Source: Raja brachyura (taxonomy: Eukaryota). From it: a stretch of 64,000 nt of DNA. Below, piece by piece: positions 1-64,000 of the stretch; the first letter of the stretch is position 1, and each line of letters opens with the position of its first letter. Where the stretch lies: assembly GCA_963514005.1 (NCBI GenBank), contig OY740781.1, forward strand, positions 170,438,001 to 170,502,000, in the 5' to 3' direction. The translations under genes were made by a program, and so were the position numbers. The notes beneath the pieces are model-generated. The model saw only the letters and a list, made by a program, of their open reading frames with translations, was not told where the DNA came from and ran no database searches.

Positions 1-397
1 TTAATCTCCCTATAAACAACTTGACATAGCAAACTCAGTAGCTTTTATGACAGAGGTTTGTGGTAATAAGAGTAAATTAATGGCAATACAGAGCACAACT
101 TTGAATGGGAGTGATCAACTCACATTAACATTTTTGGTCTGATGATACATATTTTTTCCAAATGTTTATCAGCCTTTCGAATCTGAAGCTGACTTACCTT
201 CCTAGTCTTTTTCTCTTTTCTAATTATCAGCATTGGCTGCAATAATTATTTTATTTTTTATGATTGATGACTGAGAATGGAAAGCAATTCAATTCACCTT
301 TTAGGACATTTTGTTATTGATTAATTTGTAAAAATATAATATCAATAAACTCATATATAGCAAACACTCATTATTATTTTTTTAAATATGGCTATAG

Positions 398-438
398 CTA
401 TATATATATATATATATAAATAAATAAATAAATAGATA
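398..438. repeat. (TA)n/(TAAA)n microsatellite
   Basis: Directly visible tatatata...taaataaataaatagatag run. Confidence 0.9.
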
Positions 439-647
439 GCTCCCTTATATGGTACCACAATGAAATGATCAGATTTTCCCCTAGTCCATACACTAGCAAC
501 TATGTGAATTGTAAATAAGTACCACTGTTTATTTTCTGTTGGTTAAATATTTCAAGAGTTCTGACTAGAATAGAACGAGAGGAGCAATAGATACATACAA
601 AATTAATAAGCAAATGTTTACACTGCCACCAAGGCCAAATTAATTTG

Positions 648-985
648 AGGGTGGCGCAGTTAGTAGAACTGCTGCCTCACCAGTGACAACAGGCTGGGTT
701 CAATCCTGACCTCTGCTGTTGTCTGCGCAGAGTTTTCATGTTCTCCCCGTCTTCACATGAGTCTCCTCCCATAGACTAAGTTTGTAGGTTGGTAACTGAA
801 TTGGCTGCTGGAAATTTCCCCTTGTGTAGGTGAGTGGAAGGAGCCGATAGTAATACTGGGCGAAATAAAATGGATTGGGGTAGGATTGGTGTAGATACAC
901 GTGCTTGATGATCAGTGTGGACTCAATAGGCTGAAGGGTCTGGATCTCAATTGTATGGGCCGATGTATCTGTTTCAACTATGGGC
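648..985 (+). mobile_element. tRNA-derived V-SINE (HE1-like), diverged
   Basis: A-box-like gtggcgcagttagtag, B-box-like ggttcaatcc, V-core gagttttcatgttctccccgt, CR1-like 3' tail (gggctgaagggtc). Confidence 0.8.
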
Positions 986-1142
986 TGATGCAGCCGTTTC
1001 CATTTTGACCTCTGAGTTCCCCACATGAAACATATCTATAGAAACACATTTATTTTTATTTAACTTATTATTTACAGGTGATACACCATTCTTTAATTCA
1101 TCTCACCAACCCCTTTGCTACTCTTGCACTTTTAAAATTCTT

Positions 1143-1510
1143 TAAGAAGGAACTGCAGATGCTGGAAAATCGAAGGTAGACAAAAGTGCTGGAGAAACTC
1201 AGCGGGTGAGGCAGCATCTATGGAGCGAAGGAAATAGGCAACATTTCGGGCCAAAACCGTTCTTCAGACTGATGTGAGGGTGGGGGTGGTGGGGTGGGGC
1301 TGAAATTAGAGAAGTCAATGTTCATACCGCTGGGGTGCAAACTGCCCAAGCGAAATATGAGGTGCTGCTCCTCCAATTTACGGTGGGCCTCACTCTGGCC
1401 ATGGGGGAGGCCGAGGACAGAAAAGTCAGATTCGGAATGGGAGGGGGAGTTAAAGTACTGAACCACCGGGAGATCGGGTTGGTTATTACAAACGGAGCGG
1501 AGGTTCTTTT
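1143..1510 (-). mobile_element. Penelope-like element 3' end (GIY-YIG endonuclease C-terminus plus terminal repeat with degenerate hammerhead core)
   Basis: ORF 1218..1559 contains LPVVQYFNSPSHS...RKLEEQHLIFRLGSLHPSGMN, typical of the PLE endonuclease end; CTGAAGA...GAAA core at 1240-1267 (-). Confidence 0.85.
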
Positions 1511-2599
1511 CATTTTCTGCAGCTGTAACACTGAAATACTGTAACAGTATATTTTGCACTCTGGTTATTTATCTGTTTGCCTCCCCCCTTCTCTTTGTTC
1601 ACTCATTTCCCTTAATTTAAAAAAAATGCTTCTAATTTTCATTGATCTATTGGAAATTGCCAATTGGGGCTGATAATATCATTGTTCAGGCTATCAACTC
1701 CCCCACATTCCAGCAGACCAAATGTACATTGAATGGTTGTTAGAATGAACAAACATATTGTGTGAGTGACTCGCAGCAGCGAGTTTCTCATCAGTCCCTT
1801 TCCCTGTTAGTATTCTGTTCCCTTCCACTCTAACGCTTTGGTCAATCTTCTGATCGTTCCAACGAAACTCAATTAAGAATAATCAAGGCGTGGAAGACAC
1901 TTTACATTCGGGGTCTTTAAAACTTTTTGGAATCAATGCTGAGCTCGGCAAATTTCAGGTCATGACCTCTACTCCTATGTTTGGACAACAGGTGCTGATA
2001 ATGGTTCATTCTTCTGCCTCCTTTCATCCAGCTGTTGTTTCGATTGCCACTGCCTTTTGCGTTGCATCCTCATCGGTTTTTGCCATTTAATCTCCCCTTT
2101 CTTCCACCTTATTCTAGGCTTCTGTTCTTTCGCCACTCACGCACTTCTTTAAAACCTGTTACATCTCGCGATTTCAAGTTTGATGAAAGGACATTGGAGC
2201 TGAATCTATCAGTCCATGGGTGCAGCCTGAATCGCTGACTTTTACAAGCATGCACTGTTCACATTTAATTGTATTTAAATTGGATGATAATACAATCACC
2301 AGAATTATTTGAAAGGTCATTAACTGCTGACACAATATTAATCTGTGACACAGCCAAACAATTCAAACTGTGCATGGTAGTTGTTTAATGGGAATGCGAG
2401 AAATGTTCTTTCAACCTCCTCATATCTTCGAACTGGTTGGTATTCAGTCATAAATATAAAAAACACAGCGATCACAACAGCCAGTGAGGTTCCCCTGGAG
2501 CACATTGATACACAACACAGACGGTTTCACTCACACGCACCCACACACATAATCCATCTCAGCGAAGTATCATGTGTCCCAGATTCTTCACCGATTATA

Positions 2600-4720
2600 G
2601 GGCTACTGGAGGGTTTGCACGGATTTTGCAAAAACAAAATCGTTGATTCCTAATCAATTGCCAACGTAAGACAGCGCGTCTCAGAAGAAAAAAAATACCC
2701 TTTGCACATGTTCGGGCTGAATCACATCAGATGGAAACATGTCCTGCCCTTAACAAACCTGACTCGCAAGTATCCTCTGCCCAAAGGTAAATCCCCTTAA
2801 ATACTGCGCATTAGAAGCACACAGGTACAACCGCAACACTATGGACAGCTTCAATGTGTAATTTCTTTAACGTTGTAGGTGGATAACTTCTCAAATGTAA
2901 CTCTCGTTGTTACATTATTATAGTAATGTTAAAACATATAACTTGGAAGCCCCTCGGGTACTTAGCAAATGTGGAAGAGATGGGAAGCACCTCTAAACGG
3001 GGTTAAGTAACCGCCAGAGGGATTAGCCGCGGGAGTTCTGGTAAATCACATCAAGGAAGATTGAAGAGTCTGACACTTTGTAAGTCTTAATATATTCTTC
3101 CGAAAGCTCGGGTCAAATAAAAAAAAACCACAATCATCTGATTCAAATGTAAATTGAAGCTCCTCGCAGCTGTCAGATACCCGGCGTCAACATACAACAT
3201 ACTGCCTGCGTTTACAACCGATTACAAAGCCGTGCTAGTTGGGGGCTTATTTAGTCATAGAGCCGACAAGAAAACGGAATTGCCATGAGTTTTCTACGAA
3301 CCCGAAATGCTTCAATAACAATGTTGACTTCGGGGTACCTTGCAGGATGCAAGAAACAAAGGAAAAGCCTCAACATTTCATCCACTATTTACATCTCCTT
3401 CGCCGAACAGCAAACAATTAATACAGGATCTGAAACAGATATTGTAAATGTACAGCGGAGCTCGCCTCGGGCAAACCCTCCTATCCTGCTGAGTAGATTC
3501 TTACCAAATCTGACATCGCGCCAATGGTCCATATTAAGCTTAATCAAGTTTATCTATAAGTCCTACACTACGTGACCAGCTCACACATCTAACTGATCAA
3601 CGACATTGCTGCATGAATTGTTAAGCACCGTCCGCTGGTACTTTCCCTAGTACTTGGTGGGTATTTTTTTACAGTACTTATAAACTGCAGGCTGGCATTT
3701 TAACTCTTGCTCAATCCGAATCTGTCGTCTCTTCACACATGTTTCTGGATCCGTTTGTTTATTTCATCCCCTCGTAAATCTATAGGCCCGGTTACATCGC
3801 GAAACATGTAGCAACTGATGAACAAACACACACTTCACCGGTAGTTCTCCCTCGCCCAAATATTTAATGTCTTACCTGTTTGACCTACACGGCGTGGGGA
3901 AGCGAGGCAGTTCCTGCTTTTCGCGCAAGCAGCTCGGATTAATCGGAGAAAGACACTGGAGCTGAAACTGTCCCTCAAACCTAAAATAAAATGAGCCAAT
4001 TACAAAATAAAAGAAGTGGAAAACACTGAAGATAAGGGTTGGAATAATCCCGGCGTGAAAACGTGTGTGTGTGTGGTTGGGTCGGGAAGCAGCTGGCTGA
4101 TGCTTGCTGTCCGCTGCTCTCTAGCCGTGCAGTGAGCCTGGCAGGCGGAGTCGCTCCGCTCAGTCCCCGCCTGTATGTATGTGTGTGTGTATGCCTGTCT
4201 GTGCCTCTTTAGCCCAACTAGCACTGAGTGAGTGAACAGCTCCCAGCGCCGCTGCTCCGCGCCCAGCGCTGCCGCCCCGCCCTCCTCATCTCCATACAGC
4301 CGGCAGCCCCGGTCACTGACATCCCCGGAGATCGCCTTCACCTGCTCAGGGTGGTGGGGGCGCCGGCTGTCGGTCCTCTCCGCCTAGTCCTTCCACACGG
4401 AGCCCCTGCGCCCTCAACTGCGCCCAGAAGGGGTTCCCCTGCTTGCCCGCACACATGCACGCAACTTGTTTGAAAACACTCCTTCTGCAAAGGTGGTTGT
4501 GATTTTGCTCAGGCTGACCGAATGACGGTGCTCTGAACAAACGGCGTTGTCTCTCGAGCCTGTGAAGTTACATGCAATGTTGTGCTCCTGTCCGGTATAA
4601 TTAATTGCATGAATTGTATTCGAGATCGCGTGGGTTTGTGAACATTCTTACTCACAATCGTATTATCTCACCGTAATGACGGTGCCTCTTTTCCGAAAAG
4701 AAATTACAACTCCTACTTGA
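2600..4720 (-). promoter_or_regulatory. CpG-rich promoter/first-exon region of an unidentified gene, probably transcribed leftwards
   Basis: Repeat-free stretch with many CpGs, GC peak at about 4080-4460 and a GC-box (gccccgccc, ~4276); strong minus-strand donor CAG|GTAAGA at 3876/3875. Confidence 0.55.
3876..3980 (-). other. Putative (5'UTR) exon; may extend upstream to ~4230 as a first exon
   Basis: Minus strand reads ttttattttAG|GTTTGAGG...CAAACAG|GTAAGA; 105 nt with no ATG inside. Confidence 0.4.
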
Positions 4721-4829
4721 AGCACATGGCAAATAGTTGAAACCAACATTTCAAGTCGGCATTAAATGTGTAATTGCGGAATGTAGTCTCCTATCGCTAG
4801 CATTGATGAGGGGCTGGGGCGGGGTGAGT

Positions 4830-5400
4830 ATAACAGTCAGCAAGCCATGTTGCAGCTTTAATGGACTTTGGCTGGGCCACATTTGGATTATTATGTGCAG
4901 TTCTGGTTGCCCCATTACAGGAAGGAAGTGGATGCTTTGATGAGTTGAGTGCAGCTTGCTGTCTGGATTAGAGGGTATTAGCGAAAAGGAAAGGATGAAT
5001 CAATCAGGATTGTTTTCCCTGGAGGTTGAGGGGGAGACCTGATAGAAGTGTATGCAATTATGAGGCATAGACAGGGCAGACAGGCAAAACCTTTTACCCA
5101 TGGTGGAAATGTCAAAGAGTAGAGGGCATAACTTTACGGTGAGAAGGGCAACATTTAAAGGGGATGTGCGGGCTAATGTTTTTACACAGAATGTGGTGAT
5201 TGCCTGGAACACGATGCCATGAGTGGTGGTGAAGGCAAATACGCTAGGGGTATTGAAGAGACTATTGAATAGACACTGGGATATGCAGGGAATGGAGCAA
5301 TTAGATCACGTGCAGATAGAAGAGATCAGTTTAATGTGGCATCCTGTTCAGCACAAGTGTTGTGGGCTGAAGGGCCTCTTCTTTTGCTGTACATAGCTGT
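4830..5400 (+). mobile_element. CR1 (HER1-like) LINE 3' fragment, diverged
   Basis: Degenerate CVQFW/GDLIEVY-encoding segments and 3' tail gggctgaagggcct. Confidence 0.85.
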
Positions 5401-5788
5401 TTGCTATGTAGATAATTTGGTGAATTTGCAGGAAATGCCTGATTGTTGATCAAAGCACAAATGAGTTATGGATTTACCTAAAACATCTTAAATGCTTTCA
5501 AATTGCTAATTTGCAAATCCATAGGCACCGTAAAATCAATGATGGACACATGACAGCATTAAATGCTGATGTTAATATTAATGTCTTCAAGACTTGGTCA
5601 AACTAGGCAGTGTTGAGAAGCAGTCAGCCCATATAGCATGTTTCACAATCTCAGAATGTCCCAAAACGATTCCAGTCGTCAAGCGTGGTTAACTGTCATG
5701 TGTGCAAGCACATTGAGGCACCAGTACAATAAAAATCCTGCTTGCGGCAGCATCACAGGCACACAAATTCAGAATCAAGTTATTGCTT

Positions 5789-5814
5789 GTGTGTGTGTGT
5801 GTGTGTGTGTGTGT
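5789..5814. repeat. (GT)n microsatellite
   Basis: Direct observation. Confidence 0.95.
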
Positions 5815-5816
5815 AC

Positions 5817-6145
5817 AGGGCGGCAGAATGGTGCAGCTGGTAGAGCTGCTGCTTCACGGTACCAGAGACCCAAGTTCGATCCTGATCTCGGCTGCTGGCT
5901 GTGCAGAGTTTGCACATTCTCCCTGTGACCGCGTGGGTTTTCTCCGGGTCCTCAGGTTTCTTTCCATGTCCCAAAGACATGCAAATCTGTAGGTTAATTG
6001 GCCTCTGTAAATTGGCCTTAGTGTATGGGGAGAGGGAAAGTGGAATTACATAGAACTAGTGTGAATGGGTGATTGATGTCAGCGTGGTCTTGTTGTGCCA
6101 AAGGGACTGTTTCCATGCTGTATCTTTAAACTATACTAAACTAAA
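5817..6145 (+). mobile_element. HE1-like V-SINE, near full length
   Basis: tggtgcagctggtagagctgctgc A-box region, gttcgatcc B box, V-core, ctaaactaaac tail. Confidence 0.85.
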
Positions 6146-7388
6146 CATCTCTAATATGGGGAAACAAGACAGCTGCTTCCAACAGAATAAAACTATACAA
6201 CAAGGTGATAAAAAACAGAAAATCTATTGTAATGTATTCATTAATATGTTGCACATATTGCTCCACATGAACAGCTGAAAAGGACATAAAGTGCTGGAGT
6301 AACTCAGCCGGTGAATGGGATATCTAAGTTCCTATATTCCTGAAGTAAATTAAACTATTGCACCAGAAAATTGTAGAAGTCCATGTGCAATAGTTTAATA
6401 GTGCATTGTCCACTATTTTGATGGAGTATCACTCAAGGACCACCAGGAGGATTGGATTTTTATGGAAATAGCTTGTGGGAATTGGGGACTGTTTGCCTTG
6501 ATTGAAATGGAGTTAAAATAGTTGCAGTCTCTTGAAATGGCGACAAGACAGAAGCAACTAACAATATGCCTATTAACCGCATATCAACAACAATGTTTGG
6601 AAATGCTCAGCAGGTCAGGCTAAATCTGTGGAGAAATTAACGTTCATCTCCTTCAGCTTTTTTTTAACAATACAGGCAGATAGAATGATTATGAATAGTT
6701 AGATAGTGAGGTCAAGAACCAGATTTTAATAAGCAAAATCACAGGGGTGGAATTGAGTTGATTTGGAGACCAATGATGCTCAGGAAACTGAGACACAGGT
6801 GGAGCCCATTTATAATTTTACTCTACGTTATAGTTTCCACACTAATTGTAGCAGTGGCCCTGATGATTATCTACATTTTGCAGTTTTGACTCCAGAATTT
6901 AAAGGTATTATCTCACAGCTGAAGGAAATGGTGAAAGCAGATACAAAAGCAAAATTTAAGAGGCATTTTGACAGCAACACAAACAGACAAGGAATTGTGT
7001 TATGCAGACCATGTGCAAGTGGATATACAGTCTAAATTGGCATCATTGTCAGCACAAACATTCTGGGCCCCAGGGCCTTTTTCTGTGCCGTACTGTTCTG
7101 TGGTTTATATCTTACACAACAAATGCTCCCCATCAAGTGAACACATCCTATTCATCTCAATTGTTGGTCTATTATTTCATTTCTTCCAAAACAAATTACC
7201 AGGAAGAGGCAGAGGACCAGAGGTCACCCTCTAACCAATTAAGTTTCAGACGAGAAAGAAATGGAGAATGGCAAGGTCTTGGTCTACTTTGCTATTGGAG
7301 ATGGAAGCAGCCAGATACCCAGTAACACCATCTAATCACAGGCAACTACTTACATGTTACTATTGATGTCATCAGACACTGAAATAGC

Positions 7389-7488
7389 TGAAGAGTCTGA
7401 AGAAGGGTCTCAACGTGAAACGTCACCAATTCCTTCTCTCCAGAGATGCTGCCTGGCCCGCTGAGTTACGCCAGCATTTTGTGTCAAC
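7389..7488 (+). mobile_element. Penelope-derived 100-bp insertion with hammerhead core
   Basis: CTGAAGA-agggtctcaacgt-GAAAC-GTC at 7397-7424; 10-bp TSD ctgaaatagc at 7379-7388 and 7489-7498. Confidence 0.8.
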
Positions 7489-7705
7489 CTGAAATAGCAT
7501 CAGATACATACTGATAATTTCACACATTCTCACCTTCACAGTTACGCGGTGGTTGTCAAAGTAAATGGGTTGTCTTCTTAAACATTATTTCCACTACCCT
7601 GATTTCTATTTGATTTCAGGAGCATAGGGTAAGATTCCTTTTTTCCTCTGAGTTTCCTACCATTTTCCTTAACGTATTCCCTTGCCCCACACTTCTCTGG
7701 CACAG

Positions 7706-7980
7706 GGGCAGCAAAGTGGCGCAGCAGCAGAACTGCTGCCTCATAGCACCTGGGACCTGGGTTCAATCCTGACCTCAGATGCTGTCCCTACAGAGTTTGT
7801 ATGTTCTCGCTGTGACTGTGTGTGTTTTCCCCGGGTGATCCGGTTTCCTCCCACATTCCAAAGACGTGCAGGTTTGTAGGTTAATTGGCTTCTGTAAATT
7901 GTTCCTAATGCATAGGATAGTGCCAGTGTCCCCAAAGGGCCTGTTTCCACACTTATATCTCCAAAATAAACTAAACTACT
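7706..7980 (+). mobile_element. HE1-like V-SINE (internally deleted)
   Basis: gtggcgcagc, ggttcaatcc, V-core, aaactaaac tail. Confidence 0.85.
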
Positions 7981-8501
7981 TTAATTTGGAATGTTTATGT
8001 CCACCAGACCAATCTCTTGATAATCTTCTGCATTCTACAGCTTTCTTCCTCATTATCCACAACAGATCAGAATTCCAAACCATTGATGTGTAGAAGAGAA
8101 CCATAAAATGTGTGAAGTAGCTTCCTAAGTGTATACAATAACTGTTCAGCACAAATGCTGTGAACAAGCTTTCTCAAAATAATCATATAATCAATTTAGA
8201 GTTCTGAGTACTCAGCAGCAATAAAACTGATCGTGGCTTTAGCACCTTACATTGCTCTAGCTTTCTCATCTTGTTTTCACAATGAATTCCAGGAAGTTTG
8301 GGAACCTTGTCAACACAAAGTTAATGGAGGAAATGTAAATTTTTCTTGAAATAAATGATTTACATATTGCTTCTCTGCCAATTTGTGTGGACTGCTGTCA
8401 AAAGCCCTTGAGCAAAATGTAGACAGGGTGGAAGGGTGGAGCTGTTTCCTCAATCTCCTCAAATTTGATCTCTGCACTTCACACAGCAACCTCATGTACT
8501 C

Positions 8502-8681
8502 GTGTGTAGGAAGGAACTGTAGATGCTGGTTTAAACCGACGATAGTGTAGTAACTCAGCGCGATAGGCAGCATCACCTGAAATAAGGAATGGGTGACTTT
8601 CGGGTCTAGGTCCTTTCCTACCCATTCTTTCTCTCCAGATATGCTGCCTGCCCCGCTGAGTTACTCCAGTTTTTTGTGTCT
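8502..8681. mobile_element. Penelope-derived inverted terminal-repeat pair
   Basis: Two oppositely oriented copies of the PLE end; 14-bp TSD aacctcatgtactc at 8488-8501 and 8682-8695. Confidence 0.8.
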
Positions 8682-9099
8682 AACCTCATGTACTCTGTAG
8701 ATTAAGGCTCCATAAAGTTACGACACTCAAACATTTGACTGAAAAAAAAGCCTGTTTTTACTGTTAAAAAATTGGTTGTGTTTTCAAGAAAATCGTCACC
8801 TTAGCAATTGTCATTTTATTCACAGCTATGTGAAATAAATGCTACTCTGATGTGGTCTATTGTGAATGAGTCAATTAATAACACCATTGATCCACTCAAA
8901 ACCCACTAACCAGCTATTTTCCACTGGTATTGGAGCCAAGGTGTTTGCTATCAAATTTATTGATGGTCTTGATGGGGAGAATGATCTGTCAGTGCATGGG
9001 TGATTGAAAGATGAGTTCAACACTTCAGTCTTAGAGTGTGTTCCACAGCTATAGCAGATTTTAATTTGAGGTGATTTAAGTCTGTATTTGGAAAACTAA

Positions 9100-9505
9100 T
9101 ATGATACAATGTAACTTTATTTATCCCAAGAGGGAAAATGATCAGCCAACAGTCATAAAACACAAGAAGACACATGAAACATGAAATTAAAGTGACCAGT
9201 GGAAAGTCCAGCATTGGGGATGTGCAAAGATTGGGGAGTGGACGGGAGTCAGTCTACCCAATGACAGAAGAAGGAGGAGTTGTACAGTTTCATAGTCACA
9301 GGGGAAAAGGATCTCCTGTGGTGTTCTGTGCTGCATCTTGTGCTGGAACAAGTCTGTTGCTGAAGGTGCTCCTCAGGTTGACCAGTGTGTCATGGAGGGG
9401 GTGAGATGTATTGTCCAAGATGCTCTGCAGTTTGAGGAGCATCCTCCTCCCAAGATCATCACCAATAAATTACACTCCACCACCAGGACAGAGACAGCCT
9501 TTCTA
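9100..9505 (-). mobile_element. Rex1/Babar LINE 3' fragment
   Basis: Highly similar to 15980-16360, whose ORF reads LRSILDNTAHPLHDTL...FSNRL, the Rex1 C-terminus. Confidence 0.75.
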
Positions 9506-10033
9506 TATCCTAATTTTAAATCCTAAACATTTAATATTTTTAAAATATACTTTGGAGAGGGCAAAGGACAAACATACTTTCACACACAAGGATAATAATA
9601 AAATGTCTCATCTGGGAAATAACATCTAGATGTTTGAATGCATCACGTATCTTAAAAAAAAGTTAAATAAAGTAAATGATCTTCAAATGCATCTAACCCA
9701 AACAAAAGCAAATAGTGCTTTATTTCTTAGATAATCGTTGCAAATAGTGCTTTATTTCTTGGATAAGAATGGCCTGATGCAGGAGAGAATGGAGATAATG
9801 GTGGTTCCTGAGATTCTTTCAATAAAGAGCTGGATTGCGTTCTACCTGGGAAAGAAATCACTTCATGCTTGGGCTGGATGGTGCAAAGCATAAAACAGGG
9901 CCAACAGATCAGGGAGTGAATTTCCTTTTCGCATTTTTAATAGGGATGATTTAAAAAACGTTTTTATTCAGCTCTATCTCATTATACCATGTATCTCAAT
10001 CAAGATTTTAAAAATGCATTGTGAAATACAAAG

Positions 10034-11380
10034 CCCACCAGTTCGCCTATCGCTGAAACAGGTCCACAGAAGACGCCATCACCGTAGCTCTCCACTCTGT
10101 GCTGAGCCACCTGGAGCAGGGGCAGAGCTACGTCCGGATGCTCTTTGTGGATTACAGCTCAGCTTTCAATACTATCATTCCGGACATTCTCATCGACAAA
10201 CTGGTCACTCTCGGCCTCCCCACTCTCACATGTGCCTGGATAAAGGACTTCCTCACCAACCGGCCCCAGACTGTGAGACTCGGCCCCCACCTCTCCTCCA
10301 CTCGCATGTTGAGTACCGGCTCCCGACAGGGCTGTGTGCTAAGCCCCCTCCTACACTGTCTCTACACCCACGACTGTAGTCCGGCCCACAACAACAACCG
10401 AATCATCAAGTTTGCTGACGACACTACAGTAGTCGGACTCATCTCAAGGGGAGATGAGGCAGCCTACAGAGAGGAAGTCCTGAAGTTGACAGCATGGTGC
10501 TCAGAAAACAACCTGGGTCTGAACACCAAGAAAACCAAAGAGCTCATTGTCAACTTCAGGAGGCACAGCACCGACTTAGCCCCCTTATACATCAACGGCG
10601 AGTGTGTGGAGAGGGTCCACACCTTCCGGTTTCTCGGCGTCCTCATCTCCACTGACATCTCGTGGACAGACAACATCACGGCGATCATTAAGAAGGCTCA
10701 GCAGCAGCTGCACTTCCTGAGGGTCCTCAGGAAGCACAACCTGGACTCCAACCTGCTGCTGACCTTCTACTGCTCGTCCATTGAGAGCCTGTTGACATAC
10801 TGCATTACATCATGGTACGGCAGCTGCACCATGGCAGACAGGGAGAGACTTCAGAGGGTAGTTAGGGCAGCACAGAAGATCATCGGCTGCCCTCTCCCCT
10901 CTCTGATAGACATTTACACCTCTCGCTGCCTCAGCAGGGCGAAGAACATTATCAAGGACAGCTCCCATCCTGCATTTGGCCTGTTCAACCTGCTACCCTC
11001 AGGGAGGCACTATAGGTGCATCAGCACAAGGACAAATAGACTCAAGAACAGTTTCTTTCCAAAATCCATTATCTCCCTGAACTCACCCATGCACTGACTT
11101 CACAGCCTAACCCCCGGACTTTCATTTATCCACCTACTGTAATTTGTACTGTAACTGTAATTTCCATTATGTGCAATAACCCATACTGGATATAGGAATC
11201 CTATTTATCCATTCTATTTATCCATTGTCTTTTTATAGATATGTATATTGCGCTGCAGAAACTGTGCGCCTTATTCCCCCCCCCCTTTTTTTGTTTTGTT
11301 TTGCACTGAGTAGGAGCAGCTTTTAATCTCATTGTACATGTGTATAGTGACAATAAAAGGCATTCTGATTCTGATTCTGA
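10034..11380 (+). mobile_element. Rex1/Babar LINE, 5'-truncated, relatively young
   Basis: RT motifs [37 protein letters not shown]; 3' gacaataaa followed by (attctg)n tail. Confidence 0.92.
10099..11097 (+). CDS. Reverse transcriptase C-terminal portion of the Rex1/Babar element (truncated, probably non-functional)
   Basis: 332-aa open frame with FADD catalytic motif; an in-frame TGA lies just upstream and the endonuclease half is missing. Confidence 0.75.
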
Positions 11381-12481
11381 AAACCTGGATTAGCCTTAAA
11401 TCTTTCCTTGTCCATCCTTTGATATGCACCTAACCTAGTATTCAAGCTTGTGGCATATCTGGTCAAACATCAGTACTCATTCTGTTGATGTTCAAGATTT
11501 GACAAGTAACCTGTTATTATGTCATTCATTCTTCCTCTGAAATCTATTGAAGCCATTTTCAAAAGAAAGAATGTTTACGTTGACTATTCCATCAAATACC
11601 AAATATCGATACTAGACTGCCTTCAGAGCCCATTTGGTTAAAGGACTCGTTACAGATTTTATTGAAATTTACTTGAAATCTGTTAGATTATGCTGTTGCA
11701 CCAAATTAGAATGTAGTTAATTTCAACATCAATCACGATGCATAAAGAACACAAGCTCTGTGTCATAATGCAAAACATTGAAAATCCAGTTTTTAAAGAA
11801 AATTATTTAAAATTTTCATTTGGTAAATTATATTTATTTATTTTGCCCATGATATTTTCATCAAAGAGTGAGTTATGAGGAATAATATTATGGATGGAAC
11901 TTGTATGGTTATGTTGTGCCCAGCATTAACATTGTTTTCTTTGGGTATAGACCACATTAAAATTAATTTTGCTTTGTTCACCCCACAATATGCTTTCAAA
12001 CCTCTTCCTAAAGAATCCTTTGTGGAATTAAATTGATTTCTCACTCTTGTCAGGCAATTGTTCCTCTGGCCTCTAACTGTAGCTGTTAATTAATGGCATA
12101 TAAAGGTCATTATGATATGCATGCAAGCTGCAGATGCCAAAAAATGTGAAACAAAAATAATAACAAAATCCTTGAAATGCACACATGACATGAAAGGATA
12201 GATGGAATTGAATTTATATCCTACATTATCACATTTTTTTAAAGTACATCAAATAAAATTATTTTTTATGAGCTGCATCCTTTAATACCACACAAGCAGA
12301 TGTGCCAATTATTTTGTACTCAACATGATCTATAAACTACAGTAAGATAAATGATCTGCTGATCTCACTAGTTTACATAATATTGTTAGTATTTACAGCC
12401 CCAAAACAGGCCGATTAGCACAATAGATATACTATTATCTATGCTATCCTGCTCCACACAGATGATCTTACAGCCTTCTTT

Positions 12482-12619
12482 CTTCTTCTTGCATATGGCG
12501 CGCACAGCCTAACGTTGTAGGACAACTTGTTCTATTTGATCTTATTTGATTGTGCACGCCAGGTTGATTGCATTAGTTGAAACAGGTGGACCACGTGAAG
12601 GTTGCAATCTTCCCACCCC
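12482..12619 (-). mobile_element. ~140-bp non-autonomous retroposon with HDV-like ribozyme head and (GAA)n tail, copy A
   Basis: Homologous to 55931-56068; TSD acagcc(t/c)tcttt at 12470-12481 and 12620-12631. Confidence 0.8.
12566..12619 (-). ncRNA. Predicted minimal HDV-like (CPEB3-type) ribozyme, copy A
   Basis: GGGGTGG gaa GATTGCA ACC TTCACGT GGT CCACCT G tttcaa CTAA TGCAATC = P1, P2, P3, L3, P3', P1', short linker, J4/2, P2'. Confidence 0.7.
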
Positions 12620-12875
12620 ACAGCCCTCTTTGACCAACCCAATTAATATTTCCTATCATCCATTACTCCATCCTATGTTGATCTGTCTGTCTTTCTGTTA
12701 GTCCCCTCCCTTGTTACCTGTGGTAAAGGTTTTTTAATTTCTCTGGTTCTGGCCAATTACATTTTGGGCAATGGTTGAGGAAAGAATAATAATCCGAGCA
12801 TTTAAGGGTGAATTTACAAATACCTTCTCTCAGGAATAAGCAGTAAATCTATGTGGTTGAAAAGCATATCCCTCG

Positions 12876-13008
12876 TTCTTCTTCTTCTTCTTTAGCCCTT
12901 TGCTCCTCTAGGGAGCATAGACCATTGACAAATGTCCTCCACCTCAATCGGTTGTTGGCAGTTTCGAGATCTCCCCAGTTGAGCCCACTCTCAGACATTT
13001 CTCCCTAG
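12876..13008 (-). mobile_element. RTE-clade LINE 3' end
   Basis: Minus strand translates to SGLNWGDLETANNRLRWRTFVNGLCS, the RTE C-terminal motif, followed by a (GAA)n tail. Confidence 0.8.
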
Positions 13009-13129
13009 TTGCTGGCAACAAATGCGCAATATATACCCATCAATGTTGCTGACACCCTCAGAAATGGTTTACCAAATTATTCTTATATTAATTCAAACAG
13101 AGAAAGAATGAAACCAAATGGACCACTTG

Positions 13130-13990
13130 CCATTGACTCTAGCGTCAAATATGGAGCCGGAAAAATTGCTCTCAAGCAACCAATATAACAAAGTCGTACT
13201 CACAAATGTTTGAGGACTGTTAACTGAATTGGATGCAGGGTTCAACGTGCCATCCAAGCATTGGAATTAATGGAAAACAGGCAGCTCAAATGTGGGCATC
13301 CAGAAGATGTGGTGGACCATCAGCAGAAAGAGTTTAACCACCTATCCTTGGCATTTACTGGTATTACCTTTGCTGGTTCATGCACCATCAACATTAAAGG
13401 CATCACCAATGACTAGAAACTGAACCGGGCCAGTCACATGAATAACAAGGCAACAAAAGTTGGTTAGAAATTGTGAATCCCATGGAGAATGATCAGCTCC
13501 AGACACCCATCAGCCTTTCCACCATTTATCAGGAGATTGTAATTGAATACTCTTCACACACTAGATCAGTGCAAATCCAATAACTTTTACAAGCACAACA
13601 TCATCCGGGATAAAGTGGTCCATTTGTTTTGTACTTCTTCCGCATCCTAAACATTCATTCGCTACACGAATGGTGCAAAGTGGTTCCAGTGCATGCATCT
13701 ACAAAACATCTTGATGTTATACGTCTCCCCAGCTTCCAACGCCTGATTTATATGCAGCCCGTGCATATGAACAAGCATTTGGGAGACCAGTGGGATGGAT
13801 TTCCTGGCTGCTGCGGGATTGCAGCATTTTCAGCTAGATGGTAATATATCACTATTTCTTCATCAATGTTGGATCTAAATCACAACAGTATTGCAGGAGT
13901 AGCTTCAGTAGTTAATAAAAATAACTTGCCAGCAACTTCTCAAAAATAATTAGTAAAGAGCAATAAATATTGGCCTTGTCAGTGATCCTC
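13130..13990 (+). mobile_element. Old CR1-group LINE 3' region, heavily decayed
   Basis: Remnants resembling LG.TID.KLNW.SH and 3' ggccttgtcagtga end; no intact ORF. Confidence 0.55.
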
Positions 13991-14069
13991 AGGTTTTTAA
14001 AAAAATGCAAAAATAAATAATCGCCGTGCATTATACTCCACTTCTGAAATTTTGTGCCATTGATGTCAA

Positions 14070-15155
14070 ATTAAATTATTCACTTATGGGTTGTGGATGT
14101 CATTGAAAAGGCCAGCGTTATTGTACACACCTAATTATCATGGACAAGTGTTGGTGATCAATCTCAGAGTTATACAGCAAAACCCCATTGAAGGGTTTGC
14201 GTCAATTCAAAGCATTCATGCCAACCAAATTGCTCAAATTAGCTAGTGCCACTTATCTACACTGGCCCGATATCCCTCCAAACCTCTCCGATCCATGTAC
14301 CTGTCCAAATGTTTTGTTAAATTTCATGATTGGATCCAGCTCTACCACGTCCCTTGGCTGCTAGTTCCATATACTGTCTGTACCACTGCCTGTGTGAATA
14401 AAATCACCCTTCAGATCCCTTTTGTTTTCCCCTCTTACCTTCAACCTACTCCCTGTAATTTTTGATCCCTCCCCCTTATTTACCTTAATCGTACCTTCTT
14501 ACATCTTTGCAGTCTGTTTAATGAAAATGCCACCAAAGTATCGGAAGGTAACAATCTGCGATGCTTTGAACCATCCACAATGAATAGACAGCTCTTCGTT
14601 TATTTGTCAGGATAAAACGTGACTTGGAGAAGAAATTGTGATATCGGATGGTGGCATTATGATGCCGCTGCAGTTCTTGTCCTGCCAGATGGTAATGGGT
14701 TTAGCTTCGTCTGTCCATTAATCTGGATAAGTTTAAGCACAGCAGATCCCTACCTGATGAGGAGTTGCAATACATTTTGTAGATGGTGGACTCTGCAATC
14801 ATGTCATCTGGGCAATCAACCATAGAGTACTGTTATTTAACAGAAGGGGATGCAGTGCCAGTTAACTTTAAAGCTTTCACCAAATTGGTATCATCTTATT
14901 TTACTGTTGTTTGAGCTGCACCCCAACATACAATTGACAAATATTCCATCACAATGCATCATTTCTAATGTGCACATTGTAGATAATAGAAATCTTGTAT
15001 ATAATGATTCGGTGAGCCATTAGCCTCAGGATTTAAACAGCTAACCCAGGGTTAATACCCAATGTGTCAATGTGGCTGCTCCCAGTTAAGATTCTGGTCC
15101 ATAATAGCCTCCAGGACATTGATAGTTGGGGATTCAATGGGAATAATGGGTTGGA
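14070..15155 (-). mobile_element. Old CR1-group LINE fragments (nested)
   Basis: Antisense CR1 3' segment (atccatgtacctgtccaaatg) at ~14170-14480 inside an older element like 13130-13990. Confidence 0.5.
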
Positions 15156-15161
15156 TTGATC

Positions 15162-15925
15162 TTCAAAGGTTTCAAAGTTTTCAAAGGTCTTTTATTGTCA
15201 CATGTACCAAATAAGATACAGTTATATGCACATTATCATCTAGCCATATGAAAAAAAAAGCAACAAGACACACAACTACATAAAAGTTAACATAAACATC
15301 CACCACGGCGGATTCCCACATTCCTCACTGTGATGGAAGGCAATAAATTCCAATAAAGTTCTTCCTCTTTATTCTCCATCGGTCGGGGCAGTCGGCCCAT
15401 CCGTCAGGGCGATCAAAGCTCCCGCAGCTGGCGGATGAAGCTCCCCCATCAAGGCGGCCAGAGCTCCTCCATCAGGGCGATCGTAGCTTCCGTGTCGGGG
15501 CGGCCGAAGCTCCTGTGGTTTGGAGTTCCCGAGGTCGGTCTCTGACCAGAGACCGCGAGCTCCGTGATGTTAAGTCTGCAAGCACCCACGGTTGGAGCTC
15601 CGAGGTCGATCCCTGGCAAAGGGATCACGGGCTCTGCGATGTTAGTCCCGTAGGCTCCCCGTGGTGGGGCTCTCAAAAGTTGGTCTCCAGCAAAGGACTC
15701 CAACTCCTCAGTGTTAGGCCGCAGTACGGACGCAGATACGATAAGGAAAATAATCTGTCGAGGTAAGAGATTAGAAAAAGTTTCCCCCAACACCCCCCCC
15801 CCTCCCCCACACACATAAAACAAGCTAAAGAACTCTAAAAACATATATTTGACACATACTATTAAAACACAAAGAAAGGACAGAGAGATTGTTGGTGAGG
15901 CAGCCATAGCTGGCGCCACCCGGTG
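15162..15925 (-). mobile_element. GC-rich non-autonomous element with Rex1-like 3' tail (family G1)
   Basis: Head ggtggcgccagctatggctgcc, T-rich then G-run segment, GC-rich body, hairpin at 15299-15337, catgtgacaataaa followed by (ctttgaaa)n tail. Confidence 0.7.
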
Positions 15926-15979
15926 GCATGCCTCTCATATTGTCTCTTTAAATTATAATAAAAAGATCTAAAAAATATA

Positions 15980-16360
15980 CGATGCGATACGATCTGATAA
16001 CAGTAAATAAAACACAAAATACATGAAACATGAAATTAAAGTGACGAGTGGAAAGGCTTGGGGGATATGCAAAGATATGGGGACGGGGGGGTGAGTCAGT
16101 CTACCCCATGACAGAAGGGGAGGAGTTGTAAGGTTTGAAAGCCACAGGGAAGAAGGATCTCCGTTCTGTCAGTGTTCTGTCCTGCATCTTGGTGGAACCA
16201 GTCTGTTGCTGAAGGTACTCCTCAGGTTGACCAGTGTGTCGTGGAGGGGGTGAGCTGTATTGTCCAGGATGCTCCGCAGTTTGAGGAGCATCCTCCCCAT
16301 CAAAACCATCAGTAAGTCAATCTCCGGCCCCAGAATGGAGCCAGCCTTCCCGATCACTTT
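15980..16360 (-). mobile_element. Rex1/Babar LINE 3' fragment
   Basis: ORF 16169..16393 KAGSILG...LRSILDNTAHPLHDTL...SNRLVPPRC. Confidence 0.8.
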
Positions 16361-16459
16361 GTTATTTATAATGACTATATTTAGATAAAACACATTACAT
16401 TGATGTTAATTAATTAAAATAGAAATATATAATGCCATTGAACCGAGTTACGATGAACC

Positions 16460-16675
16460 TAAGGACCCGAAATCTCACCAAAGGTTCCACCCTGAAACGT
16501 CACTGCAGTTCTGAAGATGGGTAACCGATCCAAAATGTCACCCAGTATGAAGAAGGTTTCCGACCCTGAAACTTCAGCTGTCCTTTTTCTCAAGAGATGA
16601 TGCATAACTCGTTGAGTCGCTGCAGCACTTTGTCTGTATCTTCGGTATTAACCAGCATTTGAAATTCCTTCCTAC
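16460..16675 (+). mobile_element. Penelope terminal repeat with ~4 tandem degenerate hammerhead-like units
   Basis: Repeated (c)tgaaga...ccc-gaaa(c)gtcac units ~35 nt apart, followed by the usual PLE tail. Confidence 0.6.
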
Positions 16676-16785
16676 TCATGAGGAACCTTTGCAGGTGTTT
16701 GATCTCCCTAAACAAGAGTTAATTAGAAACTGTTTTCAGGAGATTGCAAGAAACTGCAGATATAATAACAATGAACTAACAATGC

Positions 16786-16914
16786 GGAAGAAGAACTGCA
16801 GATGCTGGTTTAAATCGAAGGTAGACACAAAATGCTGGTGTAACTCACCGGGTGAGGCAACATTTCTGGAGAGAAGGAATGGGCGACGTTTCGGGTCGAA
16901 AACCTTCTTCAGGC
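16786..16914 (-). mobile_element. Penelope-derived insertion with hammerhead core, nested in an older PLE end
   Basis: Minus CTGAAGA-aggttttcgaccc-GAAAC-GTC at 16885-16912; TSD tgaactaac(a/g)atgc at 16772-16785 and 16915-16928. Confidence 0.8.
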
Positions 16915-17413
16915 TGAACTAACGATGCTGGTTTATCCCAAAAAAAGTTCAAACCGCTAGATTAGCAGATCGGGCAGCATCTTTGGAGGATGTAGTCCCA
17001 AACTGAAACCTATCCATGTCATCCAGAAATGCTGTCTGACCTGCTGATTTACTTCTGCACTTCGTGATTTTGTTTTTTAAGAGGAGAACAGGCCAAATCA
17101 AGGATTAAATGCCAGATTTATCAACCCGAGTGGCACATTATTAGTCGTTTTGTCATCATCTTTCTGTGGTTATCACTACAACACCCAGCATTTGGTGGCA
17201 TTCCTAATCAGCATTGAATAGTCAGTAGTGAGCTGACATATTGGTCAATTGCATGTGGTGAATGCATTCACAAAATGCTTTTTGGGGTAGACCGCTGCTC
17301 CAAATAATGAACACAAGAACACATAGAAATAGAAGCAGACGTAATCCACCAGGCCCCTTAATTCAGCCCCACGATTGAATATGGTCATGTCTGATCTATG
17401 CTGGTCTCAACTA

Positions 17414-17735
17414 TTGGGGGAGTCCAGAACCAGGGGTCACAGTTTAAGAATAAGGGGTAGGCCATTTAGGACTGAGATGAGAAAAAACATTTTCACCCAG
17501 AGAGTTGTGAAACTGTGGAATTCTCTGCCACAGAAGGCAGTGGAGGCCAATTCACTGGATGCTGTCAAGAGAGAGTTAGATAGAGCTCTTAGGCCAAACA
17601 GAATCAAGGGATATGGGTAAAAGGCCGGAACGGGGTACTGATTTTAGATGATCAGCCATGATCACATTCAATGACGGTGCTGGCCCGAAGGGCCAAATGG
17701 CCTACTCCTGCATCTATTGTCTATGTTTCCATGTA
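17414..17735 (+). mobile_element. CR1 (HER1-like) 3' end
   Basis: GESRTRGHSLRIRGRPFRTEMRKNIFTQRVVKLWNSLP. Confidence 0.92.
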
Positions 17736-18431
17736 ACTCCTCTTGAGTGCATGTTCCTCATCTCATAATTCCTCAATTTTTCAATTACTTATCCATCTCC
17801 ACCTTAAACATATGCAGTGATCTGGCCTACACTACACTGGGGGAAAGAGAATTACAGCAGTTCACTACTTTCTGAAAGAAGAAATGTCCATGTGCCTCAG
17901 TTTTAAATGACCAGCTCCTTTTTATGTAGTTGACGCCAACGTTGGTGAAAACATCTCAACATCTACCCTGTTGAGTATGATGGAATAAGGAATGGTGACA
18001 GTTTTCTGAGTCAGGATAGTTTGTGAATTGGAGGGAAACGTTCATTCATGTTCCCGAATATATGCTGCCATTGTTATTCTCAGTGGCAAAGCTTCAGGCT
18101 CAGAATGCATGGTTAAGTGTGTCTTGGTGAGTTACTGCACCATGTTTTGTACATGGTACACATTGGAGCCACTCTGTATTGTTGTAGAGAGAAGTGAAAG
18201 GTGGCGGGTGGGTGCATTGAAGGTTGAGCTCCCATCTTTCATAATGCCATATCATATTGCTGGTCTCTAAATTAGTGAAAGGATATGAAAAAATAATTTT
18301 TTGCTAACATTGCAAAACTGCTAGTTGAAAAGTACACACTTATGCCCATGTTTAAAGATTTCCTCCAACGTAACCAGAATGTGTTGAGAGTAATCATATT
18401 TCAGTTACTTGATCACATTCCAAAACTGTTA

Positions 18432-19210
18432 TGGGCCTGTCCCACTTAGATGACTGCAGGAGACTATGCAGTCGCCACATGGTCGCCACATGTTCGCGGG
18501 TGGATGCCAGGGAGTCGCCTTCATAGTCATGAGGAGTTCCCACATTCTGGGAACTAGTTGCGGCCTCATTATGATCGTCGTAAATTTTACAACATGCTGA
18601 AAAATTAGCGGCGACTAGAATGAAGCCGTCATGGAGAGTAGCGAGCATTCTTGAGCAGTAGGTGGGTCGGCAGGAGGTCCTAGTGGGTTGCCAGGAGGTT
18701 GAAGGTTCTCGGAGGTTCTCGTAGTATGGAGCTGGTGCTGACCGGTGAATTTCATTGACTCATTAGGAAATAAAAGGTAAGCAGTAGTTTTCAGAACCAA
18801 AGATAACCGACCGGTAATGTTAAATGTCCACCGAGCTTCACAGCCGTGTATCTCTGGCTTCTTAAAAGTTGTCTACACTCCTTCTCCCCCCCCCCCCTTG
18901 CCCCACCACTTGTAAAGGACCTACCGCACACACTGCTTTAGCCGTCCTTTTACAGCGCTAACCTTCCTGTTCATCGCGGCGTGCGTCTGTATCACATTGG
19001 CTTTGCACCGTGTGAATTTTTTATACAGGGCAAGCGGGGGGAGCGCTGTCAAAAAAATTCACACGATCTGGTGAAGGAAGCGATGTGTTTGTGTGTGTGT
19101 GTGTTCCACTCTGACAGTCGCCGTTTCGGTTCCCCGTTTTTCAGGCGACTGCCGGCAACTTGACAGTCACCGGCAGTCCGCTGAATAATCCCCTAAGTGG
19201 GACAGGCCCA
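18432..19210. mobile_element. PIF/Harbinger-type MITE
   Basis: 18-bp TIRs tgggcctgtcccacttag / ctaagtgggacaggccca; TTA TSD at 18429-18431 and 19211-19213. Confidence 0.88.
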
Positions 19211-21464
19211 TTAGTCAGTTTTTGTTCCCTTCAGACAAAATTCTTCTCACAATGCAATGGACGGCCAAATTCTTCAGGGAAGATAATTCCCGGTCTTTGT
19301 CTTCAGTTTTTCATGATCATTCTGCACAATAATATCTGCTTTGTAGGTTTGATCTCCATTCGCCACGAAACTGTGAATGGAATCATTTGGTATATTTCCA
19401 TTTTTATGCTTGTCTCAAACTGTTTTAAATGACTGGCCATATTAATTACTTTTGTGACTTTTCTGTGAAATTCTTTGACTTAAAATGTTCTCCTGTAGTC
19501 AGGTTTTCAACACATCTTATCCTGGCAGAAATGCAACTATTCCCCTAGCAAACCCCCCCCCCCCCCCCTCTCCACACACACACACAAACAAAACACATCA
19601 CACCTCCAATTAATGTCATCAATATACAGTATCTTAACTAGAGTGCTTATTACTATGAATGTTTGTATTAAGGTAAGTCCAAAAACAAATCAGTATCTCG
19701 CCAGCGTGTGAAACAGCCAGTTCCATTTTACAGGACTGAAAATACATCATCTGATCCTCGAATTACCAACCAAAAAGAAAATAGTGAATATATTGTTTTT
19801 TTTCATAATAACTGGTTTTAACCACCGACAAAGATCTTGTCCAGATTGCTTCTTTGAAACAGTTTGAAATCACGTCAGAAAAATCCAGCTCTATTACTAT
19901 TCGTGAATACTGTGGAATTGGCCACATGTAGTTTCAGTCCTGCAAGGTGGTTATTTATTTAGCACGATGAGACAACTCTTTTAAATGTTCCTTCTTTGGG
20001 AATATGCTGCTGAAAGAAAAGATCAATTTGTGCTGGATAACTTTTCAAAGAATCACAAAGGTCAATGTTACTGACAAGATTCTTTATGTTGGTAGTGTAT
20101 TTTGAACTCAGTTGTTAAAAAACCTCAGTGAAATCTAGAATATGTAGAGGCTCTACCTTTTCATTGTGTTTTTTTTTTCTGTGTTTATTATCTTTCTTCA
20201 GGGCTTCACATGTAATCCCTTATGTATTTTATCCACTGAAGTTTGAATGTATTTACCTTTCTTAAATCCACTTCAATTTAGACATGTCGAAGTACTCATT
20301 GTTCACAATGTAAATCAAAAGATGATCAATTTAAATTATTGGAGTATTGTTTCAACATAAGAAATATTTACATTAATAATTTGTTTTAATAATCCGTGTA
20401 GAGTTTGTGCACTCTCTTGCGAGCTTGTGGTATTTTTCTGAGTGCTCTCCCAAGATGTGTTGTTTGGCACTCTTAGTACATGTTGCCAGGGTTGTGGTAA
20501 AGGCAGATATGATAGTGGCAATTTAGAGGCTTTTAAATCCGCACATGCATATGCAGGGAACGGAGAGTTATGGATTATGTGCAGGTGGATGAAATTTGTT
20601 CGTCTTGGCATCATGTTCAGCACAGACATTGTGAGCCGAAGGACCTGTTCATGTGCTATGCTTTTCTTGGTTGTATGTTAACCTGTTCAGTGCCACCCCT
20701 GAGTATACTCAGGTCATGGCCAATAGTTTAAAAAAATGGTTATGAACAGGTTAATAGGTTTCTGTAAATTATTCCCAGTTTAAGTAAATAGAGGGGGATT
20801 TGGGAAGAATTGATGGGATTATGAGAGAGAATAGACAACTGGAAAGTGGAAATGATGAAACTGCTCTGAGAGCCGGACTGAATGGTCTCATATGTCATCA
20901 GGAATTATGAAACATTCTGAAAAATATAAATTTCATCAAAGATTAGTTTGGAATTCATTTTTGACAATAGCTGCTTAAATCAAATAACGGAATGATCTTC
21001 CAAAGAAGTGATGGCAGCTACACTTGGAATTTTACACATTCACTTCTGCAGTTGCTTCATATGTGAATAGCAAAATCCTGAATTTCTGCACAGATAAATG
21101 GTGGCAGCTTCCTGATTCCACACAACTGTGCAGTTCTTATTGAGTCTACCTGCAGAGTGTCCGTCTGTAGCTATCCTGCATTCATGCTGGGAGACTATCT
21201 GCTCTCCCTGTAGTGTGGGTAGATCTATGAGTTCATTCTCTCGAATGGAAAGGAATAACTGCAAATTAGATGAGTCACCAATTGTTTCTGACTGGTTTAA
21301 TTCTTTTTGTGTATTTTATAATTCGTTAAATGTTTTGTCTTTCTTTTTCAAAGAATGAACAATATGTATTGTTAATTGAATAGAATTAACACTTTTTGCA
21401 GGTTTGTGAATTCTCTTTGACAGCTAATAAGCTTGGGGTAGCACTTCACTGACTGTCAAAGCTT

Positions 21465-21790
21465 AGTTTAGTTTAGTTTATTCGCTTAATGTAGAGAAAC
21501 AGTGGTGAAACAGGCCACTTCGGCCCACCGAGTCCTCGCTGACCAGCGATGCCCGCACACTAACACAATCCTGCACACACTAGGCACAATTTTAAAATGT
21601 TACTAAGCCAATTGGCCTACAAACCTGCACGTCTTTGGAGTGTAGGAGGAAACCGGAGCTCCTAGCGAAAACCCACGTAGGCCACGGAGAGAACATACAA
21701 ACTATACAGGCAACACCAATAGTCAAGATCAAACCCAGGTCTCTGGATCTATAATGCAGCAACTCAACCATTGCGCCACTATGCAGCGGT
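21465..21790 (-). mobile_element. HE1-like V-SINE
   Basis: Antisense (tttag)n tail, V-core, gatcaaaccc B box, tgcgccac A box. Confidence 0.85.
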
Positions 21791-21814
21791 AAAGTTGTAA
21801 GCTTTTCTCCAGAA

Positions 21815-22025
21815 GGCAACACAAAGTGCTGAACAGGTCAGGCAGCATCTCGGGTTAGGCGATGTTTCAGGTTGGGAGCTGTCTTCAGAATGATTGTAGT
21901 GGAGGGGGGAAGAAAGCTGGAAGGGAGGAGCGCAGGACAAAGCACGGCAGGTAATAGACACAGATAAGGAGGGTTATTTGATAGTAGATAGTTGGACAAA
22001 GGCCAGAGATGAAAAGACAACATTC
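21815..22025 (-). mobile_element. Penelope terminal region, degenerate
   Basis: caggcagcatct...gatgtttcaggttgggagctgtcttcag pattern. Confidence 0.65.
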
Positions 22026-22220
22026 ACAATCATTGTGTTGCAATGGACTGGATCTAATTGAACAACTCAATTACCCAATATATAGGCCATGGACACATGG
22101 CCTTATCTAAGAATTAATCTTAGATAACTCGTTATTTTGCACAGAAATCATTGCTCTTCATAATGGTCTAAAAAGTGCATCTTTTCAGTGCATATTTATA
22201 AAAAGCAGTTAATTTGATAT

Positions 22221-22345
22221 GTGTAAGAAGGAATTCAAGATGCTGGTTTCACCAAAGATAGACCCAAAAAGCTGGAGTAACTCAGTCAGTCAGGCAGCAT
22301 CTCTGGAGAACATGGAATAGGTGATGTTTCAGGGTCGAGACTCAC
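22221..22345 (-). mobile_element. Penelope-derived short insertion
   Basis: PLE tail; 9-bp direct repeat atttgatat at 22212-22220 and 22346-22354. Confidence 0.7.
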
Positions 22346-22992
22346 ATTTGATATCACTTTAACGGGAATGTGCTGCGTCATCTGTGAACTACTTTAGGTG
22401 CATTGAAGATCAACGATCTCTCGCCTTCAATGGAACAAATTTTAGAAATGTTGCATCTAACACAAAAAACTGCAGTGGCAAAAGGCCTCAATGTGTACTA
22501 ACACCTATGACAGACTTTTCAAAGTGGCAAGAATAAAGAAGTAACATGCCATTGTTACTTTTCCTGTACCCTGTGAGCATTCCTGAATAAAATCATGTTA
22601 ATCATTAAATAGACAGAGTATAGTTTGTAATTTGTACTGATTTATTGTCAATTTGACAATTTAAATTACTAGTCTATTGAGCTAAGTAACCAAACAAGAT
22701 GAAATTAAAACTGTGCATTAAGGATCCAAGGTTAAATTAGATTGTTTTACTTTGCCTATTGGTGCAATAAAAATCTCCACTATATCAAGGAAATTATGAT
22801 TAATGTGTGACAACCCAAGAATCCAGAAAAAATAAGTCCTTGAGCAGAACATACAGAGGAGACCCCTGACACTTGATATCCATCACAAAAATAATGGTCT
22901 TCTCCTGTTCCTATTCCAATGGATATAAGAAAAAGGTTGGAACCATCCGATCCTTGCAGCTTGATGCACTATTCAGTTAGATCGTTAATGAT

Positions 22993-23481
22993 CACCAGAT
23001 TGATTCCTGGGATGTCAGGACTGTCTTATGAAGAAAGACTGGATAGACTTGGTTTATACTCTCTAGAATTTAGGAGATTGAGAGGGGATCTTATAGAAAC
23101 TTACAAAATTCTTAAGGGGTTGGACAGGCTAGATGCAGGAAGATTGTTCCCGATGTTGGGGAGGTCCAGGACAAGGGGTCACAGCTTAAGGATAAGGGGG
23201 AAATCCTTTAGGACCGAGATGAGAAGGACTTTTTTCACACACAGAGTGGTGGGTCTCTGGAACTCTCTGCCACAGAGGGTAGTTGAGGCCAGTTCATTGG
23301 CTATATTTAAGAGGGAGTTAGATGTGGCCCTTGTGGCTAAGGGGATCAGAGGGTATGGAGAGAAGGCAGGTACAGGATACTGAGTTGGATGATTAGCCAT
23401 GATCATATTGAATGGCGGTGCAGGCTCGAAGGGCCGAATGGCCTACTCCTGCACCTAATTTCTATGTTTCTATGTTTCTAT
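22993..23481 (+). mobile_element. CR1 (HER1-like) 3' end, young
   Basis: Uninterrupted TRLIPGMSGLSYEERLDRLGLYSLEFRRLRGDLIETYK...; (tttctatg)n tail. Confidence 0.95.
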
Positions 23482-23487
23482 CCACGC

Positions 23488-24045
23488 TTCAATGAATCAA
23501 TGGTTCTTTATTGGTTACATAGGCAACTGCACAGTTACATTTGGTATGCATATTTACACCTGCAGGTGCTGGCATTTTGGCACCATTTCCAAAGTCCAAG
23601 GTCCAGTTGGCTGACGTGCTCATTGCATTGGAGCAGTTCCTGTGAACCAACGTCCCTCTCCTCATCCGGTCATCTTTGTATCCTGAGGGCGCCTCCTGCA
23701 GCCAACCTTGTAGGTGCTGGAAGCATTACTCCGGTTCAAGTTGCCCCTCACCGCCGATGTCTCCAGCTCACTCCTACTTCCTCTGACCGACGAGCCTTCA
23801 GGCGGGCCTTGTGGTCAGCCAAGCCTTTGGCCGGGCCCTGCCGACTGACGAACCATCTAGCGGCTCTGCATTTGGACGTCCGATGAGCCTTCGGGTGCCC
23901 CCTGCTGCATTGCAAACCTTCAGGGGGGCCTTGCAGTTGGACAAGCCTTTGGGCGGGGTCCCACTGACCACCAAGACTTCTGGTCTTCCGGGCGGGTACC
24001 ACGGCTACAGCACCTCTGGGAGGCCTCCACCGCTTGGCTCTTCCA
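23488..24045 (-). mobile_element. GC-rich non-autonomous element with LINE-like tail (family G2)
   Basis: Minus tail ...atgtaaccaataaagaaccattgattcattga; internal ~120-bp-period repeat (ccttcagg.gggccttg...aagcctttgg). Confidence 0.5.
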
Positions 24046-24699
24046 TATCTTTAACATCCTTTGCTCAATATCCTTTAATACATTAGCTCAACAGACATCA
24101 AGAATATTGAGCATTATTCAGTGTCATTAGAAGTAGAATTCTAGCAGCTTTCATATGAAAAATCCTTCATGATTTCACCTCTGATGGATCCAGCTCCAAT
24201 TTTTAGATTATACGTCTAAGTATAAATTCTCTCAGGTTAGGAAATAGTTTATCAGCATACAAAGTACAGTGCTACTCTTTCATTTAAATTACTTACATTA
24301 TCTCTCTTTAATTTACCAAACTCACAGGAATAAGTAAATCATGATTTAACAATACTTAGCAATAGTGTCGGCATAACTTAATCTTTTAAACCTGTATAAT
24401 GGTGGTAGCTTCAAGCTGTGAATGAATAAAAAAACCCAGAAGTTTTATTTTTCACTGCATGCATGAATGGCAAACTATTTAATGGGAGCATTATATTTTT
24501 ATAAATCCTATTCAAAGGGTGCGTGGCACTAGGAGAAATTCAGATACTACCACCCTTGACGTCTTTCTTTATAACATCTTTCTTAACTCCTTATATTCAC
24601 GCCAAAGCACCTCATCCCTTTTTCTATCTATGTCCTTGGTGAAATGCAAGAATGTTATAAATTAATGGTTGTTCTTAGCTTGCGAAATGCAGATCTTAG

Positions 24700-25342
24700 A
24701 CTTCTGAGCATCAAACTTCAGTAAAGGGTTGAAAAAGGCACTGAGCAGGCTTATCAAGATGTTAGCAGGGAAAATAAGACTTAAATTATGAAGAGGGATT
24801 GAAAACTTGAGGGAAAACAACTGTCCTTGCAACAAAGAAGATTTAACCTCATCAATATGTTGATAGACACATAAAGAAACTCTACAACCTCTGGAAAGGA
24901 GATCGACAGCCAGTCATAAATTTTAACTTACTGGTAAAAAAAAATCAAAGGCAGGTGAGAGATACTTTTCTTTACTCAGACTTTTGTAGGATTTTACCTA
25001 ACAAGATGGTGGAAGCTGATCCTGTAAACATTTGGTAAGAAATTTGATAAATAACTGGAAGGGAGAAATTAAAATAGTTATGAACAACAATTATTCAAGA
25101 AGAACAGCAAGCACTGTAAAAGCTGCCAGTTCCTGCCTGGGTGAGCTGACAAAGGAGATAGTTGAAGCAGATATTAAATGACAACATTTAAAAGACATTT
25201 GGACAGGTACATGGACAGGAAAGGTTTAGAGGCATGCGGGCCAAACGCAGGCAGGTGGGACTCGTGTAGGTGGGGCAGCTTGGTTGGCATGGGCAAATTG
25301 GGCTGAGGGGCCTGCTTCTAAGATGCATGACTGTGACTATGG
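24700..25342 (+). mobile_element. Decayed CR1 3' fragments
   Basis: gacatttggacaggtacatggacaggaaagg...gggctgaggggcctg tail and older upstream remnant. Confidence 0.7.
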
Positions 25343-26022
25343 AACAACAGCACAAATTGCCTTATTTTTGCACTGTTCCATTTGATAATTCTATGAATAC
25401 AGCCTGCACACATGACCACTTTAAAGGCTTATCTGAAAAATGACACTGAAAGCATTTGCTAAAATATAATGAAATTTCTGGCTTCAACAGTGCTGATACA
25501 CAATATTGAATCAATGATTCTTCAACTGTATATAGTATAAAATGCATGTTCATGTATTCGGCCTGGAATTTATGCCAGAAAGTCGGCAAAAAAAAGTGAT
25601 TCAGTATATACTCTATATTCAACAGTGATTCTGTGTGTTATCATTACTGAATTACTTTTTTTTTAAGATTTCTGGAATAGAAGAAAAGGATAACTCAAAT
25701 ATGTTTTTTCTCTGAGTTTGATATAAGGTTAATTACCACTGAATATTCCACTAATGCTCTTGGGTACCCGTTAGTGCAATGTATCTGAAAACATTTGTTG
25801 CATGTTAAAGAATTATTGTAAGTTGCTTATAACTGGTAATTAAAAGCAAATATATACATTTCTCCAGTTGCAAATTCCTTCAGATAGCAGTGGCCACACT
25901 TGACCAGGGTGTTCATTCAGTCGAAGGAGCTGTAAACTGCTGAGTGAGCAGAATAGGAGTAATTCTCATCTAGTACATTTTTCTGAATCCTTCCATGAAC
26001 ATCTTGAAGTTTTATTTCATTT

Positions 26023-26222
26023 GGAGATACACCATGGAAACAGGCCCTTTGGCCCACCAAATCCATGCCGACCTTCGATCGCCCGTTCACACTAGTTTTA
26101 TGTTATCCCACATTCTCAATCCTTCTCTACACATCAGGGACCAATTAAGCTGCAGACCTGCACTTCTTTGGGATGTGGGGAAAAAAACGGTGCACCCGAA
26201 GGAAATGCACACAGTCACAGCG
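26023..26222 (-). mobile_element. HE1-like SINE 3' half
   Basis: ggaaacaggccctttggccc...gggatgtggggaaaaaa. Confidence 0.75.
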
Positions 26223-27107
26223 AGTAGAAACAAGGAACTGCAGGTACTGGTTTACAAAAAAAGATACAATTTCATGCAGGCTGCATTTCTCCAGAAGTAA
26301 ATCAGCCTGATTCTGAAACATTGGCATTTGATTCTGTTCAGTGCACTGGGAAGGCTGCAAGATATGGTGTTCATGGAAGAGCAGTTTGTACACTGGCTAC
26401 ATTTCTCCGTGAATAATATTGGACCACTTCTTTAATTATTCCTTCAACCAAAGAATAGCATCTGTGAAAATGCTCTCTGTCAGTGAATTCCAAAATTGCC
26501 TCCTTATTTCATTTCAAGTGGTTTCATTTGCAGCATTCTATCTCCAGTCTTCTGCATAATGGTACATTGTAGTCGCAAATTTCATCTGCAAGGTAATACT
26601 TCTCAACGTTTTACAGTCAAACAGAAATGGATGGTAATAGCAAAGCCGAATTTCACAGAGCACCTTTATCGGGACTGATTTAAAAACAAAAGTGAAGCAA
26701 CTTAAAAGCTAAATTGTTTGAAAATGTCCAATCAGAATTCAGCCCCTGTCAAAATGAAGTTAGAATTCTGCCATGCAATCTGATTAAATTGTTTATTAAT
26801 CTTGCCAGTTTAACCAAAACCAGATGGAAACTAACCTGCACCACAGTTCCTTCAAGAAAATATCCTGAACTTGTCCTTGGCGCTGCTCCTGCCAATTTTA
26901 TTTGTCTGAACTATATAATTAAAATTAAAATGAATAAAAATATATTTCTCACACCCCCCATTATTTTATGAGTTATACTCAGGCCCAGTGGATAGCTAAT
27001 GTTACAGGGCCCATATAACAACTCCCACCAACCACCTTCTACCATCTATGTTTCTTATTTGTACCAAAATTAATTTTATATCTTGGAATTCTGTACCAAT
27101 ATCATAC

Positions 27108-27770
27108 TTGATTGATAATATTCCTATAATATTGATAATATTGGTAATATTCCTATAATATTGATTGATAATAGACAATAGACAATAGACAATAGGTGCA
27201 GGAGTAGGTCATTCGGCCCTTCGAGCCAGACCATTCAATGTGATCATGGCTGATCATCCCCATTCAGTAGTACCCTGTTCCTGCCATCTCCCCATATCCT
27301 CTGCTATCTTTAAGAGCCCTCTCTTGAAAGTATCCAGAGAACCGTCCTCCACCACCCTCTGAGGCAGAGAATTCCACAGACCCACAACGCTCTGTGTGAA
27401 AAAGTGTTTCCTCATCTCTGTTCTAAATGGCTTAGCCCTTATTCTTAAACAGTGGCCCCTGGTTCTGGACTCCCCCAACATCAGGAACATGTTTCCTGCC
27501 TCTAGCGTGTCCAAACCCTTAATAATCTTATATGTTTCAATAAGATAACCTCTCATCTTTCTAAACTCCAGAGTATACAAGCCCAGCAGCTCCATTCTCT
27601 CAGCATATGACAGTCCCGCCACCCCGGGAATTAACCTTGCCATCCCGGGAATTAACTTGGGATTAAAAATAAATTAATATTATAATATTCCTATAATATT
27701 GATAATATTTCTATAATATTGATTGATAATGTTCCTATAATATTGATAATATTGGTAATATTCCTATATT
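27108..27770. repeat. AT-rich (aatattcctat/aatattgat) minisatellite on both sides of the CR1
   Basis: 50-bp near-identical blocks at 27108-27157 and 27719-27768 plus shorter units. Confidence 0.8.
27171..27658 (-). mobile_element. CR1 (HER1-like) 3' end
   Basis: ORF 27254..27643 RLIPGVAGLSYAERM...GESRTRGH; (tattgtc)n tail. Confidence 0.93.
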
Positions 27771-28444
27771 ATCAGATCTCCTTTTCCTTTCTGCAATCCT
27801 CCAAAATGTCAAATGCTCCTGAACATTTAGTTCCCAGACTTTGTCACCTTGCAACATGTCTCTGTAATGACTATCTAATCATGCCTATTTATTTCTATTT
27901 GTGCTATCGGCTAATCTATCTTATTTTGAATGTTGCATGCATTCAGATAAAGAGTCTTTAATTTTACCTTGCAATTTTTACATTAATCTGGTCCATTTTT
28001 ATGCATTGTTTACTCACCACCCCCCTTCATATTGCACTTCCCATTGTCCTGTATAACTGCCTTTTTTTTATTCTTTGCTTTCCAAATGAGCCAATACTTA
28101 AATCGCCATCTTCCATTCCTGGCATGGCTTTTCTTCTTTATAATACATTGTTCAAGATCCAGACTTTCAGTCAAATTAGTTTCAATCTCCTAAATTAATA
28201 TTTGCAAATAACACCAAACCACTTCACCCATGTGGATACTGTTCCTGTTTTTGTTGCAGTCCCACCTTCTGCAAGCGGATCCTAATTCCTCAGCAATCCA
28301 AAGCCTTCACTTCTAATCCATCGCTCCATCCTTGCATTTACTTTATTTTCCTCTTTCTGCACTCACAAGTATACGTCATATTAAGGAAGTAATGTCCAAT
28401 GAAATCTGTGCAATATCACAACAAAATCCACTTCGTAATAAGAG

Positions 28445-28772
28445 GCAACACGTTAGTGTAGTAGTAGAATTGCTGCTTTATAGTCCCAGAAAACGGGTTC
28501 GATCCTGACTATGTGTGCTGTCTGTATGGAGTTTGAACGTTCTCCATGTGACTGCGTGGTTTTTCTCTGGGTGCTCCGGTTTCCTCCCACATTCCTATGA
28601 CGCACAGGTTTTTGGCTTTGATAAAAATGGTAAATTTTGGTTAATTTGGCTTTGATCAAAATGGTAAAATTGTCACAAATGTGCAAGATAGTGCTAGTGT
28701 ACGGGGATCGCTGGTCGGTGTGGACTCGGTGGACCAAAGTGCCTGTTTCCGCACTGTATCTCTAAGCTAAAA
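28445..28772 (+). mobile_element. HE1-like V-SINE
   Basis: gggttcgatcc B box, V-core, CR1-like tail. Confidence 0.85.
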
Positions 28773-30289
28773 CCTCAGGACTCAGGAGATTCCTGCACCA
28801 CCTACCTTCTCCATCCAGATTTGCCTATCATACACCCATTCACTTTCTGCCCACACACACTTGATCTGTGCAATAACTATCTCTTTATATGCGCTATCCA
28901 TGAAATCTTCATCCTTACGGATGCACCACGGTAACTTATCTGACGTTCTCTTGTTCCCATCCCAACTAACAACAACTCACATTCACCCATCGTTCCATTA
29001 AAATTCTCATCCTAATCTTCAAAGCCTCTAGGGCCTCCTTACGATCTCTGTGATCGTTCGTTTCTAACCTTTTGTTTAGGTGTATGTTGCTTCTCCAATT
29101 GCAGCTTTACCATCAGCTGCATTGACCTTAAGCATGACATTCTTCACTGAACCGAGCTTTTGGGTTACTTGTCCTAATATCCCTAGAGGTAGCGTGAAAT
29201 TCCATTTGATAACAATCCTGCAAAATGCATTGGGATGCTTTATCATGTTTAAGGTACTGCGCACATAAATGCAGGTATCTTTTCTTCGCTTGGTGAGCTT
29301 CAGAATTTGAATTTCTTTCTTTCTTCTTTTTTTTTTGTTTTTTGCTATAGGCAATTAGTAACATTTATGAAACAGTAACTTTTCTTGTCTCTGATTTGTA
29401 ATGTGACATATTCCTTTTCAAATGCCTTACTGCCTTGCTGATAACTTGGGGCCTCAGGCTGTCAAGGACATTACTTCAGTAGAAAAGTCTCAAACCCATG
29501 GTGTCACCTGAACTGCTAGAAATCATGTTAATGTTTCTATCCTGTGGTCAAACAATGTCATCGTTCAGAGTGGTATTTATTACTGTCACTTCTTTAGCAT
29601 TTGAAAATATGTGTTGGGATGTTAAAAACAAATTCATTCTAATGTATCACAACAAACATCAGTTAAAACATTAAAATGTGCATTTATGGTTCTTAAGTAC
29701 CTATTAAAATATGGAAATTAAACTATTGTATTTTCTAAAGCAACACTGATGCTTACACTGCTGGCAGCAGGCATAAACCTTCAGAGATCTGAGATTTCAG
29801 ATTCTTATCTTAATTCACTTTGATCTTTAGAGTTACTCTTTCAGCAGCTTTCAACAGAATTAAAATTAGAAAACCACAAATAATCCTTTAGATCTTTCTG
29901 CCACAAAACTCTCCAATCTAAAATCAATTCAAAGGAAACGTTTAAAAGATGTGCTATTATTATGCACCTTCATACTTGCCAAGCTCCAAGTTCTGCGTAT
30001 GTTATTGAGGTGGAATATTCTCACAGAAAGAGAGAGAATGGAAATGAGAAACCAGAAAACCTATCACATTTTAATACACGTCTTAAACTGGTTATAAGAT
30101 AGTATTGAGAGAGCTCAAGTTAGTTATCGATCATTTGTCAACCTCTTACCTTGGAATCAACTAACTTCTTTATGCAATAATCAAAAACCCATGATCAAAA
30201 CTGGAAATATCTGCATAATGATTTAATTGGAACACAATTATAATTTTTTTGAATTAATTTACGGTACATGAGCTTTGTAGGCAGAGCCT

Positions 30290-31120
30290 GCATTTAATTG
30301 CCTATCTGAAATTGGTTTTGAGAAGGTGATGGAGAGGCCTCCTTGAATTGCTGAAGTCCTTGAAGCATGGACACACCCACAATGTTGTGCGGGAGAGAGT
30401 TGCAGCATTTCGATCCAGAGACAGTGAAGGATCGGTGATACATTTTCAAGTCAGGCTGTTGTATGGCAAGGAGGGAAAATTCCCAGTGGTGGTGTCCCAT
30501 GCTTCACCGCGAATTGTCACCTTATCATAGTGGAGAAGCTTGTGTGGACCTGAGATCATGAGAGCAATGCCGTCTGGAGCTATGCTCCTGGTAGGGCCAC
30601 CCATGGCGGTAAGGTCGAGGGGGAGGTTTCTGACAAAGAGCAATGCAACCAAGACCTCAACGGTGGAACAGGCCGAGGACGATGGCTGACCTTAGCGGAG
30701 CGTCACAATGACTGGGAAGGCGGATAAAGGCTGCAGCAGGAAAGTGTCTCCGGTCGTCTTGGACTCCATGCCACTGGATCCTGACCCAGATCTGTCAAGG
30801 ACCATGAGATTGCTGTCTGTGCACCAGTCAGGCCCACAAACAAAGTCACGCACAGGCATCCTCCATATAGGGAATAACACCCTGGAGACACCCATGGTCA
30901 GCCATGACTGAGGAGGACCTAAAAAAAAGGGTATCCCATGCTTTTGCTGCCCTTTTCTGATGCGCTGGTAGATGTCATGAGTTTGGAAGATAATGTCTAA
31001 GGAGGGTTATTGAGTTGCTACAGTGCATCTTGTAGATGGTACAACCTGCCACTGCTGTGCTTTACTGGTGGAGTGAGTGAATGGCTGTGGATGGAGTGCC
31101 TACTGTGCTGCTATGTCCTA
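30290..31120 (-). mobile_element. Old CR1-group LINE fragment (host of the 30505-30929 insertion)
   Basis: SFTVSGSKCCNSLP...GLQQFKEA remnant on the minus strand. Confidence 0.6.
30505..30929 (+). mobile_element. ~425-bp RTE-5'UTR-derived non-autonomous retroposon
   Basis: ctggtagggccacccatggc...ggaggtttctgacaaa resembles RTE/BovB 5' UTRs; A-tail; TSD ggt(g/a)tcccatgctt at 30491-30504 and 30930-30943. Confidence 0.7.
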
Positions 31121-31269
31121 TATTACAACACGCTTATATCTGTAATGAGATATCTATAATTGGAATACCAGGCTGATGTTAATACCATCTTGCATCTTCA
31201 TTGTATTCTTTGCCCTAGATGGTAGCTAAATGCAATACCATCAAAAGCAAACTTCCAGAAAGGAGGTCA

Positions 31270-32222
31270 TTTCAATTCAATTCAATTCAACCTTTATTGT
31301 CTTTGTGCAGTGTACAATACAGACACAACCAAATGCAGTTGGTATCTCCGAAGGGCGAACTTACGAATGAATAAGTAATTGTGCAGTAGTATTGGTTAAT
31401 ATACGTCTATACATATACAGTGTCCGGGGGGGGGGGGGGGGGGGGGTGGAGACAGGCAGTCATTGAGGTGCAGCGTTGAGATGTGTGACAGCAGCAGGGA
31501 AGAAGCTGTTCTTGAACCTGCTGGTACGGCAGCGGAGGGACCTGCAGCGTCTCCCGGATGGGAGGAGGGTAAACAGTCTATGGTTGGGGTGTGAGCTGTC
31601 CCTGGCGATGATGTGCGCCTTGCGCAGGCATCGTTTACTATGGACAGACTCAATGGAGGGGAATGAGGAGCCTGTGATACGTTGGCGATCTTCACCACCC
31701 TCTGCAGAGCCTTCCGGTCGGCGACAGAACAGTTACCATACCATACTGTGATGCAGTTGGTAAGGATGCTCTCGATGGTGCAGCGGTAGAAGTTCACCAG
31801 AATCTGGGGAGACAGGTGGACCTTCTTAAGTCTCCTCAGGAAGAAGAGACGCTGGTGAGCCTTCATGATCAGCGAGGATGTGTTGTGGGTCCAGGTGAGG
31901 TCATCGGAGATGCTGACCCCCAGGAACCTGAAGCTGGAGACACGTTTCACCTCCGTCCCATTGATATGGATGGGGGTGTGCGTGCAGCCTCTCGATCTCC
32001 TGAAGTCCACAATGAGCTCCTTGGTCTTCTTGGAGTTGAGGGCCAGGTTATTGTTGGCACACCATGCTGATAGGAGCTGAACCTCCTCCCTGTAGGCCGA
32101 CTCATCATTGTCGCTGATGAGGCAAATCACCCTCGTGTCATCTGCGTACTTGATGATGGCGTTGTTACCATGTACAGGTATGCAGTCGTAGGTGAAGAGG
32201 GAGTAGAGGAGGGGGCTCAGGT
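31270..32222 (-). mobile_element. Rex1/Babar LINE, 5'-truncated
   Basis: [37 protein letters not shown]; gacaataaa followed by (ttgaa)n tail. Confidence 0.92.
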
Positions 32223-32490
32223 GAGGAGAAACTTCTCCTTTTTAGTCAGAGGGTTGTTAATCTGTGTAACCCATTGCCACAGAGGGCTGTGGAGGCCTAG
32301 TCAGTGGCTATTTTTAAGGCAGAGATAGACAAATTCTTGATTAGAACGGGTGTCACAGGTTATGGGGAGAAGGCAGAAAAGTGGGATTAGGAGGCAGATA
32401 TCAGCCATGATTGAATGGCGGAGTGGATTCGATGGGCTGAATGGCCTAATTCTACTCCTATAACTTGTGAACATGTGGAACTTGTGAAGT
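32223..32490 (+). mobile_element. CR1 3' end
   Basis: cagagggttgttaatctgtg...gggctgaatggcctaattctactcc. Confidence 0.85.
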
Positions 32491-33049
32491 AAATCAAACT
32501 TGTAAATCAAAGTAAAACATTTAAATAAAAGTATTTCTTAAATGGCTTTGCCGCTCTTTTATTCCAACAACCTGGAAACTACTCTGATTTCTAAAATTGT
32601 ACACATGCACAATGTAGCAAATAAAAAGATCATGAACATTGGTAGTTTACCAAATTCAGTGTCATCCATTAGCTGGACATGAGAAGAGTGGAAAGCTCCT
32701 TGCAGAATATCTCCAGTTTGCCATGTGGTGCCTGTAAAGTGGCGTTAATGCAGGCAGAGGCAGCCTCTACTGTCGAGAAGCCGATAATCTTCACAAAGCC
32801 CTGTGTTCATTCTGGCTGCTTTTGTCTGGCAAGAAAAAACAAATGCAATGAGCTCCCTTGGAATAAAACCGTGCCTGTAAACATTCTTAGACAAAAATTG
32901 ACAAGCTTTGACAAAGCACTGCAGCTTATACTTGGAAAATACCATGACACTTAAATGTTTATGCTGCTATTGATCTTGACCGTGTCGATGATGTGGCTGG
33001 ATCAGATGGCATATTTCAATCAAGTTACAGACACGTTATACATTACTAC

Positions 33050-33762
33050 CCGCTGAAGGCTCCTGCGCGGCGGCAGAAGGCTCCCGTGGTGGACGAACTT
33101 CCCAGCAGACGGGCTGCCGAGAGTGAGAAAGGACCCGCGGCTTCGAGAGCGGGGTCTAGGCAAGAGGGGCCAAACCCTCCGGTAGGCCCAGCTCACCCGC
33201 CGACGACTCCGAACTCAGTGTCGAGGGGGACCCTCACCACTGAGAGCAAGGAGGGCCCTCGGCGAACGAGGAGGGCCGTCGGTGAACGAGGAGGACCGTC
33301 GGTGAACGAGGAGGGCCGTCGGTGAACGAGGAGGGCCGTCGGGGTGCCTTGGGGGGAGCTAGGTGGGTCATGGGAGAACAGTCCGAGAGTGAGAAGGGCA
33401 GTCAGAGAGGGAGAAGGGCAGTGGGAGGTCAAGGTGGTCCGCCAAGAACAAGGATGGCCCGAGGACAGCTCCCCGGTGGAGGGACAACCGAGAACAATGG
33501 GGGACACAGAGGAGGGGCTGCTGAGAATGGAGGGGGACCCGGCATGTGGGGTGGGGGAGCTGCTGCCACGTGCAACCACGGGCAGTAGATCGGGCTGTTT
33601 GGTGAACTTTTGTAACTTTGTTGGCGCCAAACCGTGGAAACACTTACGTACTGCCTCAGCGAGGTCTGCTATATGATTTTAAGGGTTGTATGCAAAACAA
33701 AGCACTTTGATGTACCCTAGGTGCACATGGGACAATAAAGTATCATTGCATTCAATCATTGA
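33050..33762 (+). mobile_element. GC-rich non-autonomous element with Rex1-like tail (family G2)
   Basis: GC-rich body with a ~21-bp tandem (cgaggagggccgtcggtgaa) at ~33265-33342; gacaataaagtatcattg tail. Confidence 0.6.
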
Positions 33763-33949
33763 GGTTTACATAAGAAAATTAGAAGCTGATGACTCAGGGT
33801 AAAGAGATCCTACTGATAGCTCTTCTGTCCTACTCCATCCAAGACTTTCTCTATACATAACATGCCCTCGATTCATTCTCTGTGTCATACTGTACCCAAA
33901 GGCATTGCCTTCTAATGCACTCACATTTGGCAGAAAAGTCATTCAATAA

Positions 33950-34180
33950 GGGAGAAAGTTTATGCAAGATGTTCGGGTCAAGTTTTTTCACAAAGGGTGG
34001 TAGGTGTTGCCACGGGGATGGTGGAAGCAGACAGGAAACTGATGTTTAAGAGGCTTTTAGGTAGGCATACATAGATGCAGGGAATGGAGAGACTTCAATC
34101 ACATGCAGGTAGAAGAGTTTAATCTGGCATCATGTTCATCATGAATTGAAGGGCCCGTTCCTGTGCTATACTGTTCTATG
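33950..34180 (+). mobile_element. CR1 3' fragment
   Basis: gatgcagggaatggag...gaagggcccgttcctgtgctatactgttctatg. Confidence 0.8.
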
Positions 34181-34308
34181 TAAGAAGGAACTGCAGATGC
34201 TGGTTTAAACCGAAGATAGACTCAAAAAGCTGGAGTAACTCAGCGGGACAGACAGCATCTCTGGAGAGAAAGAATGGGTGATGTTTCGGGTTGACACCCT
34301 TCTTCAGA
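34180..34308 (-). mobile_element. Penelope-derived end with hammerhead core
   Basis: Minus CTGAAGA-A-GGGT-gtca-ACCC-GAAAC-ATC at 34280-34307. Confidence 0.8.
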
Positions 34309-35004
34309 AGTCTGTACTTTCCTGAATGCCCCTTCTCATTTTTGAGCAGTCATGGGCCAGGGACTCCTTGAAGTCAGTATGTTACATTTCTTCAAGAATG
34401 CTTTGAGCACATCATTATATCTTTTCCTTTCTCCACCAAGTTATCTTCTCCCTTGAGAGAGTTTGGAAAAGAAAATCTGTTTCAGAGGTATCATTGCCCT
34501 TAAAGCAAGGTGGTGTAATCTTTGACAACTGCATGGAGCGCATAAAGATCAAGCAATGTCCACAACACTTACATGCACAAAACATTGTGGGAGCTGAGAT
34601 CCATCTTTTAAGAAAGTTGATTTATTTCCTTCTAGTCTGGTGAGTGTATGTTTGCAGATGCTAACCTTATCGAGAACAATTGATGCCTGCCAAAGATGGA
34701 AATAGTGACAGATGATGACCCACCTAAAGTAATTGAGGCCTGCTGTCTTGGAGTAGGAAAACTACAAAATAAAGTAATTACTACATCTCCCAGGCCTACT
34801 CAAAGCTAATTTCACTTTACTTAACTACACCTTTCAAATATGCTGAAGATCTCCTCTAATCATAAAGTGCCTGACCTCAGTTTGAGTCAGTACTCGTTCC
34901 TGTCAGTGCCTGATTTGCACTGTGTTCGCAGACATAGTATCTAGATGATTCATCATCAGCAGTTCTCCTTGGCACAGGGAGATGACTCAGAACATCTGTG
35001 TTTC

Positions 35005-35260
35005 TTAGTTCTGTTTGGAGATACAGCAGGGAAACAGGCCCTTCGGCCCACCGGCCCACCGAATCCGTGCCGACCAGCGATCTCTGTTACACTAGCACAC
35101 ACTACACACTGGGGACAATTTACAATTTTTATCAGAGTCAATTAACCTACAAACCTGTAGGTCATTGGAGTGTGGGAGGAAACCAGAGCACCCTGGGAAA
35201 ATACGCGCGGTCAGGGGGGAAATGTACAAACTCCGTCCGGAAGCACCCGTAGTCAGGATC
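35005..35260 (-). mobile_element. HE1-like V-SINE
   Basis: Antisense tail, V-core, gtcaggatc B-box remnant. Confidence 0.8.
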
Positions 35261-35747
35261 TATTCTGGAGTTTCCATTCACCTCCATTTCAGCCTTTCAC
35301 GACAATTGATGCAATGGAGGTAAAAGTGTTACTAGATATGGCAAGAATTTGTTATAATAATTCAGAAGAACCATAACTTTGTTCTCTTGAATCTCGTCCT
35401 TCAGCATCTGGATGGTGTACCATGTACTGCGCTGCATTTGCCAAGGAAGTACACTCGTTCTTCATTAGATGAGTGCCATTTCTAGCCCACTTCTTGATTC
35501 ATTGTACATGTGACAATATACTAAACTGATTCCACAGTTCTTCATCTTTCAAGGCTCCCGTAACCAGGATATCACACATGTAGGCAGTGACCTCACTATG
35601 ATTCTCTTAAGTGTAAAGAGTATAAACGAAACTCATTGGGATTGTTGGCTATGTGTGAACCTTGGCTGTGTGACAATCACGAAATGAAACTGAACCTCTA
35701 CCACTGTCTGTTGAAATGCATGACATATCCAACAAAGTGTATTCTTA

Positions 35748-36238
35748 AGGGCCTGTCCTACAAGCGTGCAACTCTATGCGATGAACGCGACCAAACCGGC
35801 AGCAGGGGCCGCGCGGAGGTCGTGTGAGTGGCGCAATGCGGCGCAAAGTGAGGCGAACTTGGAGCGCAGTCTAAGGTAAGTTCGCCAGGACAGAGAGGGG
35901 CACATAGAGAGGGGCACAGAGGCACACACACACACACAGGGCCATGGAGCCACACACATAGAGGGTCACGGAGGCACCTACAGATAGGTTCATGGAGGCA
36001 CGATGTCGAGGCGGTGTGTAATGCGTCGAGGCGACTGCGAGCCGACAAGCCGTTGCTGTGTGGAATTTTTGAACATGGTCAGTTTTTCGGAGTCCCGCGC
36101 GATGTTGGGACGAACTCCACACAATTCCGCACGGCTCCGGCGATCGAAGTGGGGCCGGCCCCGCAACGCCGGATGGCTCAAGCGACCACGTTAGGTCGCG
36201 CTCATCACATAGAGTTGCATGCTTGTAGGACAGGCCCT
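35748..36238. mobile_element. PIF/Harbinger-type MITE
   Basis: TIRs agggcctgtcctacaagc / gcttgtaggacaggccct; TTA TSD at 35745-35747 and 36239-36241. Confidence 0.88.
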
Positions 36239-36399
36239 TTACCTTTCAAACAAAAGGCGCGGGTGGACCAGTGGTAGAGGTGCTTCCTTACGGTGCCAGA
36301 GACCCAGGCTCAATCCTGACGACGGGTCCGGTCTGTATGGAGTTTGCACATTCTCCTGTTGCCAAAACCAATCCTCATCTGCCTGCACATGATCCATAT

Positions 36400-38030
36400 T
36401 GCAATATTCAATTAAGTCTTCCAAGGGGAAGCCATTCCAAACTTGATTAATGAATAGATCTCCACAAATCCTCATAACTTACCACTCCCACTATGTGCTA
36501 CTGTCAAATTTAAGAGATTCAATTACTTTGTATTTGAGAACCCTGGCAATTACCTCTTTCAATATTTATTTAATTGCAGGGTTACACAAAAAGCTGGAGA
36601 AACTCAGCGGGTGCAGCAGCATCTAAGGAGTGAAGGAGATAGGCGACGTTTCGGATCGAGACCCTTCTTCAGACCCTTTATTTAATTGCAAATGACTTGC
36701 TGACCTTAGCTTGAAGCTCAGCGATGGTGTAGTTTTGAACTTGTTGGGACAGATTTGAATTTTGAGTTGGGTCCACTTCAATATACCCTGATCAACTTGG
36801 CAAACCTCTTCATGTTTCCTTCTTACCTCTTGTAATATTCCAGTCTCACCAACTTAAATGTGATGAATGTTTTTCCGCTCCAGAGGAGTTTCAACAAACC
36901 TTTTCCCAACAGGTTCAGCCTGGAGGCTTGCAACCATTGTTCAATCGTTTAACATTTTTGTAGGTATCCCACTGTGACGTTAGTGACTCCAAATGCTTCA
37001 ATGCTTTCTCCTCTATAGGGGTCCAGATTTAATTGTGCCTTTTAAGTTCATGTCTGATGATATCTGGCAACACTGCTGCATAGTTAATCTGGTTCATCAT
37101 TGTGGCACTGTACCCCATGTTAAGCACAAATGTCACATCTCTGCCACCACTTTCATGGCGATGGTGAGGAGTTTTCTTATTTTAAATTCAGGGTTTTTAC
37201 ACGAAGCATTGTGAGTTCACATGTCATCTGCATTACAGTCTTGGCCCACCTGATCAAAAGTTTGGAAATTTTGAGTGCCTTTCTTTAAATCTGACTTTAA
37301 AATTTTGTCTGCTGCCATTGTGCACATTCTGACTAGCTCTGATAATGTGGACTTTTAAACCGCATATGTGACACCCCTCTTGCCTGAACCAGCAGTAAGG
37401 CACCATGTGTTTCTCTCTGCAGCAATGACATCCTCTGTTTGTCCTTTTAAAGTGGTGTTCAGTTTGCTTTGGAACACTGTGCTTTGCCATGTATCCATCA
37501 TGCATGTGTTTACACAAACCAGTCAGTCTTATTTGCAATTCCTGCATAGTTTTACTTGCCAATTCTTGTGCTTGGGCAATTTTCTCAAAGGCCAGATTCA
37601 CCTCTGATTGCGGATGCCTCTGAATCCACATACCAACTCTCCCTTAATTTTAAGAGTGTGTGCTCCTGTAATTAAAGTCTCACAATATCTTTTTCAAATT
37701 GGCTTCATGTTTGGTCATTGTTTGATAGATTTTCTTAAATGCGAATCAAACTTAAACCTTTGCACATTCTCACTTGGTTTTGGATAAAGATTTTTTCAAC
37801 AAATCTACCCATTTGGTAAATATTTTATGACATAGCCTCTTCAGGCTCAGCAGGATGTTCATTGTATGTGCAAGCTCCCACTGCAATAATTGGGGTAGAC
37901 CTATGTTTATTTTCTGCATTGTTATCATTTGGTGCAAAAAATTGTGAAATATATCTCACAACATTCCTCATACATCTGGGTTTGGGTGTAAGGTGCTCCA
38001 ATTCTACCTAAAGTTGTGGCATTGTTCATA
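36400..38030 (-). mobile_element. Decayed Ty3/Gypsy LTR retrotransposon gag-pol internal fragment
   Basis: Minus strand: FYPKPSENVQRFKF (gag), two CCHC-like knuckles (CHCCREKHMVPYC; CHICGLKVHIIRAS), RT start MRICGDLFINQV...FPLEDLI. Confidence 0.75.
36579..36676 (-). mobile_element. Penelope-derived 98-bp insertion carrying a complete minimal hammerhead motif
   Basis: GGGT-CTGAAGA-A-GGGT-ctcg-ATCC-GAAAC-GTC-GCCT; perfect 14-bp TSD tttatttaattgca at 36565-36578 and 36677-36690. Confidence 0.88.
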
Positions 38031-38031
38031 G

Positions 38032-38330
38032 AATCATGTGGAAATATAACACAGAAACAGCCCTTTTGGCCCACCAAGTCCACATCAGCTACAGTAATTT
38101 TTCATTAATCTGATTTTTCTGCTGTTTGCATATTTTTATCAACTCCCCAGATTTTATCACTCACCACAGGGGAATTTATGGGGGCCAATTAACCTACTGA
38201 GTAAGCATCGTTGGGATGTTGAAGGAAACTGGAGAGTTTGGGGAAAACCATGTGGTCACAGGGAGAACATTCAAACTTCACACATACAATGAAGCTGGAT
38301 CTCTGGCACTTTGAGGCAGTGGTTGTACTA
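38032..38330 (-). mobile_element. HE1-like SINE, diverged
   Basis: gaaacagcccttttggccc...ggtcacagggagaac. Confidence 0.7.
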
Positions 38331-38419
38331 GCATTTCCTTTCCTTATTCTTTAAAAAATAGACAATTGTTAGACTTCTACTGTCCGCTCCTTGTTTAAAT
38401 AGTTACCCTTTGGTCCTCC

Positions 38420-39785
38420 TTCTGGAGTAGGGCCTTGGATGCTGTCCACATGGGTTTTAATATGGCATTTGATAAAGTTCCTCATGGTAGGCTGATCCAG
38501 AAGATTAAGATGCATGGGATTCATTGTGCAATGGTTGTTTAGATTCAAAATTGCCTTCCTCATGAAAGACTGTGGTGGAAGTGAGTTGTGGTGGAAGGAT
38601 GTTATTCTGGCTGGAGGTCTATAACCAGTCTGTGACTGTGACGGAGTGACCAACACCTAGGCGATCTATGCTGGGACTTCTGTTATTTGTAATATATCTA
38701 AATGGCTGGGTCATAAATATAGATGGGTTGGATGGTAGGCAACATCACAATTGATGAAATTGCAGACAGTGTGGAAGCCTGCAAAGGATACAGCAGGACA
38801 TAGATCAGCGTCAGAAATGAGAGGGGAAATGGCAGATGGAGTTTAATGCAAGCAAACGTGAGGTGTTGCACTTTGGTAGCTCAAATGTAAGGGGAAAGAC
38901 TGTGAACAGCTTTGATATACAGATGGATTTGGAAGTTCAAGTCCACAGCTTCTTGAAAGTAGCAACACAAATAGATAGAGCAACAAGGAGGCGTATGGAT
39001 GCTTGGCTTCATCTGTCAAATGTACTCAATGTGGCATTGAGTATAACAGTCCTTGGTTGATGTGACAATAATAAACCTAAATTAAACCTAAACCTTTGGT
39101 TAGACTGTATTTGGAGTATTGTGTGCAGTTCTGGTCACCTCATTATGGGAAGGATGTGGAGGCTTTGGAGAAGATGCAGAAGAGGTTTACCAGAATGCTG
39201 TCTGGATTGGAAAGTAATGGCTATAAAGAGAGGTTGGACAAACTTGGATTGTTTTCTCTGAAGTATCGGAGACTGAGAGACCTGATAGAAGTAAATAAAC
39301 TTATGAGGCAGCTATAGGGTAGACAGTCAGAACCAATTTCCCAGGGTGGAAATATCAAAGACATTGACAGGTACATGGATAGGAAAGATTTAGAGGGATA
39401 TGGGTTAAACATGGACAGATGGGAATAATGAAGTTAGGGATCATGGATATGGGAAATTTGGATCGAACAACCTGTTTTTGTGCTGTATATGGCTCTATGA
39501 CTGTAGGATATAGCTTTAAGGAAAACTTTAAAGGAGATTTTTTTGAGGAAAGGTTTTTTACGCAGAGAATTATGGGTGCCTGGAATGCACTGCCTGGGTG
39601 GTGGCGGAGACAGATACTCTTGTGATATTAACGTGTTTTTGGATAAGCACCACATATGCAGGAAATCGAAGAATATGGATCATGTATGTGCAGGCAAAAA
39701 AAAGATTAATATAACTGGCATCACAGACATTGTGGGGTAGAGGGAACTTATCTTCCTGTACTGTTCAATGTTATATGTTGCATGT
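38420..39785 (+). mobile_element. CR1 LINE RT/3' region, decayed and rearranged
   Basis: AFDKVPH, MEFNASKREVLHFG, LEYCVQFWSPHY motifs with frameshifts. Confidence 0.88.
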
Positions 39786-41732
39786 TATGAATCTGCATAG
39801 TTGTTTATATTGTAACTATCTGGCACCCACGGTTGCAAGAAAAAGATGCATTATTATTTAAACTCTGTCAATGCTTACATCAAAATGGACAAAGGCAAGT
39901 GTTCCTACTACCTTGTAATTGGATAGTAGCATGTTTCTTCGGTTATCTCCAGCTAATTAAATATTGACATAACACTGTTCAAAAAATAGAGGGGATCTGA
40001 ACTAAGATTTGTTATCAATGTGCTACTGGTGGTCTGTTTACATATGACCATTTTATTAATCCCATTATTCAGAGCAATATATCACATCCAGGATTCAGAG
40101 CAATTGAAAAGTTCACAAGTTTGCAAGTTGTCACAAACATGGTGGGATTTGCTTTCTACAAAAGTGTGAGAGCACAACGTTTGACATTGAAGAGAAGCAC
40201 ATAGGTAACCATGTTTGCTCTTTATATGGGAAGCATCATCAGTGGCTGATTTTATTGTTATTTTCAGCAGCCCTAGGCTGAGTAAGTACTTATCGTTTAT
40301 GTTTTCTTTCTGTTCCAATCATATATTTTTCAGATGACATTGCTGCAGGTCACTTTTAATATTTGCATTTCAATCCTCTTAGCCTCTCCTCAAAAACGAA
40401 GCGACCATTTTCTGAAACACTCATTCAATTGCATCCATTGCAAATTGGAGTCTAACCATGCGATGCCTTCCTTCTCACCTTTGAGGGTCTTGTGATAAAT
40501 ATAATCCATTACTAGCTGAACAATGTTTGGGAACCCCTGAAGCTGTTCAGAATGAGAATATTGCAGAATTGTTCAAGACACAGAGCTCCATTTGAAAGGG
40601 AAATTCAGAGGCCCAATTAAAACAATGTATTTCTATAATCAGTAAGTTATCAGAGACAGCAAATGAGAGTGGAAGTCTTATTGAAGACAGTAGATCAGAA
40701 AATCAAGCACATAGCAAACAGGACTTGATTTATTGGCCTTCTGATTTTCTGGTCATTACTAATTTGATGAATCTGCTGGGATCAGAGTGTCTGTTTTTTC
40801 CCCATTTTCTATTGGCATTTAGGAATTGGTTAAAGTAAACTGCTTTCTTGTTGATCAACTGAAGGATATAACCTCCCCCCCCCCCCCAGAAAGCACCTTG
40901 CCACAGCTCCTGAATATGTTTGTATTTGGAAGCTTCAGGAAAAAGCAAGGTGATAATGAGGGAGATGATGGCCACTATTCATTGCTCCTTCTGAGGAGGA
41001 TGGGTGGAAGTCCACTTGCAATGGCTTGCCTCCTTAAGTAGTTCTCTTGGGAGACATCATTGACAGATAGGTGCACACACTCTTGAGAGGGATGTACACA
41101 AAATGTGAGTGAAAATCAGCAAAGATCCTCCTGTTTCAAAAGTTGCATTCAGCAACATTGATTTCTTAATCTTGTCATGTGGAAACAATACAACATGATG
41201 CAGCTCGAGCGAAATCTAATCCCTGTATCAAATCAGCAAGCATATCCCCTATTGCCTAGTGTTTTGTTGATCCACCTTTATCTTGCAGACTATCATTTCT
41301 GAAAAATTAGATTTCTGATCCCATTTTACACCATTGCACCTGAAATAACCCAATAGTATTTCACTGGTGCTCTGTTACTGTTAACATTATTTTCAATAAC
41401 TCATCTAAACTCAAGTTAAATCCTAATGTCTATTATATAAATTGATTTTCACACCACAACATTCGAGCACAGCACACATAAAATATATTGTGGATTGTTT
41501 ATATGCGGTCGATTATCTCTGGAATTCTCTACTTGAGAGGAATGCAGATGCTCAGGAAGGAAATAGACACATTTTTGCAAGCAAAGGTAATTGAGAATGG
41601 TAGGGAAGTGACAAAGATTAAATAAAGCCTAGGGCAGATCAACCATAATCAAAATTAAGGTAGAAACAGGCCTGATGGCTGATTTTCCTACACATATTGC
41701 TTTTTTGTTCCAGTACATGCCATCCTCAGGAT

Positions 41733-42400
41733 CAGGGGCGGAAATCCCGGGGGGACACGTCCCCCCCCGTCCCCTCCCCCATTTTGAGAGGTGGGGGCCG
41801 ACCCCCCCCCACATTTTTTGTAATCCGATTAAAATACTCGGTGACATCTCCACTTTCCGCGAGACAGTGGAGGTGGGATTGCTGAGGGTGAGGGTGAGGG
41901 TGCCGATTGGATGAGAGAGACATTGGTCAGCAGGCAATGGGGGCGGGACATTCAGCGTGATCATTGGATGAGGGAGTTGTCGGTCAGAGGCGGAAGTAGG
42001 TGGGGTGGTGGGACTGAGGATAGAGTGCGGTGATTGGAGGAGGGAGACATGTCAAAATACTCTCGGCAGCCCTGGACACAGACCTGCACCTCATCCGCAT
42101 CCAGGATCAATCCTACTCTCTGGCACTGCAATTGCTGCCGAACCGCCACTGGACCACCCCCGTCCACACCCGAGTACCTCCCCGGGTGTGGCCAGAGACG
42201 CCGGGAGTCAGATGGGAGCTGTGCCTCCAGGCCCACAGCCAGCGCAGAGAAGCAGTGCTAAACCCAGCTCAACTCTGCTTGTCCCGCTGGGTTAACCTAC
42301 AGCCCTGCCTGGACTTACGGGAAAAATGGCCCAGGTTTACAGTCACCGTGGAGAAGCAGCACTAGCTCCACGACTCCAGGCTGATATCCCGTCAGTCCAG
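41733..42400 (+). mobile_element. Possible hAT-like DNA transposon left end (right end not found)
   Basis: Abrupt GC-rich start caggggcggaaatcccggggggacacgtcccccc resembles hAT termini with a subterminal palindrome; no matching TIR or TSD seen. Confidence 0.4.
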
Positions 42401-43652
42401 TTTAACAAAATATCATAGCACAAATATCAATAGAAGAAATAGGTTATCAATTTCCAAAGCAACTATCTAAAGTGGCTACCCATAGTGAGACTGGCTGCCT
42501 TGGTTCTTAAGGGACAATATGATTAACCTGGTGAGGTTATATATAAACAGATATTTTTTCAACATGGGTTTACATTTGCGCTTATTAAAATTGATGGGAG
42601 CTTGTTCATATATATGATGTGCCCATAAATTGGGCTTTCAAAACCCAGGAAGGGCCCGTATTCCTTTATCAGGATAATCTAAAATTCTTCGCAGTCGAGA
42701 GATAATAGAATAAGGTCCCGCAATTTGTCTTTGGAGCTGTTCCTTGAGGAAAAATATTGGGCATGATTCTCAGAAAAGGCATATAGCTGTATACTTTATA
42801 TCAATCAGTCGACTGGCATTTTAATGCCATAATGTTAATGCATGTTAATCAAAATTTAAGAGGAGATAATATGACACCCAGGATACACATACACCGTAAA
42901 ACAAAAAAGATCAAAATTAATTTGATTGGTGCCACTAAAGCTTTGTGTATTGATGATATTATATTTTATGTTCATGGGTGTTTTAAGGTTGATATTTAGT
43001 TTACAATTGATCAGCAAAAAAATGCTGCTGGTTTTGGAGCCTTCTGATGACATCTACTGGTGGGAAGCGGTAAGTGGTCAGATTAAAATCATCACAATAA
43101 CAATCAAAAGACAAAGTGCTGAAGAAACTCAGAGGCTCAGGCAGCATCTCTGGAGAATATGGATAGGTGACATTTGGTGTTGGGATCCTTCTACAGACTG
43201 ATTGTAGTTGGGGGCTCAATGTACTAAACAGATTTGTAATATTTTGAATGCAACTACCATCTGAAATAATGATAGCATGATTTACATAATTTGAAATGTT
43301 GTCTTTTGTTTCTCAAAGAAACAATAAAGTGGGTTTTTGAATTAAAATACTGAAATGAGCCTTGGCTGAGATATTCAGGCAATTTCATGAGAATTTTGAA
43401 TGAAATTAAAAATTGAAGGAGAAATATGGACCCACAGAAAGTACTCCAGCTTGTAAAATATTCATCAGGATAACTGAATATTCAATTTCAACAGGAGGGA
43501 TTCTTTACCTATTGGCTGGATCCTAGCAACAATGGACTATCCCGATTTTTGATTCTTTCTAATGGCATTTTATCACACATGCTGCTTATTACACGGGTTT
43601 CCCTTGCCATTTTCAGTATTTATTTCAAATTTCCAGCAACTGCTAATTTTTG

Positions 43653-43958
43653 ATTTAGTTTAGAGAAATAGCATGGAAACAGTCCATTCGGCCATCCGAG
43701 TCCATGCCAACTTTGATCACCAGTTCGCACTAGTTCCATATGATCCCACTTTGTAGTCAATTCCCTACACATCAGGGGTAATTTTATAGAGGCTAATTAA
43801 CCTACAAATCCTCACATCTTTGGAATGTGGGAGGAGACTGGAGTACTCGGTGGAAACTTGCACGATCAAAGGAGAACATACAAACTCCACACAGACAGCT
43901 CCCGAGGTCAGGATCGAACCCGTGCCTCTGGCACTCTGAGGCAATAGCTCTACCAGCT
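43653..43958 (-). mobile_element. HE1-like V-SINE
   Basis: ggatcgaaccc B box and V-core in antisense. Confidence 0.85.
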
Positions 43959-44734
43959 ATGTCATGCTTCCATTAATCCCTCTCGTGATACCGCATGTTA
44001 CCTTACTGGCTAGCTCTGGACATACTTTACGAGACCAATCCACCAAACACCTTGCACCGATGACACAGCCAATTAAGAGTTTACCAAGGATACTGATCGC
44101 TGTTGCTGCCAGTTTGTGTTCAAAACCTTCAAGGTCCACCTAACACCTTTACCCCCCCACCCCCCCAACCCCCCCAACCCCCCCCAACCCCCCCCCCCCC
44201 CCACCCTTCTTGCCACAGCTCCTGAATATTTTTGTTTTTAGAAGCTTCAGGAAAATGCAAGGTGATAATGAGGAAGATGATGGCCACTATTCATTGCTCC
44301 TTCTGAGGAGAAGATGGGTGGAAGTCCATTTGCAATGACTTGCCTCCTTAAGTAATTCTCTTGGGAGACGTCATTGACAGATAAGTGTTTTCTGACAAGA
44401 CTGCAGGAGGTTTATTTCCTAATTGGTCTTCTCCTTCGGCAAGCTTCAGGGCTGTTAATATTCCCTCCATTTCTTCCAGCTCTGCCATCATTATCACTGT
44501 CCATTGCCAACCACATGACAAAAGCTCCAGGACAGAAAGGTGAAGCAAAAAATTCCCTCTCTCTGATGGGAATTCTGTGAGTCCATCTCCCAAAATTCCC
44601 CCATTGTAGTTTCCACTGCTCTCCTGCCCTTTGACCATGTTCTGGCCTAGACTCACTACCTAGCCACATATCCTTCTCAGTATTTGTGTTGGCTGTCATT
44701 GCAGGTGGATTCCAGCTCAGTTTCTATTCACCCC

Positions 44735-44872
44735 TAGATAGGCAAAAAAATGCTGGAGTAACTCAGGTAGCATATTCCTTTTCTCCAGAGATGCTGCCTG
44801 ACTCGCTGAGTTACTCCAGCATTTTGTGTTTATCTTCAGTGCAAACCAGCATCTATAATTCCTTCCTACTAT
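44735..44872. mobile_element. Penelope inverted terminal fragments
   Basis: aaaatgctggagtaactcag ... ctgagttactccagcatttt inverted pair. Confidence 0.7.
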
Positions 44873-45335
44873 GATTCAGAGTTCGGTCACAGCCAAGAAT
44901 TTGAGTATTCACGCTCGATCCATCACTTCTTCCAACAGTTTTTCCTCCGTGTCGGACACTCTACATTCTGCACCATGCGTCAGTACCTTCTTGCCCTTTC
45001 TCTGGTTCCAGGCTTTGCTCTCCCAAATGTGCCATTGACCTCTACACTTCTTCATTCTTCGCCAGATCCACACTTTCAATCAGCACTTCTCCTCCTTCCT
45101 GACATCCACTGAGCATTGTAAGCTCATCTCTCTTATTTTGTACCATATCCCACCTTACTTTCCCACCAGATTCAATCACCCTCATATCTTGTTACCTCCA
45201 CTAATACATCCCAGCTTCAGTTATTATCTCCACACCCCTCTCCTCCACTTATCTCCATCCACCAATCTATCCTTCCTCACCAGCATCTACCTCCCTTCCA
45301 CTGGCTATCTCCTCTCAATTCCTTTAATCCATGGG

Positions 45336-46172
45336 AACATGGCAGATGCAGTTTAATGTGAATAAATGTGAGGTTATCCACTTTGGTGGCAAAAACAGGA
45401 AGGCAGATTATTATCTGAAGAGTGTCAAGTTGGGAAAAGGGGAAGTACAAAGAGATCTGGGTGTCCTTGATCAACAGTCAATGAAAGTAAGCATGCAGGT
45501 ACAGCAGGCAGCGAGGAATGCTAATGGCATGTTGACCTTCATAAAAGAGGAGTTGAGTATAGGAGCAAGTAGGTCCTTCTGCAGTTGCACAGGGCCCTAG
45601 TGAGATCATACCTGGAGTATTGTGTGCAGTTTGGTCTCCAAATTTGAGGAAGGGCATTCTTGCTATTGAGGGAGTGCAGCGTAGGTTCACAAGGTTAATT
45701 CCCAGGATGGCGGGACTGTCATATATTGATAGAATGGAGTGGCTGGGCTTGTATACTCTGGAATATAGAAGGATACGAGGGGATCTTATTGAAACATTTA
45801 AGATTATTAAGGGATTGGACACGCTAGAGGCAGGAAACATGTTCCCGATGTTGGGGGAGTCCAGAACCAGGGGCCACAGTTTAAGAATAAGGGGTAGGCC
45901 ATTTAGAATGGAGATTAACTTTTTTACCCAGAGAGTTGTGAATCTGTGGAATTCTCTGCCTCAGAAGGCAGTGAAGGCCAATTTTCTGGACGCTTTCAAG
46001 AGAGAGTTGGACAGAGCTCTTAAAGATAGCGGAGTCAGGGGATATGGTGAGAAGGCAGGAATGGGCTACTGAATGTGAATGATCAGCCATGATCACAGTG
46101 AATGGTGCTGCTGGCTCAAATGGCAAAATTGCCTACCCCTGCACCTATTGTCTATTGTCTATTGCCTATTGT
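45336..46172 (+). mobile_element. CR1 (HER1-like) 3' ~840 bp
   Basis: WQMQFNVNKCEVIHFG; AIEGVQRRFTRLIP; (tattgtc)n tail. Confidence 0.95.
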
Positions 46173-46310
46173 CAGATGAAGGGTCTTGACCCAAAATATC
46201 AACTGTCTTTTCCCCTCCACATACGCTGCTTGACCCACTGAGTTCATCCAGCAGTTTACTTTTTGCACCTGATAGTTTCCCAGTTTGAAATATCAGGATG
46301 ACTTAACTGA

Positions 46311-47215
46311 GTGGTGGCGCTGTTGAGTGTGGCAGCCTCGCCTGCAGCTGTTCGTCTTTTCATCCTTTTAAAAAATCTTTAATCTGTCAAAAAGTTTTGT
46401 TGTGGAGGTCTTTAGTCTTTTTATGTGGGGGATGGGGGGGGGAAAGGGGGAAATTGTTTTTCTCAGTCACTACCTGGTCGAGGATGCATGCCGCATCTCC
46501 GAGCTATGTCTTCGCCCCCTCCTCGCGCCCACCATCTGGATTGGCGCGGTCTTTCCTGTCGGAGACCGGCCAGAGCTTCAGTTTCAGCATCAGCGCGGCA
46601 CTGAAGTACCATTGCGGAGCGGGCGATGCCTTACCGGGGTCGCTGTGTGGAGCGCCTGAGTGCTGGGACTGCTGACTTTAACACCGTGGAGCTGTAGCTG
46701 CGGAGCTTCCAGCCGCAGGCGGCGCTGACTTTAACATCGCGGGGCCCTGGAATCTTTTCGCTGTGGATCGCTGTTGGAGCTCCGTCCAGCTCGGCCTGCG
46801 GACTTGGGGATCCGCGGTCTCCGGTAGGAAGCAGCCGTTTTGGAACTCCAAGCCACTGAGAGTGTTCTTCCGACGCCGGAGTTCCATCATCTGGCGAGAG
46901 GGCCTGAAACATCGGGCTGCCGTTGCGACGACTGCGGAGGCCTCAATAGGCCCCGACCACGGGTGAACAAGAGGAAGTGGACTGAACTTTGGTGCCTTCC
47001 CTCACAGTGGGAAACGTTGATTCCGCTGTTGGGGGATGTTTTTATGTTTAATGTTAAATTCTATAATGTTGTGTTTATCTTATTTGTGTGCTGCAGGGTA
47101 ACCCAAATTTCACTGCACAAATTGGTGTATGTGACAACAAATGTCTGTACAGCACTTTGGTCAATGTTGGTTGTTTTTAAATGTGCTATAAATTGATTTG
47201 ATTTTGATTTGATTT
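46311..47215 (+). mobile_element. GC-rich non-autonomous element, family G1
   Basis: gtggtggcgctg...ctcgcctgcag head, G-run, hairpin at 46998-47036, tatgtgacaacaaa and (tttga)n tail. Confidence 0.7.
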
Positions 47216-47402
47216 ATGCCTTCTTCAGGTAAAATAATTTGTCATGGCACTTTGCTGTAAATCAATTGTAGTAATCGCAATTGTTCTCATGATCCTGCAT
47301 TTATTTCCATGGAGGAGTCTGTAATATACATCTGCTATCTGATTGCTGGTGTTTCTTCTGGGATCTAGTGAAGTGTGAGTGTAAATCTTTTATATTCTCT
47401 TA

Positions 47403-47872
47403 TGACGCCTGGAGGCTGCAGCTGATCGTCCGATCAGCAGAGAAGATTATTGGCTTCAACCTTCCCTCCATTGATGAACTGTACACTGCAAAGGTCAGGA
47501 AGCCAGTGGGCAAGATCACCTCAGACCCCTCTCACCCTGGCCACAAACTCTTTGAATCACTTCCCTGTCGAAGGCGACTCCGGACTGTCAAAACTGCCAC
47601 AGCCAGCCATAAAAACAGTTTTTATCCACGAGTAGTTGCTCTACTCAACAGCCAAAAATCTGTAGCCTCCCTTTGATCTGGTATTTTGTTGGTTCACATG
47701 CTTAATCAATGGTGTTTTATCATTAATGCACTATTATTATTAATGTCTAGTGTTTTCTGAGTCATTCGTAACTGCCACGGTATGTCATGTTGTTACTTGT
47801 GGGCGGAGCACCAAGGCAAATTCCTTGTATGTGAATACTTGGCCAATAAACTTACTTACTTACTTACTTACT
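47403..47872 (+). mobile_element. Rex1/Babar 3' end
   Basis: RLQLIVRSAEKIIG...DPSHPGHKLFESLP...KNSFYP; caataaa followed by (ctta)n. Confidence 0.88.
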
Positions 47873-47979
47873 CAGGGGCAAATAGCCCAAATCCTGATCA
47901 CTGTGTCGTTTTTGCATTGGTGGTGTTTAGCCCAAATGTAAATTTACAATTGATACAAGCATGTTGTCAGAACTCGAGG

Positions 47980-48385
47980 ACCTAAGCTATGAGAAAAGAT
48001 TAGGCAGCTTGAACTTTATTCTTTGGAGCAGAGGGGGCTGAGGAGTGAAAATATAGTGGTGTATAAAATCGAGTCGGGAATAGATAGGGTTAATGTTTTT
48101 TACGCAGGATATGGGAATCAAGAACTAGAGGACATAGGTTTGTGGTGAAAGAGGTAAGATTTAATAGTAATCTGAGGGGCAACATTTTCACACAGAGGAA
48201 GGTAGGTATAAGGAACAAGCAGGTAGAGGAGGTAATTGAGGCAGGTATTATAATGGCATTTAAAAGACATTGGTACATGAATCGGAAACGTTTATAGGCG
48301 TCTGGACCAAACATGGGCAAATGGGATTAGTTAAGATGAGGCATCTTGGTCAGCATGGACTAGTTGGGCCGAAGGGCCATATGAC
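47980..48385 (+). mobile_element. CR1 3' fragment
   Basis: agaactagaggacatagg (RTRGH), gggccgaagggcc tail. Confidence 0.85.
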
Positions 48386-49344
48386 TAGTGAATCTGTAAT
48401 AGGTTAATGTTGTAAGCAAAAAGGAAACTATATCATATCCACTGTACTCTTTCAATCCAATATTCAAGGCTTAATACCATTTAATGCATCTTTTTTTCTA
48501 TATGGTTACTTATGACATAATATGAATGCCCTATTCGTCTATCATGAGCGTTTGATTTAAATTGCACTCATTTCATTACAGGCCCAATTTTTTCCGCAAT
48601 TTGTTCGGTTCATTTTAATATCATGAAGTCATCGACTGAAAAATAAATGAATGTCAACTGCACACAGCTCCCTGTCAGATTTTCACAGCAAGCTGCTCAA
48701 ACAATAGCATGACAAAGGAGAAATGTACACCATTGACCTTGATGTGAGAAAACAGAGCAAACTCTTGGAGGCTTCATATTTTTTATTATTATTTAAGCAC
48801 ATGGAATTTGACAGAAATGAAAGATCATCAGAAAAGCCAATTGTGAGGGAGTGAGTGTAAACAAAGATTTAACAAAAACACCTGTCATGAATTCATACAA
48901 GGGTCACATCAGACACATTTATTAAGAAGAATGTATTGTATCCCATCACCAGTAATGCAGGTCTGTACTGACTTTTGGGGATACACAGAATTACAAGTGA
49001 ATTTATATTGATTCAGCCAACCACATAAGAAAATGGCCTGTACACCACAAACCACCCACTTCAAAATAGACCTCCCTCCACACGGCAAGCCATATATCAC
49101 TAAGTACACCCCCTGTACATGGCAGACCATCTTCTAAAAGCAGACCAAACTACTTGTAATAGCTTATGCTCTCTGAGAAGGATATCTATCTAATAACCGA
49201 TCACACTGTACAATCTCAATCCCCTGCATTAAAGAACCCCCTTGGCATTTCAGTTTACAAATCACACTGCAGGAGCCTGTCAACAAAGTTTAACCCAGTC
49301 CGCACTGCAGAATCCCCCGCAGAATTGCAAATGACAGATCACAC

Positions 49345-49457
49345 TGCATGACCTCCAAACGCATGACATGACCTCCACTCGCGCTACATGACCTCTTCCA
49401 CACGCACGACATGACCTCCACTCGCACGACATGACCTCTTCCACACGCACTGCAGAA
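49345..49457. repeat. ~20-bp minisatellite (acatgacctccactcgcacg)x5
   Basis: Five catgacctc anchors at 20-23 nt spacing. Confidence 0.85.
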
Positions 49458-50029
49458 ATTCCTCCATTCCTGCAGAAAAATGTCATGGCCATGGATAGGA
49501 CAGGTTTGGAGGGATATGGACCAAATGCAGGCTGGTAGGACTAGTGTAGCTGGGGCATGTTGGCCAGTGTGGGCAAGTTGAGCCGAAGGACCTGTTTCCA
49601 CGCTGTATCACTCTACCATATAACCATATAGTCGGGAAGGGAATGGAGGGGTATGGTCTGAGTGCAGGTAGATGGGACTAGGGGAAAGTAGATGGTCGGC
49701 ACAGACTGGAAGGGCCGAGAGGGCCTGTTTCCATGCTGTAATTGTTATATGGTTATATATGGTTATATTGTTAATTAGCTTCTGTTAATTCTAAGTTGTC
49801 CCTAGTGAATAGTTTCAGTGTAAAGGGTGATCGCTGGTCGGCGCCAGCTCAGGCTGAAGGCCCAGTTTGCTCTCCGTATCTCTAATCAACATATGATAAA
49901 TATAGTTTAATCAAGTTGCTACAAAGTGCCTTTGGACATTTAGTCTGTTTCCAATGCTACTGGCAACACTATTATTGTTGTCCTATTTTAACGATGCCTC
50001 AGAAAAGAAGCAAACATAATCAATTACTT

Positions 50030-50390
50030 GTTCCACCCTGGTCATTCCTCCTTCTCCCCGTTCCTGCCGGTCAAAAGACAGAAAAGCTTGAAAGAGCTCA
50101 CCACCAGACCCAGGAATAGCTTCTTCCGCTTTGTTATTATGTTTTTAAATGGTCCTTCCGTGAGCTAGGGTATCGTCTGATTCAGCTCAACCCTATTGCG
50201 GACATCGGACTTTGTCTCTGGGACAAGTGTGACATAATGCTGAGAACCATATTATCCACTCAGTAATTTTCTTAGTGATCTATCTACCGAAGTCGTGTTT
50301 GGCTTGATTGTATTCATGTACAGATTTTGAATTGCAAAAGAAAGATTTTCACTGTACCTCAGTGCACGTGACAATAATAAACCTGAACCT
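50030..50390 (+). mobile_element. Rex1-like 3' end
   Basis: HPGHSSFSP.PAG.R...RNSFF remnant; cacgtgacaataataaa tail. Confidence 0.7.
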
Positions 50391-50598
50391 CCCATTTAGT
50401 TAAGGCAGGTAACAAGGGTAGAGCTTCGAGCTAAACATACACATGATAGTGAAGTACACCCAACTAACAGCAGAGGTCAATTCAATTCAAAATCAATCCA
50501 GGATCTATTTGGGTGTTAGACATTGAATGTGAAGTAGAATCAGGAGTTACATAGATAGCATCTGTTAAAACACATGAGATTCAATCCTTGATCTAGAA

Positions 50599-51089
50599 CA
50601 GGGGTCGGCAAACTTTTCTGCCAAGTGCCAGGACATATGTCTGTGAGCGGAAGGCGGGCCACATCTATCACGTGTACACATGGATCCCACCCCGGATGGC
50701 AGGCATCAAATCACATAGATCCCGCCCCTTTGAGGACGCCACCCGGAGCACTGAGCTCAAATATCACACTCACTCGTCCCCAGCCAACTGGCAACCCCGA
50801 TCCCGACAGTGAAGCCCAGACACAGAAGGTGCGCGGCTGTGCTGGCGGTTTTGCGCAGGATGCGGTACAGCCAATTCATCTTCCAGGTACCAGAGGTAGA
50901 AAAGAATGCTGGAGGAACTCACTCCAGCATTTTTTTCCACCATCGATTTTTCCAGCATCTGCAGTTCTTTCTTAAGCATTCCAGGTACCGGGGAAGACGG
51001 AAGTCTGCAGGCCGGATGATTGAGGAAGGAAAAAAAACGCCTGCGGGCCAGGTGATTTCGGGTTACGAGCCGTAGGTTGCCGAGCCCTG
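50599..51089. mobile_element. hAT (Charlie/MER1-type) MITE with nested Penelope fragment
   Basis: TIRs caggggtcggcaa / ttgccgagccctg; 8-bp TSD atctagaa at 50591-50598 and 51090-51097; inner insertion flanked by ttccaggtacc (50881, 50979). Confidence 0.9.
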
Positions 51090-52029
51090 ATCTAGAAGAA
51101 GGATAGCTGCATGAATGCACACCATTGTCTACAGAAAGAATTATTTCTCAATACAATGGAATCTGTTCTTGGGAGTCTGTATTCCAAATGAATGTGGTCG
51201 AACATGTTCATGTTGGTTGGGATGTACTCCCAATGTAAATATGTAATTCAACATTAATGTTTACCATAGTCAAGATATTGAAGTCAAACATCTATTTTGT
51301 TACCTGCTCTTGTCTTTGGGCTTAAAAGGCATGAATCCTGTGGACGGGAAAATAAATCAGAAAGAGATGGAGCCTGGCGTGTACTTTCAGAACAAACGCT
51401 CTTTATTACAAAATGGCCAACTTGGGAGACACATGTCCTTGGGCAGATGCATTCTGTTTTAGGGCAGATGCTTTCAGATACAAAGCTTACATTGTTTTTT
51501 ATGCTGCCCCTACATTTTCCCTTTAATTTCAACCTTGCTTGCTCATTGAGCACATTCTGTAAGATAAAGGAATTAATGTTTATCATGCTATACTCAAGTG
51601 TGTAAGGTGCTGTAATAGCAGTGGATAGTTCCAGCTTACCACACGTACAATGTAAAATCCTACTCCCTCCCCTCTGCAGAGCCAGTGGAGTGGTTGCTGG
51701 GCAGTATCCGAGCATGGGCTCACTTAAGGTCACTTTCTATGCACCTGGTCGCTGAGACTGGTATGATCCAGTTTCAACCAGGTTTCAGTGAGGCCCCTCA
51801 CCCAATCTTGAGGATCATCTTTCATCTCAGGAATATCTCCTTTAGCCAACTGTCCATTTCAGCCCATTGTCTGCCTTGACCTATTGTCCTTCTACAAACC
51901 TCAGTGTACACGTTGAGTTCAGTGGGATTTATTCAAGATTCTCCTGAGAGAGAGATTATCCAAGATCATCTGTTTGTCATGTTGAACAAAGACTATCAAC
52001 ACCTACAGCTCCTGTCTCCTATGCTCCTG

Positions 52030-52796
52030 TCAGATTATTATTTAAATGGTGTCAAGTTGGGAAAAGGGAAAGTACAATGGAATCTGGGGGTCCTTGTTCA
52101 TCAGTCAATGAAAGTAAGCATGCAGGTGCAGCAGGCAGTGAAGAAAGCGAATGGCATGTTGGCCTTCATAACAAGAGGAGTTGAGGATAGGTGCAAAGAG
52201 GTCCTTCTGCAGTTGTATAGGGCACTAATGAAACCACAGCTGGAGTATTGTGTGCAGTTTTGGTCCACTAATTTGAGGAAGGACATTCTTGCTATTGAGG
52301 GAGTGCAGCTCAGGTTTACAAGGTTAATTCCCGGGATGGCGGGACTGTCATATGCTGAGAGAATGGCGCGGCTGGGCTTGTATACTCTGCAATTTAGAAG
52401 GATGAGAGGGCATTTATTGAAACATATAAGATTATTAAGGGTTTGGAAACACTAGAGGCAGAAGACATGTTCCCGATTTTGGGGGAGTCCAGAACCAGGC
52501 GCCACAGTTTAAGAATAAGGGATAAGCCATTTAGAACGGAGATGAGGAAACACTTTTTTACACAGAGTGGTGAGTCTGTGGAATTCTCTGCCTCAGAGGT
52601 TGGTTGAGGCTGGTTCTCTGGGTACTTTCAAGAGAAAGCTATATTGGGCTCTTAAAGAAAGTGGAGTCAGTGTATATGGGGATAAGGCAGGAACGGGGTA
52701 CTGAGTGGGGATGATCAGCCACGAACATAATGAATGGCGGTGCTGGCTCAAAGGGCTGAATGGCCTAGTCCTGCACCTATTGTCTATTGTCTATTT
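52030..52796 (+). mobile_element. CR1 (HER1-like) 3' region
   Basis: QQAVKKANGMLAFITRG, LEYCVQFWS; (tattgtc)n tail. Confidence 0.95.
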
Positions 52797-52916
52797 TCTC
52801 CAAGTGGCTCATACAAAATCACAACATTTGGGGGCTCAGTCGGGATATGGTCCTGATCTAATATGTGGCCAGTTACTTCAGCAGTCTAAGGGGGTAAATA
52901 TTTTTATGTGTAGCAC

Positions 52917-53005
52917 CCTGAAGAAAGGTCTTGACTAGAAATGCCCCATTCATTCTCTCCACAGATGCTGCCTGTCCCGCTGAGCTACTCTAGTTTTTTG
53001 TGTCT
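52917..53005 (+). mobile_element. Penelope-derived end with degenerate hammerhead core
   Basis: ctgaagaaaggtcttgactagaaatg...cagatgctgcctgtcccgctgag. Confidence 0.7.
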
Positions 53006-53161
53006 CACCCAATATTAAGATCTGTTCGGACCAATGATCATGGGATCATAACATCAATCAACATGGTGAAGGACTGGAGAGGAAGATGTAAGATGTGGTT
53101 ATCTGCCATTCTGACCAGCTATCAGGCAGCTGGCTTGTTTGGTGTGTTAAGGTCATCATTT

Positions 53162-53525
53162 GTGGAGGAAGGAACTGCAGATGCTGGTTTAAACCAAAGA
53201 CAGGCACAAAAAACTGGAGTAACTCAGTATGACAGGTATCATCTCTGGAGAGAAGGAATGGGCGACATTTTGGCTCGAGACTAGTTAAGACTAGTCAGGG
53301 TATAGGGAAACGTGAGATGTCGACAGTGATGTAGAGAGATATAGAACAAATGAATGAAAGATATGGAAAAAAAAGTAACAATGATAAAGGAAACAGGCCA
53401 TTGTTAGCTGTTTGCTAGGTGAGAACATGAACCTGGTGAGACTTGGGTGGGGGAGGGATGGAGGGAGAGGGAGCGCAGGGGTTAATTGAAGTTGGAGAAA
53501 TCAATATTCATACCCCTGGGTTGTG
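53162..53525 (-). mobile_element. Penelope 3' end
   Basis: Minus QPGV*ILISPT/GMNIDFSNF-type end followed by the PLE tail. Confidence 0.75.
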
Positions 53526-53639
53526 GTTCCCTGACCTTGAAGATCAGGATAATCAAGCCAAAAGAAAGAAGAGAAAAGTGACTGATTGAAATTGAAGGGA
53601 CATATACTTGTGTGAGATCATAAACTATGGGTAACTAGA

Positions 53640-54228
53640 TCTGGCAGTCTAAAGTCCCCGCCGCAAGAAGATCTAAAGTCCCCGCCGCGCCGTTGACCGC
53701 AGGGCCGGTGGTCAGAGCTCCTCTCCAGGGATCCCACTCTGGAAGGTAAGTCCCCGCCTCGCCCACGGTTAGAAGTTGGCCGCGGGCCGGCGGTCGGAGC
53801 TCTTCTCCTCCGGGGTCCCCAACGAGGGATCCCAGGCTCCGGACGCCGCGCCAGCTGGAGCTCCGCAGACCGCGGCTTCAGGCTGCCACGGGCCAGCGAA
53901 TGGTGCGCCCCCCTCCGGCGAGGACTCGCCCGCTCTGTGATGAAAGAGTCCACGCTGCGCCCACTGCTAAAGCCACGGGTGCGTCTCCGGGAAAGGCCGC
54001 ACCAATCCTCTATGTTAGGGCACGAAAGAGGCAACATGGGAAAAGTCGCCTCTCCCTGGAGGAGGCGACCAAAGCAGTTTCCCCCTTACCCCTCATCACC
54101 ACCCCACACAAGACACACAGAGAAACATTAAAAACACACATTGAGACACATTAAAAAATGAAAAATAGTAGAAAAAACTAACACGCTACTGGCAGGGCAG
54201 CCGGCTCGCAGCTCCCCACCCACCACAT
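53640..54228 (-). mobile_element. GC-rich non-autonomous element, family G1 (3'-truncated)
   Basis: Same head / T-rich / G-rich / GC-body organisation as 15162-15925. Confidence 0.6.
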
Positions 54229-54874
54229 CAGCTGTGCTGGGTCCCTTTCGGTGGTGGAACAAGCAAGTGACAAAATATACCAGAGGGTCCCATCAGGAAG
54301 AGCTCATTACAATCATTCAGGTATAAATAATCTTAATCGTCCCCCGCCAAAGACTGATCGAAAGGACATACCAACAGACTTTAGGTAATGCGGACATGGA
54401 CATTGCTCAAACATGGCCTACAACATGAATTATTACAAGTGATTTCAGCCTGAGACAAGTTCCCAGTGGATGCGCTGTGCATGACTATCAGCATATTTAA
54501 CAAGAGGGAATCCTTGGTTAAGGAAGAAGGCACCTGTGTAATAACTGGTTCAAAAGAGTTTATTGTTAATTATGTTGTTCTGTTCCCACTTCCTCTGGAA
54601 GACAGGAATGGGACATTCATTTCGTAAAGATGGCTGACAATGTGCTGTAGTTTGTAAATCAACATTATTGCAAACTCAAAATTTTACTAATGGAAAATGA
54701 CGACTTTACTTCTACTTTGGAACACATTTTATGGTCTCTCCACAATCCATATCGCTAAAATCGTATTTTTCTCCAAAGCATCACCATAATTACTGTGATA
54801 TTATTCAGAGTCCAAAGTTTATTAAGCATTGATGACACATAAATATTCTGATTATGCCTCTGTTGCCATGCTGT

Positions 54875-55108
54875 GAGAACGGAGAGGATGAGGAGTTTCT
54901 TCCCAGAGGCCATTCGGACTGTAAACTCCTATCTCACCAGGGACTAACTCTACTAACTTACTGTACCACAATACCGCCCACAATATTTATATGAAAAAGA
55001 ACATGTGATTCTGTTTGTAATTTATTGGTTATTTGCCACTGCCACTTTTCATTTCACTGCACATCCCGTATGTGTATGTGACGAATAAACTTGACTTGAT
55101 TTGACTTG
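54875..55108 (+). mobile_element. Rex1-like extreme 3' end
   Basis: ERMRSFFPEAIRTVN-like remnant; gtgacgaataaa followed by (cttga)n. Confidence 0.7.
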
Positions 55109-55321
55109 TACTTCATAGTGCTGAAAATCAAAAAGCTAATATAGTTGACAACAGCCATTAGTTTCATCTCATCCATTTCCAGAAACTCTGCTCTCACTCC
55201 CTTTCATCCTGGACAGAGCACGGATAGAGTTTCCCTGGTCCTCTCTTCCCATTCCACCAGACTCTTGATTTCAATGGATTATCCTTCACAATGTTAACCA
55301 CCTTCAAAGTGATTCCACCAT

Positions 55322-55632
55322 CATTTCTCATTTCTTCCAAAAGGGCCGTTTCTAACATATTACCAATCCACATTTTGAGTGTTGGTATAGTAGCCTTTTT
55401 CCAGAATTTGAGTCTGAATTTTTTCGTTATTATTAAACCATAATTAATAAATGAGATTTGGGATATATTTAATTTGTTTCCATCTCCTAATACTCCAAAT
55501 ATAATCATTTCCATGCTAGGTTCCATTTTTATCTTAAATAAACTAGTGAAAATATCAAATATATCACACCAAAATCTTTGACGTTTTGTGCAAGAAACGA
55601 AAGAATGTGTGAAGTTGGCATTTTGAGAAACA
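55322..55632 (-). mobile_element. L1-clade ORF2 C-terminal fragment
   Basis: THSFVSCTKRQRFW...IIFGV...GLIITKK..LKFWKK..IPTLKMWI..MLETALLEEMR. Confidence 0.8.
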
Positions 55633-55930
55633 ATGATATTTACTAGCAGTTATATTCTCAGGCATTGTTAGAGCTTATGAATTTGGTCTTCCTTCGTGGC
55701 AGAAACTGTACCATGAGAAGTAAATCTCATCCATGTAAATAGGTATTAAATAGTGATTAAGACCAAGGCCGATTGTGTAAAGTATAATACATGAGTCACA
55801 ACAATTGCTTGGATGGGAAATACTGCGGGAAGGCAGTGAGATGATGGGAGAGTGGTCCCAAGAGTTAATGAGCAATTGATCTCTTTGGGATGCAACGAAA
55901 GGAAGTAAAAGGGAGATATGGAGACACAAG

Positions 55931-55984
55931 GGGGTGGAAGATTGCAACCTTCACGGGGTCTGCCCCGTTTCGACTAATGCGATC
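55931..55984 (+). ncRNA. Predicted minimal HDV-like (CPEB3-type) ribozyme, copy B
   Basis: GGGGTGG aa GATTGCA ACC TTCACGG GGT CTGCCCC G tttcga CTAA TGCGATC; all four helices pair allowing G-U. Confidence 0.7.
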
Positions 55985-56068
55985 AACTCGATGTGCACAA
56001 ACGGAAGATCAAGTAGAACAAGTAGAACAACAACTTTAGGCTGTGCACATCACAAAAGAAGAAGAAGA
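55931..56068 (+). mobile_element. ~140-bp non-autonomous retroposon with HDV-like ribozyme head and (GAA)n tail, copy B
   Basis: Homologous to 12482-12619; TSD ggagaca(c/t)aagg at 55920-55931 and 56069-56080. Confidence 0.8.
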
Positions 56069-56191
56069 GGAGACATAAGGAACTGCTGATGCTGAAATCT
56101 TGAAAAAAAACAACAAAATAAGGTCATAAGGTCATAAGTGACAGGAGCAGAATGCGGCCATTCGACTCATCAAGTCTACTTCGCCATTCGC

Positions 56192-57027
56192 TACAGTGCC
56201 CGGAAGTGCCGGCGCTGCCTTGCAGTTCCGGCTCGCCTGCAGTCCATTTTGTCTTTCTTTTTTTTGTTTTCTTTTTGTCCCGTTTCAGTATATTTTAGTT
56301 TATTTTGGTTGTGTATGTGTCGGGGGGGGGGGGGGGGGGGGGTAGAAGAAACATGTTTTTGGGCTCTTCCTTCGGGGGGATGCAACATTTTCTTTTCATA
56401 TCCCCTGTATCTGTCTCCGTCTGCACTGAGGCCTAATGGCGGAGCTGGCAGCCTCCAACTGGGACCGACCTCGAGGCTCCAGAAGCAGAGCCAGGACTTG
56501 CTTACCATCGCAAGGCTGGCTGACTTCGGGGCTGTGGTGGCGTTGCGGCGGCGGCGACCCGACTTCGGAACCTCGGAGGCTCGGCCGCGGGCCCAGTGGA
56601 CAACATCGTTGGGAGCTCGCAGGTCCTAGGTTGATGCCCGGTTTGCTGGAGCTCCCGCAACGACAGCTTCGTCCGCTGGACTGGAGGGCGGCAGCTTCGG
56701 CAGGGTCGACCGCCCCGGGCCGCGGAGTTTGAACCGGCCCATTTGCGGAGCTCGGATTCAGCCGCGGGAATTACCAACACCCGGTGGGGTCCCAACATCG
56801 GAACCCTGGATCGCCTCAACGCAGAGGGAGAAGAAGGAAGGAAGAGACAAGGACTTTAAGACTTTTGCCTTCCATCACAGTGAGGAGGTGCCTGGTAGAC
56901 TCACTGTGGAGGATGTTAAACAGTGTTAAGTGTGTGTTTTGTTATTTTATTCTATGTTATGACTGCATGGTTCACAATTTTGTTCAGACTGAAATGTCTG
57001 AATGACAATAAAGGATACTTTCTTAGA
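56192..57027 (+). mobile_element. GC-rich non-autonomous element, family G1, inserted in an antisense CR1 tail
   Basis: gccggcgctgcc...ctcgcctgcag head, G-run, hairpin at 56871-56913, aatgacaataaa tail. Confidence 0.7.
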
Positions 57028-58119
57028 TTCAATCATTGCTGATCTATCTCTCCCTCCTAATACCATTCACCTGCCTTATCCCCATAACCCTGAGGGTGCT
57101 GGAAAGAGAGATATATCTGATAGAGAGCTCACGTTGGACGCAGCGGAAATAACGAGAAGTCGAATATGGAAGATGTGAACATCAGGCAACTGAGAGGAGA
57201 GAAATTTGGCCAAGGATCTTGTAAACAAAAGAGGAAAGTACTCCTCAACCTAGAAGAACATTTTGGCAGTTGTAATATGGCAGTACACAATCATTTAGTT
57301 TTGGATATTCAACTCATGACAAGATATGAGCAACTTGCTGAAGCTGGAATTTATTCAAGCCAGTTTGTGAGTGCAATTTTCATCATGATGGACTTTAGTA
57401 CCTACCACAGTGAACATTTCAAACTTCAGTTATCTGGAACTGCAAACCACAGTAAACAAGGCAAACACTGGCGATTAAAATCAAACCAAATGTTCCATCC
57501 ATCAATATTTAAGATCATCCCCCAGACAGTAAAACTCCAGAAATTTTTTTACTGCATGAAGTATAATCAGTGCACTACATTCCATGCTGTGCTGCAAATG
57601 GATCAATAAAATTTTATAGTCCTGATACATCCTATTAAAATATATATAGAATTTTGTTTAGCTATCTTGTGCACACTAAAATTTGATCAAGAAATAACAT
57701 TTATGACGGTCATAAATATATTTTAAAGGACATGCTTACCAGTAATATGTTGTTGATGGTACTGATTTTCATTCTATGTGGTAGCTGGAAATGGGCAGTA
57801 GTTGATGGCTTGCCTGCAGCGCTGTACATTTTCCTGTGACTTCAGTTCTACTTACAGTGGAAAAGAGTTCTATTGGTACATATGATTTAGTAATCAACCA
57901 TTTCCTCAGTAATGGTACATAATTAATGATAAAAGAACCTGACTTGAATAACTGCATTTCCGTGGCAAATCAAGTTCAAATCTCCCAATAATTTGAACTA
58001 AAATGGTTCAAAATAAGCTGCAAATTTCAAGCAATCGAGGCAGGCAACATGGAAACAGTCCATTCGGCCCACCATATGCATGCCAGCCACTAATATTAAT
58101 CTCATCTTTAAGCAGTTGT

Positions 58120-58428
58120 TTTAGTTTAGTTTAGAGATGCAGTGTGAAAACAGGCCCTTCGGCCCACTGAGTCCACACCGATAAGTAATCCCTGCACATT
58201 AACACTATCCTACACACACTAGGGATAATTTGCATTTATATCAAGCTAATTAATCTACAAACTGAACGTCTTTGGAGTGCGGGAGGAAACCGAAGATCTC
58301 AGAGAAAAGCCACGCAGATCAGGGGGAGAACGTACAAACTCCGTACAGACAGCCCCCTTAGTCAGGATTGAACCCCGGTCTCCGGCGCTGTAAGGCAGTA
58401 GCTCTACCGCTGTGCCACCGTGTTGCCC
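58120..58428 (-). mobile_element. HE1-like V-SINE, near full length
   Basis: Antisense (tttag)n, V-core, ggattgaaccc, ctaccgctgtgccaccgtg. Confidence 0.9.
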
Positions 58429-58737
58429 TCTCTTGATTTAAAAAAATCAGGACTCCTGGCACTAGCCAAATTAAGTGGTCATCCAGACACCTTTTAAATG
58501 GTGTCTGTGACTCTGCTTCCGTCACTCTCTTTGGCAGTACACTCCGAATGCTCTCCAATCTAGGTGAAAAAGGTCTGCCTCAGATCCACTAAACTGGTAT
58601 TAGGCAAAATAATTGGTAGTAATATGAATTTGAATTAGTGAACTAGTATTAGACACATTAATGGGGCTAAACCTAACATGTAACCTTAGCCTGAAAGTTT
58701 GCATCCAAGAATCCTAAAAATAGTTATCCAGTAGAAA

Positions 58738-59088
58738 GAATTATGAGAGGCACAGATAGGATAGACAGCGAGAACCTTTACCCTAGGATGGAGATGCCAA
58801 ATACTAGCGGGCATTATTTCAAGGTGAAAGGGGCAAAGTTGAAAGGAGTTGTACAGGGCCCATTTTGTACACAGATGTCGGTGGGTGCCAGGAAGGTGTT
58901 GCCTGGGATGGTGGTGGAGTTAAATATGAAAGGGCCCTTTAAGAGGCTTTGAGAAAAGCGCATGGATACAGAAGGAATGGACGGATATGGCTGAAGAGGA
59001 GGCAAGGGAGATTAATTTAAGTTGGTATCATGTTCAGCACGGACATAGTGGGCCGAAGGTGTGTTCCTATGTTGTACTCTTCTATGTA
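58738..59088 (+). mobile_element. CR1 3' fragment
   Basis: MRGTDRID...TSGHYFKV; gggccgaagg tail. Confidence 0.82.
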
Positions 59089-59239
59089 AGATGATGGTTT
59101 GTAAGATACTTGTTTATAAACGTCCAATAATCATTAGATATTTGAGAAGTTCCAGATTGGGATTGGAATACTTCAATCTGAAGGTTCAAAAAGGGAAGGG
59201 AAGCAAAAAGTGGGATACTAGTGGGCAATTTGTCTAGCA

Positions 59240-60430
59240 TGCATTGTTGAAAACAATTTTAGAAACAATTACTGAGGAAGTACTGGGAGAACATTTGGAA
59301 AATCATAATCTAAATCAATAGAGTTAAAAAATGGTTCATGATGAGAACTTGGTGCTGGGAAATTTATTAGAATTCTTATTGAGTAAGTCTCCAAGAAAGT
59401 GGCTGGAGGGGAGCCAGTAGATGTATTGAATAGGAACTTCCATAAGACATTCGATCTCAGAAATGGTTTAGTTACAAGATAAGAGCCCTTGGTGTTTGAA
59501 GTTACATTTTGGTATTGATAGAAGATTGGCTCACATGTAGGAAGCAGCAGCAACAAACAAGGTGAGATGGAGGAAGGGGGGGAGACATTTCAAGTTGATA
59601 TCCTGTGACTAGTGGGGCACGAAAGGGATCAGTCCTGATTTAGTGGAAGAAGCAATATACAGCTGCCAAATTTGTTGACAAACCAAATCTAGATGGGAAG
59701 ACAAGGTAAAAGGAGGTTTCAAAGAGTTTACAAGCCAATGATGATGGGCTAAGGGGAGGTTAAAAGATTGGCAAAGAGGTGTATAATGTGGTAAAATCTG
59801 AAGTTGCTGACTTAGGAAGGAAGAACCAAGGAACAAGATTTTTTTAATTATCTAAATGGAGTAAATCTGCAGAAAGCAGCTGCTCAAAGGGATTTATGAG
59901 TTCTTGAGCAGATATTTGGGAAGGCTAATGAAACATTGCCAGGGTGTCCCGGAAGGAACAGGGTGGCACGGAAAGGCAGCACGGTGCTGCCTTACAACGC
60001 TTACAGCACCAGACACCCAGGTTCGATCCTGACTACAGTGTTGTCTGTACAGAGTTCGTACATTCTCCCCGTGACTGCGTGGGTTTTCCCTGATATCTTC
60101 AGTTTCTTCCCACACTCCAAAGATGACAGGTTTGTAGATTAATTGGCTTGGCATAAGTATAAATTGTCCCTAGTGTATGTAGGATGGTGTTAATGTGCAG
60201 GGTTCCCTTGTCGGTGTGGACTCGGTGGGCCAAAGGGCCTGTTTCCGCACTATCTCTAAAACTAAAATAGCAAATTGACCCTTCTTTCAGTTGGGCGAGG
60301 GGAGGGTTGAAATATACAAATAGACAAATATTAATGTAACTGTACAAGGCACTGGTGAGACCACATCTGGAGTACTGCAAACAATTTTTGTCAATCTATT
60401 TCAGGATAGATATTATTTATTTGGAGGTCT
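59240..60430 (+). mobile_element. Old CR1 RT fragment interrupted by a SINE
   Basis: QNGS/NLLEF/VDV..NFHKTFD remnants; resumes at ~60290 with LYKALVRPHLEYC. Confidence 0.65.
59960..60268 (+). mobile_element. HE1-like V-SINE
   Basis: ggttcgatcc B box, V-core, aaactaaa tail. Confidence 0.88.
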
Positions 60431-60664
60431 TTCTGAGGAGAGGAAACCAAAGCATGTGAAAGAAACCCTGCTCAACCTATGATAGAAAGAATGTGGAGGC
60501 CATTGGGAGGTACTTGACCAACTGTTTATAAACATTGGGATAGTCCCACCTCAACTACCTCCTCTGGCAGCTTGTTCCATGCACCCACCACCCTTGGCAT
60601 GAAAAGGTTATCCCTCAGATTCCTATAAAATGTTTTCCCCTTCACCTTTAATTTATGTTGCATT

Positions 60665-61185
60665 GTATTCTCTGGAGTCAGAAGTTGAGGGGAAATCTGA
60701 CAAAAGTATGTAATATTATGAGAGGCAGAGATAGGATAGCCAGTGAGAACCTTTCTCCCAGGGTGGAAATGTCAATGACGAGAGAGGATAGTTTTACGTT
60801 GGGGTAGGGGAATTTATAGGAGATGTATGGAGCAAATTATTTCACAAAGGGATCGGTGGGTTCCAGGAACACGCTGCCGGGGGTAGCTGTAGAAGCAGAT
60901 ACAATTACGGTATTTCAGAGATTTCTAGATAGACAATAGACAATAGACAATAGGTGCAGGAGTAGGCCATTCGGCCCTTCGAGCCAGCGCCGCCATTCAA
61001 TGTGATCATGGCTGATCATCCCCAATCAGTACCCAGTTCAGGCCATACATGGATATGCAGGAAATGGCGGGATATGGATCACGACCAGGCAGAGGAGATT
61101 AGTTTAATGTGGCATCAAGTTCAGCACAGACATTATGGGCTGATGGGTCAGTTCCTTGCACTATATTTGCACTGTATGTTCTATA
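60665..61185 (+). mobile_element. CR1 3' fragment with a nested antisense CR1 tail (60928-61040)
   Basis: Sense CR1 remnant interrupted by (tagacaa)n-gtgcaggagtaggccattcggccc. Confidence 0.8.
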
Positions 61186-61232
61186 TTATTATCAATGTAT
61201 CATAGCAGCAAGATGAAAGTAGTCACTGACAG

Positions 61233-61460
61233 TATAGAATAGAATAAAATAGAATGCCTTTTATTGTCATTCAAACAGCTCGGTTTGAACGAAATTGCAT
61301 TTTCTACAGTCTTACATTACAAAAAAAACACAAGACCCACACTTAACACAGTTTACACAAACATCCATCACAGTGAATCTCTAACACCTCCTCACTGTGA
61401 TGGAAGGCAACAGTCTTATCTCTTCCCTTTGTTCTTCTCCTGCGGTCCATCAGTCCAACT
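61233..61460 (-). mobile_element. Family G1 3' fragment
   Basis: Perfect 13-bp hairpin at 61364-61404; aatgacaataaa followed by (tattc)n on the minus strand. Confidence 0.7.
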
Positions 61461-61949
61461 GCAACGTCATGGTGAACATGGGTGATCGTGTGGAGAAGGT
61501 TGCAGACCAACTTACCTCTTAGTTATGTTACGGTTACAGACTGATAGGTCACTGATGTATTACACTGGGGTTGAGTTAGAACCCATTAATAACTATTTTT
61601 CTGTGGGTATGTGGATGGTGCCAAATTATGTAGCAGAGGAAAAAACATACTTAGTGTATGACTAACCAAAGTGGTTCTCGATGTGTGGGGGACTGAGCCG
61701 GTGATTGACCGATCATGTTTAATATTGAGATGTACATGTGAAGGTCAATACTGAACATACATCATAAATATAACCAAAAGCAAAAAAAAACTAGTATCGT
61801 TAACAATAGTGGAGAGAAAGCTGACCTTGGTTTGCTTATTATGTATATTAGGATTTTGTGGGGATAGTATTAATGATATCATTCCTGTGCCTTGACTAGA
61901 GATAGTCAAGGTCTTTGAAGCATTTTGAAGGACAGGGATCATGGTTGCC

Positions 61950-62915
61950 AAGTAGACCAGGATCTTTAGTAAGCATGGTTTTCCCACTGCGGTCATAGAT
62001 AGAGGAGACACAGTTGAGAGATCTGTGTCCCATAGTTCTGATCTCCTTCCCCCTTCCCCTGGACAAAATAAGGATATATTTCCCCTGGTCTTTTCCTTTC
62101 ACCCCACCAGCCTCCGCACCCAAAACATAATTCCCTGAGATTTCTGCCACCTCCAAAGTGATTCCGCTACCTATCACATTTTACCATCCCAACCCCTTTT
62201 GCTTTCCACAGAGACCACTTACTCTGCAACTCATTAGTTCACTCATTCCTTCCTGCCCAAACCATCCCCTCCCCAGGTACTTTCCCTTGCAATTGAAGGA
62301 GATATCTCTACACATACAGCCTCATATCCATCCAAGGGCCCCAGCAATCCTTCCTGGTGAGTCAGAGGTTCACAAGCATCTCTTATAACCACAACTAGTG
62401 CAGTCAGTGCTCCCATGTGGCCTCCTTTACACCAGTGAGGTCAAACATAGATTCAGTGACCATTACACCAAACGTTTGGACTTGGACTTCCAAGGCCTGC
62501 TGAATCTTCTGCTTGTTAAATATTTTAATTCCCCTTCCCATTCTCATATCAACCTTTCTGACCTAGAATTCCTCCATTGCTCAACTTAAAATTGGAGGAA
62601 TAGCACCGTACATTCCACAGTGAATTCTCCAATTTTAAGTAACTAACCAACATGGACACACCTCCCTTTTCTCCCCACACCCCTCTCTTCCTTGTATCCC
62701 ACCTGGATGCACCTCATAATCCTGTTCCATTTTCCTTTCTCCAGGTCTCCTTTCACCTATATCCTTTCCTCTGGCTTCACATTTCACGCCTCTTCTCTCC
62801 TGATCCTACAACCTTTTGTCTTTTTCATTTCTGGTCTTTATCCAAACATCTACTAATCAATCTCCCCTCCCCTGCATCTACCTGCCATTTGCCTGGCTTT
62901 ATCCTGCAACCTCCA
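61950..62915 (+). mobile_element. Penelope-like element, decayed RT-thumb/GIY-YIG region and 3' UTR
   Basis: GFPTAVIDR, PLVFSFHPTSL, PRYFPC, CGLLYTSEVKHRFSD (degenerate YIGET), YFNSPSHS. Confidence 0.8.
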
Positions 62916-62924
62916 AGTCGTAAT

Positions 62925-63168
62925 TAAATACCGGAGAGGTGCCGGAAGACTCGAGGGTGCAAAATGTTGTGCCTCTATTCAGGAAGGGAAAATGCTGGGA
63001 ACTGTAGGCCGGTGAGCTTAACATCTGTAGTTGGTAAGTTACTGGTAAGTATTCTGAGGGATAGGTTATACCGGCATTTGGATGGGCAAGGGCTGATTAG
63101 GGATAGTCAGCATGGTTTTGTACGTGGTAGGACATGTCTCAAAAATTTGATTGAGGTTTTTGAAGACG
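62925..63168 (+). mobile_element. CR1 RT N-terminal fragment
   Basis: GNCRPVSLTSVVGKLL...SQHGFVRGRTCLKNLIEVFE. Confidence 0.9.
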
Positions 63169-63169
63169 C

Positions 63170-64000
63170 TTCAGGCAATTCCTTTTTTTCTCCCAAAAAG
63201 TTTTTTTTTTTAAATTGACACTATAGTTAATAATTTTGTCTGGGATTACAAAAGTCATAGAATAAGTAAAAAACACTTATGTAAGTCTAAGATAAATGGA
63301 GGGCTGGCACTTCCAAATTTTCTATATTACTTTTGGGCAGTCCAGATTAAGAATATGAATTTTTGGTGGGTAAATATGGATGTTGAACCAATGTGGTTAA
63401 AAATGGAAAAGGAAGACTGTTTACCTTTCAATATAGAGTCGATTATTTTCGCACCAAAGGAAGTACAAAAAAAGACTTATAGGGACAACCCTATAATTCA
63501 TAATAATAGGCGTATTTGGAAACAGATAGTTAAGACCCTATATCTGGATAATCTTTCTTTTAGGTTACCAATTAGGAATAACTCACTGTTTAAACCCTCA
63601 ATCTTAGATGCGGGGTTTAGACTGTGGGAGGATTCAGGAATTAAAAGGATAGGACACCTTTACAGAAATGGAAAATTTTTATTATTTGAAGAGTTACAAG
63701 ATATTTTTGGATTACCTTCACAACACCATTTTAGGTATTTACAAATTAGAGATTTTATTAAATGTAACACACAAGACTATAAAAAAAAAGAACCAGGCTT
63801 ATTAGATGAGCTGTTTAATTTACATCCAAATACGGATAAGCTTATAGCTTATATATACAATATTATTTTAGATAAAGAGAACCCAACAACTGAAACATAT
63901 CGTCAAGCATGGGAAAATGAAATTGGATTACCTATAACAAAAGAAACTTGGGAAGAATGCTTACAAAGAATACATTGGTGTTCTTTGAATGCCAGACACA
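63170..64000 (+). mobile_element. L1-clade LINE ORF2 (post-RT region), 5'-truncated, runs off the window
   Basis: Stop-free frame 63214-64000: NFVWDYKSHRISKKHL...GGLALPNFLYYFWA...FRYLQIRDF...AWENEIG...CSLNARH. Confidence 0.9.

Follow-up and report, generated by a model that had tools for sequence, protein, structure and literature searches.

A short retroposon family of Raja brachyura headed by a predicted P4-less HDV-like ribozyme and derived from the two ends of a probable Vingi LINE

The element at the locus

The window (the whole 64-kb stretch of Raja brachyura DNA that we analysed) contains at 55931..56068, on the plus strand, a 138-base retroposon that we refer to as copy B. Its first 54 nt (55931..55984, plus strand) form, as judged with a descriptor and with alignments of the family and of the wider clade, a predicted P4-less HDV-like ribozyme. 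Specifically, P1 pairs 55931-37 with 55960-66 (GGGGTGG with CTGCCCC), P2 pairs 55940-46 with 55978-84, P3 pairs 55947-49 with 55957-59 around an L3 loop at 55950-56, and P1.1 is the single pair C55952-G55967. G55967 and a 6-nt linker precede CTAA (55974-77), whose first base, C55974, is the predicted catalytic cytosine, and the predicted cleavage site lies directly 5′ of 55931. An earlier reading of this DNA made from its letters only (the sequence-only reading) had claimed the same arrangement, and every ribozyme segment, as well as the 84 nt that follow P2′ and end in (GAA)n, sits where it was placed; the helix order is indeed that of the nested double pseudoknot of HDV-like ribozymes (P1, P2, P3 and P1.1), and P4, which was said to be reduced in a ribozyme of about 54 nt, is absent.

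Downstream of the fold the plus strand carries the remainder of a 5′ part that, by comparison with the LINE described below, is the start of the 5′ UTR of that LINE (55985..56009) and that includes the 5′ strand of a predicted helix between the two ends of the element (55990..55999). There follow a deletion junction (56010..56029), which comparisons that include the related short element L103 suggest is a short stretch of LINE 5′ sequence duplicated locally; a LINE-derived 3′ end (56030..56057) that comprises the last ORF codons, a TAG stop (56037-39) and the 3′ UTR, with the 3′ strand of the predicted end-to-end helix at 56042..56051; and a (GAA)n tail (56058..56068). On either side of the element lie target site duplications (TSDs), at 55920..55930 and 56069..56079. 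The duplication that had been described as 12 bp long is real, but it contains one mismatch and reaches 12 bp only when G55931 is counted as its last base; if G55931 is the first base of the element, the TSD is 11 bp long with 10 of 11 positions matching.

The head of copy B is the 5′ end of a LINE, and no Pol III SINE head (tRNA, 5S or 7SL, with A and B boxes) is present. The claim that Pol III boxes are missing holds for the A box, which is absent within one mismatch, but not strictly for the B box, since a loose B-box-like 9-mer is present in copy B and in no other copy. A second copy in the window (copy A; 12480..12619, minus strand) belongs to another subfamily, is 79% identical to copy B and has a TSD of its own; its P1′ is one base short. 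We note that copy B lies where an older, abundant repeat ends (window 55920-56100), and that RT fragments from further LINE families, along with numerous short repeat families, fill the window (10057-11097 on the plus strand, 31396-32241 on the minus strand, 17414-17734, 22895-23475, 45563-46165 and 52319-52799). No host gene is evident by eye among the 23 open frames of at least 130 aa in the window.

Our strict ribozyme descriptor missed copy B because the L3 of this copy ends in G. When the descriptor was relaxed to admit it, copy B was the sole match in the 64-kb window, and a search of both strands after shuffling the 64 kb 150 times with dinucleotides preserved gave 0 matches. Compared with the column majority of its family (numbering from the first base, G1), copy B has four substitutions in the ribozyme (T26G, in L3, C31T, T36C and A51G), and in its lowest-energy fold L3 is paired with P1′ and P1 is not formed. 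As modelled, copy B is probably a dead, misfolding copy; the four substitutions and the predicted pairing of L3 with P1′ make it a poor candidate for a cleavage assay.

The short family and its parent LINE

A 20-nt pattern from the ribozyme core has 13,002 exact matches in the 2.7-Gb genome and a 21-nt pattern from the 3′ end has 7,154. From the overlap of the two patterns in the first 19.6 Mb of contig 1 we estimate that the short family has about 19,000-25,000 copies, which is probably a lower bound. For a sample of the family we fetched 89 of the first 100 places that match the 3′ pattern (11 in a tandem cluster were skipped) and dropped three duplicates; the remaining 86 places comprise 76 short elements with a 5′ part, 3 LINE 3′ ends and 7 elements that are truncated or interrupted. 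The copies are dispersed, end in a simple-repeat tail and have TSDs of variable length, as is the hallmark of target-primed reverse transcription (TPRT), and in 60 of 73 short copies a TSD of 8-21 bp ends at most 3 nt from G1. Several arrangements of copies were also observed: an inverted pair with identical flanks whose members are separated by about 60 kb (L077/L078), a segmental array in tandem that holds two element copies in each unit (G000:C1:14.79-14.96 Mb), and short copies inserted in a copy of their own LINE or near an RTE-type element (L151:2302-2440 and L339:419-558).

Three of the loci found with the 3′ motif contain, upstream of it, a C-terminal CxCG..QT..H..C frame that ends at the TAG still present in the short element. 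Copies of this LINE start with the same P4-less ribozyme and diverge from the short element after about nt 72-79 into a 5′ UTR followed by an APE frame; one locus (L333) holds ribozyme, ORF remnants and tail in a single 3.1-kb span. The short element shares about 79 nt with the LINE at its 5′ end and about 40 nt at its 3′ end, with the interior deleted. These sequence comparisons identify the 138-base element as a bipartite derivative that arose by deletion from a 3.1-kb LINE, now dead, of the same genome. In three short elements (L063, L094 and L103) the two LINE ends are joined at different junctions, so that the deletion must have occurred repeatedly; the junction of L103 resembles an intermediate on the way to the main one. 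These findings bear out the proposal that the family depends on an autonomous LINE that shares both of its ends. The accompanying description of the family as SINE-like falls short, since the element has no independent head: head and tail are both LINE-derived, as in a SIDE.

No LINE copy that we examined is intact; over 30 loci, open frames reach at most 350 aa. The closest intact relative, P0001, has 1,019 aa, is 68% identical and contains an endonuclease and an RT without RNase H, and the architecture of the LINE is a single ORF with APE plus RT, no RNase H, in about 3.1 kb. A midpoint-rooted tree built from 167 RT columns, with one short row left out and without named reference elements, places the LINE in a 14-row clade (support 95/99) together with two other families of this genome and with metagenome elements; RNase-H-bearing elements fall outside this clade, and the node next to it is poorly supported. 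The genome also contains a DUF6451-bearing family that, from its motifs, we take to be RTE-type. This family occupies a long separate branch far from the LINE, its RT segments are 27-33% identical to P0001, and none of its 12 loci shares either end with the LINE, except for one into which a whole copy is inserted. Having APE and RT but no RNase H, and lying apart from the RTE-type family, the LINE is most likely a Vingi element, and the RTE partner named in the sequence-only reading has to be replaced by a member of this RNase-H-less APE-RT clade. PDB matches are to L1 and R2 only; in the ESM Atlas the C-terminal part matched only unnamed clusters, and the cluster of P0001 is likewise without names.

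The published Vingi LINEs have the same features, namely a single ORF, APE and RT, no RNase H, a length of about 3.1 kb and bipartite derivatives (PMC5786205, PMC13708176). In further support of the assignment, which rests otherwise on architecture and on the reference-free tree, the 5′ end of Vingi-2_Gav as printed in the supplement of PMC5786205 agrees by eye with that of a metagenome member of the clade (L270) at 34 of 36 nt. Vingi is absent from the clades listed as ribozyme-bearing in the portion of PMC5786205 (Kojima 2018) that we could consult.

The short family is thus a ribozyme-headed SIDE, that is, a bipartite non-autonomous LINE, which is a known design. The R2 SIDEs of Drosophila likewise join a 5′ HDV-like ribozyme to a LINE 3′ end and are mobilised in trans; they derive from the RLE-type, 28S-specific R2, have a large ribozyme and are rare (PMC3414825), whereas the family described here is APE-type and dispersed, with about 20,000 copies and a predicted ribozyme of 54 nt. 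NARTc, RIME and SIDER, from the L1Tc/ingi elements of trypanosomes, a probable sister clade, also have a ribozyme at nt 1 with a single-pair P1.1, TSDs of about 12 bp and the form of short, internally deleted derivatives (PMC3185411, PMC4035085). Theirs cleave in vitro, and they differ in that P4 is kept (77 nt), the LINE has RNase H and the Pr77 sequence is also a promoter (PMC3185411, PMC4035085).

Conservation of the predicted ribozyme and the origin of the 5′ end

The short family consists of at least two subfamilies. Its majority L3 is TTCACGT, a G1-U wobble is present in 61 of 73 copies, and C44 is kept in 71 of 73, followed by a variable position 45 and then AA; J1/2 and the choice of U-A or U-G in P1 vary as well, the latter pair being U-A in the LINE and mostly U-G in the short copies. 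C44, A46, A47, G37, L3 and G1-U are each intact in the majority of copies, and all 17 pairs together with L3, G37 and C44-N-A-A are intact in 22 of 73. Copies decay neutrally, with a non-CpG divergence of 4.1% in the ribozyme and 5.5% in the body, and there is no recurrent two-sided pair change among the 73 copies. Conservation of the ribozyme hardly exceeds that of the body and two-sided changes are lacking, so that the family by itself gives no sign that the loss of P4 is tolerated.

Covariation, which the sequence-only reading had named as a check on the fold, is found across families of the clade but not within the short family. When five clade families are aligned on the fold, 85 of 85 cells are paired and 12 of 17 pairs are changed on both sides, an outcome reached in 0 of 5000 shuffles, in a test that was fitted to the descriptor. 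In a structure-blind, gap-free alignment of five rows, two of which come from the short family, P1 and P3 are 100% paired and 6 of 12 pairs are two-sided (1 of 500 shuffles). At P1.1, the second J1/4 base is G wherever position 21 is C and is U in three of the four families with U21, and L330 has U22-A in place of C22-G. The primary sequence of P1 and P2 therefore turns over between families with pairing kept, which argues for selection on RNA structure. The fold begins at the TSD boundary in three clade members (L250, L270 and L330), and it is present upstream of the ORF in 6 of 26 metagenome loci, two of the six being one family and many of the 26 being without a 5′ end or from another clade; the opposite strand gave weak or no matches. 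Two more clade families of the genome, represented by L330 (G000:C1:168996500-169001000, minus strand), L331 and L332, have HDV-like ribozymes of their own with P4. By eye, L221:1-276 shows P1-like strands and a long perfect hairpin with no P3/L3 of normal size, and is possibly a variant or decayed ribozyme.

P4 is absent only in the short family and its LINE, as the other clade members that could be parsed keep at least 21 nt at this place. The Rfam models for HDV and CPEB3 ribozymes, which include P4, do not recover the short family at their cut-offs, a check that the sequence-only reading had named: a scan of the window returned no family at its cut-off, and a majority-like copy scored 16 bits (E=1.3) on HDV-F-prausnitzii. 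Among clade members, L270 and L271 score 55.6 bits on the CPEB3 model (RF00622; cut-off 35), L250 and L227 are weak HDV-F-prausnitzii matches, and L336 (a copy of the LINE), L330, L234 and L284 have no Rfam ribozyme match. Nested-fold energies of the 54-mer, from a program without a pseudoknot model, do not stand out from those of shuffles (z -0.9 to +0.7). The 7-bp P1 starts at the RNA 5′ terminus with G1-U or G1-C, and the design as a whole is that of the minimal HDV-like, or theta, ribozymes, which have no P4, are cut before G1 and have the catalytic C first in J4/2 (PMC10879173). Nearly 99% of those are from phages, often after tRNAs, whereas the present fold heads an animal retroposon; the eukaryotes covered by the survey are human, mouse and protists (PMC10879173).

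The pile-up of 5′ ends at the first G of P1, which the sequence-only reading took as a test of its proposal, is present: the alignment starts at G1 in 64 of the 76 short copies, chosen by their 3′ motif alone, and within nt 1-5 in 73. In four runs from three organisms, too, contigs diverge from the element at G1 (43, 25, 10 and 5 loose ends); these contigs are assemblies and carry no transcript start, strand or level. The LINE copies (L191-L220) are more ragged, 5 of 23 beginning at G1 and 14 of 23 at most 5 nt from it, and 11 of 23 have inverted LINE sequence immediately upstream, which fits twin priming extended to the RNA 5′ terminus.

The short family thus combines a bipartite origin, the hallmarks of TPRT, a sharp start at G1 and a conserved HDV-like fold. 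We consider it likely that it is a two-ended LINE derivative whose predicted P4-less ribozyme frees the RNA at G1 and whose RNA is copied back by the protein of the LINE. According to this proposal, host read-through transcription would supply the RNA, and the ribozyme would cleave just before G1 by means of C44 and leave an uncapped 5′-OH end. The bases after the ribozyme would then pair with those before the ACG-(GAA)n end, the LINE protein would recognise this end-to-end helix, which would be why both ends must be kept, and TPRT in trans would create TSDs of 8-15 bp. L1 junctions can carry a cap-derived G, and on this basis the base at position -1 can be read as a sign of an uncapped template. 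Among the 64 full-length copies G is found at -1 in 12, with no excess over a background of 23%; T occupies the position in 32 copies and A in 6, each with p about 1e-4 when compared with the composition of the flanks. That G is not enriched there and T is tends to speak against a capped template. The T/A bias lies partly inside the TSD and is partly untemplated.

The same pile-up at G1 would be produced by an internal RNA polymerase II promoter that fires at +1 and sets the 5′ end, the fold being secondary or redundant. There is precedent for this arrangement, against which the sequence-only reading's description of the family as promoterless has to be weighed, in that the first 77 nt of L1Tc are both promoter and ribozyme (PMC3185411) and that bipartite LINEs are expected to be transcribed by Pol II (PMC5786205). 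We nevertheless regard such a promoter as an unlikely explanation, as the turnover of P1 and P2 sequence between families with pairing retained speaks against it, as does the lack of a G excess at -1.

Another possibility is that the loss of P4 ended or crippled catalysis and that the fold now serves as a 5′ shield or a protein-binding site, the 5′ end being set where RT or an exonuclease stops at the pseudoknot. The retention of P4 in the rest of the clade and the ragged 5′ ends of the LINE copies would fit, and in R2 a stable HDV fold guards the template against 5′ decay (PMC13708176). A further point against our proposal is that, judging from the sequence, U38-UUCG-A43 together with the pair G37-C44 could fold into a small hairpin in which the catalytic C would be tied up. 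On the other side, P4-less HDV-like ribozymes are active in vitro (PMC10879173), C44, A46, A47, G37, L3 and G1-U are intact in the majority copies and in the LINE, and an RT stop would be expected on the fold's 3′ side and not at G1, so that we hold a shield without cleavage to be improbable too. Mobilisation of a SINE-like element by an RTE LINE, for which the GAA tail, the variable TSDs, the presence of an RTE-type family in the genome and the HDV-like ribozymes and bipartite derivatives reported for RTE (PMC5786205) might be adduced, is very improbable given that the LINE sharing both ends belongs to another clade and that the RTE-type family is distant in its RT and shares neither end.

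The predicted end-to-end helix and the CPEB3 ribozyme

The bases after P2′ are complementary to those before the ACG-plus-repeat tail, a feature first seen by eye in the same elements that were then tested. The predicted helix has 10 bp in copy B and 11 bp in a subfamily A copy, and its core is palindromic. For six families and 40-nt windows, the cognate assignment of 5′ to 3′ ends ranks 1 of 720, the cognate partner coming first in all six columns and in five of the six rows, with one family represented by two contigs that are 84% identical. When two held-out elements were added and wide windows used, the cognate assignment of the eight ranked 3 to 110 of 40,320 over four window choices, as compared with 1,564 to 37,594 of 40,320 for 20 shifted controls; for the held-out L232 the cognate pairing has -25.6 kcal/mol and the others -7 to -12. 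The signal of the short family alone is weak (p=0.17; -13.5 kcal/mol against -14.0 for one non-cognate pairing). Bipartite derivatives are known from RTE, Ingi, Vingi and R2 only, and why so few clades make them is stated as unknown in Kojima 2018 (PMC5786205). The modelled helix could explain the bipartite derivatives of Vingi.

The clade also has a link to the mammalian CPEB3 ribozyme (RF00622), which has the same L3 (UUCACGU), GU at J1/4 and a G1-U pair, and whose Rfam cut-off is passed by a clade member. It differs from the short family in being a single intronic copy with P4, and the ribozyme of the short family has no match to RF00622. By eye, the Rfam consensus of CPEB3 and the printed start of Vingi-2_Gav share 38 of 40 nt up to and including the base of P4, as well as 13 of 13 nt at J4/2-P2′, and the agreeing positions differ freely among other clade members. 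This agreement in sequence suggests that the CPEB3 ribozyme may derive from Vingi. In the main text of a paper on CPEB3 evolution (PMC8233481), neither 'origin' nor 'transpos' occurs. The matches to the CPEB3 model lie on metagenome contigs (L270:3117-3190 and L271:2199-2272), where a complete 3.2-kb clade element with a TSD begins with a sequence that passes the CPEB3 cut-off (55.6 bits). The middle of the alligator element SINE2-1_AMi, described as Vingi-derived in the supplement of PMC5786205, can be parsed by eye into a CPEB3-like ribozyme, and at the element's 3′ end, labelled 'unknown', a short hairpin precedes ACACGA, which clade members carry as their 3′ signature; from its printed sequence it may be a bipartite Vingi SINE.

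A broader reading, which we put forward tentatively and consider somewhat doubtful, is that CPEB3-type ribozymes and an end-to-end helix read by the element's own protein would be general to Vingi, that an active 54-nt P4-less ribozyme would have been spread by this family over thousands of places in this genome, and that the CPEB3 ribozyme would be a domesticated ancient Vingi 5′ end. Vingi would then give rise to two-ended derivatives because the helix between 5′ UTR and 3′ end is what its protein reads. Our literature search, which took in neither patents, Repbase and Dfam nor most subscription papers, turned up no account of ribozymes in Vingi, of an end-to-end helix or of a derivation of CPEB3 from Vingi; earlier literature may cover the Vingi ribozyme under other names.

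The family places a predicted P4-less HDV-like ribozyme, a form reported almost only from phages (PMC10879173), in an animal genome. We estimate about 1,800 fold-intact copies in the genome (22 of the 86 sampled places, applied to the 7,154 places), and these, if active, could cut host pre-mRNAs. The end-to-end helix, if true, would allow a direct test of why only RTE, Ingi, Vingi and R2 form bipartite derivatives, and Vingi-1 is used in gene writing together with a template that carries both UTRs (PMC13708176). If the origin proposed for it is true, the CPEB3 ribozyme, which is tied to memory in mammals, would have originated from a retrotransposon of a named clade.
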